A DNA stretch of 64,000 nt from a virus: IMG/VR virus record IMGVR_UViG_3300024262_000020, positions 23,616 to 87,615 of that record, one strand, 5' to 3'. Made by a program: the position numbers and the translations under genes. This document shows, piece by piece, positions 1 through 64,000 of the stretch (position 1 is its first letter; each line of letters begins with the position of its first letter). Under the pieces are notes generated by a model. The model saw nothing but the letters and a program-made list of their open reading frames with translations. It ran no database searches and was not told where the DNA came from.

Positions 1-1
1 C

Positions 2-352
2 TTCATAGCCTTTAAATCCAGGATTTTCATTCGGACTCATATTATCTATTGGGAAATTTTCAATCCATAATCCACCCTCACCAGAAAACCAAACAGTATA
101 TCTATCCGAATTATCAATTAATATTGATGCATAAGGACCTTGATACATATCAAACCCTTTAATATCGATAATCTCAAATGGTATTTCTTCATCTTTAAGT
201 GAATTTTGAATAAGTGTTAATCTTTTTTCCATATCTTTTATCCAATTTGATTCTTCACTATCATCATCAGGATTATCTTTAACATATTCCCAATCTACAT
301 CTCTTGACCATTCGCCAGTTTCAAATAATTTATATGTTTTTAAAAATTTCAA
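2..352 (-). CDS. Hypothetical protein, partial (runs off window start), TTG start, N-terminal MKFLKTYKLFE motif
   Basis: Manually translated open frame; TTG overlaps the TGA of 349..831. Confidence 0.65.
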   Translation of the reverse strand, partial: MKFLKTYKLFETGEWSRDVDWEYVKDNPDDDSEESNWIKDMEKRLTLIQNSLKDEEIPFEIIDIKGFDMYQGPYASILIDNSDRYTVWFSGEGGLWIENFPIDNMSPNENPGFKGYE

Positions 353-831
353 TTTATTTTATAACTTTTTTCAATATAATTTTGATATTTCATTTTCATT
401 TTATCTATCAATTTATCATCAGTAAAATTAGGATTATCGAGATTATATACTATGTCATCATTTATTTTTATTCTAATATTATTTTCATTTTTATTATCAT
501 GAACAGATAATTTGCCTTCAATAATATCAAAATTAGATAACTCAATTGTTATCTTAGTCTTATATATTAAATTATAATTTTTAAAATCTCTTTTATTATA
601 GTAACCTTCAAGTTTTTTGACCCTTAAATTCTTTGGTCTGTTGCGTTGTTTGTATATTATGAATGAGAATTCGTTAATTATTTTATTTGTGAACTCTTGA
701 ACATCATTTTCAATATTATTTTCAATTTCTAACTTCATATTTTCATTTAAGTTTTTATGTATATTTCTATTTTTACTCAGTTTCTCGTTATCAATATCTT
801 CATTTACAAATAAATTAAATTTTATCAACAT
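349..831 (-). CDS. Hypothetical protein
   Basis: 160 aa ORF with AATATATA motif upstream and N-terminal MLIKFNLFVNE. Confidence 0.7.
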   Translation of the reverse strand: MLIKFNLFVNEDIDNEKLSKNRNIHKNLNENMKLEIENNIENDVQEFTNKIINEFSFIIYKQRNRPKNLRVKKLEGYYNKRDFKNYNLIYKTKITIELSNFDIIEGKLSVHDNKNENNIRIKINDDIVYNLDNPNFTDDKLIDKMKMKYQNYIEKSYKIN

Positions 832-907
832 TTAAGAGAATTCTTTTTCCTATATATTTAATTTCAGATTTAAAATTAAATATATAGAATAAATATAAAA
901 GATCTGA

Positions 908-3900
908 ATGACCAATATTATTCGAATAAGAGACTTAACACAAGAAACCTCGTTAGATGGAAATTTATTACTTCCAGTAGATAAATCAACATATAGTGTA
1001 AATGCAAAACATATTAAATTATCCGATCTTGCATCGTATATACAAATATTAAATATAGAACTTTCTTTAAGTGGATTAACTGATGTAACATTTTATAATT
1101 TACAAGATGGTGATTATTTGATGTATAGCGGTTCTACTGGATTTTGGGTAAATGTATCTGGCGTTACAGATGGAACCTCAGGAACAGATGGAGCCGATGG
1201 TACATCAGGTAGTTCAGGAACTGATGGTGCTTCAGGTACAGATGGAACATCAGGTAGTTCAGGTAGTTCAGGAACTGATGGTGCTTCAGGTAGTGGTACG
1301 GATGGAACATCAGGTAGTTCAGGTAGTTCAGGAACTGATGGTGCTTCAGGTAGTGGTACGGATGGAACATCAGGTAGTTCAGGTAGTTCAGGAACAGATG
1401 GCGCAGATGGTTCAGGGACAGACGGAACCTCAGGAAGTTCAGGAAGTTCAGGAACCGATGGTACATCAGGAACTTCAGGTGTTGATGGTGGTGGTGGTTC
1501 AGGTACAGACGGAACATCAGGAAGTTCAGGAACTGATGGAACATCAGGAAGTTCAGGTACAGATGGAACCTCAGGTACAAGTGGCTCAGGTACAGATGGA
1601 ACCTCAGGTAGTTCAGGAACTGATGGAACAAGTGGAAGTTCAGGAACTGATGGAACATCAGGAAGTTCAGGAACCTCAGGAACAGATGGTCAGTCAGATA
1701 GATATGCTACAACATCAGTAACATCATTTACAATTCCTACATCACATCCAACAACGATAGAATTGACTGGTGGTACAGGATTATCCTGGACAGTAGGTCA
1801 AGAAGCTATAATAGCATATGATATTAATAATTATTTTAATGCGACAGTATCTATATATGATTCAATTTCAGGTGGTTTTGTTTTTCAATCAAGTAGTAAT
1901 GTTGGAACAGGAACATATGCAAGTTGGGATATTAATTTAGGTGGTGCACCAGGAGTGTCAGGAAGTTCAGGAACAGATGGAACCTCAGGTAGTTCAGGAA
2001 CAGATGGAACCTCAGGTACAAGTGGATCAGGAACAGATGGAACTTCAGGAAGTTCAGGAACTGATGGTACAGATGGAACCTCAGGTACAGATGGTACAGA
2101 TGGAACCTCAGGTAGTTCAGGTACAGATGGAACATCAGGTAGTTCAGGTAGTTCAGGCACAGACGGAACCTCAGGTAGTTCAGGCACAGATGGAACAAGT
2201 GGAAGTTCAGGTAGTTCAGGCACAGACGGAACCTCAGGTACAGATGGAACAGATGGCACTTCAGGTAGTTCAGGCACAGATGGAACCTCAGGTACAGATG
2301 GAACATCAGGTAGTTCAGGTAGTTCAGGTACATCAGGTACAGATGGAACAAGTGGTAGTTCAGGAATTGCATCAGCGGTAGGTTCTAATTATTGGATTCA
2401 ATATTATGATGATTCACAACCAAATAATCAAGGATCAACAGATAAGTTAAATTGGAACAAATCATCTTTTATATTAGAAGTTAGTGGCGAAACCAAAATA
2501 ACAAGTTTAGCTTCAGATGTGAATAGATACGTATTTTCTGATACTGATGGTTTATTATACACAGGTAATACTATTGATAATGTGCCTAATTTCTATTGTA
2601 ATACCTGGCAAGAAGTTAAAGATGCAGTTACTGAAATAAATGCTCAATATCCAGGTGGTAATATTTTCTTATCTGGTGATTGGTATATGACTGAAGATGT
2701 AACTTGGGATTTAACAAATATTTCGTTTTATGGTTTTGGTGCGGTTTGGAGATGCACCAATTTAGTTCATAATGATAATGATCCAGTTGTGGCTAAAAAA
2801 GTAACTGTAACTGCTGGAAATCCAACATTTTATAATATTGCATTTGGTGGTAGTGGTTTAGGTAATATAACTGAAAATTTTGCAATTTATAATTCAAGAC
2901 ATATATTTACCTTTACTGATGGTAATCATGATATTGTATTTGATAAATGTAATTTTTCTGATATTGTAGGTGGTATCGGAACTAATTCTGTTATTGAAGT
3001 GGTTGGTATTGATGCGTTTGATTCTGTAAATATGACATTTAATAATTGTATTGTTTCATCACATAATATAACATCACCAACACCAACAATGTTCACATAT
3101 ACTGGATTTACAATCAATGTTACGGGTACTCAATCTGGATATTTTAAATGTAGTGTTTATCAGCAGAAAAGAACAGGAATAAAAAATGATATTAATAAAA
3201 CATCATTAGCATATCATATCACTAGTACAACACCTGCTAACACTAGATTTACATCTGATTCTACAGCGTGGTTGTCTTATATTGACTCGACATCCACAAC
3301 AGATAATATTATAACATTAACAAATAGTGCAACAACTATTGCAAATGATGATTTAATTATATTTAGTGATATAAGTGATTATGGTAATATTAAATCTATT
3401 AAATATCAATATATTTCAGGTGGAACAGGTTCATCACAATATGTTCCTACTTATGGTGAATGGGTATCAATTGCTAATTTTAATACTACAGCAGGTTCGG
3501 GTACTATAACCACAACTTCTGATTATACTGATGTTATAAACCCAGGTATGGCAATAAGATTATCAGGTATAACCAGTACTTCAGGTGATACATACGTTTA
3601 TGCCGTTGTTACAGCTATTAATGGTACAACGATAACCGCCTCAGGACCAGCATTAAATGATAAGGGTACATTAGTGAGTGTTGAATATTCAACAAATCCT
3701 GGAATGATTCATGTTGAGGCATTTACAATTCCTGGAAATTATGCTGATTCTAATGATACAATATTATTGGAATCTGATTTATTGATGAAAGGTGGATATA
3801 ATTGGAGAAATATTAAATCTTCGTTAGTTCGTACAGATGCTATACATATATCAGATGATACTGGTATTGCATCCACTCAACCAACTATTACACCAACAAT

Positions 3901-4102
3901 TGAAGGTTCTGACGTTTTATCATTGTACTTAACTGGTAGTACGTCAATAGTCAACTCGATTAATAATGTAAATTCTTCCAATTATAAAATAGAGTTAAAT
4001 CAAAATATAGACATAAAGGTTAATGTTGCAACTGGTGGCGCACCAAATAATAATGCTGCGGATTTAACAATTTATTTAACATTTGTGAAGGAGGGTAAAT
4101 AA
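908..4102 (+). CDS. Tail fibre-like structural protein with Gly-X-Y (GTS/GSS/GTD) collagen-like repeats
   Basis: 1064 aa; two long GTSGSSGTDG blocks; beta-rich C-terminal half; adjacent LamG-like gene. Confidence 0.65.
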   Translation: MTNIIRIRDLTQETSLDGNLLLPVDKSTYSVNAKHIKLSDLASYIQILNIELSLSGLTDVTFYNLQDGDYLMYSGSTGFWVNVSGVTDGTSGTDGADGTSGSSGTDGASGTDGTSGSSGSSGTDGASGSGTDGTSGSSGSSGTDGASGSGTDGTSGSSGSSGTDGADGSGTDGTSGSSGSSGTDGTSGTSGVDGGGGSGTDGTSGSSGTDGTSGSSGTDGTSGTSGSGTDGTSGSSGTDGTSGSSGTDGTSGSSGTSGTDGQSDRYATTSVTSFTIPTSHPTTIELTGGTGLSWTVGQEAIIAYDINNYFNATVSIYDSISGGFVFQSSSNVGTGTYASWDINLGGAPGVSGSSGTDGTSGSSGTDGTSGTSGSGTDGTSGSSGTDGTDGTSGTDGTDGTSGSSGTDGTSGSSGSSGTDGTSGSSGTDGTSGSSGSSGTDGTSGTDGTDGTSGSSGTDGTSGTDGTSGSSGSSGTSGTDGTSGSSGIASAVGSNYWIQYYDDSQPNNQGSTDKLNWNKSSFILEVSGETKITSLASDVNRYVFSDTDGLLYTGNTIDNVPNFYCNTWQEVKDAVTEINAQYPGGNIFLSGDWYMTEDVTWDLTNISFYGFGAVWRCTNLVHNDNDPVVAKKVTVTAGNPTFYNIAFGGSGLGNITENFAIYNSRHIFTFTDGNHDIVFDKCNFSDIVGGIGTNSVIEVVGIDAFDSVNMTFNNCIVSSHNITSPTPTMFTYTGFTINVTGTQSGYFKCSVYQQKRTGIKNDINKTSLAYHITSTTPANTRFTSDSTAWLSYIDSTSTTDNIITLTNSATTIANDDLIIFSDISDYGNIKSIKYQYISGGTGSSQYVPTYGEWVSIANFNTTAGSGTITTTSDYTDVINPGMAIRLSGITSTSGDTYVYAVVTAINGTTITASGPALNDKGTLVSVEYSTNPGMIHVEAFTIPGNYADSNDTILLESDLLMKGGYNWRNIKSSLVRTDAIHISDDTGIASTQPTITPTIEGSDVLSLYLTGSTSIVNSINNVNSSNYKIELNQNIDIKVNVATGGAPNNNAADLTIYLTFVKEGK
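1165..2365 (+). repeat. Coding 9-nt-period tandem repeats (ggaacatca/ggtagttca/ggaacagat) in two blocks, ~1165-1690 and ~1960-2365
   Basis: Directly visible; encodes Gly every third residue. Confidence 0.9.
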
Positions 4103-4890
4103 TGATACATAGAAAGAATTCACCATATGGTAATGATAGCCATACAATAATGTATTTTAATGGAAATGAAACTATGATAGGTGACCCATTTGGTTTGGGT
4201 GGTGGTACATTTGGAGAGTCATCATATTTAAATCAAGATATACATTCTACTGCTGTTGCACAATCAACATCACAAAGTAGATTTGGCTCAAAAAGTTATT
4301 TGTGGGGCACATCAACCAGTTCTGGTATAGGACTTAGTGCGAGAACAGATTCACAATATAATTTTAGAGAATTGGATTATTCTATTGATTTTTGGGTTTA
4401 TTTTAATAGTGGTACGACTGGATATTTTGATTTTTTAGGAATTGTGGATAGATCAGATACTACTAAATATTTAGTTATTCAAGCATACCCAAGTGGTATT
4501 GGCACCTGTTATTGGTATTTGAGAATTCAAAATGGTACTGGCGTTCAGATAGTAGATTTTTCTAGACAAAGTAATGACTTTAATTTCCATACTTGGTATC
4601 ATATTTGTATATCTCGAAAAAGTACACCAAGTGGGGAATCATATTCAATATATGCGGCTAATCCATCAGTATCACATATTTCACATTGGTTAACAGGTGC
4701 TACTAATTCATTTTTATTTGATTTTAATTGGACCAATCCTACTCTTTTTGTTGGTACAAATCTTGGTGGAGGACCAACAACAAATCTATATGTAGATTCT
4801 TTTAGAATATCGAGAGGTAATGCTAGAATGTTTGCTACAACTACTATTGGAATAAAACCGACTTATTCCATACCAAATAGAGATTATTAA
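4102..4890 (+). CDS. LamG/concanavalin A-like domain protein (virion-associated)
   Basis: SRFGSKS..., YSIDFWVY, WYHICISR, YVDSFRISRG motifs typical of phage LamG-like domains. Confidence 0.6.
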   Translation: MIHRKNSPYGNDSHTIMYFNGNETMIGDPFGLGGGTFGESSYLNQDIHSTAVAQSTSQSRFGSKSYLWGTSTSSGIGLSARTDSQYNFRELDYSIDFWVYFNSGTTGYFDFLGIVDRSDTTKYLVIQAYPSGIGTCYWYLRIQNGTGVQIVDFSRQSNDFNFHTWYHICISRKSTPSGESYSIYAANPSVSHISHWLTGATNSFLFDFNWTNPTLFVGTNLGGGPTTNLYVDSFRISRGNARMFATTTIGIKPTYSIPNRDY

Positions 4891-4944
4891 TTTTCAACTA
4901 AACCTTATTTTCAATATATATAACTTAAAAATAACTTAATTTAT

Positions 4945-5565
4945 ATGTTGAAAGTTACTGTCATTATGGCATCATTTTTAGGTGAATATCCAGGTGCCGC
5001 AAAAAATAGAGATAAAAAATTTATACGAGCTGTAAAATCGTTCAAAAATCAGACATACGAGAATAAAGAACTTATAATTGTTTCGGATGGTTGTGAAAAA
5101 ACTACACAATTGTTTAATGAGCATTTTATTGATGATGAAAATATTAGTTTGATTCAATTACCAAAGCAAATATTATATTCTGGTGAAATGAGAAATGCAG
5201 CTTTAAGAGAAGCGACAGGAGATATAATTACATACCTTGATTCTGATGATGTTATTGGAAAGACTCATATTGAAACAATTATAAATCAATTTGATACGGA
5301 AAAATACGATTGGGTTTTTTATAATGATTATCTTGTAACTTCACCTGATTTTAAGAAATTGCACACTAGAGTAGTTGAAACGAGGTTTGGTTCAATTGGA
5401 ACTAGTGCTGTGACACATAAAAATAATAAAGATTTGTTATGGTCGTCAGGTTATGGTCATGATTGGATTTTTGTTATGACATTAGCAGGAATGGGATTAA
5501 GATTCACTAAACTTGCACAAACCCCACAGTATTTAGTGTGTCATTATGCTGGAGGAGATTTTTAA
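4945..5565 (+). CDS. Glycosyltransferase family 2
   Basis: VTVIMAS..., NQTYENKELIIVSDG, RNAAL...GDIITYLDSDD. Confidence 0.85.
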   Translation: MLKVTVIMASFLGEYPGAAKNRDKKFIRAVKSFKNQTYENKELIIVSDGCEKTTQLFNEHFIDDENISLIQLPKQILYSGEMRNAALREATGDIITYLDSDDVIGKTHIETIINQFDTEKYDWVFYNDYLVTSPDFKKLHTRVVETRFGSIGTSAVTHKNNKDLLWSSGYGHDWIFVMTLAGMGLRFTKLAQTPQYLVCHYAGGDF

Positions 5566-5580
5566 AAATAATTTATTTCT

Positions 5581-6444
5581 ATGAAGATTGTTGAGAGTCC
5601 AAGAGATGGACTACAAGGTATTAAAATATTCATACCTACTGAAAAAAAGATAGAATATTTAAATTTATTATTGGATGTTGGTTTTGATACATTAGATTTT
5701 GGATCTTTTGTTTCTCCTAAATCTATTCCCCAAATGAGAGATACTGCTGAAGTTGTTGATAAATTAGATTTATCAAAAACAAATACTAAATTATTATCAA
5801 TAGTTGCAAATGCTAGAGGTGCTGAAGATGCTTCAAAATTTGAACAAATAAAATATTTAGGTTTTCCTTTTTCGATATCAAATACTTTTTTAGAACGAAA
5901 TATTAATTCAAATATTTCTAAATCATATGATACTGCTTTGAAAATTCTAAATATTGCTGAAAAAAATAATAAAGAGGTTGTTATTTATTTTTCAATGGGG
6001 TTTGGAAATCCGTATGGTGATTATTGGGATATTAATTTTATAGATAAGTATATTGAATTATTTAAGTATGAAGGTATTAAAATTGTAGCACTATCTGATA
6101 CTATTGGTATATCAACACCACAACAAATATTTGATGTATTTAATCATGTTATACCCAAATATAATGATGTTGAGTTTGGTTTTCATTTACATACAAGAAA
6201 GGGTGAAGAATATTATAGATTAAATACTGCATATTATGCTGGTTGTAGAAGGTTTGATACGGTGATTGGTGGATTGGGTGGTTGCCCTGCCGCACTTTCA
6301 GATGGGCAAACAATTTCAAATTTACAAACAAAAACTTTTGTGGATTTTTGTAATAAAGAGAATATAGAATTAGATATTGATTTATCTAAATTGGATATAG
6401 CAAGGAACTATATGAAAAAAGAATTAAAAATTAATGACATATAA
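5581..6444 (+). CDS. hmgL: Hydroxymethylglutaryl-CoA lyase (DRE-TIM metallolyase)
   Basis: ESPRDGLQ, GSFVSPKSIPQMRDT, LSDTIG, HLH, GGLGGCP motifs. Confidence 0.85.
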   Translation: MKIVESPRDGLQGIKIFIPTEKKIEYLNLLLDVGFDTLDFGSFVSPKSIPQMRDTAEVVDKLDLSKTNTKLLSIVANARGAEDASKFEQIKYLGFPFSISNTFLERNINSNISKSYDTALKILNIAEKNNKEVVIYFSMGFGNPYGDYWDINFIDKYIELFKYEGIKIVALSDTIGISTPQQIFDVFNHVIPKYNDVEFGFHLHTRKGEEYYRLNTAYYAGCRRFDTVIGGLGGCPAALSDGQTISNLQTKTFVDFCNKENIELDIDLSKLDIARNYMKKELKINDI

Positions 6445-6787
6445 TGAAGATGAACACATTGATTATATAATAGATAGGTTTGATTTTGAAAGAGTTAAGA
6501 AGTTTATGGAAATTGACAATTGGAAATGGGGTAATAATATACCTACATTGACTGAACTAAAGAGTACTGCATTAGATTTGTTAATGAGTATAAAAGATGG
6601 TGAATACGGTGATTGTTCATCAACAGGTGGATTAGCCGCCACAAATTGTGGTGATTTTTTAAGACTTGATTTTTCAATAGAGGATATGGACTCTATTTAT
6701 TTAAACTTAACTGATAATTATATGCGAGATAAGAAACGTAAAGAAAGAAAAGATAAATTAGAAGTGATTGATGAAATATCTACCTAA
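6434..6787 (+). CDS. Hypothetical protein, paralog of 29414..29914
   Basis: Shared IIDRFDFERV...NWxW...STGG; C-terminal RKDKLEVI tag. Confidence 0.7.
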   Translation: MTYNEDEHIDYIIDRFDFERVKKFMEIDNWKWGNNIPTLTELKSTALDLLMSIKDGEYGDCSSTGGLAATNCGDFLRLDFSIEDMDSIYLNLTDNYMRDKKRKERKDKLEVIDEIST

Positions 6788-7133
6788 GAAAAAGAGTGAT
6801 GTACAACTTAATGGTATAATTAAGTTTGATGGATCATCTTGGAAAAAACTAGGTATTACTGAAGTACAAAGAGAATTTGATGATAGATTAGATGATATTA
6901 GAAAAAAATATGATGAACTTCAGGAAGAGTTTTATTGGAATAAATTAGTATATGAAAGTGAAATTAGATTTGAGCCAATTATTGGACAGATATATCATTT
7001 ATATGAAAAAGATGATAATAGATTTTTGTCTCTAATTGCACCTAATGAGTGGCATATGCCTTATATTGGATCATTTAAGTTAAAATATAATAGGAAATGG
7101 GAAAGAATACAATTAAATTTTATGAAGAATTAA
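6768..7133 (+). CDS. Hypothetical protein (DUF2452-like)
   Basis: FEPIIGQIYHLY...FLSLIAPNEW motif recalled from Bacteroidota DUF2452 proteins. Confidence 0.5.
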   Translation: MMKYLPKKKSDVQLNGIIKFDGSSWKKLGITEVQREFDDRLDDIRKKYDELQEEFYWNKLVYESEIRFEPIIGQIYHLYEKDDNRFLSLIAPNEWHMPYIGSFKLKYNRKWERIQLNFMKN

Positions 7134-7324
7134 AGACCGAAAATCTTCAAAATTTATTAAAAGGGTTAGAAACGGCACATTATAATACTGATTATATAAT
7201 AAGTGAAGTTGAAAAAAATGGTGGTATCGTTTCTTCATTTGAGAAGAAAATTATTGATTATCAGATAGATATATCATTGATAAGAATGGAACTAAATAGA
7301 AGATTATGGAAAGAATCGACATAA
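7097..7324 (+). CDS. Hypothetical protein
   Basis: 75 aa ORF in coupled operon. Confidence 0.5.
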   Translation: MGKNTIKFYEELKTENLQNLLKGLETAHYNTDYIISEVEKNGGIVSSFEKKIIDYQIDISLIRMELNRRLWKEST

Positions 7325-7809
7325 ATAAGAATTATAATTCATATGAATTATCGAAGATAAAGCATACTAATAGGAATGAGATTGGTGACTTACCTATACA
7401 TGAAGTAAGAGTAATTAAGTATGTTGTGTTGCTTTCATATTATCCATTCAATGAACAAAAATGGAAAATATTTAAATCATTAAGTAAAAATCAAAAAATG
7501 GGTATGTTAAATAGACATGTGCTTAGTGTTGCTCGCCAATTAGGTGTTTCTGATATTTTACTCAAAAAGGCAAAAGAAATAACTAAAGATTTAGCATCAT
7601 CAACAAAAAGAGCAAAAAGAACAACCATTGGAAATATTCTCAAACCAAATTTTTATAAAGAACAGGAAGAAAGATATAGGAGAAAATTAGAAGAATATTA
7701 TACATTAATTCTTGATATTATAATGGAAGAAACAAGTAAAAGAATGAATGTTAAATATTTAAGAAAAAAGAAATTAGATGAAATAATCCAATCAGGTACA
7801 CAAGAATAA
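7306..7809 (+). CDS. Hypothetical protein with RKKKLDEI tag
   Basis: 167 aa ORF. Confidence 0.65.
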   Translation: MERIDINKNYNSYELSKIKHTNRNEIGDLPIHEVRVIKYVVLLSYYPFNEQKWKIFKSLSKNQKMGMLNRHVLSVARQLGVSDILLKKAKEITKDLASSTKRAKRTTIGNILKPNFYKEQEERYRRKLEEYYTLILDIIMEETSKRMNVKYLRKKKLDEIIQSGTQE

Positions 7810-7810
7810 T

Positions 7811-7937
7811 GCCTTGGTTGAGGTTAGTGGTAACATTTTTAGTATCACATTAAACTGCTAAAAATCACTCGGATGCGTTGAACTGCTGTATCAGGTTAAA
7901 CTACACTAAGATAGGGGGGTTGGTTACCCAGTTACCA
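7811..7937 (+). ncRNA. Candidate structured ncRNA
   Basis: GC-enriched intergenic; closing stem TGGTAAC(7828)/GTTACCA(7937), internal hairpins, followed by a terminator. Confidence 0.4.
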
Positions 7938-7938
7938 T

Positions 7939-7972
7939 AAAAAGAGAGGTTAAGTGATGCCTCTCTTTTTTT
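7939..7972 (+). terminator. Intrinsic terminator
   Basis: AAAAAGAGAGG-loop-CCTCTCTTTTTTT. Confidence 0.75.
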
Positions 7973-8036
7973 GTTTTAATATTTATTTGTGAATGGTAAT
8001 TTTTTATATATAATAAAAAATAGTCAGAAAGATAAT

Positions 8037-10709
8037 ATGGGAACACCACTTTATAAACAAATGAAAACTAGGGGAACATCGTTCTATGCTTTTCCCTCAG
8101 CCGCACACGATTTAAATTTAGCAAATTATAGTGATGATTATAGTATCAATTTCACAAAATTTGCATTATTAAATATACCTCAACAAACATCAAGGACAAC
8201 ACCTAGAGATAAAACTAGTAAATTAGATTTATTGCCTAAAAATAATACAGGAACGGCACCATTTTACACAACAGATCCGAACCAAAGTTTACCTACTGAT
8301 TTTTCTGACCAATTGATTGAATCGTTGCGAAATTATGTTGCTAACTATGATACTACATTACATGAAAGTAGAATAAATGGTAATACTGATTTTTATAATA
8401 TTGGTGAGAGATTTACACCAACTGAAAATATATTTTGGAAATGGTGTAGAAAAATGAATATAATTGATTTTGAGCCAGGTGTCCATAAGGTTGATTGGGA
8501 TAAAAATTTATCAGATTTTGAGAATACAAATGCAAGTGCAACAAATGTTAATTTCTTTAGAAAGTATTTATGGAAAGAACGTGAAGTTATTAATTATTCA
8601 ATAACTTCTATATTAGAAGATAGTGTATATACATATGGTGGAAATAATACACCTAAAATAACTATCACCGATAAAGGTAAATTTAAAATAGGAGATTTAA
8701 TTCAATTGTCAGGTACAGGTATTCTTGCAATATCATCAACATTATCAACTGGTGTGACATATGTGGTCGGACAAGTTCAAATTACAGGTTCAAGTACATT
8801 TATATGGTTAGATTATAATTTTCAAGGTGAAGGTGGAAGTGGTACTGTTACAAATTCTTCTATTTATTTAGATTATGATAGATTGGTACAATATGTTGGT
8901 GAGATAAATCAAGTTTCAAATATACAAACTGCATCACGAACAGGACAAGAGATAACTGCTTATATACCACATCATGTGGGTGCTACACCTACGGTATTAT
9001 TTGGTACTAGAGCAACAACAAATTATTATCCTAATCTTGAAATGCCATTACTTTCTGATGAGATACAAGATGAGATTATAGGTGCTGAGAGTTTAAATTC
9101 TCCAATAAGAACAAACCCAGCAAATTATCCAGGTTCATACTTCGGTCAATTTGACACAAATGACCAAACATATCTTTGTGAAGATGGTGATAAGTTAAGA
9201 TTTCAGGGTGATTATTACGGTGTGCTTCTAACTAATAATGTTGGTACTAATTCAGATGATTATTTTGAAAATTTAGAAGATTTTAATTCAAATAATATAG
9301 ATGGTGCTTATATGGATTTCAATAGAGATCATTACTATAAAATGCAAATTCCAGGATTAGAAGTTAATAATTTTGACGAATTTAATTCAATTTCAATTGA
9401 AGAACAACCTCCATCAGATTTTTATTTTAATGCCGTTCTTTGGTATTATGAATTAATTGAAGAAGATAATGATGGTAACACTTACTCATATGTAAATCTT
9501 TATGGTATTGAATTTTTAAATAACCCTGAAAATGATGATGATTCGATTAATAATTTGATTACACCTTATCAGAAATTAGTTACTAACGGTAGTCAAGATG
9601 GATTATCATATATGTTTAATTTAAATGTACATTACAATATTGATAATGATGTTTTACCATTAACATATGACCCATCAACGATCTATAATATGTTTGGATT
9701 TGATTTATATAATGAGATGATGAAGAAATATTATAGAGTTAATGAAAATTTTATTAATATTATTCAAGAGTTTGTTAGAATAAACATGGATTTACAAAAT
9801 ATGAAAAGTCTTATTTATTCTCAATCTAATATGGACGAATTGAAGTCTAAAATGAATAATATGGAAGATTTGTTAGCATTATATAAAACAAATCAATTTA
9901 TAGATTCTGATACAGCTAAAATTTCAGTTGATAATGCAGGAACTTATCCAAGATTAAAATTTAATGTTGTGGGTGTTGAGTATGATGAGATTCAAACAGT
10001 TTTAGTTTCAGATGCTTACAATTACAATTTTTCAAATACTGGTGCATCATATAGTGTACCGATGTCATTTACTAATAAGATGTTGTTAACAATTCTTAAT
10101 GATAACATATCTACGGATTCAGGTAATGTCTCAATTGTATTAGATAGGGATTTGAGATTTAAACAAAAAATAGATATTGTAGTGAAACCCAGATTTGCAC
10201 AATATTATCAACGATTATATTTAAATATGAATTTTAATTATAATAATGCTATAACAGAAACAAATATATTTAATGTTGATTTACCAATTGATGTTATATC
10301 ATATAATGTAGCAGATCCTACTGGATCAACATTTACAAATAGTTATTACACAAATGAAAATGTATATACTAACACTACAGACATTGTAACAGGAGCAACT
10401 TGGTGTGAAACAGGGTTTACTAATGTTGTTATAACTGAAGATTTATTTTTAAGTGGTGATACTGTATATGTTCAAAATTTATATTTAAGTGATGTTGCTG
10501 GGGCTATTGGTGATTATAGTGGAGCATATTCAATTTTAGATAAAACTGGTATAGATCTAACAATAGATTTACAGGCTTATGGATATAGATTGGTTGGTCA
10601 ACCAATTGTTAGTTATTATAAAGGAATTCTAATATCTATATTAAGGGTTGATGAATCAGATTCATCATCATTTGATGATAGATATGAGATAACATATAAA
10701 ATAATTTAA
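8037..10709 (+). CDS. Large putative virion structural protein (baseplate/tail region)
   Basis: Likely start MGTPLYK at 8037 behind a TATATA motif; Asn/Thr/Asp-rich; sits among baseplate genes. Confidence 0.6.
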   Translation: MGTPLYKQMKTRGTSFYAFPSAAHDLNLANYSDDYSINFTKFALLNIPQQTSRTTPRDKTSKLDLLPKNNTGTAPFYTTDPNQSLPTDFSDQLIESLRNYVANYDTTLHESRINGNTDFYNIGERFTPTENIFWKWCRKMNIIDFEPGVHKVDWDKNLSDFENTNASATNVNFFRKYLWKEREVINYSITSILEDSVYTYGGNNTPKITITDKGKFKIGDLIQLSGTGILAISSTLSTGVTYVVGQVQITGSSTFIWLDYNFQGEGGSGTVTNSSIYLDYDRLVQYVGEINQVSNIQTASRTGQEITAYIPHHVGATPTVLFGTRATTNYYPNLEMPLLSDEIQDEIIGAESLNSPIRTNPANYPGSYFGQFDTNDQTYLCEDGDKLRFQGDYYGVLLTNNVGTNSDDYFENLEDFNSNNIDGAYMDFNRDHYYKMQIPGLEVNNFDEFNSISIEEQPPSDFYFNAVLWYYELIEEDNDGNTYSYVNLYGIEFLNNPENDDDSINNLITPYQKLVTNGSQDGLSYMFNLNVHYNIDNDVLPLTYDPSTIYNMFGFDLYNEMMKKYYRVNENFINIIQEFVRINMDLQNMKSLIYSQSNMDELKSKMNNMEDLLALYKTNQFIDSDTAKISVDNAGTYPRLKFNVVGVEYDEIQTVLVSDAYNYNFSNTGASYSVPMSFTNKMLLTILNDNISTDSGNVSIVLDRDLRFKQKIDIVVKPRFAQYYQRLYLNMNFNYNNAITETNIFNVDLPIDVISYNVADPTGSTFTNSYYTNENVYTNTTDIVTGATWCETGFTNVVITEDLFLSGDTVYVQNLYLSDVAGAIGDYSGAYSILDKTGIDLTIDLQAYGYRLVGQPIVSYYKGILISILRVDESDSSSFDDRYEITYKII

Positions 10710-10711
10710 TT

Positions 10712-11365
10712 ATGGAAATAATAATTTCAGATTTAGTAAATGCAATAAATAATAGTTTTGATTCAACAAAAGTGATGTCTGTTGATTCAGTTTATGAAAA
10801 AATAGACAATTCAAATGAATTAAAATTAATTATATTTATGAATGGTGTGTTGTATAATGATATTAATATAATTTATACCAAATTAATTTTTATAGTAGAT
10901 GGTAGTAAATATAAATTAACAAAAAACTATTTTACATATTTATATGATATTAATTGTGAATATGTTAGAATTGATTTTGAAGATTTGGAAGATTTTAAGA
11001 CTAAAATAAAAGATATTTTCAAAAAGAATAAATTTGGTGATGATATAAAGGTTCTTTCTAAATTCATTAAATCCCCTGCGGTTTTAGTAAATGAATGGTT
11101 GAATGAAAATGATGTGACTGATATATCTGTGACAGGGTTTAAATATGAACCAAAAATTAAAATAATGCCTTGTAAATCTTTATTTTTTAGTTTTGGTATT
11201 AATTTGAGTAGTGATCAGTCAATTGAACTTGAAATTTCCAGAGAAAAACAGGATTTTTACATATTTAAATTTAAAATATTGGACAATTACGTTACGGTGG
11301 AACAGGAAAATTTGAATAATCTAGTAAGAGTTATAGGTGAAACGTTAAAAAATAAGATTAAGTAA
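10712..11365 (+). CDS. Hypothetical protein
   Basis: 217 aa ORF coupled to neighbours. Confidence 0.7.
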   Translation: MEIIISDLVNAINNSFDSTKVMSVDSVYEKIDNSNELKLIIFMNGVLYNDINIIYTKLIFIVDGSKYKLTKNYFTYLYDINCEYVRIDFEDLEDFKTKIKDIFKKNKFGDDIKVLSKFIKSPAVLVNEWLNENDVTDISVTGFKYEPKIKIMPCKSLFFSFGINLSSDQSIELEISREKQDFYIFKFKILDNYVTVEQENLNNLVRVIGETLKNKIK

Positions 11366-13440
11366 TGGCTGATAGAAAAAGAACAGAGAAAATTTTTGAA
11401 TATGTTGAATTAAATTTTAACAATTTAAGTCGTCAGGTTAATAATTGGTTATCATCTACTTATAATAAATCAGGTATATTATTTAATTCTGCATCACCTT
11501 ATGGTCAACTTTTAACCCAAATGAAAGAATTTTTCAGATTGAATATTCTTTATAATAAAAATATTATAAGACAATTTGACATAGAACAGTCAAAGACTAA
11601 ACGTATGATATTAAATATGGCTAGAATATCGGGTCATAATCCTTCAAGAGCAATATCAGCAAAAGGTTCTCTTAAGTTCAAATTGAAACAAGGAATAAAT
11701 ATACAACAAAAAATTCAAGGTAGTGCTGTTATTATATATAATGATACTACATTAAAGAATAAAACTAATACATTGTTTTATACGCTTAAGGTTGGATCTG
11801 ATCGAAATATTTATCCATTATCTCCAGGTTGTCAATTTTTCATTAATATAGTTCAAGGCAAATATGAAACACAACCATATACAGGAACAGGAGAAAAAAA
11901 TCAATCGATAGCGGTTATTGTTGATAATAATCAAACGATAGATAATTTTGATTATCAGGTGTTTGTCGATGGTGTCAATATGTCAATTAGAGATCATTTA
12001 TATGATATGTTAGAGGATGAAAATGCTTGTTTTACCCGCACTGGATTTGATGGTGGATTAGATGTTTATTTTGGTAATGGTGTCAATGGTATGATTCCAC
12101 CGTTAGGTTCAGTTATTGAAATTAAATATTTATTAACTGATGGTATTGCTGGTAATATTCCAAACCCAAAAGTAAATGATTTTGAGTTTGTTGGTGATAT
12201 GTATGATTCAGAAGGAAATATTTTAACCGCACAACAATTGTTTGATATTTTTGTTGAAAATGATATTACATTTGCATCTGATGGTGAAAGTTTAGAATAT
12301 ACAAAGAGTGTAATTCCTTATGTATCAAGAAATTTTGTATTGGCAACACCACAACAATTTATTTATCATCTGAAAAAATTAAATTTCTTTTCAAAGGTAA
12401 ATGCTTTTAATACATTAGATATGGTAGAAATCGATATTGATGCTGATGGTGATTTAGATCAAGTTAACATTAATGAAATGTATTTATTTTTAATACCAAG
12501 AATAACTAATTATTTTGTTGGTGATGTCAATTATTTTAATGTACCTTTTGATGCATTTTATTTGGATAATTATGAAAAAAATAGAGTAATAGAATATTTA
12601 AAGAAACAAGGCACAATTAGTATAACTGCTAAAATATCAATTTTAGATCCTTTAATTAGAATGTATGTTGCTAATGTGTATGTTAGACGATTTGATGATG
12701 AGCCAGAAGAAAATATTAGAGATCAGATAATCGATTATTTATCTAATTATTTTGCAGAAAATGATAGATATGACAGAATTGTTAAAGCTGATATTATAAG
12801 GGGATTGAAAGGTATTGATGGTATTGATTCTGTTAATATTGAATTTATAAGTAAAGCTAATGAAGATTATCATAGAGATGGTGCAATATTAAAGTCACAA
12901 AGAAGAGGTGTAATTGAAACTACTTATGCGACTAATACTAAAAGTGTTAAAGTTGAGTCAAGTAAAATTGCAAGGGGTACAGTTTCGATGAATTCTCCAC
13001 AAAAAACAGATACATCATTTAAAATTCGTGATGATAAATATAAAACTACAAAATTTGATAATAGACTTAGTTCAAGTGATAGTGATATTTCTTCACTAGG
13101 ACCTACAACTTTAGTTGATTATAAACAAACAAATTATAATGAAAATGAATTTTTAGGTATAGATCCTGTTTTGGGTGATATTATTATAAATAAACAAACT
13201 GATAGAAGAAAAAGTCAACTTGCAATACTTAGAGGTGGTTGGGCTGATAGAAATGGTATTTATTATTATGAAGATCCTAGGGTTTCTGATGGGTTTAGTA
13301 CTGTAAATATTATTTTTAAAGATAATGAGCCAGAGGTTACTAAAAGGACACAGATAAGTAATGAAACATCGACACAATCTAAATCAAATATTTCATCAAC
13401 AACAGTTTCTGTGAGAGCAAAAAATACTAATGCTAGTTAA
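11365..13440 (+). CDS. Baseplate wedge subunit (T4 gp6-like)
   Basis: ILNMARISGHNPSRAISAKG, VYFGNGVNGMIPPLGSVIEIKYLLTDG, DGESLE motifs. Confidence 0.75.
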   Translation: MADRKRTEKIFEYVELNFNNLSRQVNNWLSSTYNKSGILFNSASPYGQLLTQMKEFFRLNILYNKNIIRQFDIEQSKTKRMILNMARISGHNPSRAISAKGSLKFKLKQGINIQQKIQGSAVIIYNDTTLKNKTNTLFYTLKVGSDRNIYPLSPGCQFFINIVQGKYETQPYTGTGEKNQSIAVIVDNNQTIDNFDYQVFVDGVNMSIRDHLYDMLEDENACFTRTGFDGGLDVYFGNGVNGMIPPLGSVIEIKYLLTDGIAGNIPNPKVNDFEFVGDMYDSEGNILTAQQLFDIFVENDITFASDGESLEYTKSVIPYVSRNFVLATPQQFIYHLKKLNFFSKVNAFNTLDMVEIDIDADGDLDQVNINEMYLFLIPRITNYFVGDVNYFNVPFDAFYLDNYEKNRVIEYLKKQGTISITAKISILDPLIRMYVANVYVRRFDDEPEENIRDQIIDYLSNYFAENDRYDRIVKADIIRGLKGIDGIDSVNIEFISKANEDYHRDGAILKSQRRGVIETTYATNTKSVKVESSKIARGTVSMNSPQKTDTSFKIRDDKYKTTKFDNRLSSSDSDISSLGPTTLVDYKQTNYNENEFLGIDPVLGDIIINKQTDRRKSQLAILRGGWADRNGIYYYEDPRVSDGFSTVNIIFKDNEPEVTKRTQISNETSTQSKSNISSTTVSVRAKNTNAS

Positions 13441-13724
13441 AGACTAAAATCTATAAATAATTGTTCTTTATCTTTTATTACAAAGTTATGAATATAAAAT
13501 GCTAATTTTTTATAGTTCTTATATTCATAGATGTTATTTATTTTATATCTGCTTAAGAATTTTTCATCAATAGACATTTTGTAATTATCATTCTTATCAA
13601 ACCAGTAAATCATGTTAAATAATTCATCCTTTACTTTTAATGATAAGTCAATAGCAATACCATTATCTACTTTTCCAATGTAATTTACTACTGATATAAA
13701 GTTATCTAAATCTTGTTCTTCCAT
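13437..13724 (-). CDS. Hypothetical protein
   Basis: 95 aa ORF. Confidence 0.6.
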   Translation of the reverse strand: MEEQDLDNFISVVNYIGKVDNGIAIDLSLKVKDELFNMIYWFDKNDNYKMSIDEKFLSRYKINNIYEYKNYKKLAFYIHNFVIKDKEQLFIDFSL

Positions 13725-13740
13725 AGGGAAAGAGTTTTTT

Positions 13741-13749
13741 TAATATATA
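13741..13749 (+). promoter_or_regulatory. Putative phage late promoter TAATATATA (also + 30397, 35639, 49301, 49679, 51110, 52636, 54873, 62791; - 20856, 27896, 45047, 46175)
   Basis: Recurs just upstream of gene starts, including structural genes; analogous to T4 late TATAAATA. Confidence 0.6.
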
Positions 13750-13768
13750 TTATAAAAATAAGGTTTCT

Positions 13769-14137
13769 ATGGCATTAAATGATGTGAAGGATTTAGTCAT
13801 CAGGTATGATGGACATCCAAGATATGTAGTCAATAAAATTGTTGAAGATGATGAAGTTGAAGTTATTGTTCAAAAATTAGAAATGATTTTATTTACTAGT
13901 GAGAATGATGTCATAGGAGATGACGTTGGTATTGGTTTAGAATATTATTTGTGGCAAACCAGAGTTTCAGTTGTAACTATTGATTCGAAGATAAGAACAC
14001 AAATATCAAAATATATTCCAGAATTAGATCAATTAGGATATTCATTATCGATAGATATTTTTGAGGGTACATATAGAGATATAATGTATTTAAATTTTAT
14101 TATTAGAGGATATAATATCGACTTTATTTTTGAATAA
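13769..14137 (+). CDS. Baseplate gp25-like protein
   Basis: Size, ILFTS...GIGLEYYLW...IRTQISKYIPE pattern and position. Confidence 0.55.
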   Translation: MALNDVKDLVIRYDGHPRYVVNKIVEDDEVEVIVQKLEMILFTSENDVIGDDVGIGLEYYLWQTRVSVVTIDSKIRTQISKYIPELDQLGYSLSIDIFEGTYRDIMYLNFIIRGYNIDFIFE

Positions 14138-14149
14138 ATAAGAAATTTT

Positions 14150-16270
14150 ATGGAAAGACTTGAAGAATTTATATTAACAAGTGAAATAGTTAAGGATATT
14201 GAATATAGGGAGAATTTAGGTAAATTATTAAAGAGATATGAAAAACTTTGGTTTTCAAATCTTAAAGGAATTAAAAAAGCTGGATTGACTTTTGCCTTTA
14301 CTGATGATGAATTTGAAGAATATATTAAATGTAAACTGTCAGTTCATTACTTTGCCGAAAAATATTGTAAGATTAAACTTGAAGATGGTACTATTGGACA
14401 TATGACATTACGAGATTACCAAAGAAAGATAATTGATTTATATACAAAGAATAGATATTCAATTTTGATGGCTTCTAGACAGACAGGTAAAACTGTTTCA
14501 GCAGCAATCGTCATATTACATTTTGTGTTATTTAATGACGATAAAGGTGCTATGATTGTTGCAAATAAAGGTAACACAGTAAAAGAAATTGTAAGAAAAA
14601 TAAAAGATATTTATAGATTATTACCATTTTTCCTTAAAAAAGGTGTAGTAAATTGGAATGAAAAATCAATCGCTTTTGAAAATAATTCAAGAATCCAATC
14701 TGAAAATAGAACAAAAGAACCTGCTATTGGTTTTACTATTGATATGTTATATCTTGATGAGTTCGCCCATATTCCAGACAATTATGTGAGAGACTATTAT
14801 GGGGCAATTGTACCTGTTGTTTCTGCGATATCAAATTCAAAAATCATAATAACATCAACCCCTAACGGATATAATTTATTTCATGATTTATTAGTGGGTG
14901 CTGAAAAGGAGATTGATGATCCTTTGAAAAACCCATATACTGCTATGCGTGTATATTGGCATCAGGTTGATGGTAGACAAGATACTCAGATACAAATTAT
15001 GGCGAATAAACTTAAAAAATATAATTTTAGTAAATCTGGGGTATTAAGAGAATTAAGAGAACAAGGTTTAGGTTTTTATAAGAAAAAGAAAGGTGACGAT
15101 ATTATTGATTGTGTAAAATATGACCCTGATGACAAAGTGACATATATCGGAGAAATACGAAAAATGAGAGTGTCAGGTATACCATTACCTGAAATTGCAA
15201 TAATAACAAATTGGCAAGAAGAAGAAACAAAACTTATCGGTGGTGAAGAAAAATTTAAACAAGAATATGATCTTCATTTTATTACTGGTGATAAATTACT
15301 ATTTGATAGAATAACTATGGACTCTATTAAGAAGAAAGTCATACCTTTTTATTATACTCCAATACCTCATTTTGATAAAAAATTAATTATTCCTTATGAA
15401 TCATTAAAATGGGTTTCAAATAAACCAGAATTGTTTGATTTACAAAGAGTTAAAGATTATTATATAATGGCGGCTGTTGACTTAGCAGAAGGTTTAGCAC
15501 AGGATTATACTGTGTTGAATATTTTCAGATTATTGATGAAATCTAAAGAAGAGATAAAAAGAGATAGTGAGATGTTTGAAAATATTTATGATTTATTTAA
15601 ACTTGAACAAATAGGTATGTATAGAAATAACATATACTCTATTAAAGAGGTTGCTCATATTTTTTATTTACTTGGATTCGAGTTTTTTGATCCTGAAAGG
15701 TTTAAATCTGTATTAGAATATAATACTTATGGTGGTGAATTTTTATCACATTTACCAAATGTGTTTGAAGGTAATAACGAGTTTTTTAATGCAGTATTTT
15801 TAAGATATAAACATAGAAAAGAAGATAAGATGTCTAAAATAGGTATAAAACTTAGTCGTGATAAACATCTAATAGTTGATAAGGATTTTCAACAAGCGGT
15901 AAAAAAGAGAAAAATGGTAATACATAATGATATAAATATCACAGAAATATCAACATTTAGTAAACAAGTTACACCTGGTGGTAATGTTACATATAAAGCC
16001 GAAACTGGTAATGATGATTGTGTTATGACAAATGTTTTACTTTCGACAGTTTATGATAATCCAGGATTTAAAAATCTTGTTGATATGTATATATCTAGTG
16101 AATTGGATGGTGATGTTTTGCAATTTGTTGAGAAATTTGCAGAAGAAACGTCAGGTTCTGCACTTACAGGAAATTTTTCAGCAATGAGACAAAAGGTGTA
16201 TGGTAATAGTCCAAAAAATATATCACCATTTGTGAATAATGTTCCTATTAGAAGAAATCCTTTTGGTTAA
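14150..16270 (+). CDS. terL: Terminase large subunit (T4 gp17-like)
   Basis: LRDYQ, ASRQTGKT Walker A, LYLDEFAH Walker B, ITSTPNG, VDLAEG...DY and NDDCVM nuclease motifs. Confidence 0.93.
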   Translation: MERLEEFILTSEIVKDIEYRENLGKLLKRYEKLWFSNLKGIKKAGLTFAFTDDEFEEYIKCKLSVHYFAEKYCKIKLEDGTIGHMTLRDYQRKIIDLYTKNRYSILMASRQTGKTVSAAIVILHFVLFNDDKGAMIVANKGNTVKEIVRKIKDIYRLLPFFLKKGVVNWNEKSIAFENNSRIQSENRTKEPAIGFTIDMLYLDEFAHIPDNYVRDYYGAIVPVVSAISNSKIIITSTPNGYNLFHDLLVGAEKEIDDPLKNPYTAMRVYWHQVDGRQDTQIQIMANKLKKYNFSKSGVLRELREQGLGFYKKKKGDDIIDCVKYDPDDKVTYIGEIRKMRVSGIPLPEIAIITNWQEEETKLIGGEEKFKQEYDLHFITGDKLLFDRITMDSIKKKVIPFYYTPIPHFDKKLIIPYESLKWVSNKPELFDLQRVKDYYIMAAVDLAEGLAQDYTVLNIFRLLMKSKEEIKRDSEMFENIYDLFKLEQIGMYRNNIYSIKEVAHIFYLLGFEFFDPERFKSVLEYNTYGGEFLSHLPNVFEGNNEFFNAVFLRYKHRKEDKMSKIGIKLSRDKHLIVDKDFQQAVKKRKMVIHNDINITEISTFSKQVTPGGNVTYKAETGNDDCVMTNVLLSTVYDNPGFKNLVDMYISSELDGDVLQFVEKFAEETSGSALTGNFSAMRQKVYGNSPKNISPFVNNVPIRRNPFG

Positions 16271-16333
16271 AAACTTACATTATTTTAAAACTAATTGTAT
16301 TCAGTATGATATAAAATAAAAACAATTTACTGA

Positions 16334-17110
16334 ATGGCAAAAACTCAAGCAGTTAATCATTTGTTTTCTATGACAAATGAACAATTAAAAAACTTCCTAG
16401 ATAAAATAAAAGACTTGGTTAGTATTTCTGATGAAGTTTTATTAAAAGTTGATAACCACAATATATTAATGTATTCCTTAGTTGGTGAGAAGAAAAATGT
16501 AAACGCATTTAAATCCTTTATCGTAAAAACTGAAGATTTATTCACTTTTAAAGAAGAGTTGGTGAAACAAATGAAATATATCATACCGAATGGTAAAAAA
16601 TTTGATTCTAATATCAGAAATTTTCTCGATTATAATGAAATACTCAATTGTACTTTTTATATGAATGATGAGGAATATGCTGATAATCTACTGATTAAAA
16701 ATAAATTCTTACGACTAAATCAGATAGGTGGAGATCCAAGAGGTGCAACATTAGATATTGATATTGAACAAGTTAAAGACGCAATTGATAAAGATAAATC
16801 TGATTTTAAATTTTCTTTACCAAAAGATGTTTTTGAAAAAATTAAAAAAATGTCAAAAATTGAATTGGAGAATGATATTTTATATCTTAATATTAAAGAT
16901 CATATCTTAACTATTGCGGAAAACGCTTGGGAATTAACTGTGTGTGATACTGATCAAAAAGATTTGTCAATTACATTTCCTAAAAAATATTTTAATTCAT
17001 TACAAATCCCTAATGGTACAACTGAGGTTGAAGTTTTTGTATTTGATTCATTCTTATTAGTGGATAATGAGAATACAAGCCTTCTTGTGGCGTTGGAATT
17101 ATCAATTTAA
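16334..17110 (+). CDS. Sliding clamp-like protein (gp45-like)
   Basis: 258 aa two-repeat beta/alpha pattern; weak similarity by eye. Confidence 0.5.
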   Translation: MAKTQAVNHLFSMTNEQLKNFLDKIKDLVSISDEVLLKVDNHNILMYSLVGEKKNVNAFKSFIVKTEDLFTFKEELVKQMKYIIPNGKKFDSNIRNFLDYNEILNCTFYMNDEEYADNLLIKNKFLRLNQIGGDPRGATLDIDIEQVKDAIDKDKSDFKFSLPKDVFEKIKKMSKIELENDILYLNIKDHILTIAENAWELTVCDTDQKDLSITFPKKYFNSLQIPNGTTEVEVFVFDSFLLVDNENTSLLVALELSI

Positions 17111-17113
17111 ATG

Positions 17114-17185
17114 TGACGAGTACGGGATTCGAACCCGTATCTTCGGTTTTAGAGACCGACATTCTGACCATTGAACTAACAAGCC
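17114..17185 (-). tRNA. Amber suppressor tRNA, anticodon CUA (Trp-like body)
   Basis: Anticodon arm TCGGT-CTCTAAA-ACCGA; T arm ACGGG-TTCGAAT-CCCGT; acceptor GGCTTGT/ACTCGTC with two mismatches; A73. Confidence 0.8.
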
Positions 17186-17197
17186 ATTAGTCCTGTT

Positions 17198-17560
17198 TTA
17201 ACAGGACTTTTCTAATTCCTTTAATTTTGCTAATCGTGAAGCATCAACTACGATAACTTCATCAGTTTCTTTAATATATTTCAATCGATAAATCCACTCA
17301 CCTGGTTTGGTTTTTAAAATTGTATATTTTTCCATTTCTAAAATTTGGTCATAACCAACTTTAACCCCATCATATTCAGATTTATTTTCCGAATATTTGT
17401 TGATAACCGTTAGATAGTTTCCTATCAAATGACCTTCTTCAGGTAGAAGTGTTTTTAATGTGTGTGATTTTGCATTTTCTAAATCTTTACTTAAAGACCA
17501 GAATGTATCACATTTAAAATATACTTTATTATCTTTTAATACTTTACAAACTATGTCCAT
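17198..17560 (-). CDS. Hypothetical protein with RLAKLKEL tag
   Basis: 120 aa ORF behind a TATATTTG promoter. Confidence 0.65.
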   Translation of the reverse strand: MDIVCKVLKDNKVYFKCDTFWSLSKDLENAKSHTLKTLLPEEGHLIGNYLTVINKYSENKSEYDGVKVGYDQILEMEKYTILKTKPGEWIYRLKYIKETDEVIVVDASRLAKLKELEKSC

Positions 17561-17583
17561 ATTTTCAGTTTTTATTTATGTTG

Positions 17584-17591
17584 CAAATATA
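17584..17591 (-). promoter_or_regulatory. Bacteroidota-type -7 element TAnnTTTG (also - 22224, 23073, 28538, 30125, 32663, 62721; + 56264)
   Basis: Matches the established Bacteroidota sigma-A -7 consensus, each just upstream of a gene or RNA start. Confidence 0.7.
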
Positions 17592-17606
17592 CAATAATTT
17601 TTTAAA

Positions 17607-17718
17607 ATAAAAAGGGTGTGATAGAAATTTTTCAATTAATTGAGATTAACCTTTGCAACGAGGTATTTCTATCTGATACTTTATAGTATTATCTCATAAA
17701 CATTTTACACCCTTTTAT
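17607..17718. ncRNA. Candidate multi-stem RNA element
   Basis: AAAAGGGTGT/ACACCCTTTT closing stem, GATAGAAAT/ATTTCTATC stem, TGAGAT/ATCTCA cross-pairing. Confidence 0.35.
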
Positions 17719-17765
17719 AGTGTCCAGAGACTATAAACACTATTTATAGTCTCTGGACACTATAA
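17715..17765. repeat. Perfect 23-bp inverted repeat with 5-nt loop
   Basis: ttatagtgtccagagactataaa-cacta-tttatagtctctggacactataa. Confidence 0.9.
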
Positions 17766-17768
17766 CTA

Positions 17769-18230
17769 TTAAAAAGTGAAAAGTTCTTGTCTTTTCTGTC
17801 TTTCTTTGTAGTAATCACCTTTTTCAGTTTTATATTCCAAAAGTGCGTTTTCTGCTTCATCACGAAGTTTTAACCATTCTTTTCTTTTCTTTTGAATTTC
17901 TTCTTCTTTCAAAGATTTTCTGATTTGAACTTTTTCAATTGGTTCAAAAGTTTTATATAAAAGGTGTAAAAGTGAATTGACATTTCTTAATGTCATTTTC
18001 TTATTGACACCATTTAAATATTTATTAACTTTCTTTAATTGATTTTTTGAAAGATTGTGAGTTGAAATTGGCATATTTTTATATATGTTGATATCACCAA
18101 CAATTCTATAATCCATTATTCTCACCCAAGTTTCAATTTTTTCAAGTGTTTTGTTAATTTTTGCTTTTAATTCTGTTTCTGTATATACATATACATTTTC
18201 TGTGTTTTCTGTTCTTTCTAAAGTTTTCAT
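17769..18230 (-). CDS. Hypothetical protein
   Basis: 153 aa ORF. Confidence 0.7.
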   Translation of the reverse strand: MKTLERTENTENVYVYTETELKAKINKTLEKIETWVRIMDYRIVGDINIYKNMPISTHNLSKNQLKKVNKYLNGVNKKMTLRNVNSLLHLLYKTFEPIEKVQIRKSLKEEEIQKKRKEWLKLRDEAENALLEYKTEKGDYYKERQKRQELFTF

Positions 18231-18248
18231 GTTTTTTCTCCTTATTTT

Positions 18249-18515
18249 TTAAATGTTTTTTATTAAATCTAATTTTTCTTTTCTTAATTTTCTGACAACA
18301 TCTTCTACTGGTATTGATGCGTAATATTGATCAGAGTCACCACATCGATTATATGAGTAATATCTTAAATCAAATTCATCACCATCAAAGTCAACATCAG
18401 GATAATATCCACTTAGATCATCTCCGTATTTGTCACCATTTGTCATTTCTGCTAAGAAATCGATGAACCATTCATCTTCATTATCTACCCATTCATTCAT
18501 TTTATCTACTAACAT
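18249..18515 (-). CDS. Acidic hypothetical protein with RKEKLDLI tag
   Basis: 88 aa ORF. Confidence 0.65.
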   Translation of the reverse strand: MLVDKMNEWVDNEDEWFIDFLAEMTNGDKYGDDLSGYYPDVDFDGDEFDLRYYSYNRCGDSDQYYASIPVEDVVRKLRKEKLDLIKNI

Positions 18516-18571
18516 AATTTTTAATTTTTTTGTTTTATTTAAATAATTTTAATTCTCTGGCTAGATAATTT

Positions 18572-18616
18572 TTAAGGAGGTCTAACTGCCACCTATGTTT
18601 CTTCTAAATTTTTCAT
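18572..18616 (-). other. Mini-ORF MKNLEET-(TAG)-VAVRPP-TAA, candidate amber-readthrough leader
   Basis: ATG AAA AAT TTA GAA GAA ACA TAG GTG GCA GTT AGA CCT CCT TAA after an A-rich leader. Confidence 0.45.
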
Positions 18617-18653
18617 AAGTCTTTTTTATTTTTTGTTAATACTAATTAAATTG

Positions 18654-18821
18654 TGATCGTAGTAGGACTCGAACCTACACTCCATTCAACTATCTATTGA
18701 TATATTTTTTAAATCACTTGCAACTAATTTAAAATTTAATCAACTTGTCATCAAAAGGGAGAAATGCTCGTCAGCTTTCCCAAAGCAGTTATAAAACTGT
18801 GACACCTATCACTTTACGACC
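18654..18821 (-). ncRNA. tRNA-like RNA (acceptor stem + T arm enclosing ~135 nt)
   Basis: GGTCGTA/TACGATC-A acceptor; GTAGG-TTCGAGT-CCTAC T arm; no canonical D or anticodon arm found. Confidence 0.6.
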
Positions 18822-18826
18822 TTTTG

Positions 18827-19019
18827 TCAACCTGGTAGGGAATTGAACCCCCGACTCGATTCCTTTTTAGGCAATGCTTTAAATACTAAGCGACTTTATT
18901 TAACTCATACTTTTAAGAACCAATATCTAACACCGAAACATTTTAATTAATACTTAGGATTACTCCTACAAGCCGCTCAACTTGTATATTAATTTTTTTA
19001 ACTGTTCTGTTACAGGCTG
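18827..19019 (-). ncRNA. tRNA-like RNA with G3:U70 acceptor (tmRNA-like)
   Basis: CAGCCTG/CAGGTTG-A acceptor; GGGGG-TTCAATT-CCCTAC T arm; ~160 nt insert with hairpins. Confidence 0.5.
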
Positions 19020-19028
19020 TTATATTTT

Positions 19029-19445
19029 TTATCTTTCAAAGATTCCAATTACTTTATTTTTTGAGTAATCAATATCTTTTCGTTCTTTTTCTTGTTTGTT
19101 ATAATAACTTGGTAAAGAACTAAACCAATTTTTCTTTATTTTAAATCTTTCGTTTACTAATCCTTTATCAAATTCTGTATTTGTTCCCACATTTGTTGCG
19201 AATATACTATGCCAGTATAATTCATATGTTAATTGCCAAGGTTCAATTTCTTTAATTTCATATATTCTTGGTGTCCATATATCTTCTCCATCTTCATCAT
19301 ATTCTTCACCTTCTTCTACAAAAATGCCACCTTCTTCTATCATATTATAGTAGTACATTTTATTTTCATATTCACATATTCCACATATTGGACCATCCCA
19401 ATAATTGTTGTAGAATAATATTTTTACATTTTCTAATTTTTTCAT
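19029..19445 (-). CDS. Hypothetical protein
   Basis: 138 aa ORF, YWDGPICG motif. Confidence 0.7.
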   Translation of the reverse strand: MKKLENVKILFYNNYWDGPICGICEYENKMYYYNMIEEGGIFVEEGEEYDEDGEDIWTPRIYEIKEIEPWQLTYELYWHSIFATNVGTNTEFDKGLVNERFKIKKNWFSSLPSYYNKQEKERKDIDYSKNKVIGIFER

Positions 19446-19678
19446 AATTCTATTTCCATTATTTTTTCTTTTCTAATATTTTTTGTTGGGAAGTCATTGA
19501 TATAAACAAATCTTACAAATTGATCATCAACATGTTCACAACCTTTAATTAGTTTTGTTTCAACCATCATACAAGGGTATTCTTTTGGATTTATTTCACT
19601 TTCACTTTGAACATATATACCTTTTTTATGATGTTTATAGTTTTCCCAGTCTTTTGAACTTTTTAATAATTTTTTCAT
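19442..19678 (-). CDS. Hypothetical protein with RKEKIMEI tag
   Basis: ATGA-coupled ORF. Confidence 0.65.
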   Translation of the reverse strand: MKKLLKSSKDWENYKHHKKGIYVQSESEINPKEYPCMMVETKLIKGCEHVDDQFVRFVYINDFPTKNIRKEKIMEIEL

Positions 19679-19989
19679 TTGTCAATTTCATTTAATTTTG
19701 TTTTACGAACTAATTTTAATGCTTCTTTTAATTCTTTTTCCTCAGCACTTTTAATCCATTTTTCAACTAATTCATTTCTATATTTGATTGCTTTATCAAC
19801 ATATTCAGATAAATGTTCTTCACAAACAATATCTTGTAAATTTGATAATTGTGAGCCACCAACGAAAATCATATACTTATCATGATTAGTACAATCTTTC
19901 TTTGCACAAGTAGAGGTTCTTGACCAAGAGCCGTGTTGAATATGAACTCTGTTATTTTCGTAATATTTTCTTTTTGTTTCTTCAGTCAT
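19675..19989 (-). CDS. Hypothetical Cys/His protein with RKTKLNEI tag
   Basis: CAKKDC...CEEH possible zinc site. Confidence 0.65.
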   Translation of the reverse strand: MTEETKRKYYENNRVHIQHGSWSRTSTCAKKDCTNHDKYMIFVGGSQLSNLQDIVCEEHLSEYVDKAIKYRNELVEKWIKSAEEKELKEALKLVRKTKLNEIDK

Positions 19990-19991
19990 TT

Positions 19992-20456
19992 TTATATCCT
20001 TTCTAATTTTTCTAATTTTTCTTTTCTTAGATCTTTTAATTCTAAAATATCTGTGAGTAAGAAGTCGTAATATACATCATCATGTCCACTACATCCCCAG
20101 GCTTCGTGTACCCATACTCTAAGATATTCATATTTCTTTTGTTGATATCTGAAATATCTTTCTTTGAATTCAGGATCATATTCATATTCAACTTTCCAAT
20201 TATCAGCATTTATTCTAAAGTTTTTAATGTCATATTCATATTCATCTTCTGATATTTCGATCCATTCATATTCAATTGGTATATTTTTCATATCTTCATC
20301 ATAACATACTTCCACATCAGAAATTCTCCATATATGTCTATCGTATTTGTTTGAGATAGTATCTTCAAATAATGAAATTATTTCTTTCTTATTCTTAGAG
20401 TATAATTGTTTACTCTTAGTAAATTCTGTGAGAAGTTTTCTTGGAATTTTAGGCAT
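19992..20456 (-). CDS. Hypothetical protein with RKEKLEKL tag
   Basis: 154 aa ORF. Confidence 0.65.
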   Translation of the reverse strand: MPKIPRKLLTEFTKSKQLYSKNKKEIISLFEDTISNKYDRHIWRISDVEVCYDEDMKNIPIEYEWIEISEDEYEYDIKNFRINADNWKVEYEYDPEFKERYFRYQQKKYEYLRVWVHEAWGCSGHDDVYYDFLLTDILELKDLRKEKLEKLERI

Positions 20457-28020: not shown

Positions 28021-28108
28021 CGGAAAGTGGAGGACTCGATCCCCACCCGATTTAACGAGACCTTGTTTTCAAGACAAGTCGCACCTCCATGGCACTGCTT
28101 CACTTTCC
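28021..28108 (-). tRNA. Atypical tRNA-Ser(UGA)
   Basis: GGAAAGT/ACTTTCC-G; CTTGT-CTTGAAA-ACAAG; T loop ATCGAGT. Confidence 0.75.
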
Positions 28109-28148
28109 AATTATTTCAAGATGTCAAAGAACAAAAGTTCACTAAAGT

Positions 28149-28180
28149 AAAAAAACCTGAACTTTTAAGTTCAGGTTTTT
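28149..28180 (-). terminator. Attenuator terminator upstream of the tRNA cluster
   Basis: AAAAACCTGAACTT-AA-AAGTTCAGG-TTTTTTT. Confidence 0.85.
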
Positions 28181-28204
28181 CCTTTTATCTTATATGAAAA
28201 ATTT

Positions 28205-28303
28205 TTATTTCATATGATTTGAATAAGGCATAATAAACCTGAACTTGGTTTTGTGTGAACTAAACCAGAACGAAAATTTACTATGTTTACTTATTGCCAT
28301 CAT
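28205..28303 (-). CDS. Leader peptide MMAISKHSKFSFWFSSHKTKFRFIMPYSNHMK (tRNA-cluster attenuator)
   Basis: Codons 5-18 all Ser/Lys/His/Phe/Trp; contains a 12-nt antiterminator segment at 28235-28246. Confidence 0.8.
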   Translation of the reverse strand: MMAISKHSKFSFWFSSHKTKFRFIMPYSNHMK

Positions 28304-28364
28304 TTTAGATTTCTCCTATTTTTTTGTTTATATATTTTAATTTTAAAGTCTCTTTTTTCTATTT

Positions 28365-28508
28365 TTACAATTCTCTTACTTCTTCAATTGTTTCTTCGAT
28401 TTCTGTTATTTCATAACCTCTTTCTTCTTCCCAGTTTAAAAAGTTGTAATAATTACCTGTATGGTCTAAATAATCCAACAATTCGTTTAACAATTCTTCT
28501 CTATCCAT
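28365..28508 (-). CDS. Small acidic protein (47 aa, not in track)
   Basis: MDREELLNELLDYLDHTGNYYNFLNWEEERGYEITEIEETIEEVREL after a TATATTTG promoter. Confidence 0.55.
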   Translation of the reverse strand: MDREELLNELLDYLDHTGNYYNFLNWEEERGYEITEIEETIEEVREL

Positions 28509-28580
28509 TTTTATTAATTTATTTTTTAATTAGACTGCAAATATACGACTATTTATGATAAAAAAAAGTTTTTGTTTAAT

Positions 28581-29072
28581 TTATTTGAAAATTTTATACA
28601 TTTTATTTTCAAATCCTATTGTTGCGTTGTATAATTCTTTGTTATTCATATAATCATTTTCATCATATCTACCAATAATTTCTATTGATGAACCTTTACC
28701 TGCGTTTGGACCGTCACAAAATAGTAGAAATTCATATCCCATATATTCAAATTTCCAAATTTTATAAAAAAATTCACCTCTGAAAGTGCCATTTTGTTGT
28801 CCAAATTGTTTTTTTGCTTTATTATAATCAATTCCGTGTATAACATGATTATATTCCATTTGATCTTGGAATTGTTTTTTTGTTCTTGGTCGTCTTTGTG
28901 CATATTTAGAATTCCATACAATATTCCAAATATTCATAGTGTTAATATTTTCCACGTTAATTTTACCAGGTATATGTGTGAGAACACCATCACCATCTGC
29001 TCCACCTTCAGTTGTGGTTTTATTTATTAAATTCTTTCCAATTTGTTTAATGTGATCTCTAAATGATTTCAT
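28581..29072 (-). CDS. Hypothetical protein
   Basis: 163 aa ORF. Confidence 0.65.
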   Translation of the reverse strand: MKSFRDHIKQIGKNLINKTTTEGGADGDGVLTHIPGKINVENINTMNIWNIVWNSKYAQRRPRTKKQFQDQMEYNHVIHGIDYNKAKKQFGQQNGTFRGEFFYKIWKFEYMGYEFLLFCDGPNAGKGSSIEIIGRYDENDYMNNKELYNATIGFENKMYKIFK

Positions 29073-29073
29073 A

Positions 29074-29397
29074 TTATTCTTTAATTTTAAAATTAAATGT
29101 TGTGTAGTTAGAATCTTTTGGTGTTGATATTACTTCATATCCATTATATTCAGCGGCTTTCAAAAATTTTATAATAAATTCTTGTTTTAGTTGTTCGTTT
29201 GGTAATGTAAATGGTGGTGACAATTTGCCTGGTTTTAAACCATAACTATTTATTAATTTAAAAGCCTTTTCAATAACTCCATCGTATTCTTCGGGAGTAT
29301 ATTTTCTTTCCCAACCTCTTAACATATTGACTAACTTTATAAAGTTATAAGAATTTTTAATAAAATTTTCATTGAACATTTTCCAGTTGTGTAACAT
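29074..29397 (-). CDS. Hypothetical protein
   Basis: 107 aa; N-terminal MLHNWKMFNE. Confidence 0.65.
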   Translation of the reverse strand: MLHNWKMFNENFIKNSYNFIKLVNMLRGWERKYTPEEYDGVIEKAFKLINSYGLKPGKLSPPFTLPNEQLKQEFIIKFLKAAEYNGYEVISTPKDSNYTTFNFKIKE

Positions 29398-29413
29398 AAT
29401 TATTATTTTTATT

Positions 29414-29914
29414 TTATATATTATTAATTGTTTCTAATTTCTTTTTTCTTATTAATTTAATATTTGTTTCTTCAGTGATTTTTTCACCATTTTGTTTTTT
29501 AAATTCTACCTTAATTTTATAAGGTTTATTATTTATTAGAAATAATGACACATAGAATCCACCTGTGGAACTTGTGGAAGGATTATATGTGAAAGTGGAT
29601 TTTTCACATATACCACCTATTAAACTAAGTACACAAGATTTTAAATTTTTGATAGTTGGTGTTGTTTTTCTATCTTGCCAAGTCCAATTAACTGATTTCA
29701 TATGATTCTCAACTGTTTCAAAATCAAATCTTTCTATAATATCCTCAAGTAAATCCCTTATATTGACTTTATCTATAAGTTTCCAATATTCTATTTCATA
29801 TAATGGTTCTAAATATGTTTCCCAGTAATTGTGCCAATTTTCATTTCTATCTTTATCAGTATATTTTTCTTGATAATCTTTAAAAGAAATTACATTTTTA
29901 TCGTCAATTTTCAT
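29414..29914 (-). CDS. Hypothetical protein, paralog of 6434..6787, RKKKLETI tag
   Basis: IIERFDFETV...NWTW...STGGF. Confidence 0.7.
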   Translation of the reverse strand: MKIDDKNVISFKDYQEKYTDKDRNENWHNYWETYLEPLYEIEYWKLIDKVNIRDLLEDIIERFDFETVENHMKSVNWTWQDRKTTPTIKNLKSCVLSLIGGICEKSTFTYNPSTSSTGGFYVSLFLINNKPYKIKVEFKKQNGEKITEETNIKLIRKKKLETINNI

Positions 29915-29916
29915 TT

Positions 29917-30120
29917 TTAATTTATTAATAGTTCATTTGAGATTACCCACCCACAATCGTCAACTAAGGTTGTGTCATATATTATACTGTAATCTTTATC
30001 AAGAGTTTCGATTGAATAATTTTTTCTTAATTTCTTAATGAAATTACATTCTTTTTTGGTATTTATACCGAACATGAGTTGTGCTATTTGCCAATCTTTT
30101 ATTTCTTCATTAATTTCCAT
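29917..30120 (-). CDS. Hypothetical protein
   Basis: 67 aa behind a TAATTTTG promoter. Confidence 0.55.
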   Translation of the reverse strand: MEINEEIKDWQIAQLMFGINTKKECNFIKKLRKNYSIETLDKDYSIIYDTTLVDDCGWVISNELLIN

Positions 30121-30154
30121 AATGCAAAATTATGAAAAATATTTAATAAAAAAA

Positions 30155-30350
30155 ATGGTTCCTAACCAGGTATTATTTCAACATAGTCGGTACCCTACTA
30201 CGAGAAACAATACCTATTAGGATCACTTGACATGATTCGGAATCAAACGGAAAGACTGGCAACTCTGTACCTCACCGATAGTTAAGTGTACGTTGACACA
30301 TCATTTTCGGTTTCTTATTGATTCACTTTCCAGTTATCACCTTATACCAT
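30155..30350 (-). ncRNA. Candidate ~195-nt structured ncRNA
   Basis: TAATATATA motif at 5' side; long 3' hairpin TCCTAAT-AGGTATTGTTTC/GAAATAATACCT-GGTTAGGA then U tract; further stems. Confidence 0.5.
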
Positions 30351-30422
30351 TAATATATATTAATGCATGTAAGTCTTAAAAGTTTGCTAAATATTTTAAT
30401 ATATATGTAAAAGTAATTTATA

Positions 30423-31301
30423 GTGATGAAAATTATAAGAGAATTTAAAGATTTTGGTAGAAAAATATATGAAACTAATGAAGAATGTCCTTTTCTTTTT
30501 ACAGAATCGTCAACTGATGAAGATTTCCATCAAGCAATATTAGATGTTGGTTATAATTGGTGGCAAGGTAGTGATGTAAAATCATATAGTGAAATGGTTT
30601 ATAAAATGGAGAAAGAATTTGGATATAAATTTGCGTTATTGATATTGTTAGGTAAATATAATCAACAGGTTGGTAATGGTGGACATATTCAATATTTTGA
30701 TAATGGTTATGCATCTGCGGGTAGTAGTGGATATGGTGGTAATCATAAAGATATTGAATTACATGAACAAATGATTGAATGGTTTAAGAAAGCAGGATTA
30801 GATGAAACTGAATTAGGTAAAAATATATTTGTTGTTATGGAGGATTCTGGTGATGTATTTGGACATTTAAGTGAGGGTGATGAAAGATGTGATGAATGTA
30901 ATGGAGATGGTGAAGTTGAAGAAGATTGTTATGAATGTGATCGTGGTGTGATTATGGATAGTTGTGGTAATTGTAGTGGTGAAGGTGAATATGAAGGTGA
31001 TGATGGTGAAATTGAAGATTGTCCTGAATGTAATGGTGAAGGTGAAATAGAACAAGATTGTCCTGAATGTGGTGGAGATGGTACTGTTTATAATTCTTGT
31101 GAAGAATGTGATGGTAGTGGTTATATAAATCCAGCAGATAGTTATTCAGGTGAGTTAGATAGATTAGATAGTAAATATTATAAGATTGATGGTTGGGAAG
31201 ATCATTTAAATAAGTTTGCAAAGGATATCATTATTGAAAAATATCCTGAAGAATGGGAAAAATTTAAAATAAGAAGAAGTGCAAATAAATATAATTTATG
31301 A
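30423..31301 (+). CDS. Protein with DnaJ-type CxxCxGxG zinc-finger repeats; C-terminal KYNL
   Basis: QVGNGGHIQYFDN (DUF4375-like) plus six CxxC motifs. Confidence 0.7.
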   Translation: MMKIIREFKDFGRKIYETNEECPFLFTESSTDEDFHQAILDVGYNWWQGSDVKSYSEMVYKMEKEFGYKFALLILLGKYNQQVGNGGHIQYFDNGYASAGSSGYGGNHKDIELHEQMIEWFKKAGLDETELGKNIFVVMEDSGDVFGHLSEGDERCDECNGDGEVEEDCYECDRGVIMDSCGNCSGEGEYEGDDGEIEDCPECNGEGEIEQDCPECGGDGTVYNSCEECDGSGYINPADSYSGELDRLDSKYYKIDGWEDHLNKFAKDIIIEKYPEEWEKFKIRRSANKYNL

Positions 31302-31666
31302 AATATTTAAAATTATTTGAAGATAAAAAATATAGTAAAAATCTATATTATGAGAGTGAATTAGATTCCATATTAAAGGATGACTGGAAAGAATTGTCAA
31401 TAACAAGGGACACTATAAATTTTGAAGTTGGTGAAGGTTATGATAAAGGATACAAGTATTCTGTATTTTTTGAAGGTCAATGTTCTGATAATGATATATT
31501 TTTGGAAGAAACTGCAATTCCTAAATTTATCAAAAAATTCAAAGAGGAATTCCAGAAAAATCCAGAAAAATATTCTCATAATTTTAAAGTTGGTAGATTT
31601 AAACGTGATCCTAAATTTATGGGGGATTTATCTCATTTTAGAGAAACTGAAAAATACAATTTATAA
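31298..31666 (+). CDS. Hypothetical protein (MKYLKLFE...KYNL)
   Basis: Both terminal tags. Confidence 0.75.
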   Translation: MKYLKLFEDKKYSKNLYYESELDSILKDDWKELSITRDTINFEVGEGYDKGYKYSVFFEGQCSDNDIFLEETAIPKFIKKFKEEFQKNPEKYSHNFKVGRFKRDPKFMGDLSHFRETEKYNL

Positions 31667-32394
31667 TGGCTGAAAATAAACAAAAATTACCCATAATAAA
31701 AAATAGAGAACAATTAAAGATGGTTATTGATGGCTTGAGTGATCAAGGTTTTGGATATTATGTTGGTGATTGGAAAGCACATGAATATAAGGTGTCTAAC
31801 TTAATTAATAAAAATAATACTCTTGGTATAGAAGAAGATAAATTTAAATCTAAGTTGAATGAATTGGTTTCTAATATGACAGATTATGATGAAATTGATA
31901 AAACTATTAAGAATTTTTTCCAAAAATTTAAGCCAGATGATAAAATAAAAGAATTAATAAATCATTATTATTTAAAACCAGATGCATCATGTAGAAAACC
32001 TTCATCATCACCAAGTAAAAAGGAAATTATAGATTGGGTTAAATTTAAAAGAAAGTATAATATAAAAGGTGAGCCTGATTTTGATTGGTCTGCGGATGTG
32101 TATAATTTGGATAAGAATTTTGTTAAAGTAAATGATTATGATTCTAATTTTGATTTTGAAAAATTGTATAGATTATTATACAATGAAGAACCTAATGATT
32201 TTTCGTTGAAAAATCTTGGAGATTGGCAAGATTTGGGAAAAATCGAAATAAAGGTTTTTCAAAATGGAACAATCAATATTAAAGGTGATATTGATAAATT
32301 AAAATCTTATCTTTATAAGGAGATAAGAAATTTTGATTGTATTGTTTATTATAATAAGAAAAAGGAGATTAGAGAAAGACGAGAAAGAGATTAA
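31666..32394 (+). CDS. Hypothetical protein
   Basis: 242 aa ORF. Confidence 0.7.
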   Translation: MAENKQKLPIIKNREQLKMVIDGLSDQGFGYYVGDWKAHEYKVSNLINKNNTLGIEEDKFKSKLNELVSNMTDYDEIDKTIKNFFQKFKPDDKIKELINHYYLKPDASCRKPSSSPSKKEIIDWVKFKRKYNIKGEPDFDWSADVYNLDKNFVKVNDYDSNFDFEKLYRLLYNEEPNDFSLKNLGDWQDLGKIEIKVFQNGTINIKGDIDKLKSYLYKEIRNFDCIVYYNKKKEIRERRERD

Positions 32395-32633
32395 AGGTTA
32401 TATTTCTTTGATTCATACTCTAAATCAGTAATAAAATATTTAGAATCAAATGGCATTAAGTTATTACTTTCGGTTAGTATGATGTAACAAAGTCCAGATA
32501 ACATTTCATCAGTTTCAAATTCTGAAAAAACTTCATATTTTTTACCTTTGATAATACCATGTTTCACAGAACTTTTACTTCTGCGTTCAACGATAGTTTC
32601 AATTGCCCATACATATTTTATATCTTTTTTCAT
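32391..32633 (-). CDS. Hypothetical protein, C-terminal KYNL
   Basis: 80 aa behind a TATATTTG promoter. Confidence 0.65.
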   Translation of the reverse strand: MKKDIKYVWAIETIVERRSKSSVKHGIIKGKKYEVFSEFETDEMLSGLCYIILTESNNLMPFDSKYFITDLEYESKKYNL

Positions 32634-32732
32634 CTTTTTTTAGATATTTTTGATCCAATATGCAAATATACGTTTTTTTGATTATAAAAAAAAATATATA
32701 GAATATATATTAAAAAAAATTAAAATCTAGAT

Positions 32733-34157
32733 ATGAAAAAATTACAAAAATTTGAAGATTTCAAACTTAATGAAAATGTCTTCCAAGATATATGGAGAAA
32801 GACTGTGGAACTATATCAAAAGAAATTTAAAAACGGTGCTTGGTGGCGTTTATTGAAGTTTTTAATTCAAAAAAATGAATTACCAAAAGGTGTAGAAGTA
32901 CATTTTGCTAATGGTATGAGCAATGAAGGTAAATTGAATGAAGAACTTGTTGAATTAACACATGTTGATCAAAATATTTCAAATGAAGATTCTGATGAGA
33001 TTCGTGAAGCTGTTATTGATGCCTATAATTATAGAATAAGTCAAAATGATCATTCAGCTATCTTTCTTTGGGGAGCACCAGGTATTGGTAAAACAGAGAT
33101 TGTAATTGATACTGCTAAAGAATTGGGTCTTGATATTATTGTTTTTCACTTATCTCAGATTGAACCTACTGAATTTAGAGGCGTTCCAAAAATTGAAAAC
33201 TTAGATAAAGAAGCCACACCAGGCGACACAAGTGGTGAAAGAACTGTAAATAAATTACCTGTTATTTTCCCTACTGATAATGGAGCAAATGGTAAAGGTG
33301 GTATTTTCTTTTTAGATGAGTTAAATAGAGCACCTAAAATGGTATTGTCTGCGGCACTTCCTTTATGTCTTGATGGTAAAATTGGTGATTATGCATTACC
33401 AAGTAAATGGATTATAATTGCTGCTGGTAATAGAAAAGAAGATATTGGTTTTGATGCTGTTGAAATTGAACCAGCATTAGCCAACAGATTCCAACATATT
33501 AATTTTGTACCAACAGTTAAACGTTGGACAGAGTGGGCAGTATCTAAGAAATTTGTTGACCCTGACTTAATTGGATTCTTAAACTTCTACAAAGATTATT
33601 TCCATAGATTAGAATCTGATGATGGTTCATCAGCTTGGGCATCACCAAGAGCGTGGACTAAGGCATCACAATTTATTTATAGTTTAAATAAAGAATTTAA
33701 AGTTGATGAAAAAAAGAAAAGAAAAGTATATACTAGATTTGTAGGTACACAAGCCGCTGTCGCATTTATGGATTATCTTAAGTTGAAAGAGAAATTTAAT
33801 GAAAGAGATGTTAAAGATGTATATGAAAAGGGTGTAAAAGCAAAACATCCACCAAAGAATTTAAATGAAGGTAGAGCCGCTATGTATTCTATTGCTTTTT
33901 ATAAGAAAGGCGAAAGATTAAAACCAGAAGAATTAAAGAATATTATAGCTTACGCATTAAGTCTTCCAAATTTTGAAACTAAAACATCATTACTTTCTTT
34001 TGTTAAATTAGCACATACCAATAAAGGTGTGACTTATTTGAAAGAAGAAGAACCTTACAAAACAATATGGTGGGAAGGTGTTAAAAAATGGTTTGAAGAA
34101 GTAAAAAGTTTAGGTAAAGAAGATGAATATAAAGATGGTATACCTGATAATATGTAA
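32733..34157 (+). CDS. MoxR-like AAA+ ATPase
   Basis: GAPGIGKT, FFLDELNRA, IAAGNR, ALANRF, SPRAW. Confidence 0.88.
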   Translation: MKKLQKFEDFKLNENVFQDIWRKTVELYQKKFKNGAWWRLLKFLIQKNELPKGVEVHFANGMSNEGKLNEELVELTHVDQNISNEDSDEIREAVIDAYNYRISQNDHSAIFLWGAPGIGKTEIVIDTAKELGLDIIVFHLSQIEPTEFRGVPKIENLDKEATPGDTSGERTVNKLPVIFPTDNGANGKGGIFFLDELNRAPKMVLSAALPLCLDGKIGDYALPSKWIIIAAGNRKEDIGFDAVEIEPALANRFQHINFVPTVKRWTEWAVSKKFVDPDLIGFLNFYKDYFHRLESDDGSSAWASPRAWTKASQFIYSLNKEFKVDEKKKRKVYTRFVGTQAAVAFMDYLKLKEKFNERDVKDVYEKGVKAKHPPKNLNEGRAAMYSIAFYKKGERLKPEELKNIIAYALSLPNFETKTSLLSFVKLAHTNKGVTYLKEEEPYKTIWWEGVKKWFEEVKSLGKEDEYKDGIPDNM

Positions 34158-34171
34158 AAAATAATATACTT

Positions 34172-35587
34172 ATGTTAATAAAATTTAAAAGATATCAACA
34201 AATTATAAAGATTAATGAAATGATGCTTAGTGATAAGGCTGATAGAAAAGCCTTAACAATGATGAGAAAATGTTCATCTCAAATTGTTAATCATTTTGGT
34301 TTTTTTGCAGATTTACTTTTTAGTTTGAAAATAATGGAAGTTCCTAATGAATTTTGTGATACTATGTGTACCGATGGTAAGGCTATTGGATATAGTGCAG
34401 ATTTTGTAAATTCGTTGACAGAAGAAGAAGTAGTATTTGTTATTATTCATGAACTTATGCATAATGCTAATTTTCATTTTAATAGACAAGGCGGTAGAGA
34501 TGCTAAAGTTTGGAATTATGCTGCTGATTATGCTATTAATCTTTTAATTGATGATATGGCGAGGGAAATGAAGATATTATCAACACCAAAAAAGATATTA
34601 TTGGATCAAACCTATCGTGATATGGGCGCAGAACAGATATATGAATTAATAAAAAATGATCAAAAAGGTGGCGGTGGTGGCGGTCAAGGACAACCAGGAC
34701 AAGGTAGTGGTAAACCACAACAAGGTCAAGGTGGTGGTCAAGGTGGAGATAATACTATCGGACAAGACATCAAGCCTGTTGGTTCTATTGAAAAAGTTGG
34801 TGAAGAAATTTTTAAAGGACAAGAAGGTGCTGGAAATCCAGATGTTGAAAATGCTAAAAGTGCTAGTGATTTAGAAAATGTATGGAAAAAAATTAGACAA
34901 CAAGCATCAACAAGATCACAAGGTGTTGGTTCTGCTGGAATGGATAGATGGATTAAAAAGGCGAATAAGGCAAAGGTTAATTGGAAAACTGAATTGAAAA
35001 AATTTGTAAATAATGCAATGCAAGAATTAGATTATGGATTCTTTAATAAACGGTTTATTTATAAAGATATGTATTTACCTGGTCCTAAACAAGTCGATAA
35101 ATCTATGTTTAAAGATGTTGTGATTGCTATTGATACTTCAGGTTCTATAACTCAGGATACGTTAGATAAATTTGGTGCGGAATTGTTAAAATTATTTGGA
35201 CAATTTCAAATTGAACGTTGTTATGTAATCTGGTGTGATAGTACAATACCTGGTTGGAGTTCGTCTAGTAATACAAAAAATCCACAAGGTGTACAAGTAT
35301 TTCAACGAGTTGACAAAAGTTTCAAATTGAATAAATTGAAACCTCAAGGTGGTGGCGGTACAAGTTTTGTGCCACCGTTTGATTGGGTTCAACAAAATTT
35401 ATTAAAGAAAGGTCGTCAACCAGCATTTTTTATATATTTTACAGATGCTTATGGCTCTGCACCAAGTTCTGGTCAATTTGGACTCAGACAATATATTAAG
35501 AGAGTAATGTGGATTGTTACGGATAATTTAGATGCTTCAAATTTAAAATTTGGTAAGAAAATTTACATTGATAAATTAGTTGATTAA
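34172..35587 (+). CDS. VWA-like domain / HExxH metallopeptidase (DUF2201 family)
   Basis: TMCTDG, HELMH, WNYAADYAIN, IDTSGS, GGGGTSF, YFTD. Confidence 0.85.
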   Translation: MLIKFKRYQQIIKINEMMLSDKADRKALTMMRKCSSQIVNHFGFFADLLFSLKIMEVPNEFCDTMCTDGKAIGYSADFVNSLTEEEVVFVIIHELMHNANFHFNRQGGRDAKVWNYAADYAINLLIDDMAREMKILSTPKKILLDQTYRDMGAEQIYELIKNDQKGGGGGGQGQPGQGSGKPQQGQGGGQGGDNTIGQDIKPVGSIEKVGEEIFKGQEGAGNPDVENAKSASDLENVWKKIRQQASTRSQGVGSAGMDRWIKKANKAKVNWKTELKKFVNNAMQELDYGFFNKRFIYKDMYLPGPKQVDKSMFKDVVIAIDTSGSITQDTLDKFGAELLKLFGQFQIERCYVIWCDSTIPGWSSSSNTKNPQGVQVFQRVDKSFKLNKLKPQGGGGTSFVPPFDWVQQNLLKKGRQPAFFIYFTDAYGSAPSSGQFGLRQYIKRVMWIVTDNLDASNLKFGKKIYIDKLVD

Positions 35588-35608
35588 TTATTATTTTAGA
35601 ATAAAATT

Positions 35609-35639
35609 AAAACCTCATCAAAAATTGATGAGGTTTTTT
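35609..35639 (+). terminator. Intrinsic terminator
   Basis: AAAACCTCATCA-loop-TGATGAGGTTTTTT. Confidence 0.75.
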
Positions 35640-35652
35640 AATATATATCAAT

Positions 35653-36066
35653 ATGAAAACATTAAAGACGTTTGAATCCTATGTTAATGATAAAAAGATT
35701 ACAACAACTTATCAAACTACTACTCCTGAGAGTTTAGAAGATGGTGATTATGCTGAGAGTGGTTGGCGTGATGAAGAAGGTGAGTCTATGTTACCTGATG
35801 AGTATGATGATGAAGATATAACTGTGATAGATAAGGCTGTTGAATTTTTAAAAAATCATTATGCATATGAACCTTCATCGAGTGATTTCCATACAGATAT
35901 TTGGTATTCTGCTTCACCTGATGAAAATTATGTGACAGGTGAAAATACGTATTATTCTTATCATTTAGAAGGATTTACAGAAGAAGAAGAATATGAGATT
36001 TGGAAAATAATGACAAATTACGAAGAAAAACAACTTAAAAAAACAGTTGATAAATATAATTTATAA
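35653..36066 (+). CDS. Acidic hypothetical protein (MKTLKTFE...KYNL)
   Basis: Both terminal tags. Confidence 0.75.
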   Translation: MKTLKTFESYVNDKKITTTYQTTTPESLEDGDYAESGWRDEEGESMLPDEYDDEDITVIDKAVEFLKNHYAYEPSSSDFHTDIWYSASPDENYVTGENTYYSYHLEGFTEEEEYEIWKIMTNYEEKQLKKTVDKYNL

Positions 36067-36069
36067 TAT

Positions 36070-36735
36070 ATGAAAACATTAAAAACATTTGAAGGATATA
36101 TTGATGATAAGATAGTTGCTTTGAAAAAACTTAAAAAGTTTATAGACTTTATGGAAAAGTATAAATTGAAGTATTTTACTATTGGTAATACAGATCCAGA
36201 TGAAAATTATCAATTTGAATATATTGAAAAAACTGATGATGGTTATGATATAGAATATATAGATTATACACAAGGTGAAGAAAAAGTGGGATTCCGTGGC
36301 AAAAAATATAAATCAAAAGAGATAAAATGTGGGTTATTAGAGTTACCAAATAAAGTTGTTGATGCACTTATGAAGGCTTGTGGTGATGTAAGATTTACAA
36401 TAGAATATCATCTAGAAATGGTCGCAGGTGATATTGATGATTTTATTAACATATTAAAAATACATAAAGAGCCTATTAAATTTACAACTTGGATATTTGG
36501 ACTAATTCTTGAAAATGATGAACAGGAAAAAGGAAATTCATTTAAATTCCAAGATATACTTTTTTCAACTCATCCAGAGGCATATAAAGCTTTTATTGAT
36601 GAGTGTTTTGATATTCGTGGAGATTATGAACCTTTAAAAGTGAACCCTCGAATTTTGAAAAAATATAAGAACTTGTTAGGTGAGTATTATCACAAGAAAG
36701 AGGTTGAATATGAAGCAGGAAAATATAATTTATAA
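36070..36735 (+). CDS. Hypothetical protein (MKTLKTFE...KYNL)
   Basis: Both terminal tags. Confidence 0.75.
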   Translation: MKTLKTFEGYIDDKIVALKKLKKFIDFMEKYKLKYFTIGNTDPDENYQFEYIEKTDDGYDIEYIDYTQGEEKVGFRGKKYKSKEIKCGLLELPNKVVDALMKACGDVRFTIEYHLEMVAGDIDDFINILKIHKEPIKFTTWIFGLILENDEQEKGNSFKFQDILFSTHPEAYKAFIDECFDIRGDYEPLKVNPRILKKYKNLLGEYYHKKEVEYEAGKYNL

Positions 36736-37286
36736 TGAAACATTTAAAACTATTTGAAGAACATAAAGGGCATTGTGATGTTGTTAAAAAATATATGAAA
36801 TATTTTTCATCAAAGAGAATGAACAAATTGGCTTGGTGGATTGATCCTTTTCATTTACCAAGAATAAATGAAATGCTTTGTGAAAGTATATCATATTATG
36901 ATAATGATTATCATGGAGACGGTTATCAATTTAGTCCTTGGTCATCAAGTGATTCTTATATTCGTAATGTGCCGAAAGAAAATGTACCAAAATCTATTCG
37001 AGAAATTATGGATTTGGCTGATTGTAATTATATTACATGGTGTACGACTGATCATAATTATGGGTATTTAATGGGATATAGTAAAAAGGGTATGAGTTAT
37101 AGTAAATCATTAGATCCAGATGATATAGATGACGATGAATTTGCACAAAAAATATTAGAAACATTGATTGATAATAGTTTTATTATAGATGAAGATGAAT
37201 CTAAGAGGCTAGAACACGAAAGAGCACATAAAGAAGAAATGTTACGAAAAGAAGCAGAAAAAGAAGGAGAAAAGTATAATTTATAA
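36735..37286 (+). CDS. Hypothetical protein (MKHLKLFE...KYNL)
   Basis: Both terminal tags. Confidence 0.75.
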   Translation: MKHLKLFEEHKGHCDVVKKYMKYFSSKRMNKLAWWIDPFHLPRINEMLCESISYYDNDYHGDGYQFSPWSSSDSYIRNVPKENVPKSIREIMDLADCNYITWCTTDHNYGYLMGYSKKGMSYSKSLDPDDIDDDEFAQKILETLIDNSFIIDEDESKRLEHERAHKEEMLRKEAEKEGEKYNL

Positions 37287-38047
37287 TGAAGAAATTATTT
37301 GAATTTAGAGTATTTGATATAATGAAGGATGATGAAAATCGTGAATTCCTTAATAAAGTTAAAGATGAAAATCCTGAACTTTATGATAGGTTTATGTCTT
37401 TAGTTGGTAATAAAGGATTAGAAATTGCTAAACAGAAATATTTACAATATGACCCCGAATGGATAAAAGAACAAAAGAGAAAGAAAACAAAAGAAGAAAA
37501 ACAAAGAGAAAAAGAAGAATCAAAAGATAGATTTAGACAAAGATTTTTAGATAAGTATCGTGAAGCGGTGACCAATATTAATATACATTTGGCTAGGACT
37601 CCATTAAGAGATGTAATTTATATTATAAGAGAGGAAAAAAATTTAAAAAGATGGAAAAAACAATATAAAACATTATTCAAAGATGTTGATAGTTCTCTAC
37701 ATGATATGGAAAATGAACCTATTGATTCTGTTAAAATAATACCACCATATTATAGATATCGTTCTGAATTTGGTGATGAACATATAGAAATTAAACAATA
37801 TGTAAATTTAGATGAAAATAAGAAAAAAATCAAAGATGTAAAATTTACTATTATATTTCATTTTGAACCAGAAGGGTTTGATGAATTTGAAGCGGATAGA
37901 GATATTAAAATAGGTCAGTTAACAACATATATCAGGTTAAATTTAAATGAATTAAAGGAACTCTTAGAAAAATTTAAATATTATATGAGTGATGAGTATA
38001 GAAAAAATTGGGAGATAGAACAAGAAACAGAAAAATATAATTTATAA
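37286..38047 (+). CDS. Hypothetical protein (MKKLFE...KYNL)
   Basis: Both terminal tags. Confidence 0.75.
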   Translation: MKKLFEFRVFDIMKDDENREFLNKVKDENPELYDRFMSLVGNKGLEIAKQKYLQYDPEWIKEQKRKKTKEEKQREKEESKDRFRQRFLDKYREAVTNINIHLARTPLRDVIYIIREEKNLKRWKKQYKTLFKDVDSSLHDMENEPIDSVKIIPPYYRYRSEFGDEHIEIKQYVNLDENKKKIKDVKFTIIFHFEPEGFDEFEADRDIKIGQLTTYIRLNLNELKELLEKFKYYMSDEYRKNWEIEQETEKYNL

Positions 38048-38959
38048 ATGGAATCGATTGTACAATTATTAATATCAATGATAGTAGCATATGAAGAATA
38101 TGGTGATGCTATTGGATATACAAAAGAGGAATTAGATAATTTTATTCAACAATATGAATTGGTTAAATTGAATTGGAACGAATTAGGTGCATTAGTATTG
38201 TATCATTATAAGTATATTACGAAAGAACAATTTGCTAAAGTCATGGAATTAGAAGTTGATGAAGATGGTGAATTTTGGATGGAGTTTAATGATTTTGAAG
38301 ATGCATTACCAAGTGATTTTGATTTTGAAGCAAAAGTTTTAAATGGTGATATGTGGGAAGATTGGCAACGTTCAGATTATTATGATTATGATTTTAGTTT
38401 TAATGATTTTTCAGAGGAAACATTAAAATCTGTGATAGAATATTGTGACAAAAATGATTGTTCAATAGATGTTGATGATGAAGATATTTTTCTTACAAAA
38501 GATAATTTGAGAATAGAAAATGGTAATATTTATTTTGGTGATGAAGATTTAGATGAGCATATGAAAGATGGTGGTATGGAAGATTTAAAATTACAAATAC
38601 AATTTGGTATATCTGATGCACATGATAATGCAGAATCTGATGCTGTATATAATGCGGTTAATAAAAATTTTAAAGAGGGTATTGGTTCTTATAAGTGGGT
38701 ATCTACAAAAAAGGGAGAAAAAAATGTTGAAATGTTATGGGTTAAAGTTGAGGTAGATTTAGATGATGTTATAGAAAAATTAAAAGATGATTATACTTAT
38801 AGAGATGAAACTGATTATTCATCTGGCTCTTATGGTAATATGTATTATGTTTTAAGGGAATTTGATTTTATAAATATGAAAAAACCAAATTTTGATTATT
38901 TATATTCTTCACCAACAACAAAAGATACTGATGAGTGTGTTAGAAACCGATTATATTAA
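38048..38959 (+). CDS. Acidic hypothetical protein
   Basis: 303 aa ORF. Confidence 0.7.
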   Translation: MESIVQLLISMIVAYEEYGDAIGYTKEELDNFIQQYELVKLNWNELGALVLYHYKYITKEQFAKVMELEVDEDGEFWMEFNDFEDALPSDFDFEAKVLNGDMWEDWQRSDYYDYDFSFNDFSEETLKSVIEYCDKNDCSIDVDDEDIFLTKDNLRIENGNIYFGDEDLDEHMKDGGMEDLKLQIQFGISDAHDNAESDAVYNAVNKNFKEGIGSYKWVSTKKGEKNVEMLWVKVEVDLDDVIEKLKDDYTYRDETDYSSGSYGNMYYVLREFDFINMKKPNFDYLYSSPTTKDTDECVRNRLY

Positions 38960-38976
38960 AAAATTAATAAAGCATT

Positions 38977-39618
38977 ATGGTAATAACAAAATATAAATTA
39001 TTTGAACAAAAATTAGAAACAACTGAGGAATTATCAAAATTGTTAGATATGGCAATTGCAACTGATGATTTGGAACTCGTTAAATTTTTTGTAAGTAAAG
39101 GCGCAAGATCAACTGATGACACATTAGAAAATGCATCTTATGATGAAGATATTTTCAAATATCTATTAGACAATAATTATAAACTTAAACTAAGTGTAAG
39201 TAGATTGAATGATACTGGTGTACAAAAGACTTTGATAGATTATAATAAATATAACTACATATTGGAGAATCTTGGATATTTTAATAAGCAATTAAAGAGT
39301 GATAAAAAATATAAAGAATCTGTTGATAATTTCTTTAAAAATCCTGGTAAATCTAAGGAAAGTCTTTTATTCTACCAACATGCATTTGAATGGGCAAAAG
39401 ATGATAAAGAGTTGTTTTTATATTTTTTAGAAGAAGGTGGTGATTATAAAAGTCTTAAACGTGAAATTTTGAAAGAACCAGAAGCACAAAAAGCCTTGAT
39501 AGATTTTGGTAAGGATTTATTTGTTAAAGATGTAGGATTTAGTCCAGAGTTGAGAGATGATCCTAAATATAAAAAGTGGCTTGAAATGGGTGAAGAATTT
39601 GATAAATATAATATGTAA
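38977..39618 (+). CDS. Ankyrin-like repeat protein (...KYNM)
   Basis: LDMAIATDDLELVKFFVSKGA; internal duplication (IFKYLLD...QKTLIDY / LFLYFLE...QKALIDF). Confidence 0.6.
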   Translation: MVITKYKLFEQKLETTEELSKLLDMAIATDDLELVKFFVSKGARSTDDTLENASYDEDIFKYLLDNNYKLKLSVSRLNDTGVQKTLIDYNKYNYILENLGYFNKQLKSDKKYKESVDNFFKNPGKSKESLLFYQHAFEWAKDDKELFLYFLEEGGDYKSLKREILKEPEAQKALIDFGKDLFVKDVGFSPELRDDPKYKKWLEMGEEFDKYNM

Positions 39619-39619
39619 T

Positions 39620-40633
39620 TTATAATATTATTTTACCTACATTATCTGTTTGTACATTCACAATTTTTTTCTTATTTTTATACATATTATACATTCTAAC
39701 AGTTTCATCAACCACACTACCAACAGAAGGATGACATTTATAAATATCCGCATTTAGACTTTGATCACCAATACTTTCAGGCTTTTCTAAACAAAATGGT
39801 ATAGGTGCAATTTTATTAAATTCGCCATTATATTTCATATAATATGTCATATCAGATGCACACAATAATTTACAATCACCAGAGATATATTTATATTTAT
39901 AGTTTTGACGATTATTTCTATATGGTGCTCTAAATCTTGGATCAATTGAACTACCTAATTGTATAATTGCCGCATCTGTCATACCAGCAAGGTGTAATAT
40001 GCCAGAATCCATAGTAATAACTACGGTAGATTTATTTAATATGTGCCATGTTTGATGTATAGAAATTTTGTTCATTAAGTTTAACCCATTTTTAATTTCT
40101 ATGTCAAATGTGGGTTTTTGTGTGTTATATGTTCCGATTTCAGATGAACTTTTACCAATAGCAACAATAGGTATATTGTAAGTGTCGATAATATTTACCA
40201 AATTTTGCCATCTATGTTCTTCCCAAGTTCTTGAAGGCCAAGTTTTTACTGGATGTATTACGATATAATCTTTTGGCAAATTTTCAATAGGTATATAATC
40301 ATTAGGATAGAATTCAATATTCATTTCTTCGGGTAAAAGTTGAGCACCAATCTTATTTGCGTGAAACTGTCTAATATCGATTCTTGGGTGAATATCTTTT
40401 GATAAATTAAATGTGTCTATAACTATCCAATTTGGATCTGATGATAATCTATTAATTTCATTATTATCGAATTCTCTCACATCTATGTAAGGATAGTTTT
40501 TTAATAATTCTATATTATGTGTAAAAACTAAAATGTTTTTTTGGTATAGGTTGTGTAAGAGTTTTATAGTGGGTATTGATGATATGATATCCCCCATACC
40601 TGAACAACTTAAAAATACTGCTATATTTTTCAA
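39620..40633 (-). CDS. Glycosyltransferase family 9 (heptosyltransferase-like)
   Basis: GMGDII...P, IVIHP...RTW, ITMDSGILHLA. Confidence 0.82.
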   Translation of the reverse strand: MKNIAVFLSCSGMGDIISSIPTIKLLHNLYQKNILVFTHNIELLKNYPYIDVREFDNNEINRLSSDPNWIVIDTFNLSKDIHPRIDIRQFHANKIGAQLLPEEMNIEFYPNDYIPIENLPKDYIVIHPVKTWPSRTWEEHRWQNLVNIIDTYNIPIVAIGKSSSEIGTYNTQKPTFDIEIKNGLNLMNKISIHQTWHILNKSTVVITMDSGILHLAGMTDAAIIQLGSSIDPRFRAPYRNNRQNYKYKYISGDCKLLCASDMTYYMKYNGEFNKIAPIPFCLEKPESIGDQSLNADIYKCHPSVGSVVDETVRMYNMYKNKKKIVNVQTDNVGKIIL

Positions 40634-40717
40634 CTAATAATTTTTTTCTTTATATAAATGAAAATAAGAAATTAGTTTACTAAAAACTTATTATTATATA
40701 ATTGATATATAAAATAT

Positions 40718-41926
40718 ATGAAAGAAAGTATTGAATTAGATAAAGGTTACGTTAAATCTAAGATACAAGAAGTTTTAAATCATGCACATTCTGAGAGTAG
40801 AAAACAGGATATTAGAGAATATCCTGAACGACTAAATTTTGCTTGTCCTATTTGTGGTGATTCTGAAAAAGTTGCGAGTAAAAAACGTGGTAATCTTTAT
40901 TTTAAGAATATGATGTATATTTGTTTTAACGAAGATGGTTGTTCTAGATCTTTTTTAAAACTTTTGAAAAATTTTAATATTGATATTGACTTAGAGAAAA
41001 AAGTTGATATTTATAATTATATAGATATCAATGCTAAGTATAGTCGCAAAGATGATAATTTTGTGGCTCAACGATTAGATAAATTAATGGATATTAATGA
41101 AATTTGTGATTTCTTTAATAGTCATCCAGAAACTGAATTTTCAGATTTTGGACCTATTCAAAAAAATTCAAGAGTGTTTCAATATTTAAAATATGAAAGG
41201 TTTATAAGTGATTTCACGAACTTATATGAAGCAAAGTATCACATATCACCAAAATGGATAGAACCTGTTATAATCATCCTAAACAAGTCTGGTGATAAAG
41301 TTTTGGGTATGCAAGTTCGTAATTTAAAAAGTGAAAAGAAGAAGCGACTTTTTAAAACTTATAATTTTGAAAAGTTATATAATATCTTGCATGAAGATGA
41401 TCCATTAGATGAAATTGAAGCTTTATCATATAATAAATTATCTAATTTTTATAATATATTAAATGTTAATTGGGAAAAACCTGTTACTATGTTTGAAGGT
41501 TATTTGGATTCTATTTTTTATCCAAATTCAATAGGGGCAATTGGTATTAATAGTACAGAAGATATGGACTTTTTATTAGAAAATGATGATGATTTACAGT
41601 TACAGTTTTTTTATGATCAGGACCATATTGGAATTAGAAAATCTATACAGAAATTAGATGAAGGTTATCGTGTATTTTTATGGCAAAGATTAGTTGATAA
41701 ATTAATATCAAATAAGAGAGATAAATATGAAGCGGAAAAATATGCATTAAAAATAAAAGATTTAAATAATTTGGTTCAAGAAATGAAAAATCCAGAACCA
41801 TATGAAAAATTAAAATTATATAATTATTTTTCAAATGATGAATTTGATAAAATTTATTTAAATCCATCTAAATATCCTGATAATAGGAAACAATATTGGG
41901 ATAGTAAAAAAGATAAGAGAATATGA
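40718..41926 (+). CDS. DNA primase (T4 gp61-like)
   Basis: NFACPICGDS...KRG...CFN..C zinc finger; FEGYLDS and YDQD TOPRIM motifs. Confidence 0.85.
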   Translation: MKESIELDKGYVKSKIQEVLNHAHSESRKQDIREYPERLNFACPICGDSEKVASKKRGNLYFKNMMYICFNEDGCSRSFLKLLKNFNIDIDLEKKVDIYNYIDINAKYSRKDDNFVAQRLDKLMDINEICDFFNSHPETEFSDFGPIQKNSRVFQYLKYERFISDFTNLYEAKYHISPKWIEPVIIILNKSGDKVLGMQVRNLKSEKKKRLFKTYNFEKLYNILHEDDPLDEIEALSYNKLSNFYNILNVNWEKPVTMFEGYLDSIFYPNSIGAIGINSTEDMDFLLENDDDLQLQFFYDQDHIGIRKSIQKLDEGYRVFLWQRLVDKLISNKRDKYEAEKYALKIKDLNNLVQEMKNPEPYEKLKLYNYFSNDEFDKIYLNPSKYPDNRKQYWDSKKDKRI

Positions 41927-42045
41927 AAACGATTTTGAGATATATACTATTCATTCCTATTGTGGTATTTATGTTAATAGGGGGTATTGGAATAGTATTT
42001 TTAATTCTTGGTGAAAAACTTGGAAGAAAAGTAGATTTACTATAA
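41923..42045 (+). CDS. Small membrane peptide (40 aa, not in track)
   Basis: MKTILRYILFIPIVVFMLIGGIGIVFLILG..., ATGA-coupled. Confidence 0.5.
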   Translation: MKTILRYILFIPIVVFMLIGGIGIVFLILGEKLGRKVDLL

Positions 42046-42059
42046 AAAATAAAAATTAG

Positions 42060-42584
42060 ATGAACAAAAAAGAAGTAAGTTACAGAATAAATAAACAAAT
42101 TAGAGTACCTGAAATTAGGTTAGTTGGCGAGAATGTAGAACCTGGCATTTATGATACCAAAGTAGCAATTTCGATGGCGAATGAAATGGATTTAGATTTG
42201 GTTGAGATATCACCAAATGCAAGACCTCCAGTTTGTAAAATTATGGATTATCAAAAATATTTGTATGATAAGAGAAAGAAAGATAAAGAGCAACAAAAGA
42301 AACAAAAATTATCTCAAATGCAAATGAAAGAAATTAGGTTAACACCTAATACTGATGAACATGATTTTGATTTTAAACTAAAACATGCTATTAAATTTCT
42401 ACAAGAAAATAATAAAGTTAAAGTAACAATATTCTTTAGAGGTAGAGAGATTATGTTTAGAGATAAGGGTGAATTTATGATTTTAAGTTTTGTTGAATCA
42501 TTAAAAGATTATGGTGTCGCTGAATCTATGCCAAAATTAGAAGGGAAAAGAATGTCGTTGTTTGTGAGACCAAAAAAAGTATGA
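42060..42584 (+). CDS. infC: Translation initiation factor IF-3
   Basis: RINKQIRVPEIRLV, LDLVEISPNARPPVCKIMDY, KEIRL...HDFDFKLKHA, FRGRE, PKLEGKRM. Confidence 0.95.
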   Translation: MNKKEVSYRINKQIRVPEIRLVGENVEPGIYDTKVAISMANEMDLDLVEISPNARPPVCKIMDYQKYLYDKRKKDKEQQKKQKLSQMQMKEIRLTPNTDEHDFDFKLKHAIKFLQENNKVKVTIFFRGREIMFRDKGEFMILSFVESLKDYGVAESMPKLEGKRMSLFVRPKKV

Positions 42585-42964
42585 AAAGGAAAATTCTTAA
42601 AATATACGCTAAATTAAAAATTAAGTTTAATGTTGATTATGTATTAACACAACAAGAAAGGGACATATTTAATATATTTATAAAATTTCTATATGCTGAC
42701 GAAACTAAGACTTTATTTTTTCCACAGTCTGAGAAATGGATGTTAATAACTCCTGATGAAAGATATTTTTTAATATTACAACATAAATATATAAAAATTG
42801 CTAATCATCAATTTTTTACTGAAAAAGAAATACATGAAAATTTTTATAGAAAGATGAGAATGATTCTAAATAAAAAAGTTGAAAATGATAGACTTAAGTA
42901 TGAGAAGATGATTGAACGAAATTTTGAAAAATTGATGGAAGATTTATCTAAAAATATAAAATGA
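42581..42964 (+). CDS. Hypothetical protein
   Basis: 127 aa coupled ORF. Confidence 0.65.
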   Translation: MKRKILKIYAKLKIKFNVDYVLTQQERDIFNIFIKFLYADETKTLFFPQSEKWMLITPDERYFLILQHKYIKIANHQFFTEKEIHENFYRKMRMILNKKVENDRLKYEKMIERNFEKLMEDLSKNIK

Positions 42965-43191
42965 AAAAAGAAGAAGCCGATAGAATATATAAAAAACTTA
43001 GAGAAGAATATACTGATGAAGAAATTGCAGATTCATTTGTATTTTCAATTGATATGACTGATGAAGAAAGAAAACAACTTCAAATTGAAATTAACACTCG
43101 TAGAAACAGTATGACTGATATTGATAAAGAAAGAGTAAAGAAATTTGTTGAAAAATTAAGAAAAGAAGATGGATCCAAATATTCTAAATAA
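42961..43191 (+). CDS. Hypothetical protein
   Basis: 76 aa coupled ORF. Confidence 0.6.
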   Translation: MKKEEADRIYKKLREEYTDEEIADSFVFSIDMTDEERKQLQIEINTRRNSMTDIDKERVKKFVEKLRKEDGSKYSK

Positions 43192-43399
43192 ACTTATAGA
43201 ATTATATGAAGGTGGTAGTTGGATAACTACTAATCAATTAATCAGAGAATTAGGACAGTTTGGTAAACCTACACAAATTGTAGATGAATTAATTAGTCAA
43301 AAAATTATTGAAAGACTTATCGATGAGAAGATTGATATATGTTCATTTAGAACCACAAAATTTACTAGAATTCTTAAATTGAAAAACCTCTCAGATTGA
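43169..43399 (+). CDS. Hypothetical winged-helix-like protein
   Basis: 76 aa; ends TRILKLKNL. Confidence 0.5.
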   Translation: MDPNILNKLIELYEGGSWITTNQLIRELGQFGKPTQIVDELISQKIIERLIDEKIDICSFRTTKFTRILKLKNLSD

Positions 43400-43409
43400 G
43401 AGGTTTTTT
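43382..43409. terminator. Bidirectional terminator
   Basis: AAAAACCTCTCA-GAT-TGAGAGGTTTTTT between convergent genes. Confidence 0.75.
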
Positions 43410-43451
43410 ATCCTATTTGTTTAACAAATACCTTTAAATGTTTCATGATTT

Positions 43452-43718
43452 TTAAATATTCTTCATTGCAGGACTTGAGGCATCTTCACCCCATACACCT
43501 GTTTCAGTTGGGTGTTCTTTTAAATATTTAGCATAAAGTTTTTGTACATCATCATACATTACTTTATATCTATCATACTTAACCCCTTTTTTATCTAAAA
43601 AGTCTTGCATTTTTGACATTTTCATTGTTAAATATGCAGTATTATCTGGTCCTGATGTTGTATGAACTGTACTACCTCTATCGTTTGTATAATCTTCAAA
43701 TACCTTTATATGTTTCAT
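43452..43718 (-). CDS. Hypothetical protein (MKHIKVFE)
   Basis: N-terminal tag. Confidence 0.7.
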   Translation of the reverse strand: MKHIKVFEDYTNDRGSTVHTTSGPDNTAYLTMKMSKMQDFLDKKGVKYDRYKVMYDDVQKLYAKYLKEHPTETGVWGEDASSPAMKNI

Positions 43719-43733
43719 TGTTAATAATTTTTT

Positions 43734-44024
43734 TTATGCTCGTTCTATTTCATTCCAAGCCTGTTTCACTTTATCAAAATCTTCATCTATCAAAAATACT
43801 ATTCGGTTTAAATTGCTACCTACTTGGTACCATGTGACACTATTTTTGCTTAACCAAGAAAAAAATGAACGTTCAGTTGAGTCCCCCATTTCCACAATTT
43901 TAGAGATGTCTATAACATTATTTGGTTTTGATTCTGGTGTTGGTATGCTATTATAGTCAGCCATTCTAGTTTTTCCTAATATGTTTCCAAATTCTGGGCT
44001 TTCAAATATTTTAACATGTTTCAT
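43734..44024 (-). CDS. Hypothetical protein (MKHVKIFE)
   Basis: N-terminal tag. Confidence 0.7.
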   Translation of the reverse strand: MKHVKIFESPEFGNILGKTRMADYNSIPTPESKPNNVIDISKIVEMGDSTERSFFSWLSKNSVTWYQVGSNLNRIVFLIDEDFDKVKQAWNEIERA

Positions 44025-44030
44025 AATATC

Positions 44031-45026
44031 TTATCTATTTTTTTCGGCAAAATCTATTAAAGTTTTGACTAATATTTTCATTTCAGATTCGTTTCTTGCT
44101 AATTTCATCATATGAGGAATTGTCCACATTGAGTAGTCACTAAAACTCCAACCTGGACTTGTCATCCAAACAAATATAGGTTTATTCATATATGATAATG
44201 TTTCTGCTTCGCCAAATGTTCCTGAAGCTGCTGCAGGATTTAATCCAAGAAATGTAGCGTCTGTGATTCTTACAAGGTGCTCATCATCAGGTTCGATTGT
44301 TTTTGATAATGTTGTTCTTATGTTAGTAATTGTTGGTTCATATTCCTCAGGTGGAGTGTCTTGTCCAAATGATTTATAACCTTTAGCCGCTGCGGCAAAT
44401 TCTGGATCTTTTGTTCTATCAACTTCTTTTCTTACAGGATTCAAAGTTACTGGTCTACAGGGGTATAATTTTTCAGTTTTCTTGTGATCTGCAAGATACA
44501 TATTTAAAAATTCACCTTCAATAACTCTACAAGGATGTACATCACCAAATTCACCCATATTTATTTCAGGTAAATCACTTTCTTTTCTTTTATATGTTTC
44601 AAATTCGTTTTCAACAACATGTCTCCAACCAGCACCAACATCAACAGCTTTGTCCATACCACCTGCTAAATAGAGTCCAGTTAATTTAAAACTTGGGATC
44701 AATTCTTTCACATCATCAAGATTCTCTAAATCAAACCAATTAAGTTTTTCTTTAACTTCCATATAGAAATCTTTTTTCTTGTTAATAATATATTTCCATA
44801 TTTGATTAAACACACCTCTATGAAATTTATCTTTCATTTTAACCAACCAATTTCCAATTACACTTTCATTAAGGCTTTCATTTTGATTAATCAATTCATC
44901 TAAAGAATCTCGAAATTCTAATATTTCTTTTGTTGGTAACTCTTTCATTAAATCTAATATAGCAAACACATCAGAGTTATTTCCCATTTGTTCGTTTAAG
45001 AAATCTTTATATTTTTTATGTATCAT
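44031..45026 (-). CDS. Nucleoside 2-deoxyribosyltransferase-like domain protein
   Basis: LYLAGGM...GWR...LNP...D...SGTFGE...KPIFVW. Confidence 0.55.
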   Translation of the reverse strand: MIHKKYKDFLNEQMGNNSDVFAILDLMKELPTKEILEFRDSLDELINQNESLNESVIGNWLVKMKDKFHRGVFNQIWKYIINKKKDFYMEVKEKLNWFDLENLDDVKELIPSFKLTGLYLAGGMDKAVDVGAGWRHVVENEFETYKRKESDLPEINMGEFGDVHPCRVIEGEFLNMYLADHKKTEKLYPCRPVTLNPVRKEVDRTKDPEFAAAAKGYKSFGQDTPPEEYEPTITNIRTTLSKTIEPDDEHLVRITDATFLGLNPAAASGTFGEAETLSYMNKPIFVWMTSPGWSFSDYSMWTIPHMMKLARNESEMKILVKTLIDFAEKNR

Positions 45027-45065
45027 CCTTTACTCTTGTTTTTTATTATATATTAATTTTAAAAA

Positions 45066-45323
45066 TTAATTACTATGTCTATTGTAATATTTTGAAACTG
45101 TATAATTGAAGAAATTTCTAATTATTAAGTTTGATTCAATCATATTTAAATACATTGGTTTTATTCTATTGATAAACCCCCTTGTCATTGGATTTTGAAA
45201 CATTATATTTGATAATGATTTTGACATAAGATTTTCTTCATAATCAAACCCTGTATGAGTTTCATTATCATTAATATGTTTTAAGTCGTACAATTCTTTT
45301 ATTTGTGATTCTCTATCTAGCAT
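45066..45323 (-). CDS. Hypothetical protein
   Basis: 85 aa ORF. Confidence 0.6.
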   Translation of the reverse strand: MLDRESQIKELYDLKHINDNETHTGFDYEENLMSKSLSNIMFQNPMTRGFINRIKPMYLNMIESNLIIRNFFNYTVSKYYNRHSN

Positions 45324-45331
45324 TTGTTTAA

Positions 45332-45856
45332 TTATTTTATTTCTGGTTTTACTTTTTTGTCACTCCAAATATAGAAACCATTTAATTCACCATCATAATG
45401 AAAATTAGATAATGCTGCGATTATTGTTAATGCTTGGTCAAAAGTGATTATTTGTTGAAATGTTGTTTTAACAGCATCTTTATCAATAAATGTAATAGGT
45501 TTTATTTGTATTCCAAAAATATCTAACATATCAGGAATATCAGTATAAAAATCACTAAGTGCGTAAGTTACGACATTTTCTCTTATATTTTCAACATCAT
45601 CTTTATCAAATACCATTGACTTAAACACTACTCGTTCTGAGTTTAAAATATCACCTGACAAATCATTTACTTTAAATAGATGTTTTTTCTTATCAATTAA
45701 ATCAACATATTGTTCAAAGGTGTTAAAGTGTGATAATAGTGCTTTTTTATGTGAGTTGCCTGCAAATTTGATATTATATAGAAATTCTTCTAATTTAACA
45801 TTAGGTATTTGAAATTCATTTATTTGATCAAACTCTGTGTATTTTATTATATCCAT
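45332..45856 (-). CDS. Hypothetical protein
   Basis: 174 aa ORF. Confidence 0.7.
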   Translation of the reverse strand: MDIIKYTEFDQINEFQIPNVKLEEFLYNIKFAGNSHKKALLSHFNTFEQYVDLIDKKKHLFKVNDLSGDILNSERVVFKSMVFDKDDVENIRENVVTYALSDFYTDIPDMLDIFGIQIKPITFIDKDAVKTTFQQIITFDQALTIIAALSNFHYDGELNGFYIWSDKKVKPEIK

Positions 45857-45869
45857 AACTTATATATTT

Positions 45870-46169
45870 TTATTTAAAATTTTCGAATTTTTTTAATTTC
45901 TTTTGATCTTTTTCGTGAGCAATTTTATCATCAAGCATATCCATAAGAACTTCTTTGGTGAATTTTTTATATTGTGCTTCATCATCAAAAAGATTTATAG
46001 ATTTATTTCTTATATCTTCAAGAATATCATCAAAGTTTGTAGTTTTCTTATAATATTTTTTCAATGAAGAATATGAGATTCCTCTCATATGATAGGATTT
46101 AATTATCCCATCTAAAGCATTAAAAACATCTTGTTTAGCTTGTTTTAGTATATTGCTATTATTATCCAT
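45870..46169 (-). CDS. Hypothetical protein (true start MDNNSN)
   Basis: TAATATATA motif at 46175-46183 just upstream; ends KKLKKFENFK. Confidence 0.65.
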   Translation of the reverse strand: MDNNSNILKQAKQDVFNALDGIIKSYHMRGISYSSLKKYYKKTTNFDDILEDIRNKSINLFDDEAQYKKFTKEVLMDMLDDKIAHEKDQKKLKKFENFK

Positions 46170-46263
46170 ATTGTTATATATTAAATTTAAAAATCCATTT
46201 AGATTATTTAAACTAAATCTAAATAGAAACATATAAAAAGAGTGAAAAAATAATACAAAATGA

Positions 46264-47622
46264 TTGACAGCAGAAGAGAAAAGAAAAAGAGTAGCAGAGT
46301 TAAAGAAGAAGATAAATAAAACACAAGAGGAATACGATATTGCAAAAGCGATGCAACTTGCGTTGAAACTTGTTATTAATGGTACATATGGTGCCTTTGC
46401 ACATCCTAAGTTTGTACTTTCCAATTCACATATTGCTAATGCAATTACGGCTATGGGTCGTGATGTTATTAATTATATGCTTGATAAAATAGAACAATAT
46501 TTTTATGAAGAATGGCATTTAGATGTAGAATCACACAGGAAATTGGGTGTTGAATATATTGGTTCAAAAGATGGGAAATTTTTCTTATTAGATAGAGAAG
46601 GAAACAATTTACATTATCCACATTCAAGTTTTGAAGAATTAAGAAATAAACTCAACATGTTTGATTTGAAGAAAATTGAAAAACTTGAGATAAATGGATA
46701 CGAAATAGAATATTATAGAGAATTATTCAAATTTGATAATATTCGACCCATACCTAGAGAAGAACACATTATTATTTATGGTGATACTGATTCATTATAT
46801 GTGTCATTTGCACCTATCATTAAATCTTGTGAATTTAAAGGTGATGAGTTGGATTTTATATTACATCTTGATAGAGTGATAGTTAAAAATACTTTTAAAA
46901 AATATTTAGATGAATATGCAGAAAGATTTGGAGTAAAAAATATTCATGATTTTGAGTTAGAAACAATTAATCGTTCAGCACTCCATATCGAAAAGAAAAA
47001 TTATATCAATAATGTGGCTTGGGAAGATGGTATTTTCTATGAAAATTTATCTTATTTTTATCCAAAAGGTGTTGAGATTGTTAAATCTTCCACACCACCA
47101 TTTGTTAGGGAAAATATTTATGATTTCCTTAGATATATTTTTGGTAATCCACACAATTTAAATATTAGAAAAATACTTCAGTTGGTTAAAGATATGAAAA
47201 GACAATTTATGATGGCTAATATTGAAGATATATCAATGACAACATCTTGTTCTAATTATGAATCAAAAGTGTTAGATGATGTGACTGATTCAGTTACAGT
47301 TAAAGGTGCACATTTTGGAGTTAAAGCCGCAGCGTTTCATAATTATTTATTGAATAAAAATTCAGAATATAAAGTGAAATATGATATGATAAAAGGTGGT
47401 AGAATTAAATACTATTATTGTCAACATCCTAAGAATGATGTATTTGCATATATGAGAAGTTTTCATCCAACCGAACTTACAGAAAAAGAAGGTGTGCAAG
47501 TAGATTATGACACTCAATTTGATAAGACATTTTTAAAGATTGTAAATCGATTCTTAAATCCAATTGGTTTGCCAACAATTAATAAGAGATTGTCAGTATT
47601 AAATTCAATATTTCAAATTTAA
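46264..47622 (+). CDS. Family B DNA polymerase, C-terminal subunit of a split gene
   Basis: KLVINGTYG (motif B), IYGDTDS (motif C), KKNY, KGVEIVKSSTP; no exonuclease or motif A. Confidence 0.88.
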   Translation: MTAEEKRKRVAELKKKINKTQEEYDIAKAMQLALKLVINGTYGAFAHPKFVLSNSHIANAITAMGRDVINYMLDKIEQYFYEEWHLDVESHRKLGVEYIGSKDGKFFLLDREGNNLHYPHSSFEELRNKLNMFDLKKIEKLEINGYEIEYYRELFKFDNIRPIPREEHIIIYGDTDSLYVSFAPIIKSCEFKGDELDFILHLDRVIVKNTFKKYLDEYAERFGVKNIHDFELETINRSALHIEKKNYINNVAWEDGIFYENLSYFYPKGVEIVKSSTPPFVRENIYDFLRYIFGNPHNLNIRKILQLVKDMKRQFMMANIEDISMTTSCSNYESKVLDDVTDSVTVKGAHFGVKAAAFHNYLLNKNSEYKVKYDMIKGGRIKYYYCQHPKNDVFAYMRSFHPTELTEKEGVQVDYDTQFDKTFLKIVNRFLNPIGLPTINKRLSVLNSIFQI

Positions 47623-47625
47623 ATT

Positions 47626-48105
47626 ATGATTAAAAAAAGTTATTGGAGTAATAATATAACAAATATAAAAAAGAAAGGAAATGAATATTATTTCACTTGT
47701 ACTTTTATTGTTGAAAAATTATTTGAATCTGCATTTTTAGAATTGCAGAATCGCAAAGATTCACTAGGTGTTATATATGGTGAATTTTCGGAAAATGTTG
47801 AAAATCTTGATACCTCATTTGCGAGAGTTTCACATATATTAGAAGATATCGTAATAGTTGAGAATACTTTAACTTTGGAAGTTAAAGTTAATATTAGAAC
47901 AATAAATACTCAACATGGTAAAAACTTAAAAGAAATGTTAAATGATGGTATACCTATAGTAGGAAAAATTAGATATCACTATACATCACATCACATTAAA
48001 ATTTTTACAATAGATATTGATCTTCAACAAAATACTGTAAAGCAATCAGAACAACTTAAGTTGGAAAGAAAAATGAAAATTGATCAGATTGAAAAAAGAA
48101 TTTAA
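47626..48105 (+). CDS. Degenerate prohead protease (gp21)-like protein with RKMKIDQI tag
   Basis: YGEF...VSHILEDI...TQHGKNLKEML..G; expected GELxHP His and SSRG Ser not present. Confidence 0.5.
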   Translation: MIKKSYWSNNITNIKKKGNEYYFTCTFIVEKLFESAFLELQNRKDSLGVIYGEFSENVENLDTSFARVSHILEDIVIVENTLTLEVKVNIRTINTQHGKNLKEMLNDGIPIVGKIRYHYTSHHIKIFTIDIDLQQNTVKQSEQLKLERKMKIDQIEKRI

Positions 48106-48110
48106 ATAAA

Positions 48111-48722
48111 ATGAACAATAAATATCTTAAAAGATTATCAAATTTTGGCAATTCAATGGAATATGCTGATTACTTAGCAGAAAATATTGAGAATACAATT
48201 AAATATTCAGAATATATTGCAGAAAATTTAGAAAAAAATATTATGTATTCAGAATATATTGCAGAAAATTTAGAAAAAAATATTATGTATTCAGAATATA
48301 TTGCAGAAAATTTAGGCTATTATGGCAAAACAAAAGGTCAAATAATAAGAGAACAACGAAAAGAAAAGTTAGATCATATTTTTGGTCCTACAGGTACATC
48401 AGGTAGTTCAGGCACAGATGGAACTTCAGGTATGTCAGGAACACCAGGTTCATCAGGTATAATGGGTATGTCAGGAACCCCAGGTTCATCAGGCACAATG
48501 GGATATCCAGCAGGTATTAATGGTACAGGTGGTTTAGCAAATGATACTTGGCAATCAGGTATTTGGATTCAAGATTATGCTAAATGTCACGAAATTGAAG
48601 AATTGGAAAGTGATATTGAGATATATGAAGAAAGTGTTAAACCTAAGAAAATTATTAAAAATATGCCAGTTTTGAGGGATTTACCTAAACTTCGAGATTT
48701 ACCTGAAATTAGAAGTATATAA
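48111..48722 (+). CDS. Mosaic protein: YSEYIAENL repeats + RKEKLDHI + GTSGSSG repeats
   Basis: 42-nt tandem repeat and Gly-X-Y block visible. Confidence 0.65.
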   Translation: MNNKYLKRLSNFGNSMEYADYLAENIENTIKYSEYIAENLEKNIMYSEYIAENLEKNIMYSEYIAENLGYYGKTKGQIIREQRKEKLDHIFGPTGTSGSSGTDGTSGMSGTPGSSGIMGMSGTPGSSGTMGYPAGINGTGGLANDTWQSGIWIQDYAKCHEIEELESDIEIYEESVKPKKIIKNMPVLRDLPKLRDLPEIRSI

Positions 48723-49283
48723 TTCCTCAATAGCTGATTCACCCTCAAATGTTAGTTCTCTCGTACCAACCCCTGCAAAATTTTCTGTTAGTTTTGGAAT
48801 ATAATCAATTTCTCTGAATTGATTGAAAGTCCATTTATACCATTTATTATCTTTTTGATTAAAAACAAAGACTGGTTTTTTATATTGAATAGACATCTCC
48901 ACTGCGTATCCTGTACCACCGTCAACAATTTGTTTATTTGTTTTATTAGGAATTCTTTCTCCCTGTTCTCCTGGATTTAAAATGTATCCAACTGCAAATA
49001 TTGCACTGGAGTTTTTAACTTGATACCAGTCTCTTGCTAATAATTTTTTAACATATGGAGATAAATTGTGTGTATTTCTTCTTAAAGATTTTGCTGCTTT
49101 TTGTGCTTTCTCCCAACCGATTGCTATTTCATCATTGGTTAGAATTACTTTATTTTTTGAGTGTGAGTTGTGTTCTTCAAATGAGTATGCATTAACTTTA
49201 ATACCATATTTTATTGATATTTTTTCAAATTTCATATCTGAGCCGATTGCGCCACCAGTATGACAAATATATTTCATTTTCAT
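48699..49283 (-). CDS. SLOG/DprA-like nucleotide-binding protein
   Basis: HTGGAIGSD, LARDWYQV, GGTGYAV, FAGVGTR. Confidence 0.6.
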   Translation of the reverse strand: MKMKYICHTGGAIGSDMKFEKISIKYGIKVNAYSFEEHNSHSKNKVILTNDEIAIGWEKAQKAAKSLRRNTHNLSPYVKKLLARDWYQVKNSSAIFAVGYILNPGEQGERIPNKTNKQIVDGGTGYAVEMSIQYKKPVFVFNQKDNKWYKWTFNQFREIDYIPKLTENFAGVGTRELTFEGESAIEELYTSNFR

Positions 49284-49330
49284 TTTTTCTTTTTCAATTT
49301 TAATATATAAAGAAAAAGAATTTTAGTTGA

Positions 49331-49681
49331 ATGGAATATTTAAAAACCTTTGAAAATTATGGATCAGACCCAGAACAGTTAAAAGAATTATTTGGTAGTA
49401 GAGATGAAAATACAGGTAGACGAGTACAATATGCAGTTTATTTTAAGCCTTCTGGTACATTTGGTGCTATAACTGAAGCAAGAGAATGGCTAAAAAATGA
49501 AGGGTATGTTATTGGTTCTATGTGTGGTGGTGCCCCAATTGGGTTTTCTAAAGAAGTTAGTTACATTGCAAAATGGACAAATATAAGTCCAATCGAATGG
49601 AAAAAATTGGATGGTATTTTGATATCTGATGATTTTAGAGAAGGTGACGTAAAAGTTTTATTCTTTGTGTTCCCAGAATAA
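49331..49681 (+). CDS. Hypothetical protein (MEYLKTFE)
   Basis: 116 aa ORF. Confidence 0.7.
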   Translation: MEYLKTFENYGSDPEQLKELFGSRDENTGRRVQYAVYFKPSGTFGAITEAREWLKNEGYVIGSMCGGAPIGFSKEVSYIAKWTNISPIEWKKLDGILISDDFREGDVKVLFFVFPE

Positions 49682-49693
49682 TATATATAGACT

Positions 49694-51082
49694 ATGAAGA
49701 AATTTTCAAATGAATATTTAAATGATTTTAATAAATTAAAGAATAGTATTGTAGGATTTGAGTTTGAATTTTATACAAACAAATCTTATTACAAATTGAT
49801 GGAATACCTTGGTAATGAACTTAATCCAGTTAAGATACATGGATTTAGACAATATCACTCAAAATTTAAACCAGATGAAGATAATTTTAAAATAGAGCCT
49901 GACCTTTCAGGTGGCTATGATATGGTCGAATTAATTACTGGACCAATACCTTATGTAAATTCTAAGATAGTATTATTAAAAATTTTAAGAATTTTACAAG
50001 ATGTTGCTAAAACTGATGAGAGATGTTCAATACATATAAATGTTTCATTTGATGGTAAAAAATCTGAAAAGACTCTTGGAAATTTAAATAGATTAAAATT
50101 AATACTTAATGTAGATGAAGATTATGTATATAGATTTTTCCCTACAAGACAAGATAATATTTACGCTAAAACTGTAAAGGCAATAATACCATTTAAAGGA
50201 TTTGACTATTCAAATGATGCTGTTAATATCGTTATTAATAATCTAGAATTACCTGATACAAAATATTATGGTATCAATATTCAAACTGTTGAAAAGGGTA
50301 GATTAGAGTATAGATATATTGGTGGTAAAGATTATCAATTTAAAACTTCTGAAATATTAACATTGATGGACTATTTTATAGCCTTGACTTGGAATTGTGT
50401 GGATGAACCATTAGATGAGTATGATATGGAAGAATTGAGAGAATATCTATTTGAAAATATTAATATGTTTAAAACATTTACTAATTATGAAGATTTTATT
50501 TCTAATTTTCCAACAATTGATATTCAAGTAGATAGATTGAATGAGTATGCAATTTTGAAAGCATATTATGAAAATTTTTATGATGAGGTGTATGATTTAA
50601 TACAAAATACATATAATCTTTCAAATTGTATATTAAATTTTGATACTCAGCAAAATAGATTAGAATTAGTAGAAGCCGATTTTAGAACTATATTTGATGT
50701 AAATAGACTTGATATTATTGAATGTACAGCTAATTCTGGTAGATATAATAGTTGTAATATTATATCATCTGAAGTTGTTAATGGTAATATTAAAGGTGGT
50801 TCAATAATAGATTCAAATATATTAAATAGTAAAATAGAAGGTGCTAAAATTGATATTAATACTGAGGTTAATGATTCATATTTATATCAATGCCAAATAG
50901 ATGGTCATATTACTGGTGATTCAGTTTTAAGATTATGTAAATTAGGACCAAATGCAATTATAGATGATTCTGTGAGAATAGTGACAGATCAAAGTAATTA
51001 TTTTAATACTTCAATATCAACTGCGAATAAGAAAAAATCTGGGTTACCTGAGGTTCCTAAGACAAAAGGTAAGAAATGGTAA
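49694..51082 (+). CDS. Putative amidoligase (COOH-NH2 ligase fold) with C-terminal beta-helix
   Basis: GFEFEF, EPDLS, ELITGP, CSIHIN, KYYGIN, LEYR. Confidence 0.65.
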   Translation: MKKFSNEYLNDFNKLKNSIVGFEFEFYTNKSYYKLMEYLGNELNPVKIHGFRQYHSKFKPDEDNFKIEPDLSGGYDMVELITGPIPYVNSKIVLLKILRILQDVAKTDERCSIHINVSFDGKKSEKTLGNLNRLKLILNVDEDYVYRFFPTRQDNIYAKTVKAIIPFKGFDYSNDAVNIVINNLELPDTKYYGINIQTVEKGRLEYRYIGGKDYQFKTSEILTLMDYFIALTWNCVDEPLDEYDMEELREYLFENINMFKTFTNYEDFISNFPTIDIQVDRLNEYAILKAYYENFYDEVYDLIQNTYNLSNCILNFDTQQNRLELVEADFRTIFDVNRLDIIECTANSGRYNSCNIISSEVVNGNIKGGSIIDSNILNSKIEGAKIDINTEVNDSYLYQCQIDGHITGDSVLRLCKLGPNAIIDDSVRIVTDQSNYFNTSISTANKKKSGLPEVPKTKGKKW

Positions 51083-51139
51083 TCTTTCAAAAACTATACT
51101 TCCTTATTTTAATATATAAGTAAAATTTAAAATTTTTAA

Positions 51140-51565
51140 ATGATAAAGAAATTTGAAGATTATACAAATGGTTATGGTTTTTTAGTACCATCACCAGCAG
51201 GCTCATTGAGTCATATCCCCAAAGCAGTACAAGGTGCAGGAGAAGTACGTGCTGTTAAGAGATTTGATGAATTTGAAGGCGAATTTAGAAAAGGTTCAAA
51301 CAAATTTGGTGGACTAGTGAATGATATTATGATGTTCTTGAGAATGTATAAAGATGATGTGAAGAAAGATGTTCTTAAATTTAAAATAGATGATTTTCAG
51401 AATAAAACAAATATAAAAATAGCACAAATACAACAATTGCTAAATTCGAATTCAAACTTATTAAGTTTTGACATAAAAATTGATGATAAATATATTACGT
51501 TTAATAATCTTAATAAAGTTTATAAATCAAGGTTCGTGTGGGGAGAAAATTTAACACATGAATAA
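51140..51565 (+). CDS. Hypothetical protein (MIKKFEDY)
   Basis: 141 aa ORF. Confidence 0.7.
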   Translation: MIKKFEDYTNGYGFLVPSPAGSLSHIPKAVQGAGEVRAVKRFDEFEGEFRKGSNKFGGLVNDIMMFLRMYKDDVKKDVLKFKIDDFQNKTNIKIAQIQQLLNSNSNLLSFDIKIDDKYITFNNLNKVYKSRFVWGENLTHE

Positions 51566-52609
51566 ATGAAAAAGAAAAATATATTTTTTATAATAATTGT
51601 AGCGTTGATCGCTTTTGGTTTAGCAGGTGTAGGTGCCTGGTTCTCAGTTTATGGTTTAACTAAAATGTTTGCGGCTGGTTGGTCAACTTTCATATTTTTT
51701 AGTATGTTAGAGATTGCAAAACTTGTTGTGGTTAGTTTTGTTTATAGATTTTGGTCAATTACAAAAATATTTCAAAGAGGCTATTTAATATTAGCGACTG
51801 TTGTTTTAATGGGAATAACTTCATTGGGTATTTATGGATATTTGACAGCAGCTTTTCAAAAAACATCATCATCGGAGGAAATAAATAGGAGTGAGGTTGG
51901 TGTTTTTGAACTGAAGAAAAATAGATTTGAAGAAAATAGAACTTATTATGTTACAGAGAAAGAAGAAATTGATAGAAGTATTTCAGATCTAAGAAAGGGA
52001 CTATCAAATAATGTTATCCAATATACAGATACAACGGGTAGGTTAATTACAACAACATCATCTAGCACAAGAAACGCATTACAAGCACAATTAACTGATG
52101 CTATTGAGCGTAGAGATAAAATTTCAATGAAATTAGAAAATGTAACTGATTCTTTATCTTTTTACGAAAGAAAGATATATGAGATGGAAAGTGAAAATCA
52201 ATCATCAAGTGAGTTAGGTCCATTGACATATTTATCAGATATTAGTGGTCTTCCTATGAATAAAGTTATAAATTGGTTAACTTTAATAATTATTTTCGTG
52301 GCTGATCCTTTAGCAGTTATGCTAATTGTGATACTTAATTTATTACTTTTACATAGCGGGTTTGATCCATTTGAGAATACTAAGAGTTATAAAAAGATGG
52401 TAGAGAAAGAAGAAGAACCTAAAAAAGAAGATAAAGAAATTAGATATGTTAAGGTGATAAAGGAAGATAAAAAGCTAGAGCCAGAACTTGAAAAAGACCC
52501 TATTAAAAAAAATGTGCAAGAAAATTTATCCACTTTTCAAACGAAAAGAGAAGAAAATATTACTCAGGTGACATCGAAAAATAAAGCCCAATTCATTCCA
52601 AAGAAATAA
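51566..52609 (+). CDS. Multi-TM membrane protein with coiled coil
   Basis: Three N-terminal TMs, coiled coil, ELGPL and DPLAV motifs. Confidence 0.7.
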   Translation: MKKKNIFFIIIVALIAFGLAGVGAWFSVYGLTKMFAAGWSTFIFFSMLEIAKLVVVSFVYRFWSITKIFQRGYLILATVVLMGITSLGIYGYLTAAFQKTSSSEEINRSEVGVFELKKNRFEENRTYYVTEKEEIDRSISDLRKGLSNNVIQYTDTTGRLITTTSSSTRNALQAQLTDAIERRDKISMKLENVTDSLSFYERKIYEMESENQSSSELGPLTYLSDISGLPMNKVINWLTLIIIFVADPLAVMLIVILNLLLLHSGFDPFENTKSYKKMVEKEEEPKKEDKEIRYVKVIKEDKKLEPELEKDPIKKNVQENLSTFQTKREENITQVTSKNKAQFIPKK

Positions 52610-52663
52610 TATTACATTTATTCCCTATTATTTTTTAATATATAAAAGAAATAAAAAAATAAT

Positions 52664-53416
52664 ATGGCAATCACCATAGATCAATTAATTGATATTGTAC
52701 AAGCAGACTTAACAATGACTGGACTTTTTCCAAAAATATTACCCGATTTAGAGATAAAAAGGTTAGTGAAAGAAAATGCATTAGAATGGTTTTATAAAAA
52801 TTATCAATATTCTCAAATTAAGGCATTTTATTATTTAGATATGAATTTCTTAACAACTGAACAATATAATAGAAACAAATTTTTGATTTTACCTGAAGAA
52901 GTAGAAAATATTACAAGAATAATAAAAGTGGATGATCCTTCATTATTTAGATTAGGTATTCAAGCCCCACATTTATCTATAAATCTTGGCGTTACGAATC
53001 AACCATTTTTAACGTCATTTGTTACAACCGCAGGTGAATTGGGTGTTTATCGTTCAATTATTAGTGCATTTTCAGATCAGATAAATAAGATGACTACTAA
53101 TACAATGAGGTTTCAATTTAATCATATAAATAAGAGATTATCATTTATGACAGATGTATCTACAAGTTTGATGCTAGAAGTTTATGTAAGAATTGAAGAA
53201 GAAGAGTTATTTGATCATGTTTACTTTAAAAATTATGTGATTGGAATTTCAAAGAAAAGAATGGGTGAGGCATTAGGTAGATTTAATTTTAATATGCCTG
53301 GTAATTTTCAATATAATGCGGCAGACATCATGACAGAAGGTAAAGAGATGATTCTAGAAGTTCAGGAAAAAATAAAAGGAGAATCACAAGTATCTTGGTT
53401 CTTTATGGATAGATAA
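52664..53416 (+). CDS. Neck/head-completion protein (T4 gp13-like)
   Basis: KKRMGEALGRF...MPGNFQYNA..I.TEG pattern; late motif upstream. Confidence 0.55.
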   Translation: MAITIDQLIDIVQADLTMTGLFPKILPDLEIKRLVKENALEWFYKNYQYSQIKAFYYLDMNFLTTEQYNRNKFLILPEEVENITRIIKVDDPSLFRLGIQAPHLSINLGVTNQPFLTSFVTTAGELGVYRSIISAFSDQINKMTTNTMRFQFNHINKRLSFMTDVSTSLMLEVYVRIEEEELFDHVYFKNYVIGISKKRMGEALGRFNFNMPGNFQYNAADIMTEGKEMILEVQEKIKGESQVSWFFMDR

Positions 53417-53745
53417 TGAAATATTTAAAAACATTTGAAGGTAGATATGAAGATATAACATATGGCGAATCACTCAAACTTCATGAGTTTGATAAACAAA
53501 TTAAACAATATATTGAAGATAATTATCCTGAACATGGATATGATGCTCGTTTTTTACATCCAGATAAAAAAGATATAAAAAGATATATATCAAGGAATAA
53601 AACTTTAGGAGATGGACAAGCAAAGAAAATAATGGCGTTAGCTAAAAGAAAGAAAGATATTAAATTATTAGATTTACTTAATAAACGACTTAAAAATATT
53701 GAGGAAGTTGAATTGGGTATGGTGGCAAAAAAATATAACATCTAA
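53416..53745 (+). CDS. Hypothetical protein (MKYLKTFE...KYNI)
   Basis: Both terminal tags. Confidence 0.72.
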   Translation: MKYLKTFEGRYEDITYGESLKLHEFDKQIKQYIEDNYPEHGYDARFLHPDKKDIKRYISRNKTLGDGQAKKIMALAKRKKDIKLLDLLNKRLKNIEEVELGMVAKKYNI

Positions 53746-54242
53746 TGAACAAAATAAAAAGATTTGAAGATGTAATGTGGGGTGATAAATCACAAAAACC
53801 ATATTCTAAAGAAGAATTACTTAGACGAAGCAGAGTAGAGAAAATTGATGAATTTGATTCGTATTTTAAAAATTTAAAAATTTTAAAAAGTTATATTAAC
53901 ACATTAGAAAAAACATATGAGATAAATAAAATTATGTTATCATATGCTATCATATTGCACAATTTTATAATTCTTGAAAGATATTATATTGAGTTAGTTG
54001 AAAAAGAACGATATGAGATTAATAAATATTTGGATATTGTTGAAAATGATAATTCATATGGGGTTAGTAAAAAGTTAATAGAATTGTATGACCCTGAACA
54101 TAAGGTTAGGAATAATGTTGAAGCGATTGATAGACTTAAACCAATAGATGATTTTTTAAAAGATAATCCAGAAATATATAAACGAGTATTTACAGAAGAT
54201 GAAATTGATATGTTGATACAATCAAATAAATATAACTTATGA
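53745..54242 (+). CDS. Hypothetical protein (MNKIKRFE...KYNL)
   Basis: Both terminal tags. Confidence 0.72.
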   Translation: MNKIKRFEDVMWGDKSQKPYSKEELLRRSRVEKIDEFDSYFKNLKILKSYINTLEKTYEINKIMLSYAIILHNFIILERYYIELVEKERYEINKYLDIVENDNSYGVSKKLIELYDPEHKVRNNVEAIDRLKPIDDFLKDNPEIYKRVFTEDEIDMLIQSNKYNL

Positions 54243-54856
54243 AATATTTAAAATACTTTAAAGAAAATAAATCATTAGAAGAAAATGATGGTATATTATT
54301 TGTGGTCGATGTTCAATCTGAATTTGAGAAATTTATACCTAAGAATTTTGTTACAAAATTGAATGAGTATTGTAAAGAATTTAAACAAGTGTACCAAATT
54401 TGGGATTCAAATAAAACTAAATCTTCTACATATAAATTTCCTAATCAAGTTGCTAAATTAGAAAAGCAATTTGGTGTTAAAAAGTATTATCAAGATTTAA
54501 AGGGTGGTATTGAAGAATGGTTTAATCAGATTTTTGATGAAACTTCCGCAAACAAGATGATTAAAGAATTAAAGAAGAAAAATATCAAAGAAGGTGATAA
54601 ATTTAGATTGAAGGATAAAGATGAATATTTGGTATATATTGACAATAATCACAATTGGTTTTATGTTAATTCAGAGTTATATAAAACATTTAAGAAGTTG
54701 AAAAATAAATCAGTAATTATAGTTGGTGGTGCTGATAATGAGTGCCTTGAGGATATTTATATTTCAGCAAAAGCCTTTGGTTTGAATCCGATTTATAATC
54801 ATACGTATATCTATTCTGCTGACACTAGCAACAAACAAGTTTCACATATTCCATAA
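54239..54856 (+). CDS. Isochorismatase/nicotinamidase-like cysteine hydrolase
   Basis: LFVVDVQ..F, EKQFG, IVGGADNECL. Confidence 0.55.
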   Translation: MKYLKYFKENKSLEENDGILFVVDVQSEFEKFIPKNFVTKLNEYCKEFKQVYQIWDSNKTKSSTYKFPNQVAKLEKQFGVKKYYQDLKGGIEEWFNQIFDETSANKMIKELKKKNIKEGDKFRLKDKDEYLVYIDNNHNWFYVNSELYKTFKKLKNKSVIIVGGADNECLEDIYISAKAFGLNPIYNHTYIYSADTSNKQVSHIP

Positions 54857-54910
54857 AATTCATATTTTTTTTTAATATATAGTTTTATAAAAATAAAATG
54901 AAAATAAATT

Positions 54911-55615
54911 ATGGATTTAGCTTTTATAATGTTAAGTTTTGTTTCAATATTTCAAGAATATGGTTTAGCACTAGGTTCATTTATGCTACTGATTATAATA
55001 GGGTATTATATGATGAGGAATATAATAAAGCGAAATAGGGAACAAGAGGAGAAAATTGATTCTCTATATGAGAGAATTGATAAATTGATGGGTAAAATGG
55101 GTGTTGGTGATAGTGGAGACTTGCAGAGTAAATTTAAAGATTATGCAGAAAACGCAAATAAAATTCAAATATTATTATATCATATACTTAGAAGTTTTAA
55201 TGCTGATAGAGTATCTATTTACGAATTCCATAATGGTGGACATAATTTGCAAGGTATAGAATTTAAGAAGGCTAGTAATACTTATGAGGCAGTAGAATTA
55301 GAGATTAAACCTATAATTAAAGAAATGCAAAATTTACCGATAAGTATAAATCCACTTTGGAGTAAATTATTAGCATCAAGGTTGCCTACTAAAGTTTCAT
55401 CTGTTAGTAATTTAGATGATACTTTTTTAAAATCTTATTTAGAAGCACAAAGTATTAAAACATATTATTCTATGTTATTGGTTGATTATGATGGTTCCCC
55501 ACTTGGATTTATTTCGTTAGAGTTTTATAATAAAGAAAGAGAATTAACTAATCGGGAATTTAATGAATTTGAAAATATTTCAATAAAAATATCAACACTT
55601 ATTAATATAAAGTAA
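54911..55615 (+). CDS. TM + GAF-like domain protein (T4 holin T-like architecture)
   Basis: TM, coiled coil, ADRVSIYEFHNG...PLGFISLEF. Confidence 0.55.
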   Translation: MDLAFIMLSFVSIFQEYGLALGSFMLLIIIGYYMMRNIIKRNREQEEKIDSLYERIDKLMGKMGVGDSGDLQSKFKDYAENANKIQILLYHILRSFNADRVSIYEFHNGGHNLQGIEFKKASNTYEAVELEIKPIIKEMQNLPISINPLWSKLLASRLPTKVSSVSNLDDTFLKSYLEAQSIKTYYSMLLVDYDGSPLGFISLEFYNKERELTNREFNEFENISIKISTLINIK

Positions 55616-56235
55616 TGGAATGGACTCACATATTACAAAATTTTATAATATTTATTAATTTTATAGCAATAATTTATATTATTGTTAAATTTTTGAAATG
55701 TGATATTTGTGAACAGTCTATTGAGATTTTAAATAAAAATTTAGATATATTAAATAGTGTTTATAGAAAACAACATTCAAATGATTTGAAAAAGATGGTT
55801 GAATTGTATTCTGAAGTTCAAACTATTTTGAAAATATCTGAATCATCATCTATAAGCCTTTTTAGATATGATTATACCAAATCTTATATTACATTACATT
55901 TTATATTTTCTATTAATAAAAAAGGTGAGATATTTCATGAAAGTTTTATGGATAAATTACCAGCAACATCAAATATGCTAAATTTAGAAATATTAAAATC
56001 AAATGGTGAAGATTTGTACGATTTCAAAATTGAGTCAATTAAGGATATTGATATGAAAGCATACCAAATGTTGAAATATCGTGAAATTCAAAAGATATAT
56101 TTTAGAAATATTAAAAAAGATATAAATTCCCCCTTGGGATATATAGCATTTTCATATAAAGATGATTATGAGATAGATGAAAATCAAAGGGAAGAAATAA
56201 TGAGAATTACAACTAAAATTTCAGAATTGCTTTAA
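55615..56235 (+). CDS. TM + GAF-like domain protein, paralog
   Basis: N-terminal TM; PLGYIAFSY...ITTKISELL parallels the neighbour. Confidence 0.5.
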   Translation: MEWTHILQNFIIFINFIAIIYIIVKFLKCDICEQSIEILNKNLDILNSVYRKQHSNDLKKMVELYSEVQTILKISESSSISLFRYDYTKSYITLHFIFSINKKGEIFHESFMDKLPATSNMLNLEILKSNGEDLYDFKIESIKDIDMKAYQMLKYREIQKIYFRNIKKDINSPLGYIAFSYKDDYEIDENQREEIMRITTKISELL

Positions 56236-56296
56236 TTTTCTTTTTTTGTATTAAATAATTTTGTATCTTTGCATTATAAATTTAAAATAGAGAGTT

Positions 56297-56827
56297 ATGA
56301 TAACAAAATTTGAAAGATTTCAAACTGATGATAAACATCAAATGTTAGATGTGAATGATATCAAAAAATTTATCTTGGCTGGAAATGCAACATTCACTCT
56401 CGAAAGTACCCGAACAGGTAAATGGTTCACATATAAAGTTAATAAGAAAGAATTTAAAAATGATGCTGGGGAAGTTGATAAAACATTTTACTTTGTGAGC
56501 ATTTTGAGAGGACCAAGTAATGAATCTGACTATACATATTTGGGTACAATTAATTCAAAATTTTATGTTAATACTACTCCAAAATCTAAAATAAGTGCAG
56601 ATTCTATTTCATTTAAGGCGTTAAGTTTTTTTGCATCTTATCTTAGGAAAGGTGAAATGCATGACGAGATTAATTTTTATCACGAAGGAATTTGTGGAAA
56701 ATGTGGTAAAAAACTTACAACACCTGAGTCAGTTGCTATAGGATTAGGACCAATCTGCAATAATTATGATAAGCCAAAAATAGAAAAGAAAAATATTAGT
56801 AATATTCGAAAGAGATTGAAAAAATAA
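56297..56827 (+). CDS. DUF6011-like zinc-ribbon protein
   Basis: AGNATFTLES..TG..FTYKV; CGKCGKKLTTPESVAIGLGPIC. Confidence 0.7.
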   Translation: MITKFERFQTDDKHQMLDVNDIKKFILAGNATFTLESTRTGKWFTYKVNKKEFKNDAGEVDKTFYFVSILRGPSNESDYTYLGTINSKFYVNTTPKSKISADSISFKALSFFASYLRKGEMHDEINFYHEGICGKCGKKLTTPESVAIGLGPICNNYDKPKIEKKNISNIRKRLKK

Positions 56828-56840
56828 GGTTATTCTACTG

Positions 56841-56889
56841 AAACAAAAAGAGATTTTATAACTAATAGGTATAAAATCTCTTTTTGTTT
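56841..56889. terminator. 20-bp inverted repeat, terminator or translational operator
   Basis: aaacaaaaagagattttata-9nt-tataaaatctctttttgttt ending just before ATG 56891. Confidence 0.65.
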
Positions 56890-56890
56890 T

Positions 56891-57592
56891 ATGGATTATG
56901 GTTATCAAAAGTATTATCTTGAACAAGTAAAAAAACATAAAAAATCTATCCTAATATGGTTCCGACAATCAGGTAAAAGTCAATTGATAATTGATAGTTT
57001 AATTGATTATGTTTCTAAAAATTATGATAAAAATATTCTTGTAATAACTATTAAAAAAGAACAATCCAAAAGATTACAAGAAAGATTACACCAGAAATTA
57101 AACTTACAGATAAATAAAAGATTCTTATCAGAAATATCTAAGAATAGAATATTTTTTGAAAGTATAAATACATTTAAAAATACTATTCGAGGTAGAAATA
57201 TTGACATCATATTAGTTGATGATTTTGAGTATATTAAAGATTTACATATTTTTTTAGTTTATGTTGGTGATAGTGAATTACTTTTAACATCATCACAATT
57301 CAATACTGAAATGGTGACTTATGTTGATAGAGAAGGTGATTGTTATTTAGGTGTTGTGTCTTTTTCATCAATTGCAAATGAGGATAAAGTGTTAGAAAGA
57401 ATTTCTAATAGTTATATAAGAGATAGGGGTGCTTACAATATATCTAATGAATATGGAAATATTGTAGAACTTTATGATGGATTAGGTATAAAAAAAGATA
57501 GAAATTTGATTGACGTGTGGGGATTGAAAATTCAAAGGAGAAAAAAATTAGAAGAAATTGCTAAAAAAATAAAAGAAAATGATGAGAATTGA
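56891..57592 (+). CDS. Truncated terminase-ATPase-like protein with RRKKLEEI tag
   Basis: YQ...RQSGKS...IRGRNIDIILVDDF...LTSS; no nuclease domain. Confidence 0.55.
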   Translation: MDYGYQKYYLEQVKKHKKSILIWFRQSGKSQLIIDSLIDYVSKNYDKNILVITIKKEQSKRLQERLHQKLNLQINKRFLSEISKNRIFFESINTFKNTIRGRNIDIILVDDFEYIKDLHIFLVYVGDSELLLTSSQFNTEMVTYVDREGDCYLGVVSFSSIANEDKVLERISNSYIRDRGAYNISNEYGNIVELYDGLGIKKDRNLIDVWGLKIQRRKKLEEIAKKIKENDEN

Positions 57593-58229
57593 TGTATTGA
57601 TAGATTTGCAACGGGGTGACTGTGGTAAAGGAAAAATTTCAAAGGTATTAGACGACAAGTATAATTATTCTGCGATTATGAAATTTAATGGTTCAGGAAA
57701 TGCTGGACACGCTGTATGGATAGGTGATAAAAAATATACTGCACATTATTTAACTTCAGGTATTTATAATAAAGATTGTAAGATTGTTATTGGTCCTGGT
57801 TGTGTTTTGAATACAAAAGAATTTTTATCAGAGTTTGATAGATTTAATGGAAGATTTAAATTAGAAGGTAGAACTTTTATTCATCCATATACTCATATTA
57901 TAACTGCAAATCATATATCGGATGATTATAATGAGAATAAGATCGGAACAACAAATAAAGGCAATGGTCCTTGTTATTCTGATAAATATAAAAGAACTGG
58001 TATTAGAGCACAAGATGTTGAAGAATTGTCAAGATTTATTTTACCCAAGAAGATTGTTAAAGATATTATGAAAATACGACCAACAATAACTTCAGGACAC
58101 GGTAAGTTATTAATGGAAGGATCTCAGGGTTGGTGGTTAGATATAGATCACGGGGATTATCCATATGTCACATCATCACATATACATCCAGCTTTTGCAT
58201 TTGTGTATATGTTACTCAGAAAACATTAA
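57579..58229 (+). pseudogene. purA: Adenylosuccinate synthetase, C-terminally truncated
   Basis: GDCGKGK, GNAGH, IGTTNKGNGPCYSDK, EGSQG..LDIDHGDYPYVTSS then stop at 216 aa. Confidence 0.75.
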
Positions 58230-58253
58230 GAAAGAAAAAATTAGATAAAATAA

Positions 58254-59081
58254 ATGATAAAAGCTGATGAATATTATATTCAAAATTTAAATGAAATATC
58301 AAATAATGGTTTCTTAGATGAAAATCCAAGACCAAAATACAAAGATGGTACACCAGCATACACTAAATTTATAACACAAGTATTTGAAACTTATGATATT
58401 TCAAAAGGTGAATTTCCAATAACGACATTGAGAAATACTGCAATCAAAACAGGTATAAAAGAAATATTATGGATATATCAAAAACAAGACAATTCTATTA
58501 TTGGTGCTCATAAAATGGATATAAAATGGTGGGACGAATGGGATATCGGAAATGGTACAATAGGACAAAGATATGGTGCCACATTAAAAAAATGGGATAT
58601 TGTTGAAAATGTATTACACTCTTTAAAACATAATCCATTCTCAAGACGACATATTATGAATATGTATCAAGAGTCAGACTTAAATGAAACGCCAGGGTTG
58701 TTCCCCTGTGCCTATGAGACGCTCTGGTCGGTTAGAAAAGTAAAAGATGAGTTACACCTTGACTTAACGCTAATTCAACGTAGCAACGATTATATTATGG
58801 CTGGATATATAAATAAAATTCAATATGTTGCATTACAAATGATGTTTGCTGGACATCTTGGTTATAAAGTTGGGAAATTCTCTCACTTAACACAAAATTT
58901 ACACATTTATGATAGACATTTTGATGCTGTTGGAGAATTATTAAGTAGAGAACCTATAAATATACAACCAAATATAACATTGTTAGAAAATAAAAATTTC
59001 TATGACTACACAATAGATGATTTTAAAGTTATTGATAATGTAGGTAAAAAAATAAATTCTCCTTTAGAATTAGCAATTTAA
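58254..59081 (+). CDS. thyA: Thymidylate synthase
   Basis: EILW, SRRHI, FPC, QRSND, N..QY, HIYDRH. Confidence 0.93.
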   Translation: MIKADEYYIQNLNEISNNGFLDENPRPKYKDGTPAYTKFITQVFETYDISKGEFPITTLRNTAIKTGIKEILWIYQKQDNSIIGAHKMDIKWWDEWDIGNGTIGQRYGATLKKWDIVENVLHSLKHNPFSRRHIMNMYQESDLNETPGLFPCAYETLWSVRKVKDELHLDLTLIQRSNDYIMAGYINKIQYVALQMMFAGHLGYKVGKFSHLTQNLHIYDRHFDAVGELLSREPINIQPNITLLENKNFYDYTIDDFKVIDNVGKKINSPLELAI

Positions 59082-59125
59082 ATAGTATGAATATATATGG
59101 GGATAAGTAAATTAAATCAAATAGT

Positions 59126-59398
59126 ATGAAATCCAACAATACATATCCGATATCGTTTCTGACTAAAGATATGAAATTAAACAGTAATCATATATTACTA
59201 GATATTAATGAAATGGAACATGTTATTAAAATTTATCAAAATAAAGTATTATTAAAATTTCAATATAACTTTAGTACAGGAAACCTATATATAATGAGTG
59301 ATTTTGATCATACAAAAAAAATATCAATCACTTATTGTACAAATTTAAGGAATTTAAGGAAAAAGAAATTAAAACAAATAAATGGTAATAAAGTATGA
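59126..59398 (+). CDS. Hypothetical protein with RKKKLKQI tag
   Basis: 90 aa ORF. Confidence 0.6.
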   Translation: MKSNNTYPISFLTKDMKLNSNHILLDINEMEHVIKIYQNKVLLKFQYNFSTGNLYIMSDFDHTKKISITYCTNLRNLRKKKLKQINGNKV

Positions 59399-59768
59399 TG
59401 ATTATATAGATGATGATAATGTAATTATCAACATTAATAATTACACAATTGAAGTTAAACAAGGTGGTTATGTAGGTGAGAATGGTATTAGTGTACAAGC
59501 ATTATATTCTTACTTAAAAGAAAAATGGAAAACTCATGACACTTTAATAAAATATAGTTTTCCACTTACTGCAATAGATAATGTGACTTTTATTGCAAAT
59601 GATGGAAAATGGTTTATTAAGCCTAATAATATTAAAGAAGGTATGATATTTAGTGATGAAAATAATTATCAACTTTATATATCTGGACAATATGAAGAGT
59701 GGAAAAGAGATTTTGGAAAGTATATTAGAAAACAAAAATTAAAGCAAATAGATAATGAAAAAGAATGA
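59382..59768 (+). CDS. Hypothetical protein with RKQKLKQI tag
   Basis: 128 aa ORF. Confidence 0.65.
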   Translation: MVIKYDDYIDDDNVIININNYTIEVKQGGYVGENGISVQALYSYLKEKWKTHDTLIKYSFPLTAIDNVTFIANDGKWFIKPNNIKEGMIFSDENNYQLYISGQYEEWKRDFGKYIRKQKLKQIDNEKE

Positions 59769-60096
59769 AGATCAAAGATACCAAGTAACTGACGAAAAAG
59801 AAGGTAAACCAGTATATTATTTTATGCAATATATCATAGATAATTATGATGCAATAGAATATATCAAATTTAATAAAGATAAATTAATGAATTCTAATGA
59901 TGAAGTTGAAGTATGGATGGAAGATGGTGAAGAACACAATCTTGATGGTCCAGCCTGTGTATATGGTGATGGTTCAGTTGATTATTATATAGAAGGGGAT
60001 TATAAATCTTATTCGTTTTGGGATGACCCAAGAGTTAAAGAAAGAATCCGTAAAATAAGACAAGATAAATTAGATCAAATAAAAAAAGTGAAGTAA
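59755..60096 (+). CDS. HxxDGPA-motif protein with RQDKLDQI tag
   Basis: HNLDGPACVYGDGSVDYYIEG. Confidence 0.65.
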   Translation: MKKNEDQRYQVTDEKEGKPVYYFMQYIIDNYDAIEYIKFNKDKLMNSNDEVEVWMEDGEEHNLDGPACVYGDGSVDYYIEGDYKSYSFWDDPRVKERIRKIRQDKLDQIKKVK

Positions 60097-60116
60097 TTAC
60101 TTCACTTTTTTTATTT
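60077..60116. terminator. Bidirectional hairpin between convergent genes
   Basis: aaataaaaaaagtgaagtaa/ttacttcactttttttattt palindrome. Confidence 0.7.
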
Positions 60117-61915
60117 TACCAACTTCCTGTTGAGCCTCCACCTCCAAAAGAGCCTCCACCATAACCACCGAATCCACTTCCACTACTTGAACTTCTTCGT
60201 CTTGAAGCGGCAGCGGCAGCGGCAGCGGTAGCGGCAGCGACTCTCGCATCAGAATCTTTTTTTCTCTTAATATCATCTTTAATATCATCATAAAGTTTAT
60301 CAAGTCCATCTAAAATTTCCTTCAATAATATTGCAGAAAGGATAATATCAAATTCGACATTATTATTGAACTTTTTAATCTTTGCTCTTATTTGCTCAAG
60401 AGTATCTTTCCTTGAATGTTTAACGCCCGATTTACTAATCTTATTTTCAACATTCGTAATTTTATCATTAAAATCATTTTTATGTTCTTTTACATACTTG
60501 TCACTTCTTTTATATGAAGAAATTAGACTTGTAACAGCACCAAAAGTGCTCGCCAATACAGACAATGTTGTAACAGAAATACCGTGATGATAACTTGCAC
60601 CTTCATAATCATCACCTTTCAATTTCAAAATACTATTATTAGTTTCTCCCTTGACATTAGAAATATATTGTTCAATATCAATTTTAGCTAAATCTGAAAA
60701 TCTTTTACCAATTGGCAAATCCATAAGAATCTTCTTACCTTCTTTATATTGTGCATATGAACCTTCAAGTTCTTTAACTTTATCATCAAGTTCTCTATGC
60801 GCAGAAACAATAGCACTAATCGTATATGTTTTATTTAAAAACCTTTTCAATTTCCCACTTAACGAATTATTCAAATTCCTCAACTTATTTAATCTATCAA
60901 CAGAAAAATCAGTTGTAGTAAAAATTTCAGTTCTTGTATCAGGTACAAAAGATTTTAAATCTTCCAACAAATATTCTTGACAATATTCATAATTGCCTTC
61001 TAAATATTTTTTAACTTCTCTTTCTTCAGAAAGAATTGCACTAATTACACTATTAGTATTGTATATTACATTTTGGAAATCTTTGATAGTTGATTGTACA
61101 AGTAATAATCTATTTAAAGTGTTTTGATCAACCTTTATTTTATTATTAGTAATATTATCATCATAAACTTTTTGAATTTCAGCAGGTACTTTATTTAGTA
61201 TTTCAACCAATTTTGCTTCCCTTAACAATATATCTTCATGAATAAAATCAATTTCATTACTCAACTCTTGTCTGGCTTTTGCCTTCTTTATAGCCATTCT
61301 AATTAAATATACTATCAAAGCGATAAATAGAACTCCCATAACAACAAATAAAAAAGCAACACCAAATTCTTTCATCTGTTTTTCAGCTTCCTCTTTTCTA
61401 ATTCTTTCTTTTTCAATAAGTTGTTCGTAACCTTCATAACCGATTTCGTCCATTGTAGCAATTAGAAATTGTTTTACACCTTCAGCATAATTTTCATTTC
61501 TAAAATTAGGTTTTAAATGTCGTTCAGCCAATCGCTTAGACATCATATCGGTGTATAATCCTTCTAACCCATATCCAACACTAATTGACCATTTTCTTGA
61601 TGCCAATGAAATTAACACCATTATACCATTATCTAATTCAGATGATCCTACACCCCATTTTTCACCAAGTCTATCAGAGAAATCTTTAAGTTCTGCTTCA
61701 CTATCAAATATTTCATCGGTAGTTACAACACAAATTTCAACACTTGTTTTGTCTTTATATGATTTAATCATACTATTCAACATTTGTTCATCAGTCGTTG
61801 AAAAAATATCTTCAAAATCATTTACAAAGTTTGTTGGGGTAGTTGACATTAAATCAACTTGTGCGTTAATGTTTAAAGTAAATAAACATAATACTAAAAT
61901 TAAAATTTTTCTCAT
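60116..61915 (-). CDS. TPM-domain (YgcG-like) membrane protein with long coiled coil and Gly-rich tail
   Basis: Signal peptide; VNDF..., WGVG...DNGI...ISVGYGLEG; TM; GGGSFGGGGSTGSW. Confidence 0.85.
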   Translation of the reverse strand: MRKILILVLCLFTLNINAQVDLMSTTPTNFVNDFEDIFSTTDEQMLNSMIKSYKDKTSVEICVVTTDEIFDSEAELKDFSDRLGEKWGVGSSELDNGIMVLISLASRKWSISVGYGLEGLYTDMMSKRLAERHLKPNFRNENYAEGVKQFLIATMDEIGYEGYEQLIEKERIRKEEAEKQMKEFGVAFLFVVMGVLFIALIVYLIRMAIKKAKARQELSNEIDFIHEDILLREAKLVEILNKVPAEIQKVYDDNITNNKIKVDQNTLNRLLLVQSTIKDFQNVIYNTNSVISAILSEEREVKKYLEGNYEYCQEYLLEDLKSFVPDTRTEIFTTTDFSVDRLNKLRNLNNSLSGKLKRFLNKTYTISAIVSAHRELDDKVKELEGSYAQYKEGKKILMDLPIGKRFSDLAKIDIEQYISNVKGETNNSILKLKGDDYEGASYHHGISVTTLSVLASTFGAVTSLISSYKRSDKYVKEHKNDFNDKITNVENKISKSGVKHSRKDTLEQIRAKIKKFNNNVEFDIILSAILLKEILDGLDKLYDDIKDDIKRKKDSDARVAAATAAAAAAASRRRSSSSGSGFGGYGGGSFGGGGSTGSW

Positions 61916-61917
61916 AT

Positions 61918-62160
61918 TTAAAATCCGTTTGTGCTAATTATTATTACATAACATACAATACCTACAATTGATAACAACCATAAATATTTGAAATTCTTAG
62001 TTAAAAACTTATCTAACTTTTCAGAATGTACACCATCTTCTTTGCTAAACCAAGGTGTAAAAAATCCACGTTTCTCTACTTTTGCAGATTTAATATTGAA
62101 CAATCTCAACATATAATAGACTACAATTAACGATAATACTACATAAAATACAATTTCCAT
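61918..62160 (-). CDS. Small membrane protein
   Basis: Two hydrophobic segments. Confidence 0.6.
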   Translation of the reverse strand: MEIVFYVVLSLIVVYYMLRLFNIKSAKVEKRGFFTPWFSKEDGVHSEKLDKFLTKNFKYLWLLSIVGIVCYVIIISTNGF

Positions 62161-62172
62161 AATTTTTCTTTT

Positions 62173-62688
62173 TTATTGTGCGTCAAGCATATATCCACTT
62201 TTAATAGAACCCTTTGGAATATTAATATCATACCAAGGACTTCTAAAATTTACCGTAAAGTTATTAATAAAGGCATCAGTAAGTTCGTCAGCATATTTAA
62301 TTACATTTGGTTCAACATATTCATCAACATAAGTTACCGTAGCATCTTCATAATCAACCTGTCCCATCTTATATTTATTTTTATCAGACTCATAATAGAA
62401 TACATATTTCATTTTAGAATCAATAGTTCCTGAACCAAGAAAGAAACTACCTGATGCTCCACCATTATTATCTTGTAATGCTTCAAGTTTATACGTTTCG
62501 GATGTTGTTTCATAAGTTCCAGGTATAAGAGCGGCAACACCTAATGATAGTAAAACACCAATCATTCCACTAAAAAGAATAACAAAAAACAATAAAACGA
62601 ATTCTCCCAAAGACCAATCAAAATCTTCAGTAACTAACCTAAATCCAATAATAATACAAATTGTAGTAATGATAATAAATGTCCACAT
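62173..62688 (-). CDS. Membrane protein
   Basis: Two TMs; GSFFLGSG...YVFYY. Confidence 0.7.
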   Translation of the reverse strand: MWTFIIITTICIIIGFRLVTEDFDWSLGEFVLLFFVILFSGMIGVLLSLGVAALIPGTYETTSETYKLEALQDNNGGASGSFFLGSGTIDSKMKYVFYYESDKNKYKMGQVDYEDATVTYVDEYVEPNVIKYADELTDAFINNFTVNFRSPWYDINIPKGSIKSGYMLDAQ

Positions 62689-62825
62689 AGTTTAATTTTT
62701 TTAAAAGTTTATAATTTTTACAAAAGTAATACTTTTTTTAATATAAAAAAATAGATGCTAAGTTTTTAGAAATACAGGTTCTTTTTAATTTAATATATAC
62801 CATCAAATATAAAAACAAAAATATT

Positions 62826-64000
62826 ATGACAAAAATTATTAAACTAAACAACAACCCAGAAGATTTTATTGGAATCTTAAAAGAAAAAGAACTTCTTATC
62901 TATGAAGATATTCAAGGCGCACAAATCTTCGTAAGATATGATGGTAATAAATTTATCATCAAACCAAAAAGTATAAACTCAGAAGAATTAAATTTTATTG
63001 ATTTAGCAATACAAAACTTTTATAATGAGGCATTTATATATTTACATACGTTACCTAATTATGTAACAAATCTATTAGCACCAACTTGGTGGTTCTGTTT
63101 TGAATATTTTCCTGATAATCAACCTGCACATATTGAATATAAGAAAAAACCAAAGAATAATCTTATCTTAACTTGTATTGTTAAAGGTAATAGATATGTA
63201 TATAATTATGAAGAAATTAATGAATATGCAAAATTATTTGATGTAGATCCATTACCAGTCATATTCAAAGGTAAACTAAGTGAGAAACAACTTGAAATTA
63301 TATCACTTTTTTTAAATACATCTGAAGATGATTTAAATTTTGTATTTGGTGAAGAAAACTTTGCATACTTTTTCTACAAATTATTAAATCCTTCTATTAA
63401 ACATTCATTCTTAATGGATGATTTTAATTCTAACTTAGAAAAGATAATTATTAAAATAGATAATAATAGTGAGTATTCTTTTGAATTAATTAATCCTCAA
63501 TACGAAAAGATGAAATTAACCAATAAAACAGAGTATTTGGAAAATTATACTATTATCTTATTAAACTTTTTAGAATTTTTACAACTTAAAAATTATAAAG
63601 ATATCAAATTAGAAAATATCACAAAAGATGAATTATACATTGAATTAATTTGTAAAATATTTAACGAGTATATCAAAGATATTAAAAAGGATATTGAAGA
63701 ATGGGAAATAACAATACCAAGTTTCTTTGAAGAAGATAAATTCAGAATAAATACCGATTTAATAAAAGATGAAAAAACAAAAGAATTCATTAAATCAAAC
63801 TCCAAAATAGAATATATGTTTAAGGTTATTTTAGGTTCTTTTAACAAAAAGAAAACTAAATCTGTTGGTATATTCAATAAGAAAACTATTGAGCATTTCA
63901 ATAATGAAATAGAAGCAATTTCAAGACACTTAGATAGAGTTCTTAAAATAAATAGAGAATACTACCTACAAAAACATGACCTTTTAGATTTTAAAGATTA
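62826..64000 (+). CDS. Partial ORF, RNA-ligase-like N-terminus (runs off window)
   Basis: MTKIIKL...IYEDIQGAQIFV...FCFEY; late motif at 62791. Confidence 0.5.
   Translation, partial: MTKIIKLNNNPEDFIGILKEKELLIYEDIQGAQIFVRYDGNKFIIKPKSINSEELNFIDLAIQNFYNEAFIYLHTLPNYVTNLLAPTWWFCFEYFPDNQPAHIEYKKKPKNNLILTCIVKGNRYVYNYEEINEYAKLFDVDPLPVIFKGKLSEKQLEIISLFLNTSEDDLNFVFGEENFAYFFYKLLNPSIKHSFLMDDFNSNLEKIIIKIDNNSEYSFELINPQYEKMKLTNKTEYLENYTIILLNFLEFLQLKNYKDIKLENITKDELYIELICKIFNEYIKDIKKDIEEWEITIPSFFEEDKFRINTDLIKDEKTKEFIKSNSKIEYMFKVILGSFNKKKTKSVGIFNKKTIEHFNNEIEAISRHLDRVLKINREYYLQKHDLLDFKD

Follow-up and report, generated by a model that had tools for sequence, protein, structure and literature searches.

Why does a short open reading frame (ORF) made up largely of serine, lysine, histidine, phenylalanine and tryptophan codons, followed by a terminator-like hairpin, stand ahead of a phage tRNA array that carries these same five isotypes? 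We addressed this question in a window of 64 kb, the whole stretch of DNA analyzed here, which was taken out of an 87.6-kb IMG/VR virus record with a CheckV completeness of 12%. As set out below, sequence comparison and predicted RNA folding argue that a ribosome-mediated (leader-peptide) transcription attenuator very probably gates the Ser/Lys/His/Phe/Trp tRNA array, and that synthesis of these tRNAs is probably restricted to times of slow decoding at the matched codons.

The window has a G+C content of ~27% and encodes a T4-type large terminase, a baseplate wedge protein, collagen-like tail fibres and a family B DNA polymerase. This gene content identifies a tailed phage as the source, and the window represents part of a huge-phage genome. 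A giant virus of eukaryotes, which we considered because of the low G+C content, the tRNAs and the hairpins, was ruled out by the T4-type terminase, baseplate and tail-fibre genes. The nearest named relatives by terminase (41–53% identity) are the uncultured genomes LR756501.1, LR756502.1, LR756504.1 and LR745206.1, of 735, 642, 636 and 634 kb, respectively, the four largest complete genomes in a survey of huge phages (PMC7162821). Closer terminase relatives, at 53–92% identity, exist in IMG/VR. At the level of DNA, a similarity search of a phage collection returned endonuclease genes and a few tRNAs only, and searches of viral contigs found no relative of a 163-aa protein encoded upstream and no match to the exact 26-nt terminator sequence.

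An earlier note on this DNA had described a downstream array of 14 tRNAs with five isotypes (Ser ×4, Lys ×4, His ×2, Phe ×2 and Trp ×2). This array, which lies after the terminator on the minus strand, is confirmed by ARAGORN at a relaxed threshold (14 of 14 genes, compared with 9 of 14 at the default) and by Rfam matches at all 14 places. Two homing-endonuclease genes on the same strand, with DNA similarity to known endonuclease genes, are embedded in it. From the leader onward, the array reads as follows:

28020–28108, minus strand: tRNA-Ser(UGA)
27931–28014, minus strand: tRNA-His(GUG), 84 nt, long variable arm
27226–27876, minus strand: GIY-YIG homing-endonuclease gene, similar to seg-type endonuclease genes
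27149–27224, minus strand: tRNA-Phe(GAA)
27057–27144, minus strand: tRNA-Trp(CCA), 88 nt, long variable arm
26951–27022, minus strand: tRNA-His(GUG)
26793–26875, minus strand: tRNA-Lys(CUU), 83 nt
26703–26778, minus strand: tRNA-Lys(UUU)
26556–26640, minus strand: tRNA-Lys(UUU), 85 nt, long variable arm
26361–26437, minus strand: tRNA-Phe(GAA)
26209–26282, minus strand: tRNA-Lys(UUU)
26124–26197, minus strand: tRNA-Trp(CCA)
25346–26110, minus strand: HNH-type endonuclease gene, similar to HNH endonuclease genes
25281–25367, minus strand: tRNA-Ser(GCU)
25126–25212, minus strand: tRNA-Ser(GGA)
25030–25121, minus strand: tRNA-Ser(UGA), the last gene of the array

Unusual long variable arms are common among the tRNAs of this phage clade.

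The ORF and the sequence elements that precede it are arranged as follows:

28328–28366, minus strand: promoter-like motif, an A-rich box ending in GAGAC and then AATATATAA 13 nt on (conserved in relatives)
28313–28317, minus strand: AGGAG, Shine-Dalgarno-like, 9 nt 5′ of the ATG (read from the sequence)
28205–28303, minus strand: leader ORF, 32 codons plus TAA (translation; homologues in eight other phage genomes)
28250–28291, minus strand: regulatory run, codons 5–18, all Ser/Lys/His/Phe/Trp (translation and six-frame run count)

The first tRNA starts 96 nt downstream of the ORF. Retranslation of 28303–28205 on the minus strand reproduces the coordinates and the peptide that had been reported, MMAISKHSKFSFWFSSHKTKFRFIMPYSNHMK, together with the 14-codon run and the count of 20 Ser/Lys/His/Phe/Trp residues among 32. 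The reported codon usage is likewise recovered, with both codons in use for Lys (AAA/AAG), His (CAT/CAC) and Phe (TTT/TTC), AGT, TCG and TCA in use for Ser, and TCC and TCT absent. All 14 codons of the regulatory run can be read by the anticodons of the downstream array. In a six-frame translation of the 64-kb window, the run of 14 is unique and the next longest run of these five residues has a length of 8; the counts fall geometrically, by ~3.5-fold per step, so that ~0.002 runs of 14 are expected in the window. Upstream of the ORF, the bipartite motif at 28366–28328 may act as a promoter. A bipartite motif with the AATATATAA end is found 5′ of most first-in-array leaders in the relatives, and internal leaders there sit directly 3′ of a tRNA. 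The AGGAG is not conserved in the relatives, which have A-rich ...GAAAT(C/A)ATG contexts instead.

Within and just beyond the ORF lie the RNA elements from which the proposed switch would be built:

28274–28285, minus strand: core of region 1, CAUAGUAAAUUU, candidate anti-antiterminator (minimum-energy fold)
28235–28246, minus strand: region 2, antiterminator strand, codons 20–23 (exact copy of the terminator 3′ arm)
28192–28215, minus strand: small hairpin ATATGAAA/TTTCATAT over the stop codon (minimum-energy fold)
28149–28180, minus strand: intrinsic terminator, with its 5′ arm at 28178–28167, its 3′ arm at 28164–28153 and 7 T ending at 28149 (sequence and fold)

The terminator consists of a stem of 11–12 bp followed by the 7 T. 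Its hairpin at 28180–28149 is present in the minimum-energy fold, as is the hairpin that the earlier note had placed over the stop codon, at 28215–28192. The latter may serve as a pause or spacer, and by eye we see small hairpins of other sequence at or after the leader stop in three relatives. That codons 20–23 duplicate the terminator 3′ arm, as had been claimed, holds to the letter: AAGTTCAGGTTT at 28246–28235 is an exact 12-nt copy. This sequence has three exact occurrences in the window, namely the copy in the ORF (28246–28235, minus strand), the 3′ arm itself (28164–28153, minus strand) and the reverse complement of the 5′ arm (28167–28178), and shuffles give an expectation of 0.73 matches at ≤1 mismatch in the window. 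Region 2 pairs with the terminator 5′ arm over 11–12 bp with a ΔG of −15.0 and a z of −4.5, the best of 39 arms. When the 17 terminator-like hairpins of the window are compared for the best upstream complement to their 5′ arms, this terminator leads by far at −15.0 kcal/mol, with the next at −8.6, and it alone has such a copy upstream. In the minimum-energy fold, region 1 pairs with 28240–28229, which comprises the 3′ half of region 2 and the next 6 nt.

We mapped tRNA genes in the records that carry related terminases and in the four huge genomes that are complete, and took the arrays with their flanks. By script, a unit was defined as a terminator-like hairpin on the tRNA strand, a short ORF ending 5–60 nt before it and the tRNAs that follow, and the set used for statistics contains 39 non-redundant leader-terminator-tRNA units from 13 genomes. 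An ORF of 15–42 codons with a terminator heads almost every block of sense tRNA genes in these relatives, and nearly all sense tRNA isotypes are placed behind such leaders; no leader was found ahead of suppressor tRNA(CUA) genes in any genome examined. The ATG, the open frame and the stop are kept in 39 of 39 units. TAnnTTTG promoter-like motifs lie 5′ of many units and suggest a Bacteroidota host. A T4-like phage tRNA cluster, run through the same script as a control, has no terminator ahead of the cluster.

The leaders of the relatives differ from one another in step with the tRNAs that they precede. The leader MTTSFQQQQQQQINRTD precedes four tRNA-Gln, MKTIAMIIRMRIIRPKMLG precedes Arg, Ile and Met tRNAs, MKAMILSLCLSLSLSLQKLG... 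precedes Leu, Ser and Cys tRNAs, and MKTKKQQYKQYQPQYK... precedes Tyr, Gln and Lys tRNAs. Arg and four Ser tRNAs follow MKTTIKNTSSRSRSSKSG..., five Leu tRNAs follow MNNILHINLLNSLCLLG..., and Pro, Thr, Gly, Arg, Val and Ala tRNAs follow ...AVVVRTGTPTRPVAGTV.... Homologues of the window leader itself are found ahead of His/Trp/Phe/Lys(/Ser) arrays in eight other phage genomes (for example, MALVKKHSSKSFKFWSHS..., MRNFSKHSKSFKFWSSK..., MNNTFKHNSSSFHKWFS... and MLQTSKHSKHFSSSSKWF...). Substitutions and indels among these homologues fall almost entirely inside the Ser/Lys/His/Phe/Trp set, the order and number of the residues varying.

Over the 39 units, the match between leader composition and the isotypes that follow lies at z = 12.2 relative to permuted pairings, a value reached by 0 of 100,000 permutations, and 143 of 156 array isotypes are present in their own leader. 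Within the four complete 634–735 kb genomes, a leader's own array is its best match in 24 of 25 cases, the single exception being the first of two tandem attenuators. As a decisive control for base composition, translating these sequences in the +1 or +2 frame removes the match (z = −0.6 and −1.8, respectively). Counted by codon, the anticodons of a unit can read 42% of its own leader, versus 18% after permutation. The earlier note had proposed to check whether leader codons ahead of tRNA arrays in related phages co-vary with the array anticodons. They do: where an array of a relative has another isotype set, the composition of its leader matches that set, in the ORF frame only, an outcome in favor of the note's reading.

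Because the partition of isotypes differs among lineages and the leaders follow it, shared ancestry cannot explain the match. Ser is grouped with Lys, His, Phe and Trp in the window, with Arg in LR745206.1 and LR756502.1, and with Leu and Cys in LR756504.1, where Lys is grouped with Tyr and Gln. The more distant LR756500.1 (462 kb), left out of the 39-unit statistics, has three convincing units, in one of which a leader rich in His, Glu, Val, Trp and Leu precedes exactly those tRNAs. The Lak-C1 megaphage has one candidate leader before a loose array, with an ambiguous match between the two, which we excluded from the counts. From this pattern we consider it likely that a genome of the clade divides nearly all its sense tRNA genes among 3 to ~7 regulons, each gated by its own codon-matched leader, and that leaders are rewritten when isotypes move. 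Such a system would act as a codon-resolved homeostat of the tRNA pool, sensing failing decoding capacity per isotype group and replacing exactly what is missing.

The pairing strands show a correspondence of their own. Measured against dinucleotide-shuffled leaders, the duplex of the terminator 5′ arm with its own leader has a mean z of −3.0, with 26 of 39 units below −2; the complementarity of region 2 is weak, with z above −2, in the other 13. Pairing is far stronger between a leader and the terminator arm of the same unit than between leaders and arms of different units (z = −12.8; 0 of 20,000 permutations). Among the nine leaders of the window's class (class A), the antiterminator, the 5′ arm and the 3′ arm co-vary, such that TTCAGG in the window has the counterparts TTCGG, TTTGG, TTCGGGG and ATCGGG elsewhere. 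Region 2 occupies codons 19–25 in these nine leaders, always just 3′ of the matched codons, and a duplex of ORF codons ~1–12 with region 2 and the sequence following it (the 1:2 duplex) is predicted in 9 of 9. RNAalifold on a MAFFT alignment of the nine leaders returned no consensus pairs, as the arms are shifted against one another by indels, and pairing was judged by per-sequence duplex statistics and not by alignment consensus. A co-occurring strain, seen in a DNA run, has 22 differences from the window in 28180–28243 and indels in both terminator arms, with zero differences in 28244–28291, where its contig ends (at 28291). Between the two strains, then, changes run together through the spacer and the three pairing strands and spare the matched codons.

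We modeled stalling with a 30-nt ribosome footprint on nascent RNA that ended at the terminator loop. For the window, the duplex of region 2 with the 5′ arm (2:3) forms when the A site is at codons 1–15, is lost at codons 16–20 and re-forms, with at least six pairs to the 5′ arm, from codon 21; codons 16–18 of the run lie where a stalled ribosome would mask region 2. In nearly all units, the duplex is kept at the matched codons and abolished just downstream. The earlier note had proposed that stalling on these codons frees the antiterminator, and the footprint model agrees, in that the best nascent-RNA fold still contains the 2:3 duplex when the ribosome is stalled at matched codons. Beyond region 2, another 10 codons of the ORF follow, and a ribosome parked at the stop codon would leave region 2 unmasked.

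Two features of these folds bear on how the choice would be made. The full-length minimum-energy fold retains the terminator at every modeled ribosome position, so antitermination must be kinetic and lies outside what thermodynamic folding can demonstrate; in classical attenuators too, the full-length RNA favors the terminator and the choice is a kinetic one. In nascent RNA up to the terminator loop, the 2:3 duplex forms in most units even with no ribosome present and prevails over the 1:2 helix, which makes termination a matter of ribosome timing or of the 1:2 helix, a helix of variable strength. We know of no characterization of transcription-translation coupling in the presumed Bacteroidota host. 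Weak points of the attenuator reading are the 10 codons beyond region 2, the masking of region 2 by stalls at the last three codons of the run, the failure of the 1:2 helix to prevail in the truncated fold and the modest complementarity of region 2 in a third of the units.

The locus accordingly combines a leader ORF, enrichment in cognate codons, an intrinsic terminator, antiterminator pairing and a stall geometry, the last by footprint-constrained folding only. The interpretation of leader and terminator as an attenuator, first put forward in the earlier note, gains support from the frame-specific match, the co-variation of the strands and the stall geometry of the footprint model. From these parts, their geometry, conservation and co-variation, and the codon-to-tRNA match across arrays, all of them read from the sequences, we infer leader translation, stalling, stall-driven read-through and a natural trigger, which could operate as follows. 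Transcription would start just 5′ of the leader, and a ribosome would translate the 32-codon ORF while RNA polymerase advances. When Ser, Lys, His, Phe and Trp codons are decoded fast, the ribosome would run across region 2 (28246–28235), with region 1 re-pairing with region 2 afterwards; the terminator hairpin (28178–28153) would then form and the polymerase halt at the T run, leaving a leader RNA of ~170–180 nt as counted from the putative promoter. When a cognate tRNA is scarce or uncharged, the ribosome would stall with its A site in codons 5–15, covering region 1 and leaving region 2 free to pair with the emerging terminator 5′ arm. The terminator would thereby be blocked, and the polymerase would enter the 14 tRNA genes. 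As the products of the array read the tested codons, the loop would be self-limiting, a homeostat of decoding capacity. Candidate causes of tRNA depletion are host shut-off, the codon demand of the phage and anticodon nucleases.

The last of these causes leads to the alternative that we take most seriously, in which the device is the same and its natural signal is specifically host tRNA-cleaving defence by PrrC-, PARIS- or retron-type nucleases, making it a counter-defence sensor and not a general supply-demand homeostat. Phage tRNAs replace host tRNAs depleted during infection and allow infection to proceed in the face of anticodon nucleases, for which tRNA-Lys is a frequent target (PMC10264068, PMC11464382, PMC11555353). 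With four genes, Lys is the isotype most often duplicated in the window array, and the unusual long variable arms of the clade's tRNAs might evade nucleases. The relatives, however, put nearly all sense isotypes behind leaders, including ones that are not known as nuclease targets, which points to general control of the tRNA pool, and we hold an exclusively defensive signal to be possible but rather unlikely. As triggers, a defence nuclease, starvation and plain demand cannot be told apart from sequence. Another proposal dispenses with translation altogether, the leader RNA binding tRNAs through displayed triplets in the manner of a T-box, or serving as a tRNA-like decoy, with the ORF incidental. 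ARAGORN at the relaxed threshold does call one relative's leader a weak tRNA-Lys, and by eye the spacing of two conserved nucleotide blocks is constant, at 47–48 nt, in three leaders. T-box riboswitches are likewise terminator/antiterminator switches that read tRNA status for translation-related genes, but they recognize uncharged tRNA by direct contact with one specifier codon and a conserved T-box sequence, no translation being involved. The leaders here each display many matched triplets instead of a single specifier; all 39 units keep the ATG, the open frame and the stop, and the composition matches in that frame only. Rfam models at E ≤1 gave no T-box match in 24000–29500 and no tRNA match over the leader at 28205–28303, the only leader-type match being a sub-threshold Thr_leader over the terminator (25 bits versus a cut-off of 55 bits). 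With no such motif and a signal that depends on the reading frame, the window element is, as far as its sequence tells, not a T-box riboswitch, and an RNA-only sensor appears very improbable.

The peptides themselves might act, in trans, as micropeptides, as reported for peTrpL, with the link to the array secondary. Trans-acting leader peptides are known (PMC7298713), and an N-terminal M-K/R-T/N-x-N/S-x-N-I-like motif recurs in leaders of different classes, a resemblance that could equally reflect common descent or initiation context. In their central parts the peptides have nothing in common from unit to unit and track the tRNA isotypes, not any fold, and we give this explanation very little credence. 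Least credible of all is that the ORF is a normal small gene of the phage, or arose by chance, and that the terminator after it belongs to the upstream transcription unit, the resemblance to the tRNAs being a coincidence or an effect of composition. Short Lys/Phe/Ser-rich ORFs are indeed abundant in AT-rich genomes, and the hairpin, being symmetric, could also end transcription on the opposite strand. Set against this, the run of 14 is far beyond its expected frequency and has no equal in the window, and the frame-specific match recurs in 39 units with different isotype sets, with three strands co-varying. In our view, the frame-specific match, the permutation statistics and the strand co-variation already refute a chance origin.

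A ribosome-mediated attenuator, our preferred reading, has close counterparts in amino-acid operons. The thr (Thr and Ile), ilvGMEDA (Ile/Leu/Val), trpL, hisL, pheL and leuL attenuators likewise join a short translated ORF rich in cognate codons to an intrinsic terminator (PMC1183508), translation being predicted for the phage leader. In these operons too, the antiterminator is placed so that a stalled ribosome frees it, and the geometry here is that of the trp, his and ilv attenuators. The thr and ilvGMEDA leaders test several amino acids in one leader (PMC1183508), as the phage leader would. Unlike amino-acid-operon leaders, the phage leader would test five amino acids, and up to ~8 in relatives, and belongs to a phage-encoded family among whose members almost the entire tRNA set of a genome is divided. 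Whereas amino-acid operons regulate biosynthetic enzymes, the phage element would regulate tRNA genes, whose product acts directly on the sensor. Control of a component of the translation apparatus by a leader peptide has a precedent in the pheM leader of the Escherichia coli pheST operon, by which phenylalanyl-tRNA synthetase is attenuated according to the supply of charged tRNA. That leader differs from the phage leader in testing a single amino acid and in regulating a synthetase instead of tRNAs, and the gene is a cellular one.

Among published accessory tRNA arrays that can be induced, the trn tRNA operon of Anabaena PCC 7120 comes nearest; it is under the repressor TrcR and, as proposed here, stays silent until translation is impaired (PMC8421152, PMC10272220). 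Its control is exerted at the promoter, where direct repeats over the −10 box and the start site are bound by the ribbon-helix-helix repressor. Unlike the phage units, it is cellular or plasmid-borne, its whole array forms one regulon and it has no codon matching; the paper on the operon mentions no attenuator, leader peptide or terminator, and the ORF and terminator architecture is not described there. Counter-defence studies of phage tRNAs deal with the function of the tRNAs and not with the regulation of their synthesis. We found no description of attenuators ahead of tRNA genes in the full-text literature, most subscription journals lying outside the search, and the words attenuat-, leader and terminator are absent from the huge-phage survey (PMC7162821). 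The proposed mechanism is of the known trp/his/ilv type, and what is new, within the searchable literature, is its tRNA-gene target and the codon-matched partition of isotypes.

If the model is true, its significance lies in a new regulatory logic for tRNA genes, in which a translation-coupled attenuator yields a tRNA product that relieves the inducing stall. So far as known, tRNA genes are regulated at the promoter, by growth rate, by stringent control or, in Anabaena, by a repressor. The arrays would also provide a natural case of demand-driven, isotype-specific tRNA supply. This would bear on the ~50-year question of why phages carry tRNAs and would make it possible to predict, in testable form, which codons become limiting for infection and at what time. 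The leaders could serve as ready-made in vivo reporters of decoding speed for defined codon sets, and their rewriting as arrays reshuffle would show with unusual clarity how a sensor and its regulon co-evolve. For huge-phage genomes, the order of short ORF, terminator and tRNA block offers an annotation rule. As to transcripts, two metatranscriptome runs contain only short contigs of the window region or of a relative, among them one RNA contig of 266 nt that overlaps the 5′ part of a relative's leader.

Immediately ahead of the leader, on the minus strand, we observe an ordered set of short motifs, and an additional open reading frame lies beyond it.

28328-28366, minus strand: conserved motif ahead of the leader
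28508-28365, minus strand: 47-aa ORF

In the motif, an A-rich box and GAGAC are separated from AATATATAA by 13 nt, and the same arrangement precedes leaders across many genomes. It may serve as a phage-specific promoter. A Bacteroidota-type TAtaTTTG is found farther upstream than this motif, at ~28543, where it precedes the 47-aa ORF.

The tRNA array that follows the attenuator also contains two homing-endonuclease genes on the tRNA strand, four tRNAs of unusual length and two spacers of tRNA-like size.

27226-27876, minus strand: GIY-YIG homing-endonuclease gene
25346-26110, minus strand: HNH homing-endonuclease gene
26556-26640, 26793-26875, 27057-27144 and 27931-28014, minus strand: long-variable-arm tRNAs (Lys, Trp, His)
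26438-26555 and 25213-25280, minus strand: spacers of tRNA-like size

The GIY-YIG and HNH genes would be expressed only upon read-through of the attenuator. The four Lys, Trp and His tRNAs are 83-88 nt long, each with a long variable stem-loop resembling that of class II tRNAs, and each is adjoined by an isoacceptor of normal length. Long-variable-arm tRNAs are also present at five loci in the genomes of relatives (L055, L060, L066, L068 and L069), and among relatives the same form extends to Gly, Val, Thr, Pro, Asn and Phe tRNAs. One of the two spacers carries a T-arm-like GGTTCAATTCC, and the other gives a sub-threshold Rfam match to an unrelated small RNA.

In two relatives' loci, the attenuator occurs in tandem.

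L066 767-1081 and L095 1641-1956, oriented locus coordinates: tandem attenuators

Here, only one tRNA separates a first leader-terminator pair from a second pair of similar composition downstream. This layout suggests nested or stepwise control.

A suppressor tRNA gene and the terminase gene lie elsewhere in the window.

17113-17185, minus strand: suppressor tRNA(CUA), also at L060, L061 and L083
14150-16270, plus strand: terminase gene

A leader ORF was never found with the suppressor tRNA(CUA) genes, either in the window or at these three relatives' loci. Such genes are frequently paired, and they are present even though code 11 keeps the long genes of this genome open. In the terminase alignments, many relatives start only at residue 115 and others at residue 2; the gene may be split or insertion-bearing in part of the clade.
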